DNA of 63,809 nt, the filler included, from Klebsormidium nitens (lineage: Eukaryota > Plantae > Klebsormidiophyceae): assembly GCA_000708835.1 (NCBI GenBank). It is 6 parts of 6 records of this genome, joined end to end, with 100 filler letters (N's around TTAATTAATTAA, not from the genome) between each part and the next. Parts side by side here need not be neighbours in the genome. Positions count along the whole stretch, not along the records: positions 1 to 21,457 come from DF237911.1; 5 more parts are not named here. One strand, written 5' to 3'. The notes under the pieces were generated by a model that saw nothing but the letters and a program-made list of their open reading frames with translations, did no database searches and was not told the DNA's origin. Of the stretch, positions 1 through 63,809 are shown piece after piece. Position numbers and translations under genes: made by a program. Positions within the stretch are counted from its first letter, which is position 1. Each line of letters starts with the position of its first letter.

Positions 1-231
1 ATATCTGCTTGACTGCATCGAACGGCAGAGCCGAACGAAGATCCACCGGAATGGTAGCAACGGCAAAGAAAGCCGTTCCATCCGGGAAAGCATCACAGAT
101 AGACAAGACCAGGTCGAGTCATCTGGATAGAACGCCGTACATCAACGGTCTCACAGCGCGCCGTTAAGACGTAACCGCTGTCGTTTTGCTAACAAGCAGC
201 TAACGAAATCCTGACGAGAACGAGGTTAGGC

Positions 232-2140
232 TTAACCAGACGTAATCGTCACAGGTGGGTACTGGGTGTTATACTGAGTTTCCTCTTCTCCCCTCTGAGC
301 AAACCCCGGGGGGGCCCCCCTAAAGCCTTCCACTTGCTGAGGTGAATTCCGGTCCTGCCTGGCTCTCCCATCCAGATCCCTTTCTTCTTGCCTTGCTGCC
401 CCCTGAAACAGGCCGGACCTTTCTCGCTGCAGCTCTTTATCACGGCCCAGTTCAGGAATCTCGAATGCGCCCCACTCTTCTTCCCTGTAGCGACCGAAGG
501 GATCCCTCTGGTGCGCATTCACACCTAGCCCCCCTTCCCAAGGAGACCGGAACCTTCCAGGAGTCTTGCGCCTCTGGGAGAATTCGTACGCTCCCTCTTC
601 TGGCGTCTCGAACCTTTCTGACCGGTCGCGCGGGTCTGGAGACATTCTGGAGGGCTTCAGAAAAGGATCAGCTTCCATTCCGTTCTCCTTGAGCAGCGCA
701 ATCAGCGGGTCTCCCTCATTCCGACTTCTAACCCCCACTGACAGCTCTTTTGGCTGGACCTTACTGTACGTTTCCTCCGACTCCAGGTCCTTGAGCTCGA
801 GTCCACCTTCGTTTTCTGAAAGCCCCGTCACTTTTACGAACACCCGGTGCACATCTTCTGCAGGCCTATACTTGAATCGGCAGCCGACTAACTTCTCCTT
901 TCCCACTAACTTGCCCAAGTTTTCTATCAGCCGCTTCTCCCTCCTTTCCGCTTCGAAGCCCTGCATCATTCTAGTTGGGACGGGGACTGCGGTGGCGTCT
1001 CGAAGAGCGTAGGACTCGGTTCTCTGTTCCTCGGGGTCTCAGAAGGGCCCTCCCACCTGACTGCTTTGAAGGCGACAGCTTCTACCGTTCTTGCCAGGTC
1101 GATTGACGATGCGGCGAGGCTTTTGAGCTGCAGTTCTGAGAATCTCCCTTGCGCGGCAAGCAGCGGCCAGTTCGTAGGAGAGCAGGGGTTTGCTATCTGG
1201 AGAGCCCAGATCAGGCTCCTCTCTTGTGGTGTTAACCACCACGTGTCAGACGGGCTCCCCCGCTTTGCTGCGAATCCACAGACAGGCAGAAGTTCTTCTC
1301 CGGCTGCTGCTGCTCTCCTTTGCCTGGTGAGAATGTTCAGCTTCCTGAGTTCTTCGTCTCTCTCCTCTGCCCTGACGCATCTTTCTTCGACCAGCTTAAT
1401 CTTGTACCTCTCCTGCGTCGCTTGCAACCTCCATTTCAGTTTGTCCGTGAGCAGCTCCTTGTCGCTAGCGGTCAGCAGGCCAAGCTGGTCGAGGAATCTC
1501 TTCAGAGCTTCCAGAAATGTGACAGGTAGTCTGGGAACTCGACCCCGGTGCATGCATCAAAGATACCGACTGCTTCGACCAATGCGGGTCCTAGGGCTTC
1601 GAGAAACCGCTTGCCGAGTTTCCTTCTAGCCACATTGAGGAAAAGCTGCTTCCCGAGAGTATCTCCCACCTCTTCTCCTGCTTCCAGCCTGAGGGCCAAA
1701 AAGTTTCTCCCCGCAAAAGCTTGCACCACCACATTGAATGGCGTTTTATTCAGCGCCTCGGTGGGAGCCCGGTGCCCCTCGCCCGCTACGCCCCACTCCT
1801 GTGAGTTCATGCACCTTATTCACGCAATGCTGCCCAAAAAATGCATCGCGCAAATTCCATGGCTTCTGCGCCTGAAAAAGCTCCTACGACACTTCTTCAG
1901 CTTCTTCCTTCCAACTTGAAATGCTGATAAACGCATTCTCTCTTCGTTCTCTTGAGCTCAAAGTCAAGACTCTGTTCCGTCGAGCTGTACCTTCGATGAT
2001 CACGTGTCCAATTTCAATGGCTGCAAAAGTATTCTCCAAACTCAGCTCTCGAGTAGAGTGCAGGTGTCTCTGGCCGGAGAGGTGTACCGTTTCTTCAACT
2101 CCAGCCTCCCGGGCGCCTCACAACTCTACCGTCCACTGAT
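232..2140 (-). pseudogene. Frameshifted chain of overlapping ORFs of unknown family (probable decayed TE or gene ORF)
   Basis: Three long same-strand ORFs (1502-1810, 966-1553, 232-969) overlap in different frames, as expected for one ~600-codon ORF broken by frameshifts. Further coding-like sequence runs up to ~2140. I recognise no domain. Confidence 0.35.
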
Positions 2141-3757
2141 TGACCCTCGAGGTAGAATCAGCACCGGGTAACAGACGTTTCCCTGAGGAGTCGGGACGCC
2201 AGGGCCCAGGGCTTGTGGTCCCCGGGTACGAGACAAGCGCTCGGGGCGCCTCCAAGCACCCGGAATTCCGAGAGCTAGCAAATATTGAACGAGCTGTTTG
2301 CAAATTGCAGGGGAACACCGCCCCCGCCTGCATTGGCAAATTGCAGGAGGATTGCAGGGCAGCTAGAAACCTTCAATGGCACGGAAACAGGATGGCGCAC
2401 CGTTCTTGTGGGTTCCTCGGAGTTCACACTGCTATGGTTGAATCAGCTGAAATGATGATGCCAGCTGGACGACACCAGAGGTAGAGTCTGTACATGTCAA
2501 AACTTTCCTACCCGTCGCTTGAAGTCTCTGCCACTCCGCTCAAGAGGCCCATTCAGAGGCACAAAAAGGGCAATCGGTCAGAATGCATACAAAGAACAAG
2601 CATGGTGCAATAATGATGCATCAGAGATGGAGCTGAGAGAAGGGCGAGAAGAGCAAGAAGCCACGCAGGAGCTCTTTTTCCCAGCTCTAGTTGCATTTGC
2701 GGTGGCATATGCAGTTGGAGTCCTAAATGAGACGACAGAGTAGTGTCACAGCAATTTGATCTTCCCTCAAGGTTAGTTCCTTTTGCATGAAGGCTGGCCT
2801 GACCTCATTCAAATTAGGAGCATTCAAGGGAAAAGCGTGCCCGCTGCACAATGAGCCGCTCTCCTTGTTTAATTTCCATTAGTGGGTCCATGATTTTCCC
2901 ATCTTAGCCCTTGGAGCCAGACTGCATTGGCGCTGCTTGGTAGACAACGCATCCATTTCTTGGTTCAAGGGGCAAGCTTGCACTTCCATTTGCCTCGCGC
3001 TTATCCCCTTTCGATGGACTGGTATGTGCTTGGGTCACGCAGATTGTTCTTCGCACTTTGGTTGCCCCCTTTCCAAGAATGTTGCATCAAATCCGGAAGC
3101 AGACAAGTTGGTGGTGATCGTGATTCTGGGGTCAGGGAAAGCGTGTGAGCAAAAGAGCAAATCTGGTTGAACGGATCCTCCTCAGCAAAAATCTGCCCAA
3201 CTTAGACTGGTACTTTCTCCCCCATGGTCAGTATTAACCCGCCCTAATCCGATGTGGGCATCTCCTGGGCTTTGGTCGAGTAGAGCCAATCGGCTGAGTG
3301 CTTTTAGGAATCCCCCTCAACCCTGCCCCCCTGACTCCTGAACTGGGCTCTGAGGCTTTTGCAATCCCCAAACGGCCTAGTTTTCCTAACCCTCCCCATA
3401 CCCATGGTCAAGTTGCCACCTTAACCTCTAAAACATTCGATTATTGCAATTATTATCCTGATTTTGTCTCTTTTGAAGGACATGCTTTGCAGTTCCCAGG
3501 ACCGAGTGCCCATCTCACTTGATTGCTTGAGCCACGCCTGCCCCCCCGTTGCACTTAAACCGCACCTGCTAACCTAGGATAGGACTTCTGTGGATTTGAA
3601 ACAAGCCAGAGATACAGACTTGTTGCTCTGGGTTTCCGAAAGACCAGACCAGATGTGGTCTTGACAAACCTCTCTAGCCAAGCTAGACAACCCAACCTCT
3701 GATCATTCTGACGTTTTAACCCTGCAGTTAATTCTGGTCCTTAACCAGAAACTCAAA

Positions 3758-6700
3758 ATGGGCATCCCTGGGTTGTGGAACGAGCTGCGGCCATATGGCC
3801 ATCGGACCGACGTCACAGCTGACCTCAGCGAGCGCGTGAAAACCCTCACGGACCTCCAAGGGAAAATCCTGGCAATCGATCTTTCTTTCTGGATATGTGA
3901 AAACGTGGGCACTTATAACCACCCAGTTATGGGGCGGTTAAGCGACGCCGTGGCGAAACCACACCTGCGCAACGTGTTTTATCGCACCGTTAAGCTGATT
4001 TCCAGGGTGAGCATTACTAGGCCCGAATCCTTTCGAACCACCTTGAGTAATATTTGTTAAATGCATCTGGCTTTGCTTTGAATGAGAGGCCCAGCCTATG
4101 GTCACAGAGGCTGGCTTTGCTTTTAATGAGAGGCCCAGCCTATGTTCACAGAGGCGGGCGCTTATGTGTCGGAAAGTCATCGGGCTCAAGTTCATGGAAA
4201 AGAGTTGCATTTTCGGAGGTTTGAGACGGTGGCTTGTTGTCTTGTTGTCAAAGAACGAGCTTCAAAACCAGAAGGTCATAGAGTCTGTAAGATCCTCCTG
4301 ACCCGGCTTCCATCTTGGGCATATGCTCTCGAGGCCGTGATAAATGTTTGTCGCACGTTCCACTTCACATCTGCAACTCAGTCTCACATACAATATTCTC
4401 TCAGTGATTCAGTCTGCAAGATCAATGTTGGAACTCACCCGAAGAGCGCACTTTTTTGGCTCAGTAAGCCGCTTTCCCAGTCTTTCAGGCAAAGGCACCT
4501 TTTCTCAGCCCGCCATTTCTCGTTTTCGTCAACTCCTTCTTGTAGAAAACCTCTTGTCTTCACAAAAGAAACGAAAGAACCAACAAGAAAAGGGAAATTT
4601 TCTTTTGCAGGTGGGCGCCCTGCCCGTGTTTGTGGTCGACGGGGACGCTCCCTCGCTCAAGATGCAGACCCGCCTGAAGCGATACCACGCACAGCACCAA
4701 ATGCAAGCCCCGGATCGCGTCGTACGTGCGCAAGGGGGCGCCGTCCGGCGGAACTATGAGTGGGAGTATAAAGTGCAGGAAACGGTGGTAAGCAAGCAAA
4801 GCTTCCATTATTCCCTCAAATCCTTTATCTCTTTCTCAAGCGATTCTTTTCTTCGTGTTCCATTGCCTTCTCGCTTTCCCCCGTCTGAAATTTGCAACTG
4901 GGCGCCTCAGACTCGGCAGCTGGCGTGAATGACTCAAAGGCCCTTAGGCCGGAGAAGGATCGTTCTCGAGAGTAGGTATTGTAAGCTCAGGGGCAGGGTT
5001 AGTATGGTGGTTAGGGTGGGTACGGGTGCGGAGCGGGTGATTATTCGGGTTTAGGTTCTTGGTCTTAGCTTCGTTCTTCTATAACTTGAGCTTACTATAA
5101 CCACCATACCGATTGTCCGGTTGGGCAACAACTCAATATTCTGTGACTTGCCCAGATTTGAGTGTATAACAAATTCCAATTTCAAATTTGCAAATGATTT
5201 TGCCCCATTAAAATACAGAATAAATAATAGTAAATGAAGCTGCCCAAATACCGTAGCACACGAGATTAATCATTGGGCAAAACTCTGCCCAACCGGACAA
5301 TCGGTACGGTAGTCTAGAGAAGTATCGGAGAAGGTCCTGCGGGGTAGAAGAGAGTAGGTTTCTTCTCAAACTGCGCCCAGTTGAACGCTGCTGGACACGT
5401 GGAGAAAGGGGAAAAAAAGGAATGGTAACAATTCTCGAGAGACGTCTAGCGATCCATATCTTGCAGAACGTCCTCCAGCTTTTCGGCCTTCCAGTCGTGT
5501 GCGCCCAAGGCGGGACTAGCTGAGTCGCACAATAACCGCTGCTGTCGACGAACAGATTCCCGGGAAAGGGACCATCTATGAAAAATATCTACTTTTCTCT
5601 CTCTGCAGGACCTCCTCCGGCTTATGGGTCTCCCGGTCATATACGCCCGCGCCGAGGCCGAGGCGCTCTGCGCGCAGCTGAACGCCGCTGGACACGTGGA
5701 CGCGTGCGTCTCTCCGGACAGCGACGCGTTTCTGTACGGCGCAAGAACGCTGATTAAAGAACTAGCGGCGGACCTAAAAAAGCCGATCGTTGACCGCTAC
5801 GAAGCGGTGGAGATCGCAGAGAGACTGGGGCTGAGACGGGCGCATCTGGTGGCTTTGGCGATGCTCTTGGGGTGCGACTTTGATGAGAAAGGGGTCGAGG
5901 GATGCGGGCCGAAGCAGGGGATCAAGCTCGTGAGCGGGTTCAAGGAGGACGAGATTCTTGATAGGTAAGGGGGCCGGTTGATCGTGATTGACCGTATTCG
6001 AAGCTGCACATTCGCCGAGTTACAGGGGCACGAATCCAGGTGTTGTAGAATTGCATGAGTGCAAGGAACAGAGGGGTTCGCGGGTATCAGGTCTAAGCGC
6101 TCGACAAATTGCAAACAATCCTCTTCGCTCGTATGTTTTCGGAACCTGGATTTGCAAACAGGACTGGGCTCTGACGACAGGGCATCGGCAGTTGGAATGG
6201 ATTGCCAGGTCAATACAGATTATGCCTTGATCAGATTCCTGCGTCTTTTTCAATATGCTTTAGTCAGAACAACGTCAAAAGCCACCTCCACTCATAGAAG
6301 TGTGAGCTCGAAGAGGCGACAGTAGGTCGAGGATTGAATGCGACTTTGTCGGAATTCGCAACTTCAAGCCGCTTCCGCTCTTTGGAACGACAAGAAGAAC
6401 GTTTGCGAGCACCACGGAAAGCCGATAAATACGTTTCATTGCTCCCAGGCTGCGCGCTTGGGGTCGAGGAGAGGCGCCAACCGACGCCGAGATGTTCGGC
6501 GAGGACGAACCCGTCGGCCAATCCCAAAGCGCCACGTCATCCAGGCCTATCCATTGTGGCACGTGCGGGCACCCGGGGAAGGTCGTGGAGCACCGGAAGG
6601 GGGGGTGTGACGGCTGCGGAACTGAGGGGGGGGAGTGTACAAAAAAGGGACGGGGTTTTCAGTGCCAGTGTGAATGGTGCGTGCAGGTAGGAGCCTCTGT

Positions 6701-9700
6701 ACAATCAAATAAGAGAGTTTCGATGCCTGTCAGACCGATCTCAAACGTCAGAAGAATTACAGAGCGACAACATCCAACGTCAAACGTTTTGACACCTAAC
6801 CAGTTTTAGGTGCATTTCGGCTCATAATTCTGGAGTGTCGTCACTTCTTCGCGGGATTCGGAGGTCCGGTTTGCAGGAGTTACCGGGCACACGAGGTGCT
6901 AGTCTCCTGGTCCTTGCCCTCGAAAGCACGGTCTGAAATTGGTTTCAAACTTTGACCGTGCGCCTGAAATTGTGAACTCGAAGCTTGAACCTTAGGCCAG
7001 ACGCGAATCGCTGACACTCAAAAGCTGGAACTAGTTGTGACGTCAGATCCTGACCGCGCGTCTGAGAACTCGGGTCCAGATCTCTTGATGCAGATTGAGC
7101 TATTATGGGTGCGGATATGCAAAGGCAAGCTCTTCCTTTCTTATCTTTCAAGAGAGCAATAGTACGATAATGGAATCCAAGTCTGACGTATATCTTGTCG
7201 ACGGTGCAGGCCCGTGTGGGCAAGGCGCGGCAGAAGCAGGAGTCCTGGTGGGGCAAGATCTGCGACAAGATCGCGCGCCAGTCCGACTTCCCAAACGAGG
7301 ACATCATCGAAATCTTCATGCGGGACGATCCACGTAGCCTGAGCCACCTGAAAGGCACGTGCCTCTTTCGAATTTTCATGACTTTTGGGCAAAAAGCAGG
7401 AGCCTTGTAAACCGATTCTTTCTTTCTTTTTAAGTCGCCGCAGTTGAGCCGGCACTGCCAACGCCGCTCGGCGTTGCATGGCAAAAGCTGGTGGGATTCT
7501 CGATGTTCGTCTATGCTGGCTCGCTGGCCGAAAGTGGGACCACCATTTTCCCACTCTGGTGCCTTGCTCGTTGCTTCTGAGGACAAAGATGTGGGTCTCT
7601 GCTGTTGCGCAAAGTCTTTTCTCAGGTTTTGGTAAGGGCCTCATAAACAAAGGCTGCCATAACAGTCGCGAATAGATGATTATAACTTTGCGGCCATAAG
7701 CGCTTCCCATAAGCGTACCGCCACTTACCCCAGTTTGTCCATTGTACCCTGTGTCCCGGAACACCAAAAGAGAGCGCATGCAACTGAAACCGCGTCTTGT
7801 CTGTTTCAGGGGGGCAGCGTCCCCTGGACCAGCTGCTGGTGTGGGACCCCCCCGACCTGGACGGATTGGCCAAATTTATGACGGCCAAGTGCGAGGAGTC
7901 GGAGGAGCATTGGCAGCTCAAGGCGCTGCCGCTGGCGACCGCTCACTATCTATCGCAGGTGGGCGGGGTCGCCGCTTTGCGTTTTTGCACGATTTTGTAG
8001 AATATTGCACATTTTGTAACAATTTGCACGAGCTTGTACAATTCTGCCGCTGGCGACCGCTCACTATCTCTCGCAGGTGGGTGGTCGCCGCTTGGCCATT
8101 CTGCACGATTTTGTATGGTTTTGCACGTCTTTGCGGAATTTTGCACGATTTCGAAGAATATTGTACGATTTTGTGGAGTTTTGCACGCTTTTGTGGAATT
8201 TGCACGATTTTGTGGAATTTTGCACGATGATTTAGGTAATGCTGCATGAGGTTATCCTAGTTCTTGACCGTGGAACTGCGGAAGCTAGCAGCGGAAATCC
8301 TGCTGGCATCAAGATCTCGTTCGTTTTATCCTTCAACTCAAACCTGATTGCGTTGCTTGCCATCGCGGCGTCGATCGAAACTCGTCGGTTTCCGATCCTC
8401 AACTCGCAAATCCGGTTTCTGAATCCTGATGCTGAAGACCTGTGGTAGCGCAACGTCATACTGGAATCAACGCCCCAATATCGGTAAAGCTAACTTCACT
8501 TTGTTGCAAATCAAGAAACGGTCTCGCAAAGTTCGGGATTGTGAATTGACGCCGCGATGAGAAGTTTGACGAAAACAGCTGTAACACTCGTATGGGGTTC
8601 TTACAGTTCACTTTGTTCATCTCAGATTATGGCGGCTCGCCTCCATCGGGAAATGGTTTCCGACCTCGGGTGCCTGCACCGAGTGGGAGCATTGGTCGCA
8701 CCTCCAGGCTTACAACAGCTTTCACCAGACGACCTGCTTCTTGACTCCAGCTTCAAACCCAGCAAGGTGGAGCGGATCAAGGTGGATGCCTCGGAGGCCC
8801 TGTATCGGATACAGTGGCGGCGCGTCGCAGGCGATTCGGCAGGTGGGTACCCGATACAAGGCCTTATCAATCTCCAGATGCGGGTTTGAGCAAGAGTGAA
8901 TGAAGATAAGTGAATGAACACAAAGTGCATGAACACGAGAAGAAGAAAACGTCGGAGAACACGAGTCGATGAACACGAGTGGACGAACAGTGGTTTCCTG
9001 GCCCAGTGTGGAAGGTGCAAGGTACGCTACTCCGGTTTGGGATAAGTCGGACCCCTGCTGAATCTACACGGAAGACAAGTGTAGGCTATAGCTTTCTAAG
9101 TCCTCTTGACCGTCGTGCAGCAATGCAGGTTTCTTCTGGAGGATTGTGACAGTGCTGAAATGACTGGAAAGAATGTGAACATCTGGTTTCTAAAGCTCCT
9201 GCGAACAACGGACCGATACCTACACCTAACGATGCAGGGAGGAGTGATGTAGGAACAAACCAGGCGGGGGGAGGCCTTGTTTCTGACGAAGCCGACGGGG
9301 AGGAGGAGGCAGAAGAGCGCGACGAGGACGGGGAACAAGGCCCGGAAGCGGACGACGAGGGGCCGAAGAAGGTGGTCCTAAAGTGGAGGAAGGCCAGCGG
9401 GTTCTCGACCGACGAACGGAAGTTGATGGTGCAACTGGCGTTTCCGACCGTGGCGGGACCGTTTGAAGAGGCGTTGGTAAGCGAATGGATCTGGTGAACG
9501 AATCTTGGTTGGAACTCGTTCTTGAACAGAAACTTGGGACGCGAAAAGGGTCTTGTCGTTTCCAGACGTGGCGGAACCGTTTGAAGAGGCGTTGGTAAGT
9601 GTATTGGAATTGGTGGCCAGGTTTTCTTTGTTAACAGGACGGGAGGGGATCGCTTTCGAGTGGAATCCCGTCTTGTGCATGCGGTTGAGAGAGCAGGGAA

Positions 9701-12101
9701 TCAAGTTGAGAAGGAGGAAGTTAGGTCTGCGGACTCTTGTGGGGCATATCTGCGGAGTTTGTTTTTTCGATCGAGAACACGTCGTTGTAGAAAAAAGAGG
9801 GGCGTGTGTCTGGACTGCAGAAACCAATGCAGAGTCCGTTTCTGAATGTGGCCAGAGCAAGATTTATCCGTTCGCTCCTTCCGCAAAGCCTCCAGCCTTT
9901 CTCAAGAATCCAGTCAAAGACACCTCAACCTGTGCGGGTAAAGTATCACTTCTCGTCGCTCAGCGATTGACGATGGCTTACATTCCTTGACAAATAAAAA
10001 TATCTGTTCGTTTGCATCCAGCCTAAGTCTCGCTGTGAGCAACATTGCCGGCCACGCTGCAATGAAGGTCTCCCTCATCAACTGGATTTCAGAATGTCGA
10101 TTGCTGACGCCAGCAAGACGTCAGCGGGCTGACGACGTTTTGTTCATGCAGGCTGAGAAGGTGCGAGCCAAGGCGCAGAAGGAAGCGGAAAAGGAGGCGC
10201 GCAAGAAGGAGCGCGAAGAGAAGGCGGCTCTGAAGCAGACCAACATCAAGTCGTTCTTCGTCACCAAGAAAGGGGGAGCGAGGTTTACTCTGCCAACGGG
10301 GGGTGCGTTTCCCGCTGCGGACAAGGGGGGGCCGGAAGGGGGTGCAAATGGGGGGGCGCAAAAGCTGGCTGCAGACCAGGGGGGAAGCGAGACGACAGCC
10401 GAAGTCACAGGGGATCCCTTCCGTTCCTCTGGTGATTCGATTCGCACTGGTCTTTGGCCTGGAAGCAGCGACGGAGAGCCGTTCCGGACGTCCGGAAAAC
10501 GGAGCGATATGTCTCTTCGCGGAGGGGACGGATCGTTTGCAGAGGACGACGCTGGGCCGTCCGATCGGATCGATCAACGGACGCAGTTTGACCGGTTCAA
10601 AGATGCGGGAAGGGGCTCCGAGGAATTGGATCAGCTGCGAACAGAAAGGGGGCCATTCGCGCAGAAGAAAAGACAGGGGCTTTCGCAACTAGTGGAAGAG
10701 GATGCGGACGCTGCTCCGGACGCTCCAAAACTAGACGCGGACGCTTCTTGGGTTGCTCCACAACTAGGTGCGGACGCTTCTTCGGACGGTCTCCCGGGCA
10801 CGTTCGGGCGGCGCGCCTCACTCCTCGAACAACTGCCGGAGAGCCCGTTCATGAAGCACCCCGAGCGGCGCGCGGGCTTCGAGAAGCTGGCGGAACTGCA
10901 GCGGCGGCTCGCGACGCTCGACCCGGGGCACGGGGGAGTGACGTCAGCAATAGGTGGGGTCGCGTCAGCAGGGGGTGCGGGTGATCTGGCGGCTCCGTAT
11001 GTGCACGGCGTGGACAGGAGAGAATTGAGGAGAGAAAAGGGAAAGGAAAAGTTGGAAGAGCAATTTGAGGGGAGGCGGTTGGTGGAGTTCTCCGAGAACG
11101 AGAGCGAAGGGGAAGGTGTTGCTGATGAGGTGCGGAGGAGAGACACGGCGATGAAAGGAGCTCGGAAGACAACTAGAGGTGGGACAGAGTCCTCGGTTGG
11201 TTTGTTGGGCACATGGGCGATGCCGGTGGAGATCGACGACTCGCCCCCGCGACGCACTCGTAAGGCGACACGTGTCGGCGACTCGGACCGACCGACCACG
11301 CCTGTCCGGAGGAGCCCGTCGGAGGGATCCCCCGGGCAGGGCTCGCCCGTGACTCCGTCGAAACGGCGCGCTGAGGACTGTCTGGTAGAACATACCCCGC
11401 CGAAGAGGCTTGCGGATCAGTTCGACAGAGTGAAGGGTGGTGAGGAGGCGGTTGAAAAGTCGTCAGCGAAAAGGCTGGTATTTTCGAGCGGGTTGAGTGG
11501 GGATTTCTCGGCCCGGGGGGTTGTTGCAGGTGCGAAGCAGAGTCAGGGGGATGAGGTGAAGGGGTTCGCGGGAGGTGGTGGGAATGAGAAGCGGCGGGAA
11601 AGAAGTGATAAGCAGGATATGCGGGGTAAGAACCGGACAAAGGGGTCCGATATAGAGGATTCGTACCAGGCAAAGCTGGCTGGGTTCGTTCGAAGAAGTG
11701 AAGGGACGTCGCAGCGGGACGAAGGGCGAGCCTCGGGTGACGCGACTGCAGCAACGCTGCCGGTTCAATCAGAAGGGATAGACACTGATGCGGGAATTCA
11801 TTCTCGGAACGGGGGTGGGGCAAACGAGAAAGTAGACGTGAAGCGGCCATTGAACCGACCGGCTGAGTCGAAGGGGAAACTGTCCGTCGAGGTAATAGAC
11901 TTAGCATCGTACGACGAGGAAGAAGAGGTTGGCCAAAAGACTGGGGACTCGGGCCGGGGGAATGGGAGTATAAGTGACGTTGGCCCGGGGCGGTTGGACA
12001 GGAGCGTTGAAAACCGCAAGCAGGAAGGTAGACAGAGCGGAATTCCGGCACGGAAAGAGCGGCGGGAAGTGCTGGAGATACGGAAACGGAGGCCTCGTTG
12101 A
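3758..12101 (+). CDS. GEN1: Holliday junction resolvase GEN1 (XPG/Rad2 family, plant type)
   Basis: Exons are 3758-4006, 4611-4787, 5609-5964, 6449-6686, 7210-7333 (or to 7354 with a GC donor), 7810-7958, 8626-8842, 9238-9476 and 10152-12101, all phase-compatible. Motifs: XPG-N (MGIPGLW...LAIDLSFW, PVFVVDG), XPG-I (EAEALCAQLN...DSDAFLYGA), H3TH (LLGCDF...GVEGCG), and the plant-GEN1 Cys cluster HCGTCGHPG...CQCEWC followed by WWGKICDKI...FPNEDII. The C-terminus is long and disordered. Confidence 0.92.
5104..5309. mobile_element. MITE (Tc1/mariner-pogo-like) in GEN1 intron 2
   Basis: 24-bp TIRs (CCATACCGATTGTCCGGTTGGGCA at 5104-5127 / TGCCCAACCGGACAATCGGTACGG at 5286-5309, 1 mismatch). The right flank is TA and the left flank CA (probably mutated TA). 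The interior is AT-rich with repeated TGCCC motifs. Confidence 0.75.
7978..8232. repeat. ~10-bp-unit degenerate minisatellite in GEN1 intron 6
   Basis: About 20 variants of ATTTTGCACG/ATTTTGTGGA/ATTTTGTACG, interrupted by a copy of the exon 6 end. Confidence 0.8.
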
Positions 12102-13598
12102 GCCGCAGTTCTTGGGAACCCTGGTCGTACTCGACCGCGGGCGAGAGAATGATAAGCTCTCCTTCGGAACAATGTGCGCGAGAACTCTTTTGAAGATTCC
12201 CTACACGAGAAGGCTATCTTTGCTTGTGAAAGTCGGTTGTGAGCCGGCAGACCTGAGAATGAGCATACCAACTGGCTCCACCTTGCATTGATTGAGCTGA
12301 AGGAAGACCGCGGCAAATTGGCGCATACCGTCAATGCTGACAGAGATCCATGCATGTGGACTCGTGTGTTCAATATGCCACTGGCATCAACCGGGTGCCC
12401 AGTAGACTCCGAGTGCATTAAGCGCGCTGGGACCAGCTTAAGCTTCATGCATGTTCACATGCACATTTGACAGTCTGCGAGCGAATTAAAACCTTACGCG
12501 ATATTGTCCCTCCACGAAAGCAGCAATTACTAGCTGATCATGGCACATGTCTTCGATCGCGGCGCCGATCCGACAGTCAGTTCAATCTTGAAGCTAAGCC
12601 TGGGAATCAAGCCCAATACTACAATTTCATTGCAACGTGTGTGCTGGCCCTCTATAGTGCATATGTGACGTTGAGCCCGCTACAATCAGCTCATGAATTG
12701 CAGGCCGCCATGGCCTGCTGGCATATATATGCTGAACTTGTATATACGGGATCAAACGGCGGTGCAGGCCAAACCGACCGAGGCGGCCCGAATTACTTCA
12801 AGTCTGGTTGAAAGCGCCGTGCAGCTTGGACCATCTTGAGGTGACGTCACTGTGACGTTGCCCATATACAAGGGGTCAAGCGTTTGATCCTTCTCGTCAA
12901 CATCGCGGCCATGCCGTTTGGTGGGTGAGCAGGGGAAGGACCACCAAATTGGCCTCGCGTATAGTAGTCCCGGTGTCTCCAGCTGATGAGCCCGGTGTCT
13001 CAGACGGTTCCCAATTTTTTTTTGCGCCGTGCGGCTTGGAACGAGTGCACCCGGCCTAGCTGCTGTCCGTATGTTCGGCCCCGGCGCGCCCGCATACGTC
13101 GAGCCAGCCTATGTCAATACTGATCGGACTCGAACATCCGCGGCTGCAGCCGAAAACGGACATGGACATGCAGAGACCGGACATCATCATTGCTAGCGAT
13201 ACGAGCGCGTCCAAACAGATTGCAACACATCTTTAATTTTTTAAATTCGAAGATTGCAACATGGACTGAGTCATATTTTCGAATATTACCCGATGTCTGG
13301 CCATTCCAAGTGCACACGAGCCGTGCATGTCGAACTGGTGGTGGCGGCGTAAACTCTTAGTTGAGCCAGATCACTGCCCGCGACGTAATTGGTTCTGTTA
13401 CGGCCTGACATATCTTCTGAGTCCGGGACATCTATAAGCTAGAAACCGAACCTTTGAACCGTTTGACCTTACTCGGCGGCATCCCTAATAAATGCAACCA
13501 AGCGTCGTTTGACGAAGCGATGCAGAAATCTCTGCAGCGGCCACATATGAATGTCCCAAATCACACCCCTTTTCTAGAGAATCGTCGCAAGTAAAGTC

Positions 13599-16500
13599 TC
13601 AGGCCTGCCCGCGCTGTTCAACCGCCCGCTGCATGCACTCGGGGAATGGGCCCCGGAAGAAGACGTGCTCGGCGATCTCTACGAGGTCACTGCCCGGCAG
13701 GTCGACCACGGCTGCAAAGAAAACACACGGGTTAGGACTTAACCCGACAGCTTAGGTTTGGTGGCATTGCACCCCGATCAAAATCAAAGATATGCCCGGT
13801 AGGTCGACCACGGCTGCAATGGAGAGGATACGGGTTAGCGCTTAACCTGACAGCTAGGTTTGGCGAAGTTCTGAATTAATCACGGGCAAAGACCTTCAAC
13901 AGGTTACTGCCCAATAGGTCGACCACTGCGCTCCAATGGAGGGAACACGGGTCAGCGCTTACCCCGAGAGCTGAGAATTGCTGAAGTGCCGTTTTGCATT
14001 ACGATCTTTACGAGGGCACGACAAAGGTTTTCATTCAGAAAGCGGGACGAAACGCCAAGTGGGCTTGACAATTTTCTTGTGGGCGATTGACCAGCGTTTC
14101 AAACGTTCGGCACTTCGAGTTCGACCAAGTATTATCCGGTTTTAGGGAGCGCTCTGAAGAAAGTCGCATCCCAGAAGAAAAAGCTGAGAAAGAGGGACCC
14201 AGACCGTGAAGAATGAGATTGAAAAGTCCGACGACGTCATTTCACGATTTTCCAGTTAGTTACCAAGCAAATAAGATGAAAAACATCAAGTCGATAACGA
14301 AATCTTGGGTTGAAGAAAGAAGCAAGTCAACATTGACGAAGACGAAAACACAAAGGGTCAGAGGACGAGAAGAAAGAAAGCCGGAACAGGACACGCATAG
14401 CAAGGCTGGCCGCCTCACAGTCGAGCTTCATGACGACCGTGTAGTCCCGGATGAAGATGACGGTCGGCACATTCGCCACGCGCAGCGCGGCCGCGAGCGC
14501 CTTCTCGTTTTCCGCGTTCAGCTTGACGACCTGAACGGAAGCGGAATATATGCGTGAGCAAGAGCGGAATCGCTTGCGGGGCCGAGAAGGTGGGTTGACT
14601 GGTGAATGAGACAAGTCGCATGCGTCTACCACTCGCCTTGATGACCTGATGAAATGAATAGGAGCCGTCATCTGACACAAGGATCATAAGTGTACGCCTG
14701 AAGAACATGGGAAGAAAGTCAAGGCCAAAGGCCTCACGATGATGACTTCTGACAAGCTCAACCCGTATTGCTCCGTTTCCTTTCACTCGTGGATGTGGGA
14801 ACGCTTGGCAAAGAGGGGCGCTTGTATCGGGGTTACCGCGATAAGACCACTTTGGCCAAGGCTGATCAGTATTGTACAACTGTCGCGCAACCCACCGGCC
14901 TGCAAAGTGCTCTTTGCAATCTGCTCTATCAAAACAGCCAGGAATAAGGCAAACGCACGAATCAAAGAAGTATGTGGCAACCGTCTCATCCAAGCGATGA
15001 CGTCACACGATGCGTCATTAGCACAGGATGAGGGACCTACCCTGACGCGCTCGCCCATGGTGCGCGCGAGCGTGGCCACTTCGACGGCCATTCTGCGACA
15101 GGGCCTCGCCCTGCAGTCAAAGATAGCAGGCATCTCTCAGCAGATGTTCGGGCCTTGTAAACTGGCAGGTCGGCGTACCCAAGCCTTATTGCTGGAAAGC
15201 GGCGGTCCACATCGATAAGATGCCAGCCTTGATTTGTCTGGACAAAATGTTATTATCGAACTTTGACTGTTTGTTTGTTTGGGGAAGGTGTTCCGTCATG
15301 GTCAGACACGTGACCTGCCCGCTCGCTTTCGCGGCACGCTCAAGTGCACCGAAAGGAGTTGAATCTTGGGTAACCAATCTTTGATCTGATCGCAGGTCAT
15401 AAGGTCAACAACTAGATGCAGTTCAACAACCAAACTGGTTGAATGTAAGGCTTCGACCAACACTGCTCGCCACCTCGCAAAATGCTCAATTACGAGCGGG
15501 CTCAGACAGGTTCGCTTCCAACTTGTCACATAGGATGTCACATCAAAAGGCTGGCGGAAACGGGAAATTGAAAACGTTGGACAGCCGTGTGGAAAGAAGA
15601 ACCACGGAGCACGTGGCAGTAGGATCGCTCACCACGTGGCAAATACCTCGACAACGAGCGGGCTCGGGTCTCTCGTGACGTCTTCCCACTCATCCGAGGA
15701 AATCTGCTGCACAAGGGGCTGGTTAAACGGGTCTTCCTCCGGGGCCACATTCGCCAGCTCCGCCAATTCCGCTAGCTTCATCTCCTCGCCCTCGAACCGG
15801 ATCGGGCCGTCGGTAGGGGGGACAGTTGCCTGCAAAGCGGGTTAAGGAACTGGGTTGAACTCAAGTTACAGGGGTGCCTAAAGCGTGGCAGCAGATTGAA
15901 GACAATCTTAAGCGTAGGAGTTCAGTGCTTCGCCTGCGTTGTTGAAATTTACCTGACCTACCGACGGTGGTAAAAGTTAGATGCTCAATTGTGGGGCATA
16001 CTCCCCTACTTGGATAGCGTTGCTGCTAGGTAGCACACAACTGATGCTCGGGACAGACCTAAACGGAAACCTCTGAAGTCAACAATTACGTGCTCTGCAG
16101 AAACCATACCTACTCAAACGCTTCAAAAACCCCTCCTGTTACCCGGCAGTAATGTAATGCTGTTTAGAATCAAGCCAGGTGACGTACACGTCTGCATTGT
16201 ATCCTATGGGAAAGTAACACCTCATGAAATTACAGAAGCTTCGCTCTCACCTTCTCGACCACGGGTCTGATGTCGTCATCGGGAATGGGGTCCACCTCCC
16301 CGCCCCAGAAAGCCTCGCTCTCAAACTCCCGCAACTGCTCCTTCAGATTGGCCGTCACTTCCTCCTTATCCAGGATCCCGTCCTTGAAAATGTCGTCCAG
16401 AGTCGCTCCGCTGAGCCCCAGCGTTTTCTTGAGCTCCTCAGACTCCTCAAGAGAATTGGTATCGTCTGCGGCTTCGTTGACGCCTGTCCGGGGACTCGAC

Positions 16501-19500
16501 TCAACATCCGACGGTGCAGTGCTTTCTACAAAAGGAGCAGCGGGCTTTGGAGCGAGGGTTTCCGAAACAGGGGGAACAATTGAGGGCTCGGCGGGCCCCC
16601 CCGGGAGACTTTCTTGCTGGAGATCAGACCCCTCACTCTCTTCCTCTTCTTCACTTTCCCTTGTCCTGTCCGTTTCTGCTGCGGACGCGCTTTCTACGGA
16701 CCGATTCTCCGCCCACTTGTCGCTCGCCAGAATCTGGTTAATATTCCGTCCCCTTAACCCCATTTGCCGCAGCGTTAACCCCACCGCCGCTACCGGAAAC
16801 GTCACCCGCCGCCGCGCCAGCGTCCCCGACCGCTTGGACAGCTGATCGCTCATGAAGTTCCCAAACCCGGGTTTGAGAAGCAGGTCGCTCAAACCCTCCT
16901 CCTCTAACCCGGCTTCCTCCAAAACAGGTTTCAGCGACTCAAACTGCTTGTAGGTCACCTTCGGAAGCGCCGCCTCCAGTTCCTTCGCCCACTGCTTCAG
17001 CTCCGCCTGCTTCATCTCCTCGTCGTCCGAATCTTCGTCACCGTCCGCAGAGTCTGGACCGTCCGACGGCTTCGGACCGGCCGCTTTTGCCGCGTCCGAA
17101 GCTTTCAAACCGTCCGATTCCGCTCTATCCGCAGCCTTCGTTCCATCTGCACCGTCCGAACCCTTCGGACGCTCGAGCCGCCGCTCCAGCGCGTCGTGCA
17201 TCGCCCGCAGCCGCTCCTTATGCTCCGGATCCATCCGTTCCTTTCCGTTTCCGGACGGTTCCGGTGCGTCCGATTCGGCGTCCGACTCCTCCTCCTCTCC
17301 GTCCGAAAAGCAGTCCTCGTACTCCTCTTCGCCCCAATCAATCCCCAGATCCTCGTCTTCCTTCAGGTACGTGCTTGCAAACAAGTCCTCACCTGACTCC
17401 GCCGGTCTCTCCTGCGTTTCTCCCCGCGCCTCGTTTCCGCTCTTCCCACTCCTCTTCCGTTCCTTTCCGTTCCGCTCCGGTCCGTTCTGCTCCGTTCCGC
17501 TACTGCCCAGACCGCTCGACCCGGCGGACCCAGCCCCAGAAACCCTTTCCCGCTTCTGAGCTCGGGCCGCTTTGTCGTTCAAATTGCCACTGTCCGAACG
17601 ACTGCCAGACTCTGTGGCACTGTCCCGCCCCGACTGCAGAACCGCCCGGTACCCCGGCTCGCCCGCCATCACCGTAAAGCCCTCCGAGAATCGCCCGTTA
17701 TCGTCCCCATTCTCGTTCGGAGTGTCACTACCAGAAACTGCCTCTTCTGAACCCCCGGCACGCACTTCTCCGCCAAACGCCGCCCCTCCCTTACGCCAAT
17801 CAGATCTTGCCGTACCCGCGCCTCCCAAACCTTCCGTCTCTTGCACGAGTTCCGCTTCCACGATTTCGCCGTCCGAATCTTCGTCCAAATCGTCGTCGTC
17901 GTCTGAATCGCTGTCCGAAAGGTCCGAGTACTCTCCCTCGAACGGCTCCATGGCGGACTCCCAGTCCGGCAGCTCGGGTTCCGGCTCGAGTTCGTCGACG
18001 GAATCCGTTTCCGCTTCCTCTTCTGCGGCCCCATTCAGGGGCTTCCCGTCACGGCTGATCTCGCGCCCTTCCTCGTCATAGACATGGCGCGTTTCAGTGA
18101 CCTTGACGCCCTTCTTTTCCGCGTAAGTAAAGAGCTTTTTTCTGCAAGTCGAGAACAGATTGGACGGGAATGGATCAGATCAGAAGGTTGCGTGACTCCC
18201 CTCGAATTGGATTCAGTCAGCTTCATGCCCTTCTATCCGAGCTCCAAAGGCCCCGGCTGATGCAAGCACGGATGTCGGAGTGTAAATTCTTAAGATTGAT
18301 TCATGTCCAGAATTTACAAGATTGGATCCATCCTCCTATACGTGTAAATGAGACCTTCTTTTTGGATGAAAGGTGAGGCGCTGACATCAACAAAGAATTA
18401 TTTCTTCTTGCAGAGTCAAGCAAGGATATCGACAGGCACAGCGTTTCAGATTCCGCTTCTCCTTAAATACCGTTGCCTGCATCTGCCCATCGCGATATGT
18501 TGAACCGTGTATTCCCTCCTGACCGTCGAGGAGATTCTGCGGACTTTGTAAGCTGACCAGGGCTATAGTGTTCTACCTCGTGACTAGGCGGATGGCATGC
18601 TTTTACTACCCCAAGCTGTTCTGCTTTCGGGACAATTGAATGACGACCCCAATCACGTTTAAGACAGCAAGCAGTTGAAATGCGTTAACCTTTCTCGGCG
18701 CCCTACTTCTATCTTAGGCAATCGAAGCCTCAAAGCTTTCCAAATGATGCAAGCCCCGGGCACCTACTTCCGATACTTGCATGACAACAACTCAAAAGAA
18801 CCAACCAGATAAACAAGACAGCCCAAGGGGAATCGGACAGAACTCAGACAGAACCAAGCGCTCACCGGAAAATGTAGTCCTCCAGCTGCGCCTTCTCCTT
18901 CTCCTTCTTTGCCTTTTCCTCCGCCTCTAGTTCCCGCCGCCACTTGGGCGTCTGCTGGCCCGCCACCTGGTCGTACCCCCAATCCACCACCTCAACGTCT
19001 TTCTCCGTCTGCCGGTCCCGCGCTTTCTTCAGGTGCTCGAGCAGATCGGGCGGCAGGTCGTCCACTTTCATCGCGAACTTCTCCTCTTCGGAGTTCTTCT
19101 CGGACTCGGGCTTGTAGTTCCAATCGGGGTCGCCGAACTCGTCGATGGGCACCGTCCGAATGGTCTCCTCGGACGATTCGGATGCGTCAGGTGTCTCTGA
19201 CGTCTCCGAGTTTTCAGACGCCGCCAACCGCTCTGACAATCCCAACTCCTCTGACGCATCTAATGTGACCGGCCTCGTATTTGCGCTGGCAGTCTCGGGA
19301 TCAATTGAATCCAGAGCACTCACTTCCGAGTGCGATCCTTCTTCTGCTGCCGCCTCCGCTTGCATTCGCTTTCTTTCCTCTTCGTCTTCATCCCCTTCTT
19401 CTTCTTCTTCCTCCTCTTCTTCCCAACCCTGCTTAGCAGCCCACATCCTGAACTCCGCTTCTTCCCTCGCTTTCCTCGCCTTCACTTCGCTTGACCACGT

Positions 19501-20421
19501 TTCCGGCCCTCCCCGCCTTCCAATCTCTGCCACATCCACCGTACCTGCAAACGGGGGGGGCAATTCCCCCCTGTCGACTGCCCCCTGCCGCTCCTTCTGC
19601 GCATAAAACTCCCGCACCTCCCTCGCCCTGTCCATGAGCCCCACCGGAAGCATCGCCACCGCTTCCGCCGCCGTCAGCTCCGTGGGGGTGGCGATCTCCA
19701 CGTCCGGGAAGTCATCCCCCTCGAAATCGCCGCCGACCTCAGCGACGACGTCATCGATCTCGTCCTCCCCAATCACGTCCCAGCCGCCATTTTCATCCAC
19801 CTCCCAAGCCTGCTCGTATGCAGATTCTTGAGACTCTGCACTGCTCGACGACGCTTTTCCGCTGGCACCATTTGCAGCTTCTTCTGCAGCTCGCGCCCGC
19901 GCCATCGCTCTCTTAAGCACCGACTCTTTCTCGCCGCGGCTTTCATCTTCCCACTCTCCACTTCTAGTTCCCGGCGGCTGCTGCCAACCACTTTCTTGTG
20001 CCTCAATCCTATCAGCGCCGCCCGAACTGGACGCCCCACCTCCGTCCAAACGCCCACCGTCCGAAATGCCGCCTCCTGGATTTGCCCCCACACTCCGTTC
20101 TTCTACGAAACCACCCTCAGTCCGCCCCTCCGGCGTATCATCGCCCCGACTTTCAGCCGCTGTGACATTTCGCCCACCCCTGCTTTTTCTTGCAGTTCTT
20201 TGAAGTCGTTTTGCACCTGTCGTGACAGCTGGCAGCGCTGCTCCAAGGAACGGCGACAGGTGTTTGCATTGCACGTGGATTCCATGATGGCCCTTGAGGA
20301 ATGCCTGGAAGCCTGGGAAGCCCGACGATGGAGGTGGTGCCGAAAAGTCACAGCATTGCCGCCTGCTGGACGGAGAGGGCGCTGCAATCTGGAAGCGCCC
20401 GCACAGCGCCGCCTGCGCCAT
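13599..20421 (-). CDS. Plastid-targeted ~1312-aa acidic protein with C-terminal non-canonical thioredoxin fold, MRL7/RCB/NCP-like
   Basis: Exons on the minus strand are 20421-18866, 18141-16251, 15829-15633, 15110-15041, 14530-14419 and 13711-13599. They total 3939 nt (1313 codons), with GT-AG junctions all in phase. The N-terminus is Ser/Arg-rich and transit-peptide-like, followed by ~1100 aa of D/E-rich low complexity. The C-terminus reads VQQISSDEWEDVTRDPSPLVVEVFATWARPC...ALAAALRVANVPTVIFIR...DLVEIAEHVFFRGPFPECM, matching the recalled RCB/NCP pattern (EWEE.V.KD.SPL.V.V, LVSALKVSVFPEIIF, FFYYGAAKPPCL). Confidence 0.85.
13690..13990. repeat. Three tandem ~102-115-bp copies spanning the last acceptor site and start of the last exon of the Trx-like gene
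   Basis: AGGTCGACCAC...CACGGGTTAG...TTAACC.GACAGC recurs at ~13699, ~13801 and ~13916. Confidence 0.85.
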
Positions 20422-21277
20422 CGATGGGGTTGCTGTTTTAACTTATATGTAATCTGCGTTAATTTCTTCTTCAAGCAAGCGTTGAGGTCACATGGTCGCC
20501 CTACTACCCAGCGACAGGTGCCATTGAAGGTGTTCCAACATTTTCCACGCACACTTCTGTCGGTGTGAAGGAACTTGAAGTTGAAGTTGAAGTTGACGAG
20601 GCCTGACGAAAACTTTGATCCCCTGTGGTAATGGTTGCCTCCCTGATAATGGTAGTTACTGAACTTCTTAGCTATCGATGTTACTAGAATATTGCCCTGT
20701 TTCTACATAAATTCGCATTTATCGTCGAAACCGCCGGATTGGATGCCGCGCGCTCTGGCAATTTTGCATTTAGCGACAGAATCTTGTGACGGATTGTACC
20801 TCACGTCAATTCTATCGAACTGAATCTACCGCCATTTAAAGGGTCCGTCGAAAATGACTACTCGGGACGTCGTGTTAGGGCGAAAGTTTTGGTACATATC
20901 TGCTCAACAGGTCGCTGCAAATATCCAACCGAGGCTCAAGGCGGAAGTAAACTTAGGATTGTGGATTGACCGTACAGTTTACGGACTTGGAGAAACAAGT
21001 TAAACCCTCAACCAGATCTACATCGACCGGGTTGTTCCTCCCGGTGTGAAGTGGAGCCAACCGACCACTACTTTATACTTCAGTTTCTCAATCCCGGTAG
21101 CTAAAGTCGGTCCTTCCTCCCACGCTTCCGGCCATCGTGGACCGCGTGGGTTAAGAGGCAAGTTCAGTATCACATCGTAGATTAGTTCTGCCCGGAATGT
21201 GACAGATTCACTGAGCCCTCAGGTTTCTGCTCTACGGTCCCCGGGCTTGACCCCCGTGCAGCATATTGCACATTCGG

Positions 21278-21457
21278 TCAAACCTGGCCGCTTGACCCGA
21301 GTCCGATTTGCATGAGCCGATCGCAGAACTTTGCCCGATGCGCAAAACTTGGGCCCTCGGATGCTAGGACAAAATTCATCGAACGGCCCAGGTTCTGCGC
21401 TTTCGGCCAAGTTCTGCGATGGGCTGAAAGCAGTCAGGTCAGGCGGCCAAGGTTTGA
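21278..21457. repeat. Imperfect 180-bp palindrome / fold-back element abutting an assembly gap
   Basis: Nested inverted segments: TCAAACCTGGCCGCTTGACC vs GGTCAGGCGGCCAAGGTTTGA; AGCCGATCGCAGAACTT vs AAGTTCTGCGATGGGCT; GCGCAAAACTTGGGCC vs GGCCCAGGTTCTGCGC. Confidence 0.7.
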
Positions 21458-21558
21458 NNNNNNNNNNNNNNNNNNNNNNNNNNNNNNNNNNNNNNNNNNN
21501 NTTAATTAATTAANNNNNNNNNNNNNNNNNNNNNNNNNNNNNNNNNNNNNNNNNNNNT

Positions 21559-24177
21559 TGAGGTTTGACGGGTAGGTAGTCCTTGTTGCTCAAAAAGTGA
21601 AGGGGGTTTACGTGGTCAACAGGGTTGAGAAGGACACGTGCTTTCCTGTGAGGAAGCCGCAAACTGCGGAATCGCGGCACCGACGGTTGGGACACGCCGG
21701 ATACGAAAACTTGGCGAAAATGGTGCAGGCCGACCTCGTGGAAGGGGTCAAGGTGAAACCGAGTGCGTTTAGGGCGCTTAAAACCTTGGTGTGCGAGCCC
21801 TGCATGATAGGGAAGCAGACAAGGTTCCCCTTCTCGGCCCCCAACTCGGTGAGCACGGAGCCTCTTGAGCTAGTCCACATGGACGTCCGCGGGCCAATGC
21901 CGGTAGCCTCATTAGGGGGAGGCCGGTACTCTGCCACGTTCTTGGACGACTACAGCAACTCTCGGTTGTAGTCCCCATGAAGCAAAAGAGCGAAGTGGCC
22001 AAAGTGACTTAGCAGACAATAAACCCGCTGGAGTTGCAATTGGGGAAGAAGCTAAAGTCGGTGCGGAATGACCGGAGCAAGGAGTACGTCAACAAGGCCC
22101 TTGAAAACGTTTTCGGGGGCAAGGGACGGTTCACGAGAAACCGCCCCCTACAGTGCCGAGCAAAATGGATCGCGGAATCGGCTCAATTGGGATTTGGAGG
22201 AGAATATTTGTGCAATGCTTGAGGACTCGGGCTTGCCCAAAGACTTGTGGGCGATGCCGTGGTGACGGCCAACTACACATGGAACCGGGCCCGTGAGCGC
22301 ACATGGGAAGACCCCTTGGGAGGCGTTCTTTGGTGAAAGGCCGAATGTCGGGCATATGAGGGTATTTGGTGCTGTAAGTACGGACCGTGCTGACGTCACG
22401 CCGACGTGACAAGTCCCGTACTTAAACCAAGCGCGCTATCAACTGGACTTACTCGCGAGTATTAGGCCAGTTGGTAGCGCGCTTGGCTTAAGTACGGGAC
22501 TTGTGACGTCGGCGTGACGTCAGCACGGTCCGTACTTACAACAGCGCGCACTTTCACAAACGGGCTAAATTGAGGGCAAATTTGAAATTGTGCGCAAAAA
22601 CAGGGCAGAGCCGGAGAAGATTGAGGAGGATACCGGGATGCAAACACCGGCTGCCATGAGGTACCGCGCGCGCGAGAGACGCGCACCAACGGAGTGCTAC
22701 CGCATTAAATTGGTGACGGAACCGATGGCGGGGGAGCACCCCAAAGGGAGGGGGGAAGCACCCAAAACCCGCAGATCTATCAAAAAGCCGTGGGGAAGAA
22801 GATTGATGATTTATGACGGAGATCGAGGACGATGGGATGCGGTTTTTGTTGGAGAACGGGATTGGGGAGCTCGTTAGAAACCGGAAGGGGTGTTGCCGGT
22901 TCTCACGAAGTGGGTTTACAAATTCAGCGGGACGCTTTCGGAAATGTGGAGCGGTACAAATCGGCAGTGGTGGCAAAAGAGTATCTACGAAAGCCGGTAA
23001 TTGACTTTCAGAAAGTCTACACCGAGTGAGAAAGCACACGACTTTGCGTGCGCTATTGGCGATGGTCGCGGCGCGTGACTGGGAGCTGTTTCATTTGGAC
23101 GTCAAGACGGCGTTCCTAAATGGGGAACTGCTGCAGGAGAACTACATGCAACAGCCGCAGAGATACGAGCAAGGCGGGCCCAACATGGTCTGCCGCCTCA
23201 AGCGCATCTTCTACCGGTTGCGCCAGGCGCCGTGGTGCATGGCACATGCGCCTGAAACAGGAGCTCGGAAACTTTGAGTTTGTGGCGTCAATGGCGGACG
23301 CGGCGCTCTTCACCGAAATAGCAGCGGGGGAGCGGGTCTACCTACCTAGTGGTATAGTTGGACGACCTCCCAATGGCGGTCCTGGGAGATGGACCGCATT
23401 GCAAAGGTGAAGAGGTGAAGGGCGCTTTTGGCCAAGAAGTTTGACGTGCGAATTTTAAGGAGGCGAAACACTCCCTCGGCATAAAGCTGACGCGCGATAG
23501 ACAGGCGCGCAGTCTAAAGCTAATGACGGGAGAGGAAGTTGGACGGTACAGACTAGCGAATTGCTTGGGCGCGCAGCATCCCTCTCGGGACGGGGGGCAA
23601 ATTGACGAGAGAGGCTGAGCCCCTCAACACACAGCAATTCCCTACAGTGAGTGCGTGAGAAGCCTTTTGTACTTGTCTGTCTGCACTAGCCCGACACAAT
23701 TGCATAGGCAGTGGGCGCGCTTGCGCGCTTTATGGCGGGGCGGGCGGAGGAGCACTGGCGGGCGGTGCTTGGAGTTGTGCCCTATCTAGCGGGTACGTTG
23801 GGGTAGAAGGAGGCGGTGAGCCAGTTGAGTAGGCTGCAGCCAATGGTGGCGTCCTCAACGGTAGAGGCAAATACATGAGCGCAGCGCAAGCGGTGAAGGA
23901 GGCGCTGTGGTTCCGCAAGCTGGGGGAGATCGAGACGGTCCAAATCTATTGCGACAACCAGGATACAAAACGGCTCCTCAAGCACCCAATCGGTTCACAA
24001 TGGTCAAAGTACATTGACGTGATCATCACATTGCACGGTACGTGTGGCACGCAAGGAGGTCGCGTTCGCGCAGTGCAGGACGAAGGCGGACATCATGATC
24101 AAGGCGTTAGCACCGGGGAACTTCTAAGTGTGCAAGAGCGAGACAAGAATTCCTTGAGTCATTTGCATGTGGGGTAG
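21559..24177 (+). mobile_element. Degenerate Ty1/Copia internal region (pre-integrase, integrase, RT, RNase H)
   Basis: Fragments in Copia order with many stops and frameshifts: HRRLGHAGY...CEPCMIGKQ, LELVHMDVRGP (integrase), LFHLDVKTAFLNGEL (RT), IYCDNQ (RNase H). A purine tract (GTGGGGTAG) lies directly before the LTR. Confidence 0.92.
22370..22543. mobile_element. 174-bp fold-back element with TG(T/C)TG...CAACA ends inserted in the Copia integrase region
   Basis: 77-bp arms (22370-22446 and 22467-22543) with 4 mismatches and a 20-bp spacer. It interrupts the Copia RVFG/ARA motif. A second, deleted copy lies at 25858-25951. Confidence 0.85.
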
Positions 24178-24752
24178 TGTTGAGATCCGGGATTCGATGT
24201 GCGCGATCTCTTGGGTGACGTCGACGGGAGTTCGACGGAAACCGGTTAGCGGTGTTGGGTGGGCGGATTACTAGGCTAAGTAAGCCCGAATGTCCTACAT
24301 TAGTTCGAAGCCGTTCGATTCAGGTTTAAGGTCCGATTGTCGACGTCACGAATTGCGAGTCAGTTGTTGAGTTTTATCGCCCATATCGACGGTAGGATGC
24401 ATGTCCCGTGGTGGTCCAGATTGGCTCAATTTGGACCAAGTGACGGTTAGATCGAGTATCGATGGTTTGATTTGTAGGTGTCCGAATTTGGAGTCAAATT
24501 GAGGCAGCCGTTGGATTGGACATCGTCGCGTTAGAGAAATTGGTACGAAATTGGTTGATATAGGAGTAGAATCAATTTCAGAGAACCGTGGATCGGAATT
24601 AGACTCATATAAGCCGTAGGTTAGTGGGTAGGGTCGGAACCCGTGGTCACTAGGGTAGCTAGTTCCGAGTCCTAGCTATGATCTTGAACAATAACACGCT
24701 GTGTGCACTCATTCCTAGTATTTGTGAACTTCAAAAGCGCTTGCTTTCAACA
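24178..24752 (+). repeat. Copia LTR (575 bp)
   Basis: Starts TGTTG and ends CAACA. Preceded by a PPT and followed by the PBS-like GGTTATGTCCCAC. The 5' end TGTTGAGATCCGGGA is shared with the LTR at 59653. Confidence 0.85.
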
Positions 24753-25332
24753 GGTTATGTCCCACGACGCTAGGAAGTGGGAACGGTAGTAAGCCGCTGA
24801 TAGCAACGACAATTCTAGGTTGGTGAAAGGTATTCCAGTGGGGGCTAAAGGAGTGGAGTAATACTCTATCTCGCGACGCTCGTAAAATTTCCCACAAACC
24901 TTTTTCGGCACAAAGGAGTGCCCAGCCCAAGAAGCGTTAGTTGGCTAGCGATGAAGATGGTTGAAGGAGTTTTGGAAAGGGGTCACGGATCCGGCCGGTG
25001 ATGCGGAGAGGACCAAGGAAGCAAGAGGTTTGAGAGGCTTGCACGTCCGGCAACAGCACCTAGGGGCAATCTTAGCAGCTCGGAATGCCAAGGTAGCTTG
25101 AAATGCGTTGAAAACTAGCTACAAGAGCAAGAGTGCGGCTCGGAACTTGCAACTTCGGCATGAGTTGAGCACCCTCAAGATGCACTCCGGTGAGTCCGTT
25201 GCCGCCTATGTGCGTAGAGCCCGGGATTTGCTAGCCGTCGGCTCCAACATGAAGCTGGATGATCTATCCTTTAGCGTGCTTGCCGGGTTGACAAACCGGT
25301 TTGAGGGGGTAGCAACGGTGTTGACAGGCTAG
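24753..25332 (+). mobile_element. Copia PBS, leader and gag fragment
   Basis: The PBS is followed by ...LKTSYKSKSAARNLQLRHELSTLKMHSGESVAAYVRRARDL, a UBN2-type Copia gag, truncated at ~25330. Confidence 0.8.
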
Positions 25333-25410
25333 TACCACCCAAATCGAACACCCTGTCACTAGCCTGCCACGAGCATCATAATAATTGTTTTTTTATTTCC
25401 CTCTACATCC

Positions 25411-25857
25411 TATTGAAATACAGGGGACCGAATATCTGATAATCCTAGGGTTTTAGAATCACAACGTCGACGGTCATTTGACTGTAACTAGTAGCTACTA
25501 TGATAGGGTTAAGTGCGCAAGGATTCAACATTACATCCGAATGACTTGGCGATAACCGTCGACATTGTGTAGGTTCAAATGATCATAGGCGTCGAGGTAC
25601 GATGTAGAGTGAGATGTTTAAACTTACTAAGTTATGGTCCACAGAGCCTACTAGATAGATGTAGAGATAGGCCGTAACCCAAAACCCTCCACATACAGGT
25701 GAACCTCAATGGTATAATAACACCTCAAACAACGCAGTGTTTGAGAGGGTTATGGGCCCACGGCACTAGGGAGGAACGATCAACCAAAGGTGCTCTCCGC
25801 GTCGTGACAACGTTGGTAAAAAAAGCGGTCTTTTTAACTCGCAGCCATTCGATAGGG
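25411..25857 (+). mobile_element. Degenerate LTR plus PBS of another Copia copy
   Basis: PBS GGTTATGGGCCCAC at 25748-25761. The flanking AACAACGC.GTGTTT...CCCACGGC.CT.AGG.AGGAA...CCAA.GGTGCTCT resembles 59978-60045. The left boundary is approximate. Confidence 0.6.
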
Positions 25858-25951
25858 TGTTGTAAGAGTATAGTCCAGCTGGTAGCGCGCTTGGTTTAAG
25901 TACGGGATTTGTGACGTCGGCGTGACGTCAGCACGGTCCGTACTTACAACA
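25858..25951. mobile_element. Internally deleted copy of the TGTTG...CAACA fold-back element
   Basis: TGTTGTAAG is fused to a spacer remnant (AGTATAGT) and a complete right arm nearly identical to 22467-22543. Confidence 0.8.
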
Positions 25952-26049
25952 ACTTCACGCTTAGCTAGAAATTACTACGTGAAGCTTATCTAACGACAAT
26001 AGTTTTGAGAGTGATCTAAGTTGCTCAAAAAGTAAGGCTTTCCATGCTT

Positions 26050-29000
26050 CTTTAAGAGTACGTTTTGCGAGTTGCCAAAGCGGAAGCGGGCAACGAATTA
26101 TTGCTACAAATGTGATGTTCTATTTGTATCGCTTCCCCTTACAACTAGTAAACATCTTTAACCCAGAATCTACCACGTACCACCACTTCAAAGTCTCCGT
26201 TCGCGGCCTTCGTCTGATGATGCAAGAAAATCTACAGTTAACGTGCCAGGAGGCGCCAAGGTTGAGAACCTAATCATTGACATCGCTTACTCGCCTTCGC
26301 GCTGTTGCTGCACAGAGGACCGGAAAGGGGCATCTTAGCTCGAATATTTCTAAACGTTTGGACGTTCCACTACCGGCTGTAGCTTTCACGACATACTTGG
26401 CTACCATTAGAAAAGCGTCTACTCGTCATTGCGGAGAATTTCAAGGATCCTATCAAGATGAGGAACAGCAGCTAGACGCCTCGCAGGGACCTTTATTTCC
26501 GTCAGAGCGCGGAACTTGATCGTGCCAACCTTCGGCGACTCCGGCCAAATGGAAGAAAACGAAACTCTTAAAGCGAGGTAGAAAAGTCGAAGGACATGAC
26601 TTCAGACGGGTCAACTTGACGTCAACGCCCTTCAGGTCAGATCGAAGCAAGCTTGTCGAGAAGCGGCCGAATCCGATCATGAGTTCGCGAGCAGGTCTGG
26701 CACTCAAAACTTTTCGATTGAACGTATGGTGCTTCATGTCAAGAAACTAGCTCCCAAATTAAAGCATTGGTGTCAATCCCTTGGACCAACCAAGGCCAAA
26801 GACTGTGATCATCAAGTGCAATCCACTTGGGCTTTCAGTCCGAGACAAGTTCGTCCAACCTTCCGACTAAGACAAACGCAAAGCTTAAGAAACGCTTAAT
26901 AGCTTAGCGTGCTGTGATATCAAAACGACGGTACTTTGCTTCTTGCTAAGGCTGTCGTCACTAGCCATTGTGGAGCAGGTATGGTCCTTAATCGCACCGC
27001 ATTCCGTGATGTCGTGGATTATGAGCGAAAGGCGGCGGTTGAACACTCCGTTGCCTATCATTATGCCGTCAACGAGCATGATGTAGTCCTTGTTGATCAC
27101 GCCTTCGGTCATCGTGGCCAGCTGGTCTTGAGGCAAAAGCTCAAAGAACGCCTCGATCGACTGCATGCCGAGCAACTTTGCAGCGCAGGCGCAAAGATTG
27201 TGCCATGGCACTTCTGATCGTCCTCTGCAGCACACAATCGGAGGAAATTGTAAGCGTCAGCTTCTTGACGACGTGTGAAAGCGAAGTAAAGCTATGCACA
27301 CGGAAAGGACGGTTGTGCCTGATACTGCTTGTCGCGTTAAAAGCGCATGTTCCTTGATACGTTATGATAGCCTGATATTCGCGACTCCGACTGACAAGTC
27401 AGTGTGAGATTGAGTTGCTGCAGACTTGATCAGGCTCCGATCCAAACACGATCCATAATCGATTTCGTCGGGCAGGAAAGAGGCTTTTCATTTGTCACCG
27501 CTGATGATTTGACAGGGCCTGCTGAGGAGCAAGTCGATGGCATTCTGGTGAAGTCATCGCAGCCACGATCTAGTCACGGCAGCAAGGGAAAAACTCACCG
27601 AACTCAAGGCCGACCTTCAGGATCGCCGAATTGCAAATGCCGCTGGTGTGGCCAGAAACACAAGCGGACTCGCGGATGTCGGTTCCTGCGTTGTACACAG
27701 ACTTCACCTTCTTGCCGCAGTCCAGGCAGAGACAGAGCGGCTCCACCGAGATCGACGCGATCTTCCCTGCTAGATACATGAAGGCAATTTTGCACCAGAG
27801 GAACTTAGATGGTTTGTGGCATACCTAGTTTTTGCTCTAAGACGATGGAGCTACCAGATGAGAGAGCGAAGCGCGCAGTAATAGGGCGGCCCGTATTCTA
27901 ACTAGGCGTGGTTTACGAAAAAATCCAGTTTTTAAAAGGTGGCAACCTCACTCTTCTGTTCTTGAGAAGTCTTATTGACGAATCGGAACGGTCGACGAAA
28001 ACCGTTTGAAAAGTGATGGATGCGGACGATCAAGTACGTTTTGAAAGAAGCACAAGTTTGAAGCGACGCTCATATAAAGAGGGGCATCATGTTGCTGGCA
28101 AGGATCCCACTCCTCTGAATCCACAACCTCAACGACAAGAGGACGGAAGCCGAACATTGATTGTACCGGCTGGTAATACCTGGAAGATTCTACGGGCGGA
28201 GCGTTCATACGTTAGATTGCTTGGGTCCTCCATGTCCCTCGTGTCGACGACGACCTGCTCGAAGCTTCCATATGGCACATGGTGGGTCTGGCATGACGCT
28301 TGGATTCCGATGCGCCTAGTTTCTGTCGCGGCTATTGGAACGCGAGCGCCTCCCTAGTAGCTCACAAAGCCTCACTGTGCGTAGGTCACCATCAAGCACT
28401 CTACACGTTGATGTGACGCACACAATCTGATGCGGACTGACTTTCTTCTGGGATTGGATCACAAGCGCCGTGTGACTAGATCAACGACGAGAACTTTCAA
28501 TCAACATCTCAAAGCACTTTGCACATAAGAGAAAATTTCAAAGATCATTTGGAGGTGTTAGAAAACACCAGGTTTTGTTGACGCAGGAATAAAATATTTA
28601 GTCCTCAACGTCAAAGGATTCGCCCAAGAGTGGGGGCCACTGAGTGGCCCCTGGGCTGGGTACAGTCCATTTGACCGCATGAACCACTTTGTTAGGCAGC
28701 GGATCCGACTCTCGCATTCCACTCTGCTTGCGGATGATCTTGTACACAGTCTTCCGAAAGTTTGCAGCACGATCAGCGGTTGCAGTTTTGTCTGGAAGGA
28801 TCGCCATTGAAGCCATTATGATGGCTTTCTCCACACGACCAAGGTTCGTGCCTTTTAAAAACTCATCCACAATGGGACGCCAAAGACCACGCCGTCTTTC
28901 GAACCAAGCCTTGTCCAGCAACTTCCAATCCCTGCCAGCATTCTTGGTCTTGAAAATGTTCCCACGCTTGGTAACTTTGACGATGGTAGTATGCTTTATG

Positions 29001-29470
29001 AACACCATCTTGCACCCCATTGCCGCTAAACTTTCCATGACGGGCTTCATGGTGCTTTGGTGACGCCGCAGTGTGGGGTTTTGGATAGCAGCTCGTCTTT
29101 AGCTGGAAACGCTTCGAATGGCACCTTCTTGCTCAGATTACAGTGTAAACTCTACTAAGTAAATGTCCACTTCACCTTGATGAGGTCTTCAACTTGGATG
29201 CCGCCGGTTCTGACCGAGCGAATCTCTTTGGCACTAGCTTGCAGAAGTTTGAATTCAAAGTTGAGCTGGCTGGTTGCGGCGAATAGTTCCCCGACGTAGT
29301 GTATGTCGAACCAACTGTCCAAGTACTGGCACTGTAGATCCGACGGTCTAGCATAGATTATCGAGGTTCGGAATTGGCGCGCATAAACATCTCGTCAATC
29401 ATTGCCCGACACGGATTTTTGATCCCCCAGGCCGACTGTTCTCCGGCTGGAGACTTGAACCGGTCACCTT
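26050..29470 (-). pseudogene. Decayed multi-exon coding tract of unknown family
   Basis: A series of coding-like minus-strand segments broken by stops and frameshifts, e.g. MSEGDRF...; SIIYARPSDLQCQYLDSWFDIHYVGELF...EDLIK followed by a GTGAAG donor; ORFs 28598-29050, 26885-27235 and 26453-26737. Confidence 0.35.
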
Positions 29471-29756
29471 CGGACATCAAACACCCCAGAAAGACCCCGG
29501 TTCTGTACGTCGCATATTCCGCCAACGCCCCTCGACTAGTCGGCCGAGACTCGGAGGCATTGAATTCCGTCGGTCGAACACGATCGAGTCTGTCGGTATC
29601 AGGCTACCGTACAAGATCGTACAAAATCGTCCATCCGTACAAGGCTGCCGTCTGTCCGTACAAGTTCGTCTTGCCCGACGAATGTCACGTTCAAGCACCC
29701 TCGTGCATGTCAAAAGAACGAACTTCGAGGGACTATCTAGAAGCGCAAGCGTTCTC

Positions 29757-30701
29757 ATGGCGCGCACAAAGCAAACTGCGAGGAAAAGCACATGAGGCGG
29801 GGCGCCAAGGAAGCAACTGGCGACAAAAGCCGCCCGCAGGTCAGCTCCAACCACTGGGGGAAATAAGAAGCCACACAAATATCGTCCAGGCACCGTCGCT
29901 TTGCGGGAGATCAAGAAATACCAGAAGAATGTTGAGAACCTGATCAGGAGGCTCCCATTCCAGCGCCTGGTCAGGGAGATCGCCCAGGACTTCAAGAGTG
30001 ACTTGTGAGTTGTGCATTGCTGGCGCAAGGTCTTGTCAAGCTCAGACGTGGTTTGCCATGGTTTGCAATAAGGTGGAGCTCAACAAGGCATTGCATCTCT
30101 GATCTCAGTTCATTCCACAGCGGCGTTGAGAGGCAAGCGCTTGCGTCTTTTCAGGTGCCGTGTTGCTGTGTTCTTTCCTGAGGTTTGACTGTCTGAAGAG
30201 CTGAGGTGGTTGTTGAAGTTAAGATGGAGCCTTGTTGAAATCAATATCTAGCCAAGAAGGAGCGTGCTCACTTGCTGGGTTAGTTAGCAAGTGTGTTTCC
30301 CTTCACCTGTTTCTTCATGGAAGCACGTGGCGCTTGTCCTCCAGTAATGACTCCGTGCTAGGGTTTACCTGATTCTAGGCGCCAGGTGCATGTCAGGATC
30401 GTCACCTCTCCTTGAGTCTAGATGGCGCCTGACTTCCTATAACTCCAACATTGGACGTATTATCGGACCGCGAGCGCCGGGCCATGACTGATGTTAGGGT
30501 TCCTTCTCTCAGTACTTTAGTACTCCCGCTTGCAGGCGCTTTCAGGGGCAGGCGATTCTTGCACTCCAGGAGGCGGCCGAGGCCTACCTTGTGACGATCT
30601 TCGAGGACAGCAATCTCTGTGCCATCCACGCCAAGCGAGTGACCATCTTGCCCAAGGACATTCAGCTGGCAAGAAGGCTCAGGGGGGAAACACGGGTTTG
30701 A
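29757..30701 (+). pseudogene. H3: Divergent intron-containing histone H3 (H3.3-like) with premature stop
   Basis: Exons 29757-30004 and 30536-30701 give [136 protein letters not shown]. There is an in-frame TGA at 29793-29795 (G12). Confidence 0.92.
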
Positions 30702-31122
30702 GCGTCGCCTGTAGAAATCAGTTGCTTTCTTGCTCAGGTAAAAACTAGCCTGAGAGACACAAGACTGCATTGATAATTACATCCTTCATACTTGTGTTTG
30801 CATTGCTTTGCCTTCGTAGCCAGTCTCAGGAATGCCCACTTAGATAATGGATGGTCATGAATCAGACTTGTATGCTCAAAGCACTGCCAATGGATGAAGT
30901 TGCGGAGGCGAATCATTTTGGAAAAAGGAATTGACGTACCCGGCCAGAATGCAATCTCGACTTTCTTTCGGGCTACAAGCTCACAGTCCTAGGTACACAA
31001 TGTGAACCACCTGCAACATTCTATGCGTGTTCAGCATGAGTTGAGTATGTGATTCATCACTACTACGATCGTATTTACATGTCAGCATTCATGTTTTGCA
31101 GTTTGCATACTCGCGCTCCATC

Positions 31123-31653
31123 ATGGCCCCGAAGCGCCCGGCTAAAGTGGCAGCTTCCGTCGAATCAAAGCCTCCGCAACGGAAGAAGGTCGCCGGGGAG
31201 AAGGCTGACCAGACCGGCAGGCCGCCCCCTGAGAAGCTGGGGCCGGAAGCATACCCCGAGCCCCCCGAGGCCCTCTTTGACGCCCGCATCGACCTGGCTG
31301 CTACAATTGCAGCCAATGCTGCGGCACTTTATGGCGATAGCGCGATCAAGAGGCACCTCCAAGAATGGCGCGGGTTTGCGGAGAGGCAGCAAACCCAAGA
31401 CGGGCGTGTGGCGGTCCGGGTTGTTGCCGCCTTCGTGGAAGGAGAGGGGGCGTTTGGAGCAGAAGTGGCGGCCTTAGGCGGCGGAGATTCGGGTGGGGCG
31501 GGGACAAGCGAGGCAGGTGATATGAGGGCGCCCGCGGAAAAGATGCACTTGCGGTGCAAGAGCATCGGGGACCTCATGGCAGGAGGACCAGTGGGTCGAG
31601 AACTAGTGCCATTGGGGGAAGGCGATAGGCTTAGGGGGGGTTTCCGACCTTAG
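31123..31653 (+). CDS. Hypothetical protein or first exon (basic N-terminus MAPKRPAK...)
   Basis: A GC-rich 176-codon ORF with a good ATG context (CATCATGG) and an NLS-like start. No recognisable domain. Confidence 0.35.
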   Translation: MAPKRPAKVAASVESKPPQRKKVAGEKADQTGRPPPEKLGPEAYPEPPEALFDARIDLAATIAANAAALYGDSAIKRHLQEWRGFAERQQTQDGRVAVRVVAAFVEGEGAFGAEVAALGGGDSGGAGTSEAGDMRAPAEKMHLRCKSIGDLMAGGPVGRELVPLGEGDRLRGGFRP

Positions 31654-32019
31654 GGACTAAAACATCGAAATCGAATCACTTGCCTAAGCCTAAGGTTACC
31701 CCGATCACTTACAGCGTCAACCGGGCACTACTTAGGGACCTGGGTGCCGACTGTGCGCTCAATTCCCTAAGTACGAAGGTACACCGTCGAAGCTTAGGGA
31801 AATTGTACGCCAACCGGGACCTAAACGCCTAAGTTCAGTGCACTGCCCCGAACACTACTGCACATCTGCTCAAAGGCACGAGGGTGTCATGCAACGCAGA
31901 GCATGAGGACACACAAGTATGGAAGGGAGGCAGTGTCAGGAAGGCTATGCAAGGAGACACGTACTGCAGTCAGGAAAAGTGCATCTAGATTCCTGGGTCA
32001 TTTGCTGCGTATGTTGCAG

Positions 32020-33150
32020 ACGCTGGACCGCAAGGTTCGGTAGGTGGGACAAGCTACGTCCGACGGCTCTGGACCCACTAGAACTTAGGGCCTAGGGGTG
32101 AAGGTCCTCACTTATCGGAGAATTCTCGATACCAAAGCGACGGTCAAGATTGAACATGGACCGCAAACTTTGGTAGGTAGGGATCCGCTCCATCCGACGG
32201 ATCAAGACCTTTTAGATGTAAGGACTTAGGTAGAGAAGCTCCGCCCCATCGGAGCCCTTCCCGACTTTGAAGCAACGGTTCGAATTCGGTACCGCAAGAT
32301 TTGGTAGGTAAGGACCCGATCCATCGGACGGCTCTAGACCTTCTAGACGCAAGGACCTAAGTCGCAATGGTCCCCCTCATCGGAGCATTTCCTGGACCGT
32401 AAGAACGGTTCAGATCGATTCTGGACCACAAATTCTGGTAGGTAGGGAACCGCTTTATCCGACGGACACCAATTCTCAGCCTCAGGACCTAGGTCGCGAA
32501 GTACCGCCCCATTGGAGCCATTTTGCCAAATCAGAACGGTTCAAACTAGTTCGAACCGCAGGGTCGGGTCCATCTGCCGGCCTTTGACTTAGTAGACCTC
32601 ATAAGGAACTAGGTCGCGCAGGTCCGCCCCCATCGGAGCCCTTTCTAATTTGCAAGCAACGGTTCAGATTTCATCTGGACCACAGGGTGATGTAGGTGGG
32701 GACACGCTCCATCCGACCGCTTCGGACTCTATGGAAGCCAAAGACCCTAGGTCCGCGAATGGTCCGCCCCATCGGACCATTCGCCTAACCCAAGGAAGGG
32801 TTCATGTTAGAATTAGACCGCAGTGTGTTTAGGACCCACTCTATCCGACGGTTCTTATCTCATGAGAATATCTCATGAGATCGTTCGGACCTAGATCGTG
32901 ACGGTCCACCTCAGTGGACCAAAGGAACGGTTAACACTTCAATCTGGAGCACAAGGTAAGAGGAAAGGACCTGCTCCATCCGACGGCCTCAATTTGATAA
33001 GACCTCAGGATCTAGGTCGCAAAGGTCCGCCCCATCGGAGCATTTTCCTTACCCAAAGGGACGGTGCAGATTTAACTTGAACAGAAGGTCAGGTAGGTAG
33101 GTTTACAGTCCATCCGACGGCCTTTTAACTCATGAGACTAATAAGGACCT
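32020..33150. repeat. Highly diverged tandem array, ~9 units of ~115-145 bp
   Basis: An ordered motif set recurs with ~130-bp period: GGACCGCA - GGTAGGTAG - CCATCCGACGG - GGACCTAGGTCGC - GGTCCGCCCCATCGGAGC - AACGGTTCA. Confidence 0.85.
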
Positions 33151-33539
33151 ACGTCGTCAACTGGCTGCTGGACAATAGGGTGTGCATAAGACGTGGCTGA
33201 CGAGAGCTGTCTCGATGTCTGTTGAGAGTGACCTTCTGGCACACAACATTTCCTACGTATGTTCGCAGCTGTGACATCAACCGCCGTTTGAGCAACGAGT
33301 CTGGTTGGCGGCTGTTGGCATGGTTAAGCAGAGCTTCCCTGCCAAAAAAAACTTGACGATAGGGCAATCAAGTTTGTCAAGGCGTGTTATATTCAATAGC
33401 CGCTCACGAACGCAGAACACACAAAGCTCTCAGAGTGGTCCTAGGGAAGCTAAGTTGACATCTCACTTTGAAAAGCTTATAGGCATCTGGCTGCTACCCA
33501 TGTATCAGCGCACGTGACCTGACCAATATTTCTTGCAGT

Positions 33540-33662
33540 TTAGCGCTTATTGGCTTCCCCTTTTTAACTGGCTTCTATTCCAAAGATGTTATTCTTGAAT
33601 TAGCATATACAAAGTATACAGTAAGCGGCCATTTTGCATTTTGGCTTGGTAGCCTTTCTGTT
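33540..33662 (+). pseudogene. nad5: Mitochondrial nad5 fragment (NUMT)
   Basis: 123 AT-rich nt translate to [41 protein letters not shown], the hallmark [12 protein letters not shown] segment of plant-type mitochondrial Nad5. Confidence 0.9.
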
Positions 33663-34148
33663 CTAACCGCGCTGACTCGTAGCGAGAAGGCACCAAGACA
33701 ATAAAGAAAACCAGAAATCACTATGATTCTCATAAAACACCAGAAATTGATCTGTAACATTACTCGATTCGCGCACACCTTTCCTTGGTTAACGCATAGC
33801 TTAGGGAAAAAGCCTATAAAGGCACACACGCTGTACCTGCGAAATCAGGAGATCCAAGGAATGCATCCCTCGAGATCACGTTACTGGGAGCCTAGGACAT
33901 TCTGGGCGGCTGGAAAAGTAGCAGCAGCCTTGCCTTCTGCTCATTGTACCGCAAACCTATGCGTGCTACCTCCTGCCCAACTGCTCGCTATCTGGGTCGA
34001 GCCCCAGGAAGCGAGCGTGGGACCCAGCCTTGGGCCCGGTTGCTGCCATGTTCGTCAGCTGGCGGCCCTTTGTGTTTTCCTCAGCCTGCTGCCTACGCAG
34101 TCAATCCAGATTGCCCGCCTGCTCCACCAGTCCCTCATCTATTGAAAA

Positions 34149-37100
34149 CTACTTAGGGATAGCCGGATGGACGGCGGCACTTGTTGGTCTCTCGGCCTGC
34201 CTCACCAGAGCTTCTAGGACCTGCTCTGCTACTAACTTGTGGTTGCCCCCAAGATTGACCGGGGCAATCCGCTCCGGGTGCCTTACGTCCACGTGTTCAA
34301 GTTCGAACCAGCCCCCAGGGAAAGCCCCCTGACTGGGCAGGTAAATGAGGCAGGATGGCGGCTCTGCGCTCGCCTCCGGAATTTGTGTTGGACTGCTGAG
34401 AGGCCCTATGAGAAGGTTGTCATGTTGGGGGCTTGATGCAGTGGTTTTGAGCTCTCTCTGGTTTACGAGGCCTGCAAGGCACTCCCTTTTCGGTTTGTCG
34501 CTCGTTGTGCAGGATTTGACTGCTTTGTCGAGCCCCAACATGCCGCTATTACCTCGAGAGGAAGTCAAGTCACCTACTCCGTTTCCTAGGGACAGCAACC
34601 GACTGTCGAGAGCCTGTAACACGGCTGCTCTGGGGTCTGCTTGCCGGCAGGGGCCCCCACTTGACCGAGCTCCCGAAGCGAAGCTGTGGCACTGTGATGA
34701 CGGTGGCCGGAAAACCGAAAACAGGTCGGAAGGGGATTGAGCAGCCGCGATGACATTCCTGGAAGGTGGATAGACAGCCGAGTCAGCTGATGACAAGACC
34801 GGAAGAGGAGCCCATCCTGAGAAATCATTGACGGGGGCTCTGAAGCAGAAAGGGTTGACTACGGCCACATGAGAAGGCATCAGATTGTTCAAACGGGAAC
34901 ACGAGAGCCTCCAAGTCCTTAAGCAGGATTCGAAACCCAGGCCTTGCTATAGCGGCAATTGATCATTAAGTGCAAAGACTCGATGCAGAAGAGCCTTAGA
35001 ATGCCAGGTCTTGTCCTATAACGTCACCGCCCACTCGCAGCAATACTTCCCCGCCCTGTCGCCGCAATCTCAGCATGTTCGCCTAGGGCGCGGCTCACCT
35101 GTGCAATCGCATGTGTCCTCCCAGGGCCTGGGGGTACGCAAAGTGCGCCCCACACAGGTTGCACCCGTACGGCCTCCGTCTCCCCTCTAGCAGATCATTC
35201 TGCGGGTTCTGCCAGAGGCCAGTAGGCCGGTCGGCCGACTGGTCCCGCAGGCTGACTGGCTCGTCAAGCAGCGAGAGGTCTGCGAACGACAGCGAACACG
35301 GTCAGGTCGACCACAGGTCCCCCAGTTCGAGACCCTAGAAAGGCAGCTACAAACGAGTCTGGGCCCGAGTCGACCGCAGATTCTGTCCAACTCGAGTCAC
35401 GTTGTGAGACTTGTCGGAATTATGTGGCAGGTTTGGTACCCAGACGGCATGAAGCATCCATCTGTCCAAGCCGTGTCTGACTTTTCCGAGAGCGTTTATA
35501 CCGGGAGCGACCTCAGATACACACCTGAGCAAGCACTCACTGTCAGACCTCCATCCTGCGACTCCTGCCTCCTTATCTTATAAGCATGCACCTTCAACGG
35601 CACTGCTGAGTACTGATTTGAGAATCAAGGGCCAACTATCCAAAAATTGAGCATGGTTTCCTCAGTTGGCAGAAATCAAGGAAGTCGTATTCTTGACGAC
35701 TAAAGACCCTCGAAAATCTAAGTGACGCCACTTTCATTACACAAAATGCAAGCCTTGTCGAGTGCCCGTCGCTGACAGTCTCCTACGCAGTTTAGATTCC
35801 GGTTCCAATCTGTGAGAATTCCAAAATAAAGGCTTACGAAAATGCAGGGCCCAGTCGACAGGCCCCTCAAAGTGCAATTGCCATACTCAGAAGCAATCAA
35901 TCAACGCTCCAGTTTTGCTGCATTGCTCTTCCGAACGCCTTGGAGACAGGCCTACCCATGAGGACAATCAATGGCATAGTCAGCTCACATCCTGACGAGC
36001 AAAGCCAGAGTTCCACGCTTTCCGCTTCACCGGATTCTCTGAAGCCCCACAATTCCTTTGCCCCAGACACGTAACCGGCCCCTCTGCTCGGTAGCCTCCA
36101 CGCAGGCGGTCACCTTTGAAGTTGCCTACCCGCTCAGCTGCGCCCTGCTGCCCTGCAGCATCATTGAGCGCCAACCTGTTTCCCGTTTCTACAGGGGTCT
36201 CGTCACCCTCTCCTCTGCTCCCTGGCATTCCCTCCTCCGCCGAACTGGCAGTGGCCCCTTTCTGCAAAGCATGCTTGGCTGCGCCCCTTCTTGCTTCCTC
36301 TTTTCCCGTCTTGGCAGCCCCAGCAGGATTCCTCTCCGCCTTCCTTGGTCATGGCACCCCAGTCAACTTTGCTGCATTGGCACCCCCAGAAATATGCTCG
36401 AGATCATCATTGTTCTCTCTCCCCACTGGCCCCTCCCCATTGGGTCCTGACTTGTCTTCCCGCTCTTGGTTTTGATTGGTTCTGTCCTGATTCTCTCTGC
36501 CAGGCTCGCTTGCCCCCTTCCTTTTCAGGGGTGCGTCTGTTGGGCCTGCCACTTCACCTCGCTCGTCTAAGGGACTTTCCGGCTCTCCTTTTGAACGACT
36601 TTGGCTTGGCCCACCACCCCCAATAGCGCGTATACCTCCCCCCCTGTGAACGTCCAGCTTGTGCGTGCTCTCCTCCTCTTGCGGCAGCTTCTCTAGGTCA
36701 ACTTCAGAGAACGGCCTCAGTTCGGCACTTTGCAAGCACCCAGGCTGGGCCACCTCGATTCCCCCATGTACTGAGCTGGCAGTCCCTGCTTGTGGGTCTG
36801 ACTGACATCAGGCGTGGCATTGCTGAATGTCCTTGCTGGGCCCTCCCTGGCCCAGCAGAGCCACCCATCCAAACAGTCTGGCTGCGTTCTCCTGTTCTCA
36901 GCAGGGGCTGGCTTATCTGCACGACCGGTACCACTTTGTGGTGGAAGTGGCCTGACTCAGGGCGCTGCGGCTCAGTCAAGACCCGCTGCCGCAAGTATGT
37001 CATGAGAAGAGCACGGTCCGGCCAGGCTCCAAGGAGCATACTCTGCGGGAGCTGGCTTGCAATCTCCCACCTGGGGTGGCTGATCGTCTCCGCAGGAACT

Positions 37101-37604
37101 GGGGCAGGGACACTCGCATGTGGCAAGGGTGCACGAGGGTGAGCTAAAGAATGGCGTTGGATAGCTGGAGCGACCAATGCCTGACTGGCTGCCTGCTCCT
37201 TGAAGAAGCCAAGTCTTAGAGAGTGCAACATTGGTGTATTGAGCCCCATCTGGCTTGCGCTTTTGGACTCAACCAAGTCCGAGAGGTACAGCTCTGTGTA
37301 TGCAGCATGCGTTCTCACAACTTCTGCTTGCTGAGGGACCTGGGCCCAATGTGTATTTTCTTCGAGCTCGCTTCGAAGGATGCTCTGATGCTGCTTGCTC
37401 CCCATACGAATCCCTTGTCTCGAGCACGTGCACTACTGCGTCAGAAGCTGAGCTCGTTTGAGTTGCCTGCTCTTTGGCCAGCTTGGAGTCTGAGCTCTTG
37501 CACCTTCCTGGAACCTTTTCATCATCACTTTCAAAGTTCCACCATGGCCGTTTGCTGCCATATTGTTTAGGGCCCATGGGGCCCCTGGTTGCATTGCGGC
37601 ACAC
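34149..37604 (-). pseudogene. Q-type (QALGGH) C2H2 zinc-finger gene, apparently pseudogenised
   Basis: Exon 35279-35099 encodes RRPYGCNLCGAHFAYPQALGGHMRLHR and splices in phase (AG|gtgag ... cag|A) to exon 34839-34149. The upstream low-complexity ORFs 36349-36753 and 35980-36267 share a frame, separated by a TGA at 36349-36351, and there are further frameshifts upstream. The 5' structure is unresolved. Confidence 0.65.
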
Positions 37605-38939
37605 CGCAACCTGCTCCAGCTGCTGCAGCGCTTTTTCCCAGAGCTGAGATCTGTTTTTTCCTTGATAAAATCCTTAGCTTCGGTACTGAATCCGGAATGT
37701 AGCAGTCTGCGACTTCCAAGTGCCGAGCTGATCGGATATCTGATATCTGGTCAGCTAGCATGGGCCTGTGCCCAATGCAAGGGTTCTGGTGGTTCTCTGG
37801 CTCTCTCCAGATTCGAAAATCACACTCCAGTATCCAATCGGTGCTGAGGTGGCCATGTTGCATGCCTTGAAAAGGGACTTTGCATGCGAAGGACCCAGAG
37901 ATTACATGAACCTGTCCAATCAGGAAGTGCATAGAAGATTTCAGAACATTTCCGCGGCTCGCAACAGGCGAACGTGGAATAGTTCATGAGTTTTCGCTCA
38001 TTTTAGAACTAACCGGAACAGCCAATGGCGCGCAGCCTTTGATCCGGCCAACTTTCGCCGAGCTGGCAATAAAAACCAACTCCCAAGGGTTCAGTTGCTC
38101 ATAATTGGAGGAGAGGAGCACGCTAGCGAGAGTTACTCTCCAGATTGTGCAAATGATGCTCATTGGCGGCTAGAGCCCTACTTAGTGGGCTTGAAACAGG
38201 GGTAAAAGCACATACACTTGAAAGTTTCTTTTCTGGTTGCGGTGACTGCAAGGGCTGCACACAATATGAATTATGAACCAGCTGTTGTGGAGAAGCTTAG
38301 CTTGACAATCTGAGCTGGACACATATTTGCCATTGGGGATACGCCTGATCTTGGGGCTGAGATGAAGCAGATAACCGTCTCACATGGAGACGCCATCACT
38401 AGCCCGCAGACTGCATCGACCTCATCACCGTCCAACTTGAAAACAGATGAGGTCAGTTAAGGAGGCACCTTGCTGCATCTGTGCGGAGGCTTAACAGTTG
38501 GAACACGCATATTTGATCCACCAACCTTGAATCAGGTTTGCATGTCCTCTGGTTCAATGCAAATCAGACTGTTTGTGAAAGGAGCATGGCTTTGAAGGAT
38601 CAATGTAGTAAGTTGGCTTGCTGGTGGTCTTAGACTGCGTTGTCCTGTTAAGCTCCAATCAATGGGTTTTTTGTTGGTGGGACTTGTTTAATTCTTGAGG
38701 CCTTTGTTTGTAGCAGCTCAACTCTTGATGTGCCAATGATGATGAGAGTTACCTGCTATGAGTGACCTTTCTTCAGTTGACTTGCTTTTGCAAGATGCAA
38801 CTATTCAATGACAAAGACAACCCATTGGAAATAGAGTGGGCACAAACATAACACCGGTGATACAAAACATGCTGACGTCAGCATCCAGAACATTTGTGAA
38901 GATCCAAGTCATATGTCACCATTTGAACGCCTAGAAACG

Positions 38940-39760
38940 TCTATGCATGCATGCAGACTGCCAACTGCGCACTGCGCAGAAACTACCGTAATCGCACTCC
39001 ACCAATCTCCCAGTTCAATCTCAGGAAGACCATTGTGTGTCGGGGAAGCGCTGCGGGCCCCTTGATGGGGAATGCAACAGGCAAGGACGCTTGGGGAAGG
39101 ACGACAGGTCGCTGGAGAGCCTAGTAGAGCTGCCTAGGTTTGCCGTTGCTCCTTCCAATCCTGGAGAGCATCTTCCAATCTGCCCTCCGACTGCATGCAG
39201 GTGGTACCGCGGGTGCTTGAAGAGGGGAAACGTAAGGGCACTTGGCGAATGATAATCGGATGTTGGTGAACCATATGAGCTGAGACGCAGATTGCTGATG
39301 CCGAGCACCTAGAACATTCATAAAGTATCCACGGTATACTGTACACGTGTCACCCGGCTCTAGCAACGTCCATGCATGCATATGTGCAGACTGCGGACTG
39401 CCGACTGCCAACTGCGAAGCGCACATTGCAGACTGCAGTCTGCAGACTGGAAGGCGGCGTAGTTCATATCCCATCCTCCAGTTCATTTCTAGACAGACCA
39501 TTGCGAGTTGGGAGAAAGCCACGGGCGTCAACGAAAGGGGATGCAAGGGTGCTTGGGGAAGGATGACAGTGATTCTGGTGAGTCTGTTAAGGTTTGCCAT
39601 TGCTCCTCTCCTGCTTGATAGGAGCATCAGGATGCTGATGGCTGCCTTTTGGGAGGTGATTGAGCGTGCATGTTTACATAGTTTTCAAGGTTGCTGGAGA
39701 AAGGATGACAGGATGCTGGTGAGCTAGTCTTAGGAACAGCTGGCAAGGGGGCTGCTGCAG
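38940..39760. repeat. Old tandem duplication (~450-bp unit) with ACTGC microrepeats
   Basis: CATGCATGCA...GACTGC, CCAGTTCA...AGACCATTG, GCTTGGGGAAGGA.GACAG and GGTTTGCC.TTGCTCC each occur twice in the same order (~38940-39170 and ~39370-39630). Confidence 0.6.
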
Positions 39761-40242
39761 CTGAAGTCAGTGGTGAAGATGCATGCTGTAACGGCACGAC
39801 TGCGCACCGACTCCCGGCTGCGCGCCAAACTCGCGGCCGCGCATCGTCCGTTATTATACGCTATCGACTTATTGAATCACTACACGCCACGTGTCCAGGT
39901 TACTGCTTCACCGCGTGACCGTCCGATAAGACCCACGTGCACCGCGCGCCTCGGGAACCGTCCGANNNNNNNNNNNNNNNNNNNNNNNNNNNNNNNNNNN
40001 NNNNNNNNNTTAATTAATTAANNNNNNNNNNNNNNNNNNNNNNNNNNNNNNNNNNNNNNNNNNNNTGAACAGCCTATCAGTCTAGTGGACACGTATGCCC
40101 AACAGCCCTCACAGCGGCTGCGAAACGTCACCTTCATATGTGTGCTTTCATACACCAGATAGCCGGAAGAACCTCAAAGCTGCACTGCACGAAAGACGGC
40201 CTTCACAAAGTCTAATTGAGTAACGAGGCTGTTCAAGAGGCC

Positions 40243-43200
40243 ATGACACCTTCACAAGAGGCAGTGATGGTTGTTACAGAGCCTCTCACACGAGCCCAGA
40301 TGGCGGAACTTTCCTACAGTGCCCAGTTCGACATACTCCTCCCCCAGCCAGACCTCATCCCCTGGGACCGCAAGAAAGCCGTGCCCAAGCCCTCCTTGCT
40401 CGCACAGGTAAGTGGGCGGCTCCCATCTAGATGAGGGCAGCACCATTTTCGTGCCTGCAATGCAAACCAGAAATGCGGTGGCCTAGCCAGGCCAGAAACT
40501 TGAAGCCGTCTCGGATGTTTAGCAGTGGAAAGGCAGCAGATGTTGATGCGGGTGGCGTTCTTGGCGTCTGCTGCTCAGGATCGGATTGCTTCTGGAGCGC
40601 TCCTGGCACGAGAATTAAGTAAAAGGCCGCTCACAATCTGATAAGGGATGTTTATTGTGCAGCTCAGATAATCCAAAGTTGATTGCTGAAGCAGGGGAGG
40701 CCATCAGGGCTCCTAGAGTTAGTTCGTCATGCAAGAAAGCCTCACTTTTGTAATCTGCTTGGTCTGTGCTTTAAGGTCGGGATTTCAGGTTTTTGACTTG
40801 ATATTTGATACCAGGGAAACCTTAGCAGAATTGGAGTGCAAAGGCATGTCTCTAGCACATCCAATTACGGGCTTTCAGTGGCTAGTCTTTTTGTGTGAAC
40901 TGGAAGCAGAAATGGAGGCTGACAGTCCATTGTCATTAGTTAGGACGAAGAACGGTCCACCTTTGCTTAACCAACTGATGCGGCAGAAGAGTTAAGCAAG
41001 TTAAGGTTTGAAGGCAACAAAACATTTTGCAAAGATGATGCCGCTCATTGCCAAGTCTCTTCAAATGCTGAGCTCTTTCTGATCTTTCTTTGATCTTTCT
41101 TCAAGACAGGAAGCAGTAGACAGGGCCTCTAAGCATCCACCCATAGAGGACTTTGACTATTTATGGCAATCTGAAAGGCGTGGTTTACCAGCAACTGACA
41201 GTATAGGTTTTGAAATCATCGTTGGAAGCAAAGTAACTCTGGAAGCGATCATCTTGCCTAATCCACTCATCTTGCCACTGATTTAATTCTCGTCAGGATA
41301 AAGATCCTTACTGCGAGCTGGCCCCTTACACGTGCCACCTGCAAGCGCAAGTCAAGCCCCAGAGGTTTGCCCCCGAATCCGACATGTTGCCCTAAGTGCA
41401 TCTAACTTATTCGCCAGGCAATCTGAGCTGTTTCCTGCTGTTTTCAATCAGGAAGTAGAAGCTGAGGCCTACCGTCTCACAGCATCCACGACATTTGCCA
41501 CCCAAAAGCGCAACTGGTTCAGCAACCGCATCTGGGGCGTCAAAGATATGGGCACCGCACTCCTCTTCATTGGGATGCACTTAGCCTGTCTGGCAGCCCC
41601 TTTTACATTCTCGTGGCAGTGTGTCATTTTCTGGTATGTCACCTATTGCATCACCGGGTGCTTTGGGATCGCCATGAGCTTCCACCGCCAGTTGAGCCAT
41701 CACTCCTTTACAACGTCCAAGTGGTTGGAGTACTTCTTTGCGTACTGCGGCGTGATGACGTTTGAGGTAAGGACCACTTTCGATTCTTTTCTATTTTCCA
41801 TGTCGTTCCGCTTTTGATCGGGTCCGACTTTCGCATCATGGGCTTTCTCCATCTGCTGAGCTATAACTTCCAATGCCTAAGCATCTGGGTATTTCTTTTC
41901 CCTTCGTGTTTTCACTAACAACAGTCCTTGGGTCTTCGCTGATTGGCTACTCTTGGGAAGCAGGGCCGGAAGCAGACTACCTGAACAATGCAGGTCGGCT
42001 GTGACCCTCTAGAGTTGAGCATATTTTTGAGTCTGATAAGAGATTGAAGAAGTTCCAGTAAAATTGAGGGGAAACTATCTCGCAACTGACAAAGGCTCTT
42101 TGTATTGCAGGGCAAACCGACATTCTGGGTCTCAAGCCATCGTTTTCACCACCTCCAAACAGACACCCCGCTTGACCCCCATTCACCTGCAGAGGGCTTT
42201 TGGTGGTCGCACATGGGCTGGGTCATGGACAAGTTGGTGAGTGTTACAATTTGAGATGTGTACTCATTGATGTGCGTTCTTTATAGGCATTATGGTGATT
42301 TGTGAGTTATTAGGTTGACTCGAATTGCCAGGGATGCCTGCGAATTGGGTTTCGTAAGTGTGTGTTCAGAGTTAGGCTCATGGGTATAAGATACTGTAGA
42401 AAGGAATTGCTGGTGTTGCTGAAGTCATACTCTGTTTTGCTAGCAGTTTCGAAAGTTGATTGGCACTCATAATGATCAATTATCTGCAAACTTTGGTTAA
42501 AGTGGTAATTCCGATTCGTGAAGAGACCGCGTGATGCTTCCCACAAGACTTTATGTAAGGGTAACAGGGGAAGCCTTGCGTTTTCGATAGTTTTGTTGAT
42601 CATCGTACTTGGGAGAGACGGACAATCAAAGTGGCTGCAGACCTAACTACCCAAGCCACTTTGCAGGAAGTGTGCAGTAAAATCGCTTTCTTGATTGAAC
42701 CCCGAGCATAGAGCCCCTTTGTAGAGTGTATGGCATGGATTCGTTCTGAACAAAATCATCCAGCAACCAGATACACGACCTTTGGGTAAAGGGCAATCTC
42801 TGTAAGCCCAGACTCGCAGCAGAGCGAGTCTTCAAGCTGGTTGTCTTCTCTGTGATTGCATAGTATAATTATCAGTGGGTTCTCAAAAGATACGGATAGC
42901 CTCCAGCCTATTGCAGAAATCCAGTAAATGAACTTTTGATGAAGAACAAGTCTTTCAATGGAGACGATCACAGTTACAGCTCCCGTCCGACTTGCAGAAA
43001 TTCGGCATAAAAAGACTTCTGACGAAGAACACTTTTCCTTTGGAAATGGAGAATCCGCGTTTATTTCAAACTTAGCCACGAGCATGTGGACAGCCTTGTG
43101 GCAGCATGTTCATCCAACTCTACCAGCGCCTACAGTCTCTGCATTCATTTGTCTCGTGAACAGCGATTCAACAAGATCGTTTTTCTACTTTGTTCCTGCT

Positions 43201-45237
43201 TTGCAGAGCAAGGATCACCGGGCTGGATGTGTGGTGGAGAACAACGTGGACGACATGCGTTCGCAGCGCTTCTATCAGCACATGGAAGATTGGTACTGGG
43301 CGCACGTCTGGGGCTCCTTCCTGCTGCTTTACGTGGTAAGAATATTCTCAACCTAAGCCGTTTCATATCTGAAACCAAGCTGCGTGCTCATTCAAAGAAA
43401 CGCTCATTCAAGCGATTTTTGTGCCGTATCGTCCCCTGGAAGCGTGTGTGAGATCCGTCAGGATCTCACGAAATTTCCTTCATCCGACCTTTTCCTCTAT
43501 TGTCTGTGGGAAGGCAGACGCATGCTTGAGAAGCAAGGGCCAACGTTCAAGGTCCGATGTGAGTGTGAGAGTTCTGTGACGGTGTTGCTGAAACGAGATT
43601 AGACAGTCAATCGTCAAAGCCTTCGATTAAGCATCCTCTCATTCTGTGTATCTAGTCTATGCAACATTTTATGCAATTGCAGATGTCGGTCAGACAATTG
43701 CTCGGTGATTGTGTGCTTCAGATGTGTTGCAGGCAACTCGAATGATCCTTTCTGCAAAACGATGACGTGTGACGAAATGCCTGATTCAAGTGGGGGCTGT
43801 TGGCTTCTGATATGAGATCCCTGTAGGTAATGCTGGTGAACAGCGTCCCTTACCTACAAGGCGATGTTCCCTACAGTAGAACGGAAATCTGTGTGGATGC
43901 TGGGGCTTCACGACTTTTCTGCTTATGGCATGGCACTTCTTCTTTCAACCTACTGTTCATTCTTGCACTCCTTCTCTCAGCGTAAAGTGTAGAACTTGAG
44001 GGAAGCTTTTGATCTTCTGCAGGTGGGCAACTGGATGGTACCCGTCTGGGTCAACTTATCGAGCTTCCCAGACGTCTTGTTTTAGAAAACCTGCCTCGTT
44101 GTTTAGAGATTCTCGCGCAGCCCTGCGAGTGCCTCCTTTTTGGAAAACGCCTCACGGTCTATAAGATTCTGATCAACCAGAGTGATCGTCAGGGGAGGGA
44201 TTGGAGCCTCGACCTGTTTTGCTGGTCGGTGGCTGGCCGGCATCACCGAGTTCCGCCTCTTGACCTTTGCAAGCCTCCCTTTTTTTGTTGGTAAAATGTC
44301 TATTGGTAGACAAGGTCTTGCTTCTAATTTAAAGTGAAGACATGAAAGATTCGATCGGTTCTTCACAGATCGGTGGCTGGCCGGCACTCATATGGGGCGG
44401 TCCGCTGCGGGTTGTGTCCGTGTGGCACGGCACCTTTTCTGTCAATAGCGCGTCGCACATCTGGGGTAGCCAGCCATACAAGACAGGAGATTTGTCCCGC
44501 AACCTGTGGTGAGCTTTTCTTACCTATACGAATTGCTTCTTGGATGTATATATTGCAGTGGCATACGATCCTGCAGATCAAGTCTTCTTTTGGAAGGGAT
44601 ACAACATCTTCCGAACAGCAAGGGGTCGAGTTCGGGGCAGCTTGGCATACACAAATGGAAACTCATCCTGCAACCTCGCTTACAATCCGGTGACTGTACA
44701 CAGTCACTGCGACCAATTGATCGACTGGGTTGGTTCAGCAATGTTAAAAGCTTCGCTACCTGTTTCATCAATCAGGCCGTCAAAACGGAGGTGCAGCCAT
44801 CTTTGACAATTCGTTTTCTGCCAGACAGCACGCTGCGCTTCCAGCTGATATAATATACAAAAGTTGGGGGCGAGCAGTTGTTTAAGGTTGAATTTACCAC
44901 TTTCTCGCCTTTGCAAAACCCACTTTTTGCCCACACATCGGTCTGTTCTACCTGTCTCTTCCTCAGAAGCCTGAATGCAACGTGACATTGAGACGGTTGT
45001 ACTATTCTACATCTGCTTTTTCTGGTCTGCAGGTGGGTGGCGGTTGTCTCCTTCGGCGAATGGCACAACAATCACCATGCCTTTGGCTTCTCTGCACGCC
45101 ATGGTTTGGAGTGGTGGGAGTTCGACGTGTCTTGGTATATCATCAGATTGCTTCAGAAGGTGGGGCTTGCTTGGGATGTCCATACACCAACACCCAAGCA
45201 AGTAGAATACCAAAGTGTAAAAGCAAAGAGTCGGTGA
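40243..45237 (+). CDS. ADS: Acyl-lipid / acyl-CoA desaturase, ADS/FAD5 (delta-9/delta-7) family, ~359 aa
   Basis: Exons are 40243-40407 (start inferred; upstream exons could lie across the gap), 41452-41766, 42111-42236, 43207-43335, 44369-44508 and 45033-45237, all in phase. His boxes: HRQLSH, HRFHH and HNNHH. Further motifs: DPHSP.EGFWWSHMGW, VNSASHIWG...TGDLSRN, SARHGLEWWEFD. Confidence 0.9.
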
Positions 45238-46088
45238 AGTGTTTCAATGTGGGACCCCCTTTCCCCCCCTCCCTCCCCCACGTCAGGTTATAAGTTTAGT
45301 TATACTTATACCATGGTTATACCGTCGAAAGAGCATAAATTTAGTATATATGGCAAATATCGAACCAAAGCAATGCAACTTACGTGATTCGAGAAGCTGT
45401 TGGCTGCGCGCAAGCAGCCGGACAGAAGCGCACTAGGAGTAATGAATACACGATTTTTGGAGTACATGCGGGATCAGAAGCGTGCGCCAGTCATGCCTGA
45501 TTATCTAAAGCTATTCGGGTCGGCTGAGGACCGCAGCGCTATCTCAGTACCCTTGACAAGGAGAGTAGCAAGCAAAAGGTCCCATTGTCACATAGCAAGA
45601 TGAACGAGTGGCGCAGGGAGATGCGCGTGATAAAACATCAGAGGCCTCTCAAGGCTGCACGTTCCATGTGACTACACATGTTAGCATCAGGTCGACTAGT
45701 GGCACTAGTGTTTTGGATGCATATGCAGCCCAGCGGAGATGGTCCACGAATTGATTCATCAACGTCACCCGTCCTGTTGATCGGAGATCCCTCAGAGATC
45801 ATGTCTGTGGTATGTGACAGTACTTCGTCCAATATCAGCTCCTTGTATGCACTACATTTGTATATCATTGCAATGGTGTGGCGCGGGGCATGTATGATGG
45901 ACGTCTTTCTGATTGCATTCATCGTGGTGCTTACATACAGTCTGTTCAGAGTAAAATGGCGTTGGATGCGAGTGACTGCCCTTGACCAAGAGAGATACAT
46001 TTGCAAATATGTCTGAGCAGATTGCATGGTGAAGACGTTGTGATGGACACACAGCACACCGAGCATTTGTCACAGCCAGAATGTGTGA

Positions 46089-46256
46089 TCAGTTTTAGGG
46101 TTTGCTGCTGCTTGTTACTATATGTGGACAGTTTCAGGGTTGATCTGCTGCATGTTGAGATATGTGGTCAGTGTAGTCAGCTTTACGGTTTCCTGCTGCT
46201 TGTTGTTATATGTGGTCAGCTTTAGGGTTTCTCGCTGCTTGTTGCTAAATGTGGTC
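46089..46256. repeat. ~40-bp minisatellite (about 4 units) containing TTTAGGG-like motifs
   Basis: Units resemble CAG(C/T)TTTAGGGTTT..GCTGCTTGTT..TATATGTGGT. Confidence 0.7.
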
Positions 46257-46969
46257 TACCCACACTCAGAATGACTCTATACAGCATATAGCATCAGGTC
46301 GATCAGTTGGATGATGGTAAACCAAAGCCCATCATACCCACACTCAGAATGACTCTATTGGTCCATGTTCGATATTTCAAAGGGGAACCATCAGTACTTT
46401 CTACATTAATTGCAACTTTTTAATTATCTTCAATCTCTTCGAGAATAAAACGAAATTTTTGATCTTTTTCAATTCTTACAGCATATAGCATCAGGTCGAC
46501 TAGTGGCACTAGTGTTTTGGATGCATATACTATCAGCTTCATGATGCATGACCTACCGGTGCAGTTTAGAGATGAAGACTTGGCTATGGATACAGCACAC
46601 CAGGAGTTTGTCAACGCTAAAAATGCATGGGAGTTCAGCAATATGTCAAGCGAAGAGAGATTTGGAGAGAAACATGGGCTCGTAGGAAAGCCAGGCTGGT
46701 TGGCACATGATCAAACCTACATTGCCTTTATTTGTGAGCCATGCGTTTTAAAATTTGTGAATACGAAGTCAACAACACACCTTGGAAGGCTGAGGCTTGC
46801 TCAATATACACCGCTTTGAGTACATAACCAGTTACAAAATGTTGATTGTATCTTCTGACATATTTGTCCAGTTTGCCAATCTGGAAATGGTGACCTTTGT
46901 ACCAAACCTAAGCATACATGACTACAACGTAAGGTCCAAAAAGCTGACTAGATCCAAAAGCTAATCTAA

Positions 46970-47420
46970 TCACAACGACCGGCCCACACAGACCTCCTCT
47001 CCATCACCTTTGATATATGTCATCTTCAAACACACCTCCTGATACTGCTTGAGGGAATTGCAATCTAGAGGAGTAAGTTGCTGCGACAAAAAGGTATCCA
47101 GGTCCATCTTGTTATCATTCGCAATCTTCCAGCAAGATTCCCCAGCTTGCACTTTGTGCTTGTTGGTGTCGGCACAGACCCACCGCGCATGACGATATAC
47201 GTGGGGTTGTCTTTAGCCAGCTGGTTGACGTGCCTTAAGTAGCCGCAAGTTGACGGGCACCTTTTCACGCACAGTGCCTAACCTGTTGGCACCCGGTGCT
47301 CCGTATGTCATTAGTTCACCAAAGTTTGTGGCATTTTGTTTGTCGATGTCTATGCAGCCCAGCGGAGATGGTCCACGAATTGATTCATCAACGTCACCCA
47401 TCCTGTTGATCGGAGATCCC
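46970..47420 (-). pseudogene. LysM-domain gene fragment with in-frame stop
   Basis: ORFs 47213-47506 and 46970-47152 share a frame, separated by TAA at 47213-47215. The C-terminal part VCADTNKHKVQAGESCWKIANDNKMDLDTFLSQQLTPLDCNSLKQYQEVCL fits the LysM pattern (V..G.SC..IA....L..F.......C..L...Q.VC). Confidence 0.6.
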
Positions 47421-47548
47421 TCCTTCCGGCCGATGTACCGGCTGTCTCCGCTCGAGTTCGCGGAAGCACAGAAGCAGGTGACCAAGGTCCTTAACGACGG
47501 TATCATCCAGCCCAGTAAGTCGCCTTATGGGAGCTCCGATTCTGTTTG
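47421..47548 (+). mobile_element. Ty3/Gypsy pol fragment (start of RT), cut by gap
   Basis: PSFRPMYRLSPLEFAEAQKQVTKVLNDGIIQPSKSPYG is the typical Gypsy pre-RT motif. Confidence 0.7.
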
Positions 47549-47837
47549 NNNNNNNNNNNNNNNNNNNNNNNNNNNNNNNNNNNNNNNNNNNNTTAATTAA
47601 TTAANNNNNNNNNNNNNNNNNNNNNNNNNNNNNNNNNNNNNNNNNNNNGATGAGCGTGGTGTCCTCAGATTGTTCATCCTTTAAAGTCTCCATATTTAGA
47701 AAAGTCAAGTGCTGCTGTCGATCACCAAGATCCTCCGAGTCCCAGTCGTGACGAGACGAGAGAAGAGAGAGAGAGGAGAGAAAGCGAGTCTTGGCAGCAG
47801 ATTGAACTTGTGGCCGCTTCGTGACGCAATTTTCACC

Positions 47838-50800
47838 ATGGCTTCTTCCGTCACCGCATCCGCTCTCTCCTGCGTCAGCTCGTTCGCTGTCAGGTCCACC
47901 TCTGAGCGCAAGGCCTCTGCCTCAGCCCCTAGCATTGCTATCCCTCTCTCTGGCGCCCGTGCCACTCTCCCTTCTTTCTCAGGGTTGAAGAGATCCGCAG
48001 CATTGAAGCAGAAGAATGTGCCTGCATGCAAGAGAGTGACCAAGGTCGCTGCTGCCAAGGGAAACGGATCTGCATTGGCCACGGTGAGGCTCAATTTATA
48101 GACTGCAATGTGTTCCAGGTCCAACTGAAAGTGGAAGAGTCCTTCCCCCTTACAAGATAACAATGCTGGGGGTTCTTTGCATTTTGAGCTAATCGATTGA
48201 TGCTCTGGCCAAAGAACACTACCAAAGTCCTCTTCCCAAGGCATCATTGAGGTGATTTTGGCAAATGTGTGCAGATTCGTACTAATCCTGCAAACATTGT
48301 TCCTTTTAAAAGTTGCTGCGGCAGATCTTTGGAGCGATCTGTGCAGCCACATTGCTGGACTTTTCATTTCGATGGCCTGAATGCTATCTTCGGCTGAATG
48401 AATGATGATTGGCCTGACGAAGTACGTCATTTACTTCCTCATTCTGATATATGAAAAAAAGGTTTCCACGGGTAGATGATCAGAATCTTTCTCCTTCATT
48501 CTGGCACACCATTACCAGTTTGTGGCTTTTGCTGCATTCTTTAAAGGGTTCTGGTGTAAATGGCCTCTGACATCTCCCGCATCAGCATGAGCGAGTACAT
48601 CTGCTGATGTTGCTTGTTTTCTGCTGTTTGTCGTCTCTAGCTAAGAAGCATATACCTATCCATTCTAAGTTGTTCGGCTTGTCTTCAATGCTCAACCACC
48701 TGTCCATCAATGCGAATTGCTTGAAGGAAGTCAACGCTACATCAGAGTACATTGTGTTTTGAGATGGCAGAGAGCAGCGCAACTTGCTCTAGAAACAATC
48801 GGCGCTTGTAAGTGGCTTCCATTCGTCGCAATCACAAGGTGCATCAGTCTTTGATGATGGACAATGCAAGAGTTGCTTGGTTGGTGGATACTTTTATTTC
48901 TTGGCACTGAGACACTCATGGCGGACATACGTGCGACTTTGATCATCACCCCACCTCAATCCTGTGAGAACACAATACACCCAAATTGGAGAAAGCAAGT
49001 CAACTTGCGCGAGGACTTCAGAGCAAAAAATGCGGAACAAACTCTTGATCCTGATGCGTCTGCAGGTCAACGAAGCTGCCTCAGGACTGCCGCTGGTGGG
49101 AAATGTGGCACCTGACTTCGAGGCTGAGGCCGTGTATGACCAGGAGTTCATCAAGGTAAGGCTGGCTAGCTCATAATGCTTTGCCGGTGTTGTTTTCCGC
49201 CTGACATAAATTTTAGGACCACTGTGTGAACTTACGCAGATACAATCTGCTGAACAGTCCTCGTAATAATGATGTTGACGTACTCGGGCGTCAAAAGGTC
49301 ACTTTCATGGTGAGTTCTTTGCTTAGATCCCGCTCCCTTTTTTCTTTCATTAACAAAGTAGATAGGAGTCCAGAATAAGCTGGTTGTTGTTCGTGCCAGT
49401 CTCAACAAAGTTCGGTGGTGACAGCGCATCGTCGCTTCTTCTAGGTCGGAAGCGATGCCAACCTAGAACATTTTGCTGGCGGACCAGCTTCACAAAGTTG
49501 ACTCTCCTTTCGCTACAGACTTTGTTGTCACCTTCATGTTGAATGGAATGAATTAGTAGTCGCATGTACACATGTAACAAGAGCACTTGTCTGCTAGAAT
49601 CGTGCTCAAGCTTCACTCCAGTTCTCATCCTGTCCATGCGTTTCCAGGTGCGGCTGTCTGACTACCAGAAGCAAAAGAAGTACGTTGTCCTCTTCTTCTA
49701 CCCCCTCGACTTCACCTTTGTCTGCCCCACCGAGATCACTGCCTTCAGCGATAGACACAGCGAGTTTGCGGCCGTCAACACTGAGGTCCTGGGCGTCTCC
49801 GTAGACTCTGTGGTAAGGGAGCATAGCTCAACCCTGTTGTCAGGCTTGTTCAGGCTGTGCAAGCGGAGTTCGATAATATTCTCACTGCGAGGCCACAGCT
49901 GAGTCATGAGATATCTATTGTCATACTTCGAAGGCCTTGCCTAGTTGTTGCCAGAGTCGATATGCTTCTCAATCTGCTCAACAAACACTTTCTCCAGCGG
50001 CCCCAGAATCGCTCTTTCCTTACATATGGGGCCTACTACTTGCGACTTGGAAGAACAAAGTTCGGATTGCCTGCTTCTCTTTCTTCATTGAAACTTCCCA
50101 ATGGTAGAACGTAATAGAGGCAGCCAAACCAGATACCATCTTGAAACAATTCTTATGCTTTTACTGGATTACTTGCTGATTGGGAGCAAGTCGAAGCAGT
50201 CAGGCATTCCCCAGGACAGTTGCAAACATGATCTTGTATTTGCGAACATTGACGCCTCCAACTTCTCCCTTCCAAATTTCGTAGCCGGCAACACAGTCCG
50301 ACTGCATCAGCGCATCCTACGACTCAATTCACGTGCATTTAAGAGAATTCCGTCTCATTCTGTCTGACTTCCGGCCTATGCATCTGCTTGCAGTACTCCC
50401 ACCTTGCCTGGATCCAGACGGACCGCAAGGCGGGCGGCCTTGGTGACCTGAACTACCCTCTAGTTGCTGACCTCACCAAGGAGATTGCGAAGGCGTACAA
50501 CGTGCTCATTGGCGATGTGGTGAGGACTGCTTCCGCTTGACAAACAAGCCTTGACAGAAGGTGCAAGATGCAAAGAGGGCCAGGCCTGCTTGACTAATGG
50601 TAAAGCGCTGAAAAGGCGGTCCAGTTGTCACCAGCGGGTGGCGGAATTGTCTGCAAACGTTCGAGTTTCTCAAATACGACTTGGGTGCAGACTAAGTGCT
50701 TTCCCAAAACGCTTTTCGGTCACAGAAACAGTAATAAGCGAGCGACGCAATTGTGCACCGGCTCCTAACTCGGCGGAAACGAATGTACGGAACACTTTCG

Positions 50801-52158
50801 GCCGTGGGGAAGAAGGGCCTAATTCGAGCCCTTGGAAGTAGTAGGGGTCGCAAATCACGCATGAACATGAAGGCTTGTGCCAGAACTTTTGTCATGCTAC
50901 TCGCAATTGCGAAGCTAGCAGACAGAGGGGGACACGTCCAAAACTGCGATGAAACAAGAGATGAACAAGCATTGACTCGCTTCATCGTGGACCCGCTTTC
51001 GGCTCTCAGCCGAGACAGGGTTTAGAATTCGTGGCGAACTTTTAATGAAAACGACAGAGACGAGACACAAACAAAGCCAACCTTGACCGAGTGAAGGAGT
51101 GACGAAGATTCAGATTTAATGTGCAAAGGGTGCTGCTTTACGCTTTCTGTACGTTAGCTGTACCATCATTCCATGACGAAAGAAGGCACGAATCAGTACG
51201 ACACGAAAACAGAGTCTATCCAATCGACCTTTGCTCCAAACAAGACTGAAACGAGACTGGGTCAGTCCGAGTTTGGACAAACAGTGGAGAGGAGAACTGA
51301 TGGAAAACCCTGGTATTTGCAGGGCGCTGCGCTGCGTGGTCTGTTCATCATTGACCCCCAGGGCGTCATCCAGCACGCCACCATCAACAACCTGGCCATC
51401 GGACGGAGCGTTGACGAGACCCTGCGGACACTCCAGGTGAGCGGCTCGGTGTAGATCGTCCGTTTTGGTCCCGGCTGGCGCCCAGTAGGAGTCGGAATCA
51501 AGTCCTTGAGCACCCAGTGGAATCGTCGTGGAGATACCTTTGCGAGCAGGCCCTCCCTTCAGAGAAGCAAGCAACGACCCAAGAGTGCTGTTGTGTTCCG
51601 CCGTGTGGCTACAGCCGTCCGCAAAATCAGCTGGCTCCAGGTCAATCGTGCACCAGAATGTGCGTTATAGCTCACTCACGCTTTTGAACTACAAACCAAA
51701 AGTATAAGAATGAGCCGGGTAGGGTTGTTGGGTTCTGAAATCTCTACCAGCAATCCTGATTTGCCACCGCAGATAGGGTCTGTTTGTTGGAAGGATTGTG
51801 TTGGGGTCGCAATCTAGTTCGTCCGCAGGGTTTGACCTGCCTCTATCAAATCAGTCTTATCGTGAATTCTTTTACCACGATAGAAGCGTTCCGTGACCCA
51901 TAAGCCCGTGGCGACCAACTGACCCGTTTGCTTGTGGTTTGTGACGCCATGCAAGACCGCTTAACTAGGATTTGACCAAGGACTTCTGCGAAGTGACGTG
52001 GTTAGACTCCTTCTTAAACATTCGAGGTACTTATAATGCAGGCGGTGCAATACGTGCAAGACAATCCCGACGAAGTGTGCCCAGCGGGCTGGAAGCCTGG
52101 CGCCGCCACCATGAAGCCCGACCCCAAGGGCAGCAAGGACTACTTTGCCGCCATCTAG
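47838..52158 (+). CDS. BAS1: Plastid 2-Cys peroxiredoxin (BAS1-type), 285 aa
   Basis: Exons are 47838-48083, 49066-49155, 49648-49812, 50394-50519, 51323-51436 and 52042-52158, all phase 0. It has a Ser/Ala-rich transit peptide, [15 protein letters not shown] (peroxidatic Cys), GGLG, EVCPAGW (resolving Cys) and a C-terminal YF motif. Confidence 0.97.
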
Positions 52159-53463
52159 GATGTTCGCCAATAACATGAACCAGCAGTTGGCGGATGTATA
52201 GCAGTCGGACAGAACAGTCAAATTAAAAGCCTCTTGTGCTTACGAATCATCTGGCCTGTGCAAGGCAACCAAAGAGCTCAGCGCAACAATGTATATTGAC
52301 ATGCATCAATGGCGCCAAGCCCAAAATCCAATGTTGAAATCGTAAACCGGCAGCAGTAATGTTTGTTCAATGGTGCTGACCAACTTGGATCCACATGCAT
52401 AGTCTAGCCCTGATTTCAATGAGTCTGCGATGGATTGTTGTTTCTTGCACGCCATATAACCCCGAAAGGTACAGCCAAAACGATGTAATGCAAGACGGGA
52501 TCGAAAACTTACACACATATTGCGATACATTCTGAATCGAACGTTGAACCGATGTGACCGCAGATTGCAAACTTATACGTGCAACATGATATGTCTCCAG
52601 TCAATCTTGCGTACGCACTGCTTGGGCTTACTAAAGATGCTTCATCCTTTCCCCCAAGATTCCCTCTATAACTCTCTTCGGTTTCAAATCTTGACGGTCC
52701 AATCTGGAAACTTTTCTACATCAATTTAGGAGCTGGAAAGATCAACGTTGTCAGTGTGCATGGTTTCCTTCTTTAGTCCTGTTCCTTCTGATTGCCTACT
52801 TCCACGTGCAAATTTTGTCACACCTGAAAAAAGGGAACTCTTGTCGACTTGTATAGTGCTTCTTGAGACACCACAAGCTGAACAAACCTAGTGGACAAAG
52901 GTGCCCCGCTGATCATATTCTGCGATAGTTTTGTAGTTTGACCTTCCTCCTCGACCAGCTTTGTCACCTTATAATTCCATGAGCGTGGTACATCACTCCA
53001 TCAACTTCTAACTCGAGTTGAGGGTGGTTACTCTCGCCTTTTACATCAAAAATTGCGAAAAGAACACACACAGATTGACAAACAATCAGCTGCTTGAAGC
53101 AGCACGGCTATGCCACTGATAGGAAGGCGTGCAAAGGCGTGCAGTGTGACCTCAATTGCATCCATAAGACGTTCAGCCAACTCAAGCTTCGAGATTGGAG
53201 GAGTACCGTGTCTACACTGTGTGATGTATAACTTGCAGACACTTTCTCTTGTTGTCCAATTTCTCTTGTTGTCCAAAGAAAACCCCCAAAATTTACTGCA
53301 CAGGCGGCAAAACATCCTCAGCAAGATTCATTGCCCTGACACCACGTTCAAGTTTCCGAGGGGCATTTGTGTGATAACTCTTTGGGTGTGCAACTGAGAG
53401 GGGGGCCTCTCTGGCCTACATACAAGATGCGAAATGATAAGGCTTGGAATCTCCACCAAAATA

Positions 53464-53717
53464 CCGTAGAGACATTCCTAATTTGCACTAGATTAATTAT
53501 TTCTAGGCCTTGCGAAAAATACAAAACTAAGTATCGACTCAGGTGCGAAAACGCGAAAAGAAAATAAATCCTCTGGCAGCCCAAAAAGTGGCAAAACCAG
53601 GGCAAAAAAGCCAAAAACGAAAACTTTAATAAAATCGACGATGCTGCTGCGAAATGACAAAACGTTCAAAAATAAACATTCGCACCAAGGTGGTGCGAAT
53701 TAGGAATGTCTCTACGG
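53464..53717. mobile_element. MITE (Tc1/mariner-pogo-like)
   Basis: 25-bp TIRs CCGTAGAGACATTCCTAATT(T/C)GCAC with 1 mismatch, TA on both flanks (53462-53463, 53718-53719) and an A-rich interior. Confidence 0.85.
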
Positions 53718-54340
53718 TAATAGAAACCAGCCCTGAATTGTACACAACTCTCTAGACAACACAGAGAAGACACGGGACGCGTCAATGGAAGGGTTTTCGC
53801 TTCTTTTTTTACGCGCTTGCCTGCCAGGTGACCCCGACCAGACGATCGTAGGAAATCCGCGCCGTTGATCGATCTGCGACACTCCGGAACGGCCAAGCGG
53901 ATCCCAACCAGATTCGAGCAATCCGTAGCCTCAACTAGGTCGTTTCATAGTCGTGGAAGAGCCAGCTTATCAGTACTGAAAGCAAAAGAAGTGACTCCTG
54001 TTGCATGTGAACAAAAAGGAGCTGAGGCGTACGCAAAATTGTCAAGCAAAGGTTGTAGGGTCGCCCACCTGACTTGAGTGGCTCTGGCGGCAGGAGCTCT
54101 ACTTGGAAGTTGCCAAGCAATAACCACATTTTCAGGTTGACAGTGGTTCCATGCTACCAGCAGGCCCGACTGCAGATCATCAGGCGTGACCAAACCTGGG
54201 TAAGGAAAAAGAAGAGCACCTCAGACCCTGATCTCGGTGCAACCACGACAGGCCCTCTCTTTGATCCTTTGCATCCTGGCACAACACAAACGCCGTCTTG
54301 CCAAGAGGAGGTTACCTACAAACAAACACGCTATGATGTA

Positions 54341-54935
54341 CCAGCTTCCCAGGTGTGCGCAGACGCCTTACAGAGGCCAGAGCAAAGCGCCAGCCCCATG
54401 CGCTGCGTGCAGAGCCGGTGCGTGGGCTGGTCCACCCTATCCTAGCCTTTGACGACAAGAAAGAAACGACGCAAAGAGGGGGCCTGAACACTCCGCACAC
54501 AGGGAAATAGGATGCCGTCTCATTGCAGAAGCAAAGCACACAGACCCTGTGGTGACCAGCTTTCCCGGGTGTGCGCAGACGCCTTACAGAGGCCAGAGCA
54601 AAGTGCCAGCCCCATGCGCTGCGTGCAGAGCCGGTGCGTGGGCTGGTCCCACCCTATCCTAGCCTTTGATAACAAGAAACAAAGGACGCAAAGAGTGGCC
54701 TGAACACTTAGCACACAGGGGAACAGAATGCCGTCTCATTGCAGAAGCAAAGCACACAGACCCTGTGGTGACCAGCTTCCCGGGTGGGCGCAGACGCCTT
54801 ACAGAGGCCAGAGCAGAGCGCCAGCCCCATGCGCTGCGTGCAGAGCCGGTGCGTGGGCCGGTTCCACCCTATCTCAACGTACGTGGAATGAAAAGCAACA
54901 AAGGCCCGCAAAGAGGGGCCTGAACGCTTCGCACA
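54341..54935. repeat. Tandem repeat, ~215-bp unit, about 3 copies
   Basis: Near-identical units start with CCAGCTT(T)CCC at 54341, 54556 and 54772. Confidence 0.9.
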
Positions 54936-55990
54936 CAAGGCCAGGGTCTGAGGTGCTCACCAGAAACGCAAAGCGCGTTGCCCCAGCCACTACATCGGCC
55001 CGCTGCTCGCTGCAAAAGATTGGCCACATTCAGCACGTGCTTGCAGCAACCGGGATCACCTGGCTGCTATGCAAGACAGGAGCAGATCTAAGAAGATTCC
55101 TCGAGTAAGGGATATGCAAGGACTCCTGAAGGTGCTCGCACTTTCAGCAGTTACAAGGGAGATCAGTCTTGGTCTGCATGATGCAGCCAAGCAGAAGAGA
55201 GAGCAGGAGACAGCGCAGGATGCAGGGGCAAAGTAAGCGAGAAGAGGCACTTGTGACTTAGCTTCATGCCATAGCAGCCAAACCAGGAAGAGTAGGGCTA
55301 TGAAAAGCAGAACAGGCAGGAGCTGCGAGGACCGATATCCTCTCTCGACGCTGTAAAGCGGGGATCGCTCTCGACGCTGTCAAGTGCTCGATAAGTGCTA
55401 CTCAATGTGAGGCTTTCAGTAAGAGATGGCAGATTCATTGGTTGTCGGGAGAGGTAGTGTAAGAGGACATGCCTTGGAAATCTTTTGCACTGTACAGAAA
55501 GTTTCACAAAGGGTTTTGCGGTCACATCATTTTGAATGACTCAGTGGGGGGGTTGCTCTTGCATTCTTGGTTTCTGGGTATTACTGTAGCACTTATTTGG
55601 GCAGTGAAAGAGGGCAGGTTTATCGCATGATCTTGCGGCGCGGTCCTGTCAGAGGAGTGGTTTATCACTATCTCAAACTTGGATCAGAAGCTCTCACAAC
55701 ACTTTGATCATCAGAAGCTCTCACAAAAGATGATACAATACTACTGTCACATTCTGGATTCTGGGGTTCACTCGGGCACTCATCTGGGAACTCATTGGGC
55801 ATACAATTGGGCACGTATCAGGGACATGTCTCAGCAACAAATTTCAGTGATACAGATGAGTCACACAACCAGCGCGGGCACTGCCTCAGCAATCGTACTT
55901 CTGCGCGCAAGACGTTGAACCCACAGATTGCCTTTTGAAATGCCGAGCTCGCTTAAAGTAATGGCACGCACGAAATGCTTATCACACAAA

Positions 55991-56190
55991 AGGTTCGCAC
56001 ATATTTAGAGAAGTTACATGGAGCTCGGTAAGTCCGGCAAGTCTAAATTTGGGCCTGCCGAGCCTGCCGAAGTTACATGGAGCCTCGGTAAGTCCGGTAA
56101 GTGCCAAAATTGGCTTGCCGAGCCTGCCGAGCGTAGCTTCCCCAAGCACAACGAAATCGATGTGCTTAGCTCGGTAAGTTCGGTAAGTCC
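55991..56190. repeat. ~60-bp tandem repeat (2 full copies and 1 partial)
   Basis: GAAGTTACATGGAGC(C)TCGGTAAGTCCGG.AAGT....AAATT.GG..TGCCGAGCCTGCCGA is repeated. Confidence 0.75.
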
Positions 56191-56581
56191 AGATCTGCGG
56201 ACCGTCGGACGAACTTCATAGCCTCCGCATCAGGCGTCCGGACCGAATGCAAACTGTGCCAGCCATCATCCGCCCCTAGTTGCTAGCTCGTCCAGCTCGT
56301 CACCTGCAGCTAAAACTGCCGTCCAGGCTCGGAAATGGATGGTATGAAGTGAACGTTCGGTGAAGATATTTTCTGGAAACGATCAGATGGTAGCTGGCCC
56401 ACTATAGAAGACTCCAGATCTTGCCTCCTGACCAGCTCCAAGTTGCCTGCTGCAGTAGGTGAGCTGGCTTTGAAGCAAGGTTCCATGCTACTAAATCTTC
56501 TGGGGCAAGCTGGTTGCTTCCAGCTGATTGAGGGAACATCACGAAACAGCAGCTGATGCAGCTTGTGCCAGAGCACCCACA

Positions 56582-56957
56582 ATGGCTTCACCTAATGCTG
56601 AACCAACGTCAGAACTTCAGAGACACACGCCTGACCAAGCAGTAGATGCCGAAGGAAGGAAATCTGGAACACTCTCTGATCTCAGATCTGAGCATTCAAA
56701 GAAAAGGAAACGGCATCAAAGCTCCTCCAAGAGAGGCAAGAAGAAGAGCAGGCACAGTGACTTCAGCTACAAATACAAGAAGAGGTCTTCTGACCCGTCC
56801 AGGAAAGGAAGAAGCAAGAGGAGAAGAAGGCAAAAAAGAGAGCGTGATGCTAGCTCCAGCAGCAGTAGCTCTAGAGGGGCAATCAGTGAATCTGACGTCG
56901 GATCTGATGACTACACAACTTCGGAGACAAGTGACAGTTCAGACAGCGAGCGCGAAG
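56582..56957 (+). CDS. Lys/Arg/Ser-rich exon of an unknown, possibly pseudogenised gene; truncated by gap
   Basis: ORF MASPNAEP...KKRKRHQSSSKRGKKKSR...SDSSDSERE ends at a GTCAGT donor (56958). Upstream coding-like pieces (~55030-55235, ~56330-56460) do not join in frame. Confidence 0.35.
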
Positions 56958-57384
56958 GTCAGTTTATCATACTCACATGAGTTTCTTAATTTAAAGGATG
57001 TCTTCACTGAGAGAGAGCTTGTGCAATGTCAAGTGTTCATCATATTGGAGCCTGCAACTTTCGGAATGTTGAGTGTTCATTCTTTGGTGCTGACAGTTTC
57101 ATCTCAATTGTNNNNNNNNNNNNNNNNNNNNNNNNNNNNNNNNNNNNNNNNNNNNTTAATTAATTAANNNNNNNNNNNNNNNNNNNNNNNNNNNNNNNNN
57201 NNNNNNNNNNNAATAGCGGGAATGATAGGTGGGCCTCGGCAGTATTCGCTGTTATTCAAATAGAGTGCTCGCGCTTGCCGAGTCAGTGAACGGTCTGCGC
57301 ATCCGTGGTCCAAGTGTCAAGGCGTTCAACGGATGTGAATAACCGTACAATGAAAATGCAGCTTTTAGAACGCGGCGTGCTTCT

Positions 57385-57560
57385 TGTTGAAATCCATGGT
57401 AGGGAGTCGTAGTGTAGTTGAGTAACTCGTCATCGGGTCTTATCGTAGTGCCCGGCACTTATGCTCCTCACTCACTGATGGCAGCCATGCATCGTAAGAG
57501 GAACACACGAAGCGACTCATAAGCGGCTTGCTTCTCTCCACAAACTTCTCTCAGATTGAT
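57385..57560 (+). mobile_element. LTR-like repeat (family B), 5' part
   Basis: Starts TGTTGAAA and aligns closely over ~175 bp with 62334-62517. The 3' end is not determined. Confidence 0.6.
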
Positions 57561-58496
57561 GTATCACAATAGTGGTTTCCACCACCATATGTCTTACGGG
57601 TGTCTCCCGTTCCATTAGGCTTACTAGCCTAAGTCACACACTACTAGGCTCACTAGCCCAGCTCACAGTCACACACAATCTTAGCCTTCGATATCCTCAT
57701 CTACGGCTTACACTGACAGCCGCTCTCAACCGCCTATACTCCAAACCGCCTAACGTTTTAACCGCCTAACCGTGATTCACGAACGCCGGTGCTCACTAAT
57801 TTAACCCCAATTCGTGTCGAACACTACTCACACAGTAATTCGGCTGACCATTTTAATCGAATCCTAACACTTGTTAACAAGCCGTCCTCGCATTACGGGT
57901 TCGCTCTTCTCAATTGCATACGGATCATGTCGCAAGCTCGGCTCGGAACATCATGTTTTCGAACCCTCGAGCTTCCCAGTCCTAGTTGGTCGCGGGTTTG
58001 GAATTCTCAACGATTTATGGCTGCTTTGGCACACAGCCTGGGACACGGTTTTGAAATCACCAAGCGAGATCCGGCTCTTTCTTGCTTGGTGTTCACGACG
58101 GGACGACCTTGTCCGGTGCGGGTTTGAGAAGGCCCCCGGTTTGGACTTGGCGAATACTGCTCAACATAGCTCAACATGGGCTTTTGGGAGGGGCTGCCGC
58201 ACGCGCTGCCCCCTCACGGCAGGTCCAAGATCCCAACGTTGCGCTACATTTCCAAGAAGGGCTTGGGGCGTGCACGTGGTCCCAGATGTCTCATGGATGC
58301 GGGGTTGGACGTCTTGGGAGTTTGTGGAGCACGTAAGTTACTTTCGTATCGTCCTGTTGCTGGGCCCTTCTTTGGGCCCGGTCACTTATCCGAGAATAGG
58401 CTCGATATAAAAATATCAGGACTAACGCGCCCACGTAAGCATTACGAGCTTTGTCCACTCTCATATTGCTCACACCGGCAATCCAAGCGCACACCC

Positions 58497-59574
58497 TTAA
58501 CAAAGTCGCCTACGTCCCCGTAGACCTTCGCGAGGAAATTCATCTCTAAACTCAGTGACGAAGCCCTCCCGGGCTACCGCGCTGGCTTGCTTGCGTACGC
58601 ACGCGGCGAGGAGGGCCTCTTCGACTAGGACTGGTACGTCTATAGACAATCCATCCTCGTTCCGAGGTGCCTTTGCACTAGTTCCTGCTCGCAGAGCCTC
58701 AACACCCAATTCTTTTATGGTTTCAAACAGTCAAACGTCCATCTCGCGGGGGCCGCTGTCGGCTTGCATTTGGAAGCCGTTTCACACCCCCAGCCCCCCC
58801 CCCAACACCGCTCCTACCCACTCTTTTCGCGCAGGTTCCAAGAGGCCATGAAGAACTTCGAGTGGGAGGCAGCCTTGCGCTAGGAAGGTGCCGCGGATGA
58901 TGCAGCTACGCCGACAAGAGAGCGTGGCCCCGCGCTGAGGTACGGTTTTGAGTCTTAGTGTTTACAACGTTCTACGCAAAAGCCTTGTTCCAGAGTCTAA
59001 TCTTCGTACATCGAAAGTAGTCAACCCTAGCAATGATTAAGATTGGGGCAAGCATAGTCGCAAAGGTGTGATAGCTTCCTCTGAAACGCTCAGGCTGCAT
59101 TTGAGCCTCGTCACTTTCAGGAACATTCTCGAAACAATTGAAGCTGGCAGATATACCCTCCTGCACGGCAGCTTGGTTTGCCCTACATGGCATGCTCGGT
59201 CTTGCCATCCACTGGCACACGAGCCCCATATCCCCTCTCGCCCTCGAGCGCCGCGATTCCAATAGAATTTAGCGATGCAAATATCTCGACAAAGTCACAG
59301 GTTGTTGAAGCTTCCCCCATTTTGGCGTTGAAGCGCTCATGCGCCTTCTTCAAGGAGGTGACGATCTCGTCAACGGGCTTTCAACTAGAAAACGGCTGCT
59401 TCTACTTGATGGCTTCGCCTCTGTGATGTTGACCAGATTGCACCGTCTCTTGTTGAGCTTCACGGGCTCGGCCGAGTCGCAGGCCTTCTTGCAGTCCGCC
59501 TTGAAGGCCATCCTCTGAATGACGTTGGCCTTCGAAATCGTGATTGACCATTTGTGGTTTAGATTCAAAGCCAT
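58497..59574 (-). pseudogene. Degenerate coding tract of unknown family
   Basis: Same-strand ORF pieces (59350-59574, 58972-59262, 58497-58709) are linked by frameshifts and stops. Confidence 0.3.
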
Positions 59575-59652
59575 TTGCAGAAAGATGATTTGATACGGAT
59601 TGTAACATTGGTCATATGGGCCTTGTAAAACGTTTTACTTAGCAAGATAGCT

Positions 59653-62333
59653 TGTTGAGATCCGGGAGCGTAGGCGCATGGAATCCAACGCTGGAGATTA
59701 GAAGCGCATGATTTGGTGCTTGATACGTCGACGGTTGTCCGACAGTAATATGGAGTTAGGTTATTGACAGTAACACCCGAAAGGCTTATTAAGATAATCG
59801 TTGACGTGAAAGAGATTCGATGTTAGCCGTCGATGTATGATATAGAGTGAAATTCTCGGCTTTACATAGTGACGCTCCATTGAGCCTACTAAGCTAGTAG
59901 TGTAGCCCTAAAGATAGGCCACGTCTCAAAACACTCTATATACATTGTGCGAACTTGATTGTTTCAACATCACTCCCAACAACGCTGTGTTTCAACGAAT
60001 CATGGGCCCACGGCGCTTAGGAGGAAGGAGTAGCCAAGGGTGCTCTTTTGTTGAATTCACACGCTCGTGCTTGGAACCTATGAGGGATTCAACGACCTAA
60101 GCTTACACACAAGCGCCTTCACAAAAGAAGCGCCTTAACTCTCACCAAGCATTTTTTAGTATGGATATCAATGACAGGACAATGGTTCAAGTAAAGTCCA
60201 ATTCCGTAGCTAGGTCTACTCCAAACTAGTTCGAGTCTACCATGACCCTTGATATGTGGACGTTGTCTACCATAACCCTTAGATATGTGGACGCTAAGTC
60301 GACGCCATAGCTATATTCATTCCAATCAACTACCATCGAACTTCCACACAGATCCGGTCTTAACTCTTGCATCTACCTTTTCCAGGTTCTTAATCTTCCA
60401 AGTCCTTCCAAATCTGTCCGGTCTTGATGTGCCATCTACTAGACATATTTCCTGTAAATCTGCCAAGCACTAAAATCCCTTTTTTCTTAATCCATCAGGC
60501 ATTCAATTCGTTTCATCTTAATCTGCCACGCACTCAACTTCTTTCCTGTAATTCTGCCAAGCTCTCCATCTCTTTCCCCTTAATCTGCCATGCACTCAAC
60601 TTCCTTCCTGTAAATCTGCCAAGCTCTCAATTTCTTTCCTCTTAATCTGCCATGCACTCAACTTCCATTCTGTAAATTTGTTAAGACCTCAATCTCTTTG
60701 ATTTCAAACTCATGAGTCCCAACTGTCCTTGCTCTTGATCCCAATAATTTGGCCTTCAATCAATCTTAATCTCAACACTCTATGCCGCGACGACGTTGTA
60801 AAGAAGCGGTCTCTTTCACATGTAACCATTGAGTAGGCAACACGCGAAATCCGCAAGGAAGAAAACCACGTTCCGTCCTGAAGAGAAGCAGCACAACGCG
60901 GTGGAATTCAGCCCATGGTTCTCTCTTGTCAATGAAGACATCGGTGCGGGTGGTCTACTTTGTCACGGATGCTCTCTAAGCCAAGGGGCATGTGAAAGCC
61001 CTGAGTAGAATCAAGTGACAGGGAAAGTCTTAAAGGGAACTTTTCCACCTTTGGTCTTGAGAAAGAGAAAAAGAGTGAAAAACCCTAAAATGGCTGTCGG
61101 GTACTAAGTGCACATGGACAAGCTTGGTGTAGACAACTATATCAGTTGAAGTCGCGGGATCAAGGTTCTTGTTGACGTAAGGATCTACGAATGACGGGTT
61201 CCAAGGAGCACGCATTTCAATCAACGAAAGCGTGGTCCTTCATTGGGCTGAACGTTAAGAACCATCATTTGAGAACGAGTAAGGCGTGCAAGATCGCAAA
61301 GGAAGCTTGGAATCTTCTTGAGGCGATCTACAAGAGCAAATTCAATGCCAAAAAGATGCACCTCAGGCAAGAGCCGCATTCCCTCAAGATGAAGTCGGGT
61401 GAGCCTCTGACCATGTGGCAAAGAACTTGTTTCGGAACTTGACAGCTACCGATTTCGAGTTGTAAGCCGGAGGAGCTGGCTTAAAGCGTGCTCGCAGGAT
61501 TGCCAAGCTCTTTCACTATGTTAAGATCAATTCTGGAGGCTTCGCAGGGGGCCGTGAGCAGGCTCGGTGGATGAGATTTCGCTGAAAATCTTTATCCAAG
61601 AGCAAAGGTTTCAACTGCCCATGGATGAGGGCGGTGGTGGCTTGGACTCCGCTGTGGGTTATGCAGCTCAGCGGAAAGGGAACAAGGAGAAAGGCCACGG
61701 CAAGGATGAGAGCTAGGGCAAGGGGCTACCATTGCGGAGCTTTGGGGAACATTGCCCGAAAGTGCAGCAAGCCAGATAGTTGGGAGCTCAAGCCAGAGCA
61801 AAAGAAGGGAGGGAAAGCTTCCAAAGGAGTGGCTTTAGCGTGATTGAGGGGGTAGCTGCCGACGAGTGGCTCGTCCATTTGGGTAGCTCCTAACACCTAA
61901 TCGGGGACAAGAGCCTATTTGAGACCCTCGACATGTTCGGGGGGAGTGGCCGGGAGTTCACGTTCGGGGACAAGGGAACCCTGTGAGCCGAGGGAAGCGG
62001 CTCGATTGAGCTCCGGTGTGCGACACCAACCGGAGAAAGTCTGTTCACTTCGCCAGAGAAGATGTATGTTCCAAGGGTGGCGGCAAACATGATCTGGGTG
62101 AGCAAGGCAACCAAGGTCGCGACGGTGCCGTTCAAGGAGAACAGCTGTGAGCTTGCGGTCGACGGGAAAGTAGTCCTCAAGTAGCTCGGAAAATGAAGGG
62201 GATCTACATGGTCGACAGGGCGGAAACGGACAAGTGTCTCCTCGCGAGGAAGCCAGAGACGGCGGAACTGTGGCATCGCCGGATGTAACACGCCGAATTT
62301 GAGAATCCGGCGAGATCTGGTGCAAGGGAACCT
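59653..62333 (+). mobile_element. Degenerate Ty1/Copia element: 5' LTR, PBS, long leader, gag, zinc knuckle, protease, pre-integrase
   Basis: LTR starts TGTTGAGATCCGGGA. PBS-like ATGGGCCCAC at ~60002. Gag EAWNLLEAIYKSK...LRQE..SLKMKSGE, knuckle CGALGNIARKC, protease-region WLVHLGSS.HL, and LWHRR. The last 200 nt resemble 21560-21730. Confidence 0.85.
60440..60700. repeat. Pyrimidine-rich ~60-bp tandem repeat (two ~30-bp subunits, about 4 copies) in the Copia leader
   Basis: CCTGTAAATCTGCCAAGC alternates with CTTAATCTGCCATGCACTCAACTT. Confidence 0.8.
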
Positions 62334-62517
62334 TGTTGAAACTCATGGTAGGGAGTCGTAGTGTAGTTGGGTTACTCGTCATCGGGTCTTATCGTGTTGC
62401 CCGGCACCCATGCTCATCACTCATTGATGGCAGCGATGCATCCTAAGAAGCTAAGAGGAACACACAAAGCGCCTCACAAGCGGCTTCCTTCTCTCCACAA
62501 AATTCTCTTAGAATGAT
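62334..62517 (+). mobile_element. Family-B LTR nested in the Copia pre-integrase region, cut by gap
   Basis: Copia coding similarity stops abruptly at TGTTGAAACTCATGGTAGGGAG, which matches 57385 onward. Confidence 0.7.
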
Positions 62518-62779
62518 NNNNNNNNNNNNNNNNNNNNNNNNNNNNNNNNNNNNNNNNNNNNTTAATTAATTAANNNNNNNNNNNNNNNNNNNNNNNNNNN
62601 NNNNNNNNNNNNNNNNNAAAGCAAGTTGGACTCAAGCAAGAGGGGCTAGATGAGTGACTGCTGGGGCGGCCTGCCTAAAAGACAGACTTCAGAGACAATT
62701 GGCAGGAACCCAGATCTGCGGCGCTGCAGAGAGGGCTGAAATACGCTGAACGACATCAAGCAAATGAATGTCAAGAACG

Positions 62780-63809
62780 TCAACCTGGCATGGGGGCTGA
62801 CTGGCTCTTCCAAGACGTACCAGTCAGGTTGAAGTGGAAGTGCGCGAAGATGCTATGGTACAGGCTCCGAACCAAGCCGTTCAGCAGCGGGCGCCCCTCC
62901 GACTCGTCACGGCTTGGGAAGTACCCGTCCATTCTCCGCATCCCCGCTTGCGCCTCGTCCAGGAAGGTGTTGAAGAAGTCCTGATTGGTTAGCCTTCGCA
63001 GCTCCTCCAACGTCGCTTGCAGCTTCAGCTCCACCGCCTCCCCTGACAGGCTTAGCAGGCAACCCCAAGTCTTCCGCGGCCAGTCCTGGAAACACAACAG
63101 AGGCCCATGAGCGACTTGGGAGCAGCGGAAAAAGAGGTCATGGCAATGAGATGAGACTGTGCAGACGGCGGAAGGGACAGGGTGCGAGATTGAGGTCACG
63201 TTTCAGGAAACATCACAGGAGCAAAGGGACTAACATCGATTGGTGTCTGAACCCCTGCCCCAAGAAGCTAATCTTCCAAGGAACAAGCAGCCCTCACCTC
63301 CTGTGCACTGATGCCGATGAGCTGGAACAAGAGGAAGCCCTTGGGGCTGGCGCGGTCTCTGTGCTGCCTCAGGTACTCGCGCAGGCCCAATGCAAAGGCC
63401 AGCAGGATGCGTGAAATGAATTTCCTCATGTCAAGAAGGCGGCGGCTCCGAAACTGGCGCAGGCGAGAAGCATCACCCCGAATCTCCTCATACGTGTCAG
63501 CAAACTTCTGCTCCAATCGGTGCATTGCCTCCCGCAGGATGCTCGTGCCGGGCTCTTTCTCTGTGGAGAAGCTCAGGTAAAAGCTGTACTCGTGGCAGGA
63601 TGCCTCGAGCGCCGTGCGGGACTTCCCGCCTCCTGAAGGCGCGATGAGCGCAGTCGCGCGCGTTTGCACCTGGTCCTGGCCCTTCCCCGATGCGTGCAGC
63701 TGCTTATTCTCCGCCAGCAGCGTCTGTGCGTTTGTTAGGCCAGGCTCGTTGCGCTCGGGAAGCTTCGTGAGCAGCAGGCTTGGGGAATTCCGGAAGAACA
63801 TGACAGAAA
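62780..63809 (-). CDS. Crinkler/CR-effector-type P-loop NTPase (partial; 5' end outside window, 3' end uncertain)
   Basis: Exon >63809-63298 (APSGGGKSRTALEASCHEYSFYL, Walker A) splices in phase 0 (GAG|gtgag ... ttccag|GAC) to exon 63085-62780 (FLDEAQ Walker B, F.S...RPLL..LVRS, LTGTS). Confidence 0.7.

Follow-up and report, generated by a model that had tools for sequence, protein, structure and literature searches.

A W-A-R-P-C thioredoxin-fold tail in a large acidic protein of Klebsormidium nitens, possibly related to the land-plant RCB/NCP family

RCB and NCP localise to both plastids and nucleus and have roles in the assembly of the plastid RNA polymerase (PEP) and in phytochrome signalling. 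Half-site thioredoxin-fold proteins, which have another residue for the first active-site cysteine but still possess the second (for example S-x-x-C in PDILT), are binding or chaperone-like modules, not oxidoreductases. The x- and y-type plastid thioredoxins are of the ..ATW-C-G-P-C type; in thioredoxins the second cysteine is buried and reacts poorly without the first. RCB (REGULATOR OF CHLOROPLAST BIOGENESIS; MRL7/SVR4/AtECB1, At4g28590) and its paralogue NCP (MRL7-L/SVR4-like, At2g31840; structure PDB 6NE8) are small proteins of about 330-350 aa with a transit peptide, a basic NLS, an acidic stretch and a non-catalytic thioredoxin-like fold. SVR4 and SVR4-like are about 20% acidic (PMC4154389). 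The family has so far been reported from land plants only, and in the published view the module "emerged in early land plants". In three algal genomes, Yang et al. 2019 did not find any homologue of NCP (PMC6570768).

The gene described here lies on the minus strand of the window, that is, the whole stretch of 63,809 nucleotides (filler included) of Klebsormidium nitens DNA that was analysed. A sequence-only reading had joined four small exons in the interval 13599-15829 into an RCB/NCP-like thioredoxin fold with a W-A-R-P-C site, its nucleophilic cysteine lost and the second one kept. Splicing was examined by placing transcript-like Logan contigs from four runs, belonging to four studies, on the window. 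GT..AG joints were found in all four runs at 13711|14419, 14530|15041, 15110|15633, 15829|16251 and 18141|18866, and one contig of 4,411 nt (X11) contains all five. These joints coincide with the boundaries derived beforehand from the sequence. Exons 15829-15633, 15110-15041, 14530-14419 and 13711-13599 form the 3′ part of a single gene, which has six exons and is expressed. The proposed interval was exact for the four exons, but it does not cover the whole gene, to which an upstream 573-aa open reading frame and a 518-aa first exon also belong.

The gene extends from an ATG at 20421 to a stop ending at 13599 and encodes a product of about 1,312 aa. The coding part of exon 1 (18866-20421, within an open reading frame at 18862-20421) provides 518 codons and two bases of a split Arg codon. 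Exon 2 (16251-18141) has an open frame of 630 codons and includes the 573-aa frame that appears separately in the ORF track. Exon 3 (exon A, 15633-15829) encodes a linker and then the first helix and first strand of a thioredoxin fold; it holds the RCB/NCP-like block and ends in ...EWEDVTRDPSPLVVEVFAT plus the TG of a Trp codon. The G that completes this codon opens exon 4 (exon B, 15041-15110), which continues with A-R-P-C and helix 2. Exon 5 (exon C, 14419-14530; VVKLNAENEK...VPTVIFI...) corresponds to the segment of a canonical thioredoxin that runs from strand 2 through a helix and the cis-Pro to strand 3. Finally, the coding part of exon 6 (exon D, 13599-13711) closes the fold with its final strand and helix, followed by a tail that reads ...DLVEIAEHVFFRGPFPEC..., with the stop codon at 13601-13599 and a 3′ UTR extending below 13450. 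The frame is open through all six exons. The spliced mRNA is present in all four runs, with a depth over the tail similar to that over the remainder of the gene, and the spliced product is absent from the protein libraries searched. An XPG-type gene adjoins this one.

Most of the protein precedes the thioredoxin-like domain. Its first 95 or so residues are poor in acids and rich in Ser, Ala and Arg (4 acidic, 13 basic residues), a composition suggestive of a transit peptide. There follow about 1,150 acidic residues without any known domain, in which short islands are conserved, bringing Asp plus Glu to 22.9% of the protein. This part comprises exon 1 beyond the first 95 residues, with islands conserved in three related loci (L001-L003), and the very acidic exon 2, whose conserved islands were aligned with the relatives' proteins (P0001-P0004). 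The N-terminal 1,150 aa gave no Pfam or PDB match. Word searches with exon 1, with exon 2 and with a 217-aa frame of L002 that contains exon A retrieved nothing beyond these three relatives; this part of the protein has no detectable kin outside a small clade.

The four 3′ exons map in order onto thioredoxin, forming a domain of about 113 residues; the stop codon comes 36 codons after the last strand, making this domain the C-terminus of the protein. Taken individually, the exon-level matches to thioredoxins are weak (E 0.03-1.5). In a Pfam scan run with single exons, only exon C gave a match, to positions 53-85 of the Thioredoxin family PF00085 (E 0.03; 14.8 bits, the gathering cut-off being 23.5 bits). 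Exon C also matches PDB thioredoxins at about residues 52-96 (E 0.14-0.4). Exon A aligns with the strand that precedes the active site in TrxZ (8r5o_O, residues 77-107) and in 5jy5 (residues 3-29); its language-model neighbours are thioredoxin clusters of a generic kind only. Within the core, the site keeps its Trp, its Pro and its second Cys, the buried-Asp position is occupied by an acid, and V-K-L-N and V-P-T retain their Lys and cis-Pro, respectively; the 29 residues from W to V-K-L-N, counted by eye, equal the canonical thioredoxin length. The thioredoxin character originally proposed for these exons is supported by exon C (PF00085 and PDB thioredoxins) and by exon A (the TrxZ strand before the site).

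Where PF00085 has the canonical dithiol site W-C-G-P-C, the mRNA reads W-A-R-P-C. The site spans 15634-15633 and 15110-15098: the intron splits the Trp codon into TG (15634-15633) and G (15110), and the codons for Ala (15109-15107), Arg (15106-15104), Pro (15103-15101) and Cys (15100-15098) follow. Hence Ala replaces the attacking cysteine and the second cysteine is kept, as anticipated and as the RNA joints of all four runs bear out. Two changes would be needed to turn this Ala codon (GCG) into one for Cys. A cDNA exon chain restoring CxxC had been named in advance as one observation that would overturn this assignment; it was looked for in the RNA and across the gene span, and none was found. 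The minus strand of 13560-20600 contains no alternative exon with a thioredoxin-type CxxC and all RNA contigs agree, which rules out restoration of the motif through an alternative exon. The RNA contigs show neither base differences from the genome nor indels. There is thus no sign of RNA editing, and editing of the Ala codon in particular is ruled out. The relatives tell the same story: all three keep W-A-x-P-C, with x being R or G, and none of the four sequences varies at W, A, P or C. L001 is identical in exon 4, and L002 and L003 read A-G-P-C.

The tail exons are the best conserved part of the protein. Together they are 84% identical to those of L002, against 51% for exon 2 and 42% for exon 1. 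Exon A is 83-91% identical in the three relatives, exon C is 86-97% identical in relatives, and exon D is 81% identical in L002, with its tail cysteine kept. Over 162 codons, the tail differs from that of L002 at 26 codons non-synonymously and at 42 synonymously only; the codon comparison indicates that the tail exons are under strong purifying selection. The splice sites, too, are conserved in the three relatives. The introns carry copies of the exon ends. In the last intron, three tandem copies of the exon-6 acceptor and the first 20 nt or so of the exon lie at 13691-13972 with a period of about 102-117 nt (repeat families D1 and D2); of these acceptors, RNA uses only the outermost (13711). 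Inside the intron interrupting the Trp codon, the exon-3 end and donor (15627-15665) recur in decayed form at 15465-15503 (77% identity, family D3), and the corresponding intron of L002 and L003 harbours 6-7 copies of the exon-3 end and donor and 3-4 copies of the exon-4 start. The decayed copies show local duplication and decay.

Likeness to RCB was scored with one 46-residue stretch of Arabidopsis RCB against exon A. The exon-A profile gives this stretch 20.5 bits (E 0.0044 at PDB-size Z), about 8 bits more than the best of 177,635 PDB sequences (12.9 bits), and phmmer gives the pair 16.4 bits. The Smith-Waterman score is 61, against 23 ± 4.4 for shuffles (maximum 48; 0 of 5,000 reach 61). 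In the same first block, RCB finds its own paralogue NCP with only 12.5 bits. The family pattern for this block, (V/I)-(K/Q)-x-(I/L)-x3-E-W-E-x6,7-S-P-L-x-V-x-V-x3-(Y/W), is present in exon A. With RCB, exon A has in common V.(E/Q)I...EWE......PSPLVV.VF (13 of 27 identities by eye); NCP, compared in the first block only, also has EWE and then D.SPL.V.V...Y, with one residue more between EWE and SPL. A specific likeness to RCB therefore exists in this block, from which the sequence-only reading had matched a flanking motif (EWE....D.SPLVV.V) to land-plant RCB/NCP. By eye, the resemblance continues at 11 of 37 positions of exon C and in a tail, LV....H.(F/Y)(F/Y)....P.C, that lies beyond the thioredoxin fold. 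In its first block and, by eye, in its C-terminal tail, the domain appears to show characters known otherwise from land-plant RCB/NCP. The overall plan is also that of RCB: an acidic protein with a transit-peptide-like start and, at its C-terminus, a thioredoxin-like domain without a dithiol.

There are also differences. RCB has about 331 aa and the present protein, with about 1,312, is roughly four times longer, departing from the small-protein plan of the family. The RCB site, Y-K/N-R-A-S/A, lacks the Trp, the Pro and the Cys of W-A-R-P-C. The reading Y-K-R-P-K proposed for the land-plant proteins, with R-P in common with K. nitens, does not hold for RCB: R alone is shared with RCB, and it is G in two of the relatives. 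From the site Tyr to V-K-I-D, RCB has 36 residues as counted by eye, 7 more than the 29 found here, and this longer helix-2-to-strand segment is absent from the K. nitens domain. RCB has C-P-Q in place of the canonical V-P-T, and Leu at the buried-Asp position where an acid is kept here. The basic motif of RCB, PRKPRRGRRSEA, has at best a faint candidate counterpart (RK.R.GR....AA, by eye). No single exon matches the NCP structure 6NE8 at E≤10, and a search of 1.84 billion proteins with the exon-A profile (E≤0.001) returned two to three close relatives, as unspliced frames, and no land-plant protein; scans of metagenomes gave no match.

On balance, we lean with moderate confidence towards the view that the tail domain is a relative of the RCB/NCP (MRL7/SVR4) family that still has a canonical plastid-type core (..ATW-x-x-P-C). 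Several considerations weigh against kinship, besides the missing 6NE8 matches, the confinement of the exon-A profile search to close relatives and the failure of Yang et al. 2019 to find an NCP homologue in three algae. The excess of the RCB score over thioredoxins comes from few residues (EWE, PSP), and RCB was chosen after these had been seen; the centre of the domain is nearer to ordinary thioredoxins than to RCB (spacing of 29, V-P-T); and the size of the protein and its N-terminal part without outside kin are foreign to the family.

An alternative is that a plastid-type thioredoxin (x/y/z-like) degenerated independently after fusion to a lineage-specific acidic protein, its likeness to RCB/NCP being due to chance or convergence. 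We regard this as less likely. In its favour, the domain has a canonical core (W, P, second Cys, cis-Pro and 29-residue spacing); among PDB thioredoxins PAP10/TrxZ fits exon A best, and its strand before the site ends in the same way, ..(F/Y)ATW; the top matches of exon C are ordinary thioredoxins, with 6NE8 absent; the remainder of the protein has no kin; and exon A matched no land-plant protein at E≤0.001. The plastid ..ATW-C-G-P-C thioredoxins likewise share with the domain the core length, the Pro, the second Cys, the Lys and the cis-Pro. They differ, however, in having the attacking cysteine where the domain has Ala and no dithiol chemistry, and in being small free enzymes, where the domain instead terminates an acidic protein of 1,300 aa. 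They also lack the first-block EWE and PSP and the C-terminal tail. It speaks against this alternative that, with the same profile, the RCB stretch scores about 8 bits above every PDB thioredoxin, that the EWE/SPL signature of the domain recurs in both RCB and NCP, that an RCB-like tail (by eye) extends beyond the fold, and that transit-peptide-like start, acidic body and non-catalytic thioredoxin fold come in the same order as in RCB.

A third reading, which we consider improbable, is that the domain works as a one-cysteine redox sensor, the site cysteine, possibly together with that of the tail (..P-E-C), forming regulatory or mixed disulfides. Both cysteines, and the Pro before the site cysteine, are invariant in all relatives for which the exon is available, but the second cysteine of the site is expected to be buried and poorly reactive in the absence of the first. 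An earlier study, as it is cited in PMC6570768, reported disulfide reductase activity for RCB/MRL7, whereas Yang et al. 2019 saw none for either RCB or NCP (PMC6570768). Lastly, the exons might be pseudo-exons in decay or an artefact of annotation, W-A-R-P-C being what is left of a dead thioredoxin gene. This notion draws on the decayed duplicates in the introns but is refuted by the RNA joints of a spliced mRNA seen in all four runs, the open frame over six exons and, in the comparison with relatives, splice-site conservation in three of them together with strong purifying selection; its probability is negligible.

Returning to the domain as a relative of RCB and NCP, what can be said of its function follows from the site. 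With Ala in place of the attacking cysteine, we infer that the domain is unable to run the thioredoxin dithiol cycle. Since the residues that support the fold are kept, it is most likely a redox-inactive protein-binding module, one that would present the former active-site surface to partners; the remaining cysteine could form at most a single mixed disulfide. PDILT-type proteins offer a likeness by description only, being secretory-pathway proteins unrelated to the one described here. By analogy with RCB and NCP, the protein may act in the plastid, perhaps on the nucleoid or on assembly of the RNA polymerase.

Were the resemblance to RCB/NCP mere convergence, the locus would still encode a conserved, expressed and previously unannotated acidic protein of 1,312 aa that ends in a half-dead thioredoxin and is restricted to a small clade. 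Only tentatively do we suggest that it is the first relative of RCB/NCP from outside the land plants: a giant acidic protein, directed to the plastid, in which family characters of the first block and the tail are present and the attacking cysteine is already lost, with the Trp, the Pro, the second Cys and the canonical core of a plastid x/y/z-type thioredoxin retained. RCB and NCP connect nuclear phytochrome signalling to the assembly of the plastid RNA polymerase and, if the suggestion is true, their non-catalytic module would be older than the land plants, at odds with the origin stated in the literature. The half-site relative would then serve as an outgroup for RCB/NCP and would indicate a concrete class of ancestor, the plastid ..ATW-C-G-P-C thioredoxins. 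It would also give an order of events, in which the attacking cysteine was lost first and the loss of the Trp, the Pro and the remaining Cys, together with the gain of the helix-2 insertion, came later.

Contigs of four public runs, from four studies, were placed on the 13450-19400 interval. These contigs are spliced and hence RNA-derived. In all four runs they display identical GT..AG joints on the minus strand (13711|14419, 14530|15041, 15110|15633 and 15829|16251), and a single contig of 4,411 nt bears all four. All four exons are short open stretches bordered by good splice sites. Exon A (15829-15633) ends with ...PSPLVVEVFAT and the first two bases, TG, of a Trp codon, and exon B (15110-15041) supplies the G completing this codon, then A-R-P-C; exon C spans 14530-14419, and exon D (13711-13599) ends at stop codon 13601-13599. 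Since the spliced contigs of every run show the same joints, the exon chain and the W-A-R-P-C motif proposed in the sequence-only reading are confirmed in the mRNA, including loss of the nucleophilic cysteine and retention of the second. Base differences or indels relative to the window were not seen in the contigs of the four runs. A different exon chain restoring CxxC was the outcome that would have overturned the proposal; the RNA joints agree, and nowhere in the gene span does another exon encode a thioredoxin-type CxxC. The same runs contain intron-covering contigs (13682-14448, 14537-14946 and 15368-15621) at a depth of 3-9, versus 20-147 for the spliced transcript; most simply, they represent unspliced precursor RNA or DNA carry-over.

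The four exons are the tail of a six-exon gene whose product is about 1,312 amino acids long, as transcript contigs run on upstream through exon 2 (16251-18141, minus strand) and a fifth joint (18141|18866), beyond which the frame stays open in exon 1 (minus strand; 3′ border at 18866, ATG at 20421). In-frame codons number 518, 630, 66, 23, 37 and 36 in exons 1 to 6 (1,310 in all); split Arg and Ser codons raise the figure to 1,312, the split Trp codon being already counted in exon A. The first ~95 residues (4 acidic, 13 basic; rich in Ser, Ala and Thr) look like a transit peptide. The protein as a whole contains 22.9% Asp+Glu and 11.7% Lys+Arg. Its N-terminal ~1,150 residues carry conserved islands and matched neither a Pfam family nor a PDB chain. 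Within this fast-evolving acidic sequence (16251-20421, minus strand), several short islands are invariant in four genomes, among them KGVKVTETRHVYD.EGREISR, LGIDWGEE.YEDCFSD, KPGFG.FMSDQL.KR.G, GLRGRNI..ILASDKWAE and DDLPPDLLEHLKKARDRQTE, for none of which a known domain was matched.

Pfam and PDB searches, run exon by exon, yielded matches that are weak individually and collinear with one another. The last 26-29 residues of exon A align to the pre-site strand of both PAP10/TrxZ (8r5o_O 77-107, ending ..FYATW) and thioredoxin 5jy5 (residues 3-29); the language-model neighbours of this exon are thioredoxin clusters. Exon B gives W-x-x-P-C, then a helix. For exon C the alignments are with positions 53-85 of Pfam Thioredoxin (PF00085; E 0.03) and with about residues 52-96 of PDB thioredoxins (E 0.14-0.4), cis-Pro (V-P-T) included. 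The distance from W to V-K-L-N, 29 residues, is the canonical thioredoxin spacing. The predicted thioredoxin fold, already advanced from the sequence, is thus sound, and the tail domain appears to be a canonical plastid-type core with its nucleophile replaced.

The RCB proteins of Arabidopsis and some 45 further angiosperms (supplementary FASTA, PMC12484188) read Y-K/N-R-A-S/A at the active-site position, which corrects, for RCB, the Y-K-R-P-K given in the sequence-only reading. By eye, Arabidopsis RCB and the window protein share V.(E/Q)I...EWE......PSPLVV.VF (13/27 identities), 11/37 identities in exon C and, beyond the thioredoxin fold, a tail LV....H.(F/Y)(F/Y)....P.C. The computed comparison involved one 46-residue Arabidopsis RCB stretch and exon A: it scored 16.4 bits with phmmer and 20.5 bits (E 0.0044 for a search space the size of the PDB) against a four-sequence exon-A profile. 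The Smith-Waterman score was 61, versus 23 +/- 4.4 (maximum 48) for shuffles, none of 5,000 reaching 61. The best score of the profile among 177,635 distinct PDB sequences, many thioredoxins and NCP included, was 12.9 bits. Even NCP (6NE8), the true paralogue of RCB, scores no more than 12.5 bits with the same RCB stretch, so that the failure of the exons to match 6NE8 says little. NCP reads ...EWE..., then D.SPL.V.V...Y; the EWE/SPL signature is thus common to RCB, NCP and the window protein.

Other evidence speaks against simple membership of the family. In its centre the domain resembles ordinary thioredoxins more than it does RCB: RCB is 7 residues longer after the site, where spacing in the window protein is canonical, reads C-P-Q where the window protein has V-P-T, and carries Leu in place of the buried acid. 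The window protein is also four times the length of RCB or NCP. The excess RCB score comes from just a few residues, noticed in the sequence-only reading before RCB was chosen. No land-plant protein matched the exon-A profile at E<=0.001 among 1.84 billion representatives, a weak negative, as 20 bits lies far below threshold at that library size. Chlamydomonas, Klebsormidium and Micromonas yielded no NCP homologue to Yang et al. 2019 (PMC6570768), who placed the origin of the NCP gene in early land plants; our literature search turned up no subsequent report of a homologue in an alga. The 5.8-billion and 1.84-billion protein collections lack the window's protein or any spliced product of the gene, which is represented there solely by prokaryote-style ORF calls from genomic contigs of relatives, so a BLASTp-based survey would miss it. 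An x/y/z-type plastid thioredoxin that degenerated independently, its RCB likeness arising by chance, is the main rival explanation, possible but less favored.

Word searches found relatives, all unspliced ORF calls from just three related genomes: L001 is one Logan assembly, L002 and L003 two contigs of one JGI metagenome. Orthologous exons, placed by exon-by-exon tblastn, have conserved splice sites. Identity with L002 is 84% in the tail exons (26 non-synonymous vs 42 synonymous-only codon differences, 162 codons), 51% in exon 2 and 42% in exon 1. Spliced RNA in every run and this purifying pattern exclude a pseudogene. At the site, L001 has W-A-R-P-C, and both L002 and L003 have W-A-G-P-C. 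Trp, Ala, Pro and Cys are thus fixed, and loss of the attacking Cys is old within the clade; the Arg, taken in the sequence-only reading as a link to RCB/NCP, is not conserved. Both conserved cysteines, at the site and in the C-terminal tail, are invariant among relatives, which would suit a one-cysteine redox role, an improbable reading overall.

The last ~40 residues of exon 1 (DWGYDQVAGQQTPKWRRELEAEEKAKKEKEKAQLEDYIF) lie outside the same open frame in L002 and L003 (alignment A3, columns about 588-650), which points to either an additional intron at this place or a lost segment. Adjoining exon D, the last intron carries a tandem array (13691-13972; period about 102-117 nt; first unit 96% and 67% identity) in which the exon-D acceptor, together with the ~20 nt that open the exon, is present three times; only acceptor 13711 is used in RNA. 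The window and L002/L003 together show decayed duplicates of both its own borders in the intron splitting the Trp codon: one exon-A-end copy in the window (15465-15503, duplicating 15627-15665), and 6-7 such copies with GTATG donor plus 3-4 exon-B acceptor copies with an 'AGPC..' start in L002 (9725-11833) and L003 (9617-11717). Repeated tandem duplication of exon-intron junctions could account for them. The neighbouring gene (3758-12101, plus strand) encodes an XPG/GEN1-type structure-specific nuclease. Its first exon, at 3758, is XPG_N-like, and XPG_I is encoded by an exon at 5624-5968; the long low-complexity ORF 9987-12101 is probably part of the gene.

On balance we favor, with some reserve, a redox-inactive, binding-type thioredoxin-fold tail on a large acidic protein with a plastid-transit-peptide-like start, which would be kin to the RCB/NCP module and would have kept the ancestral canonical core.
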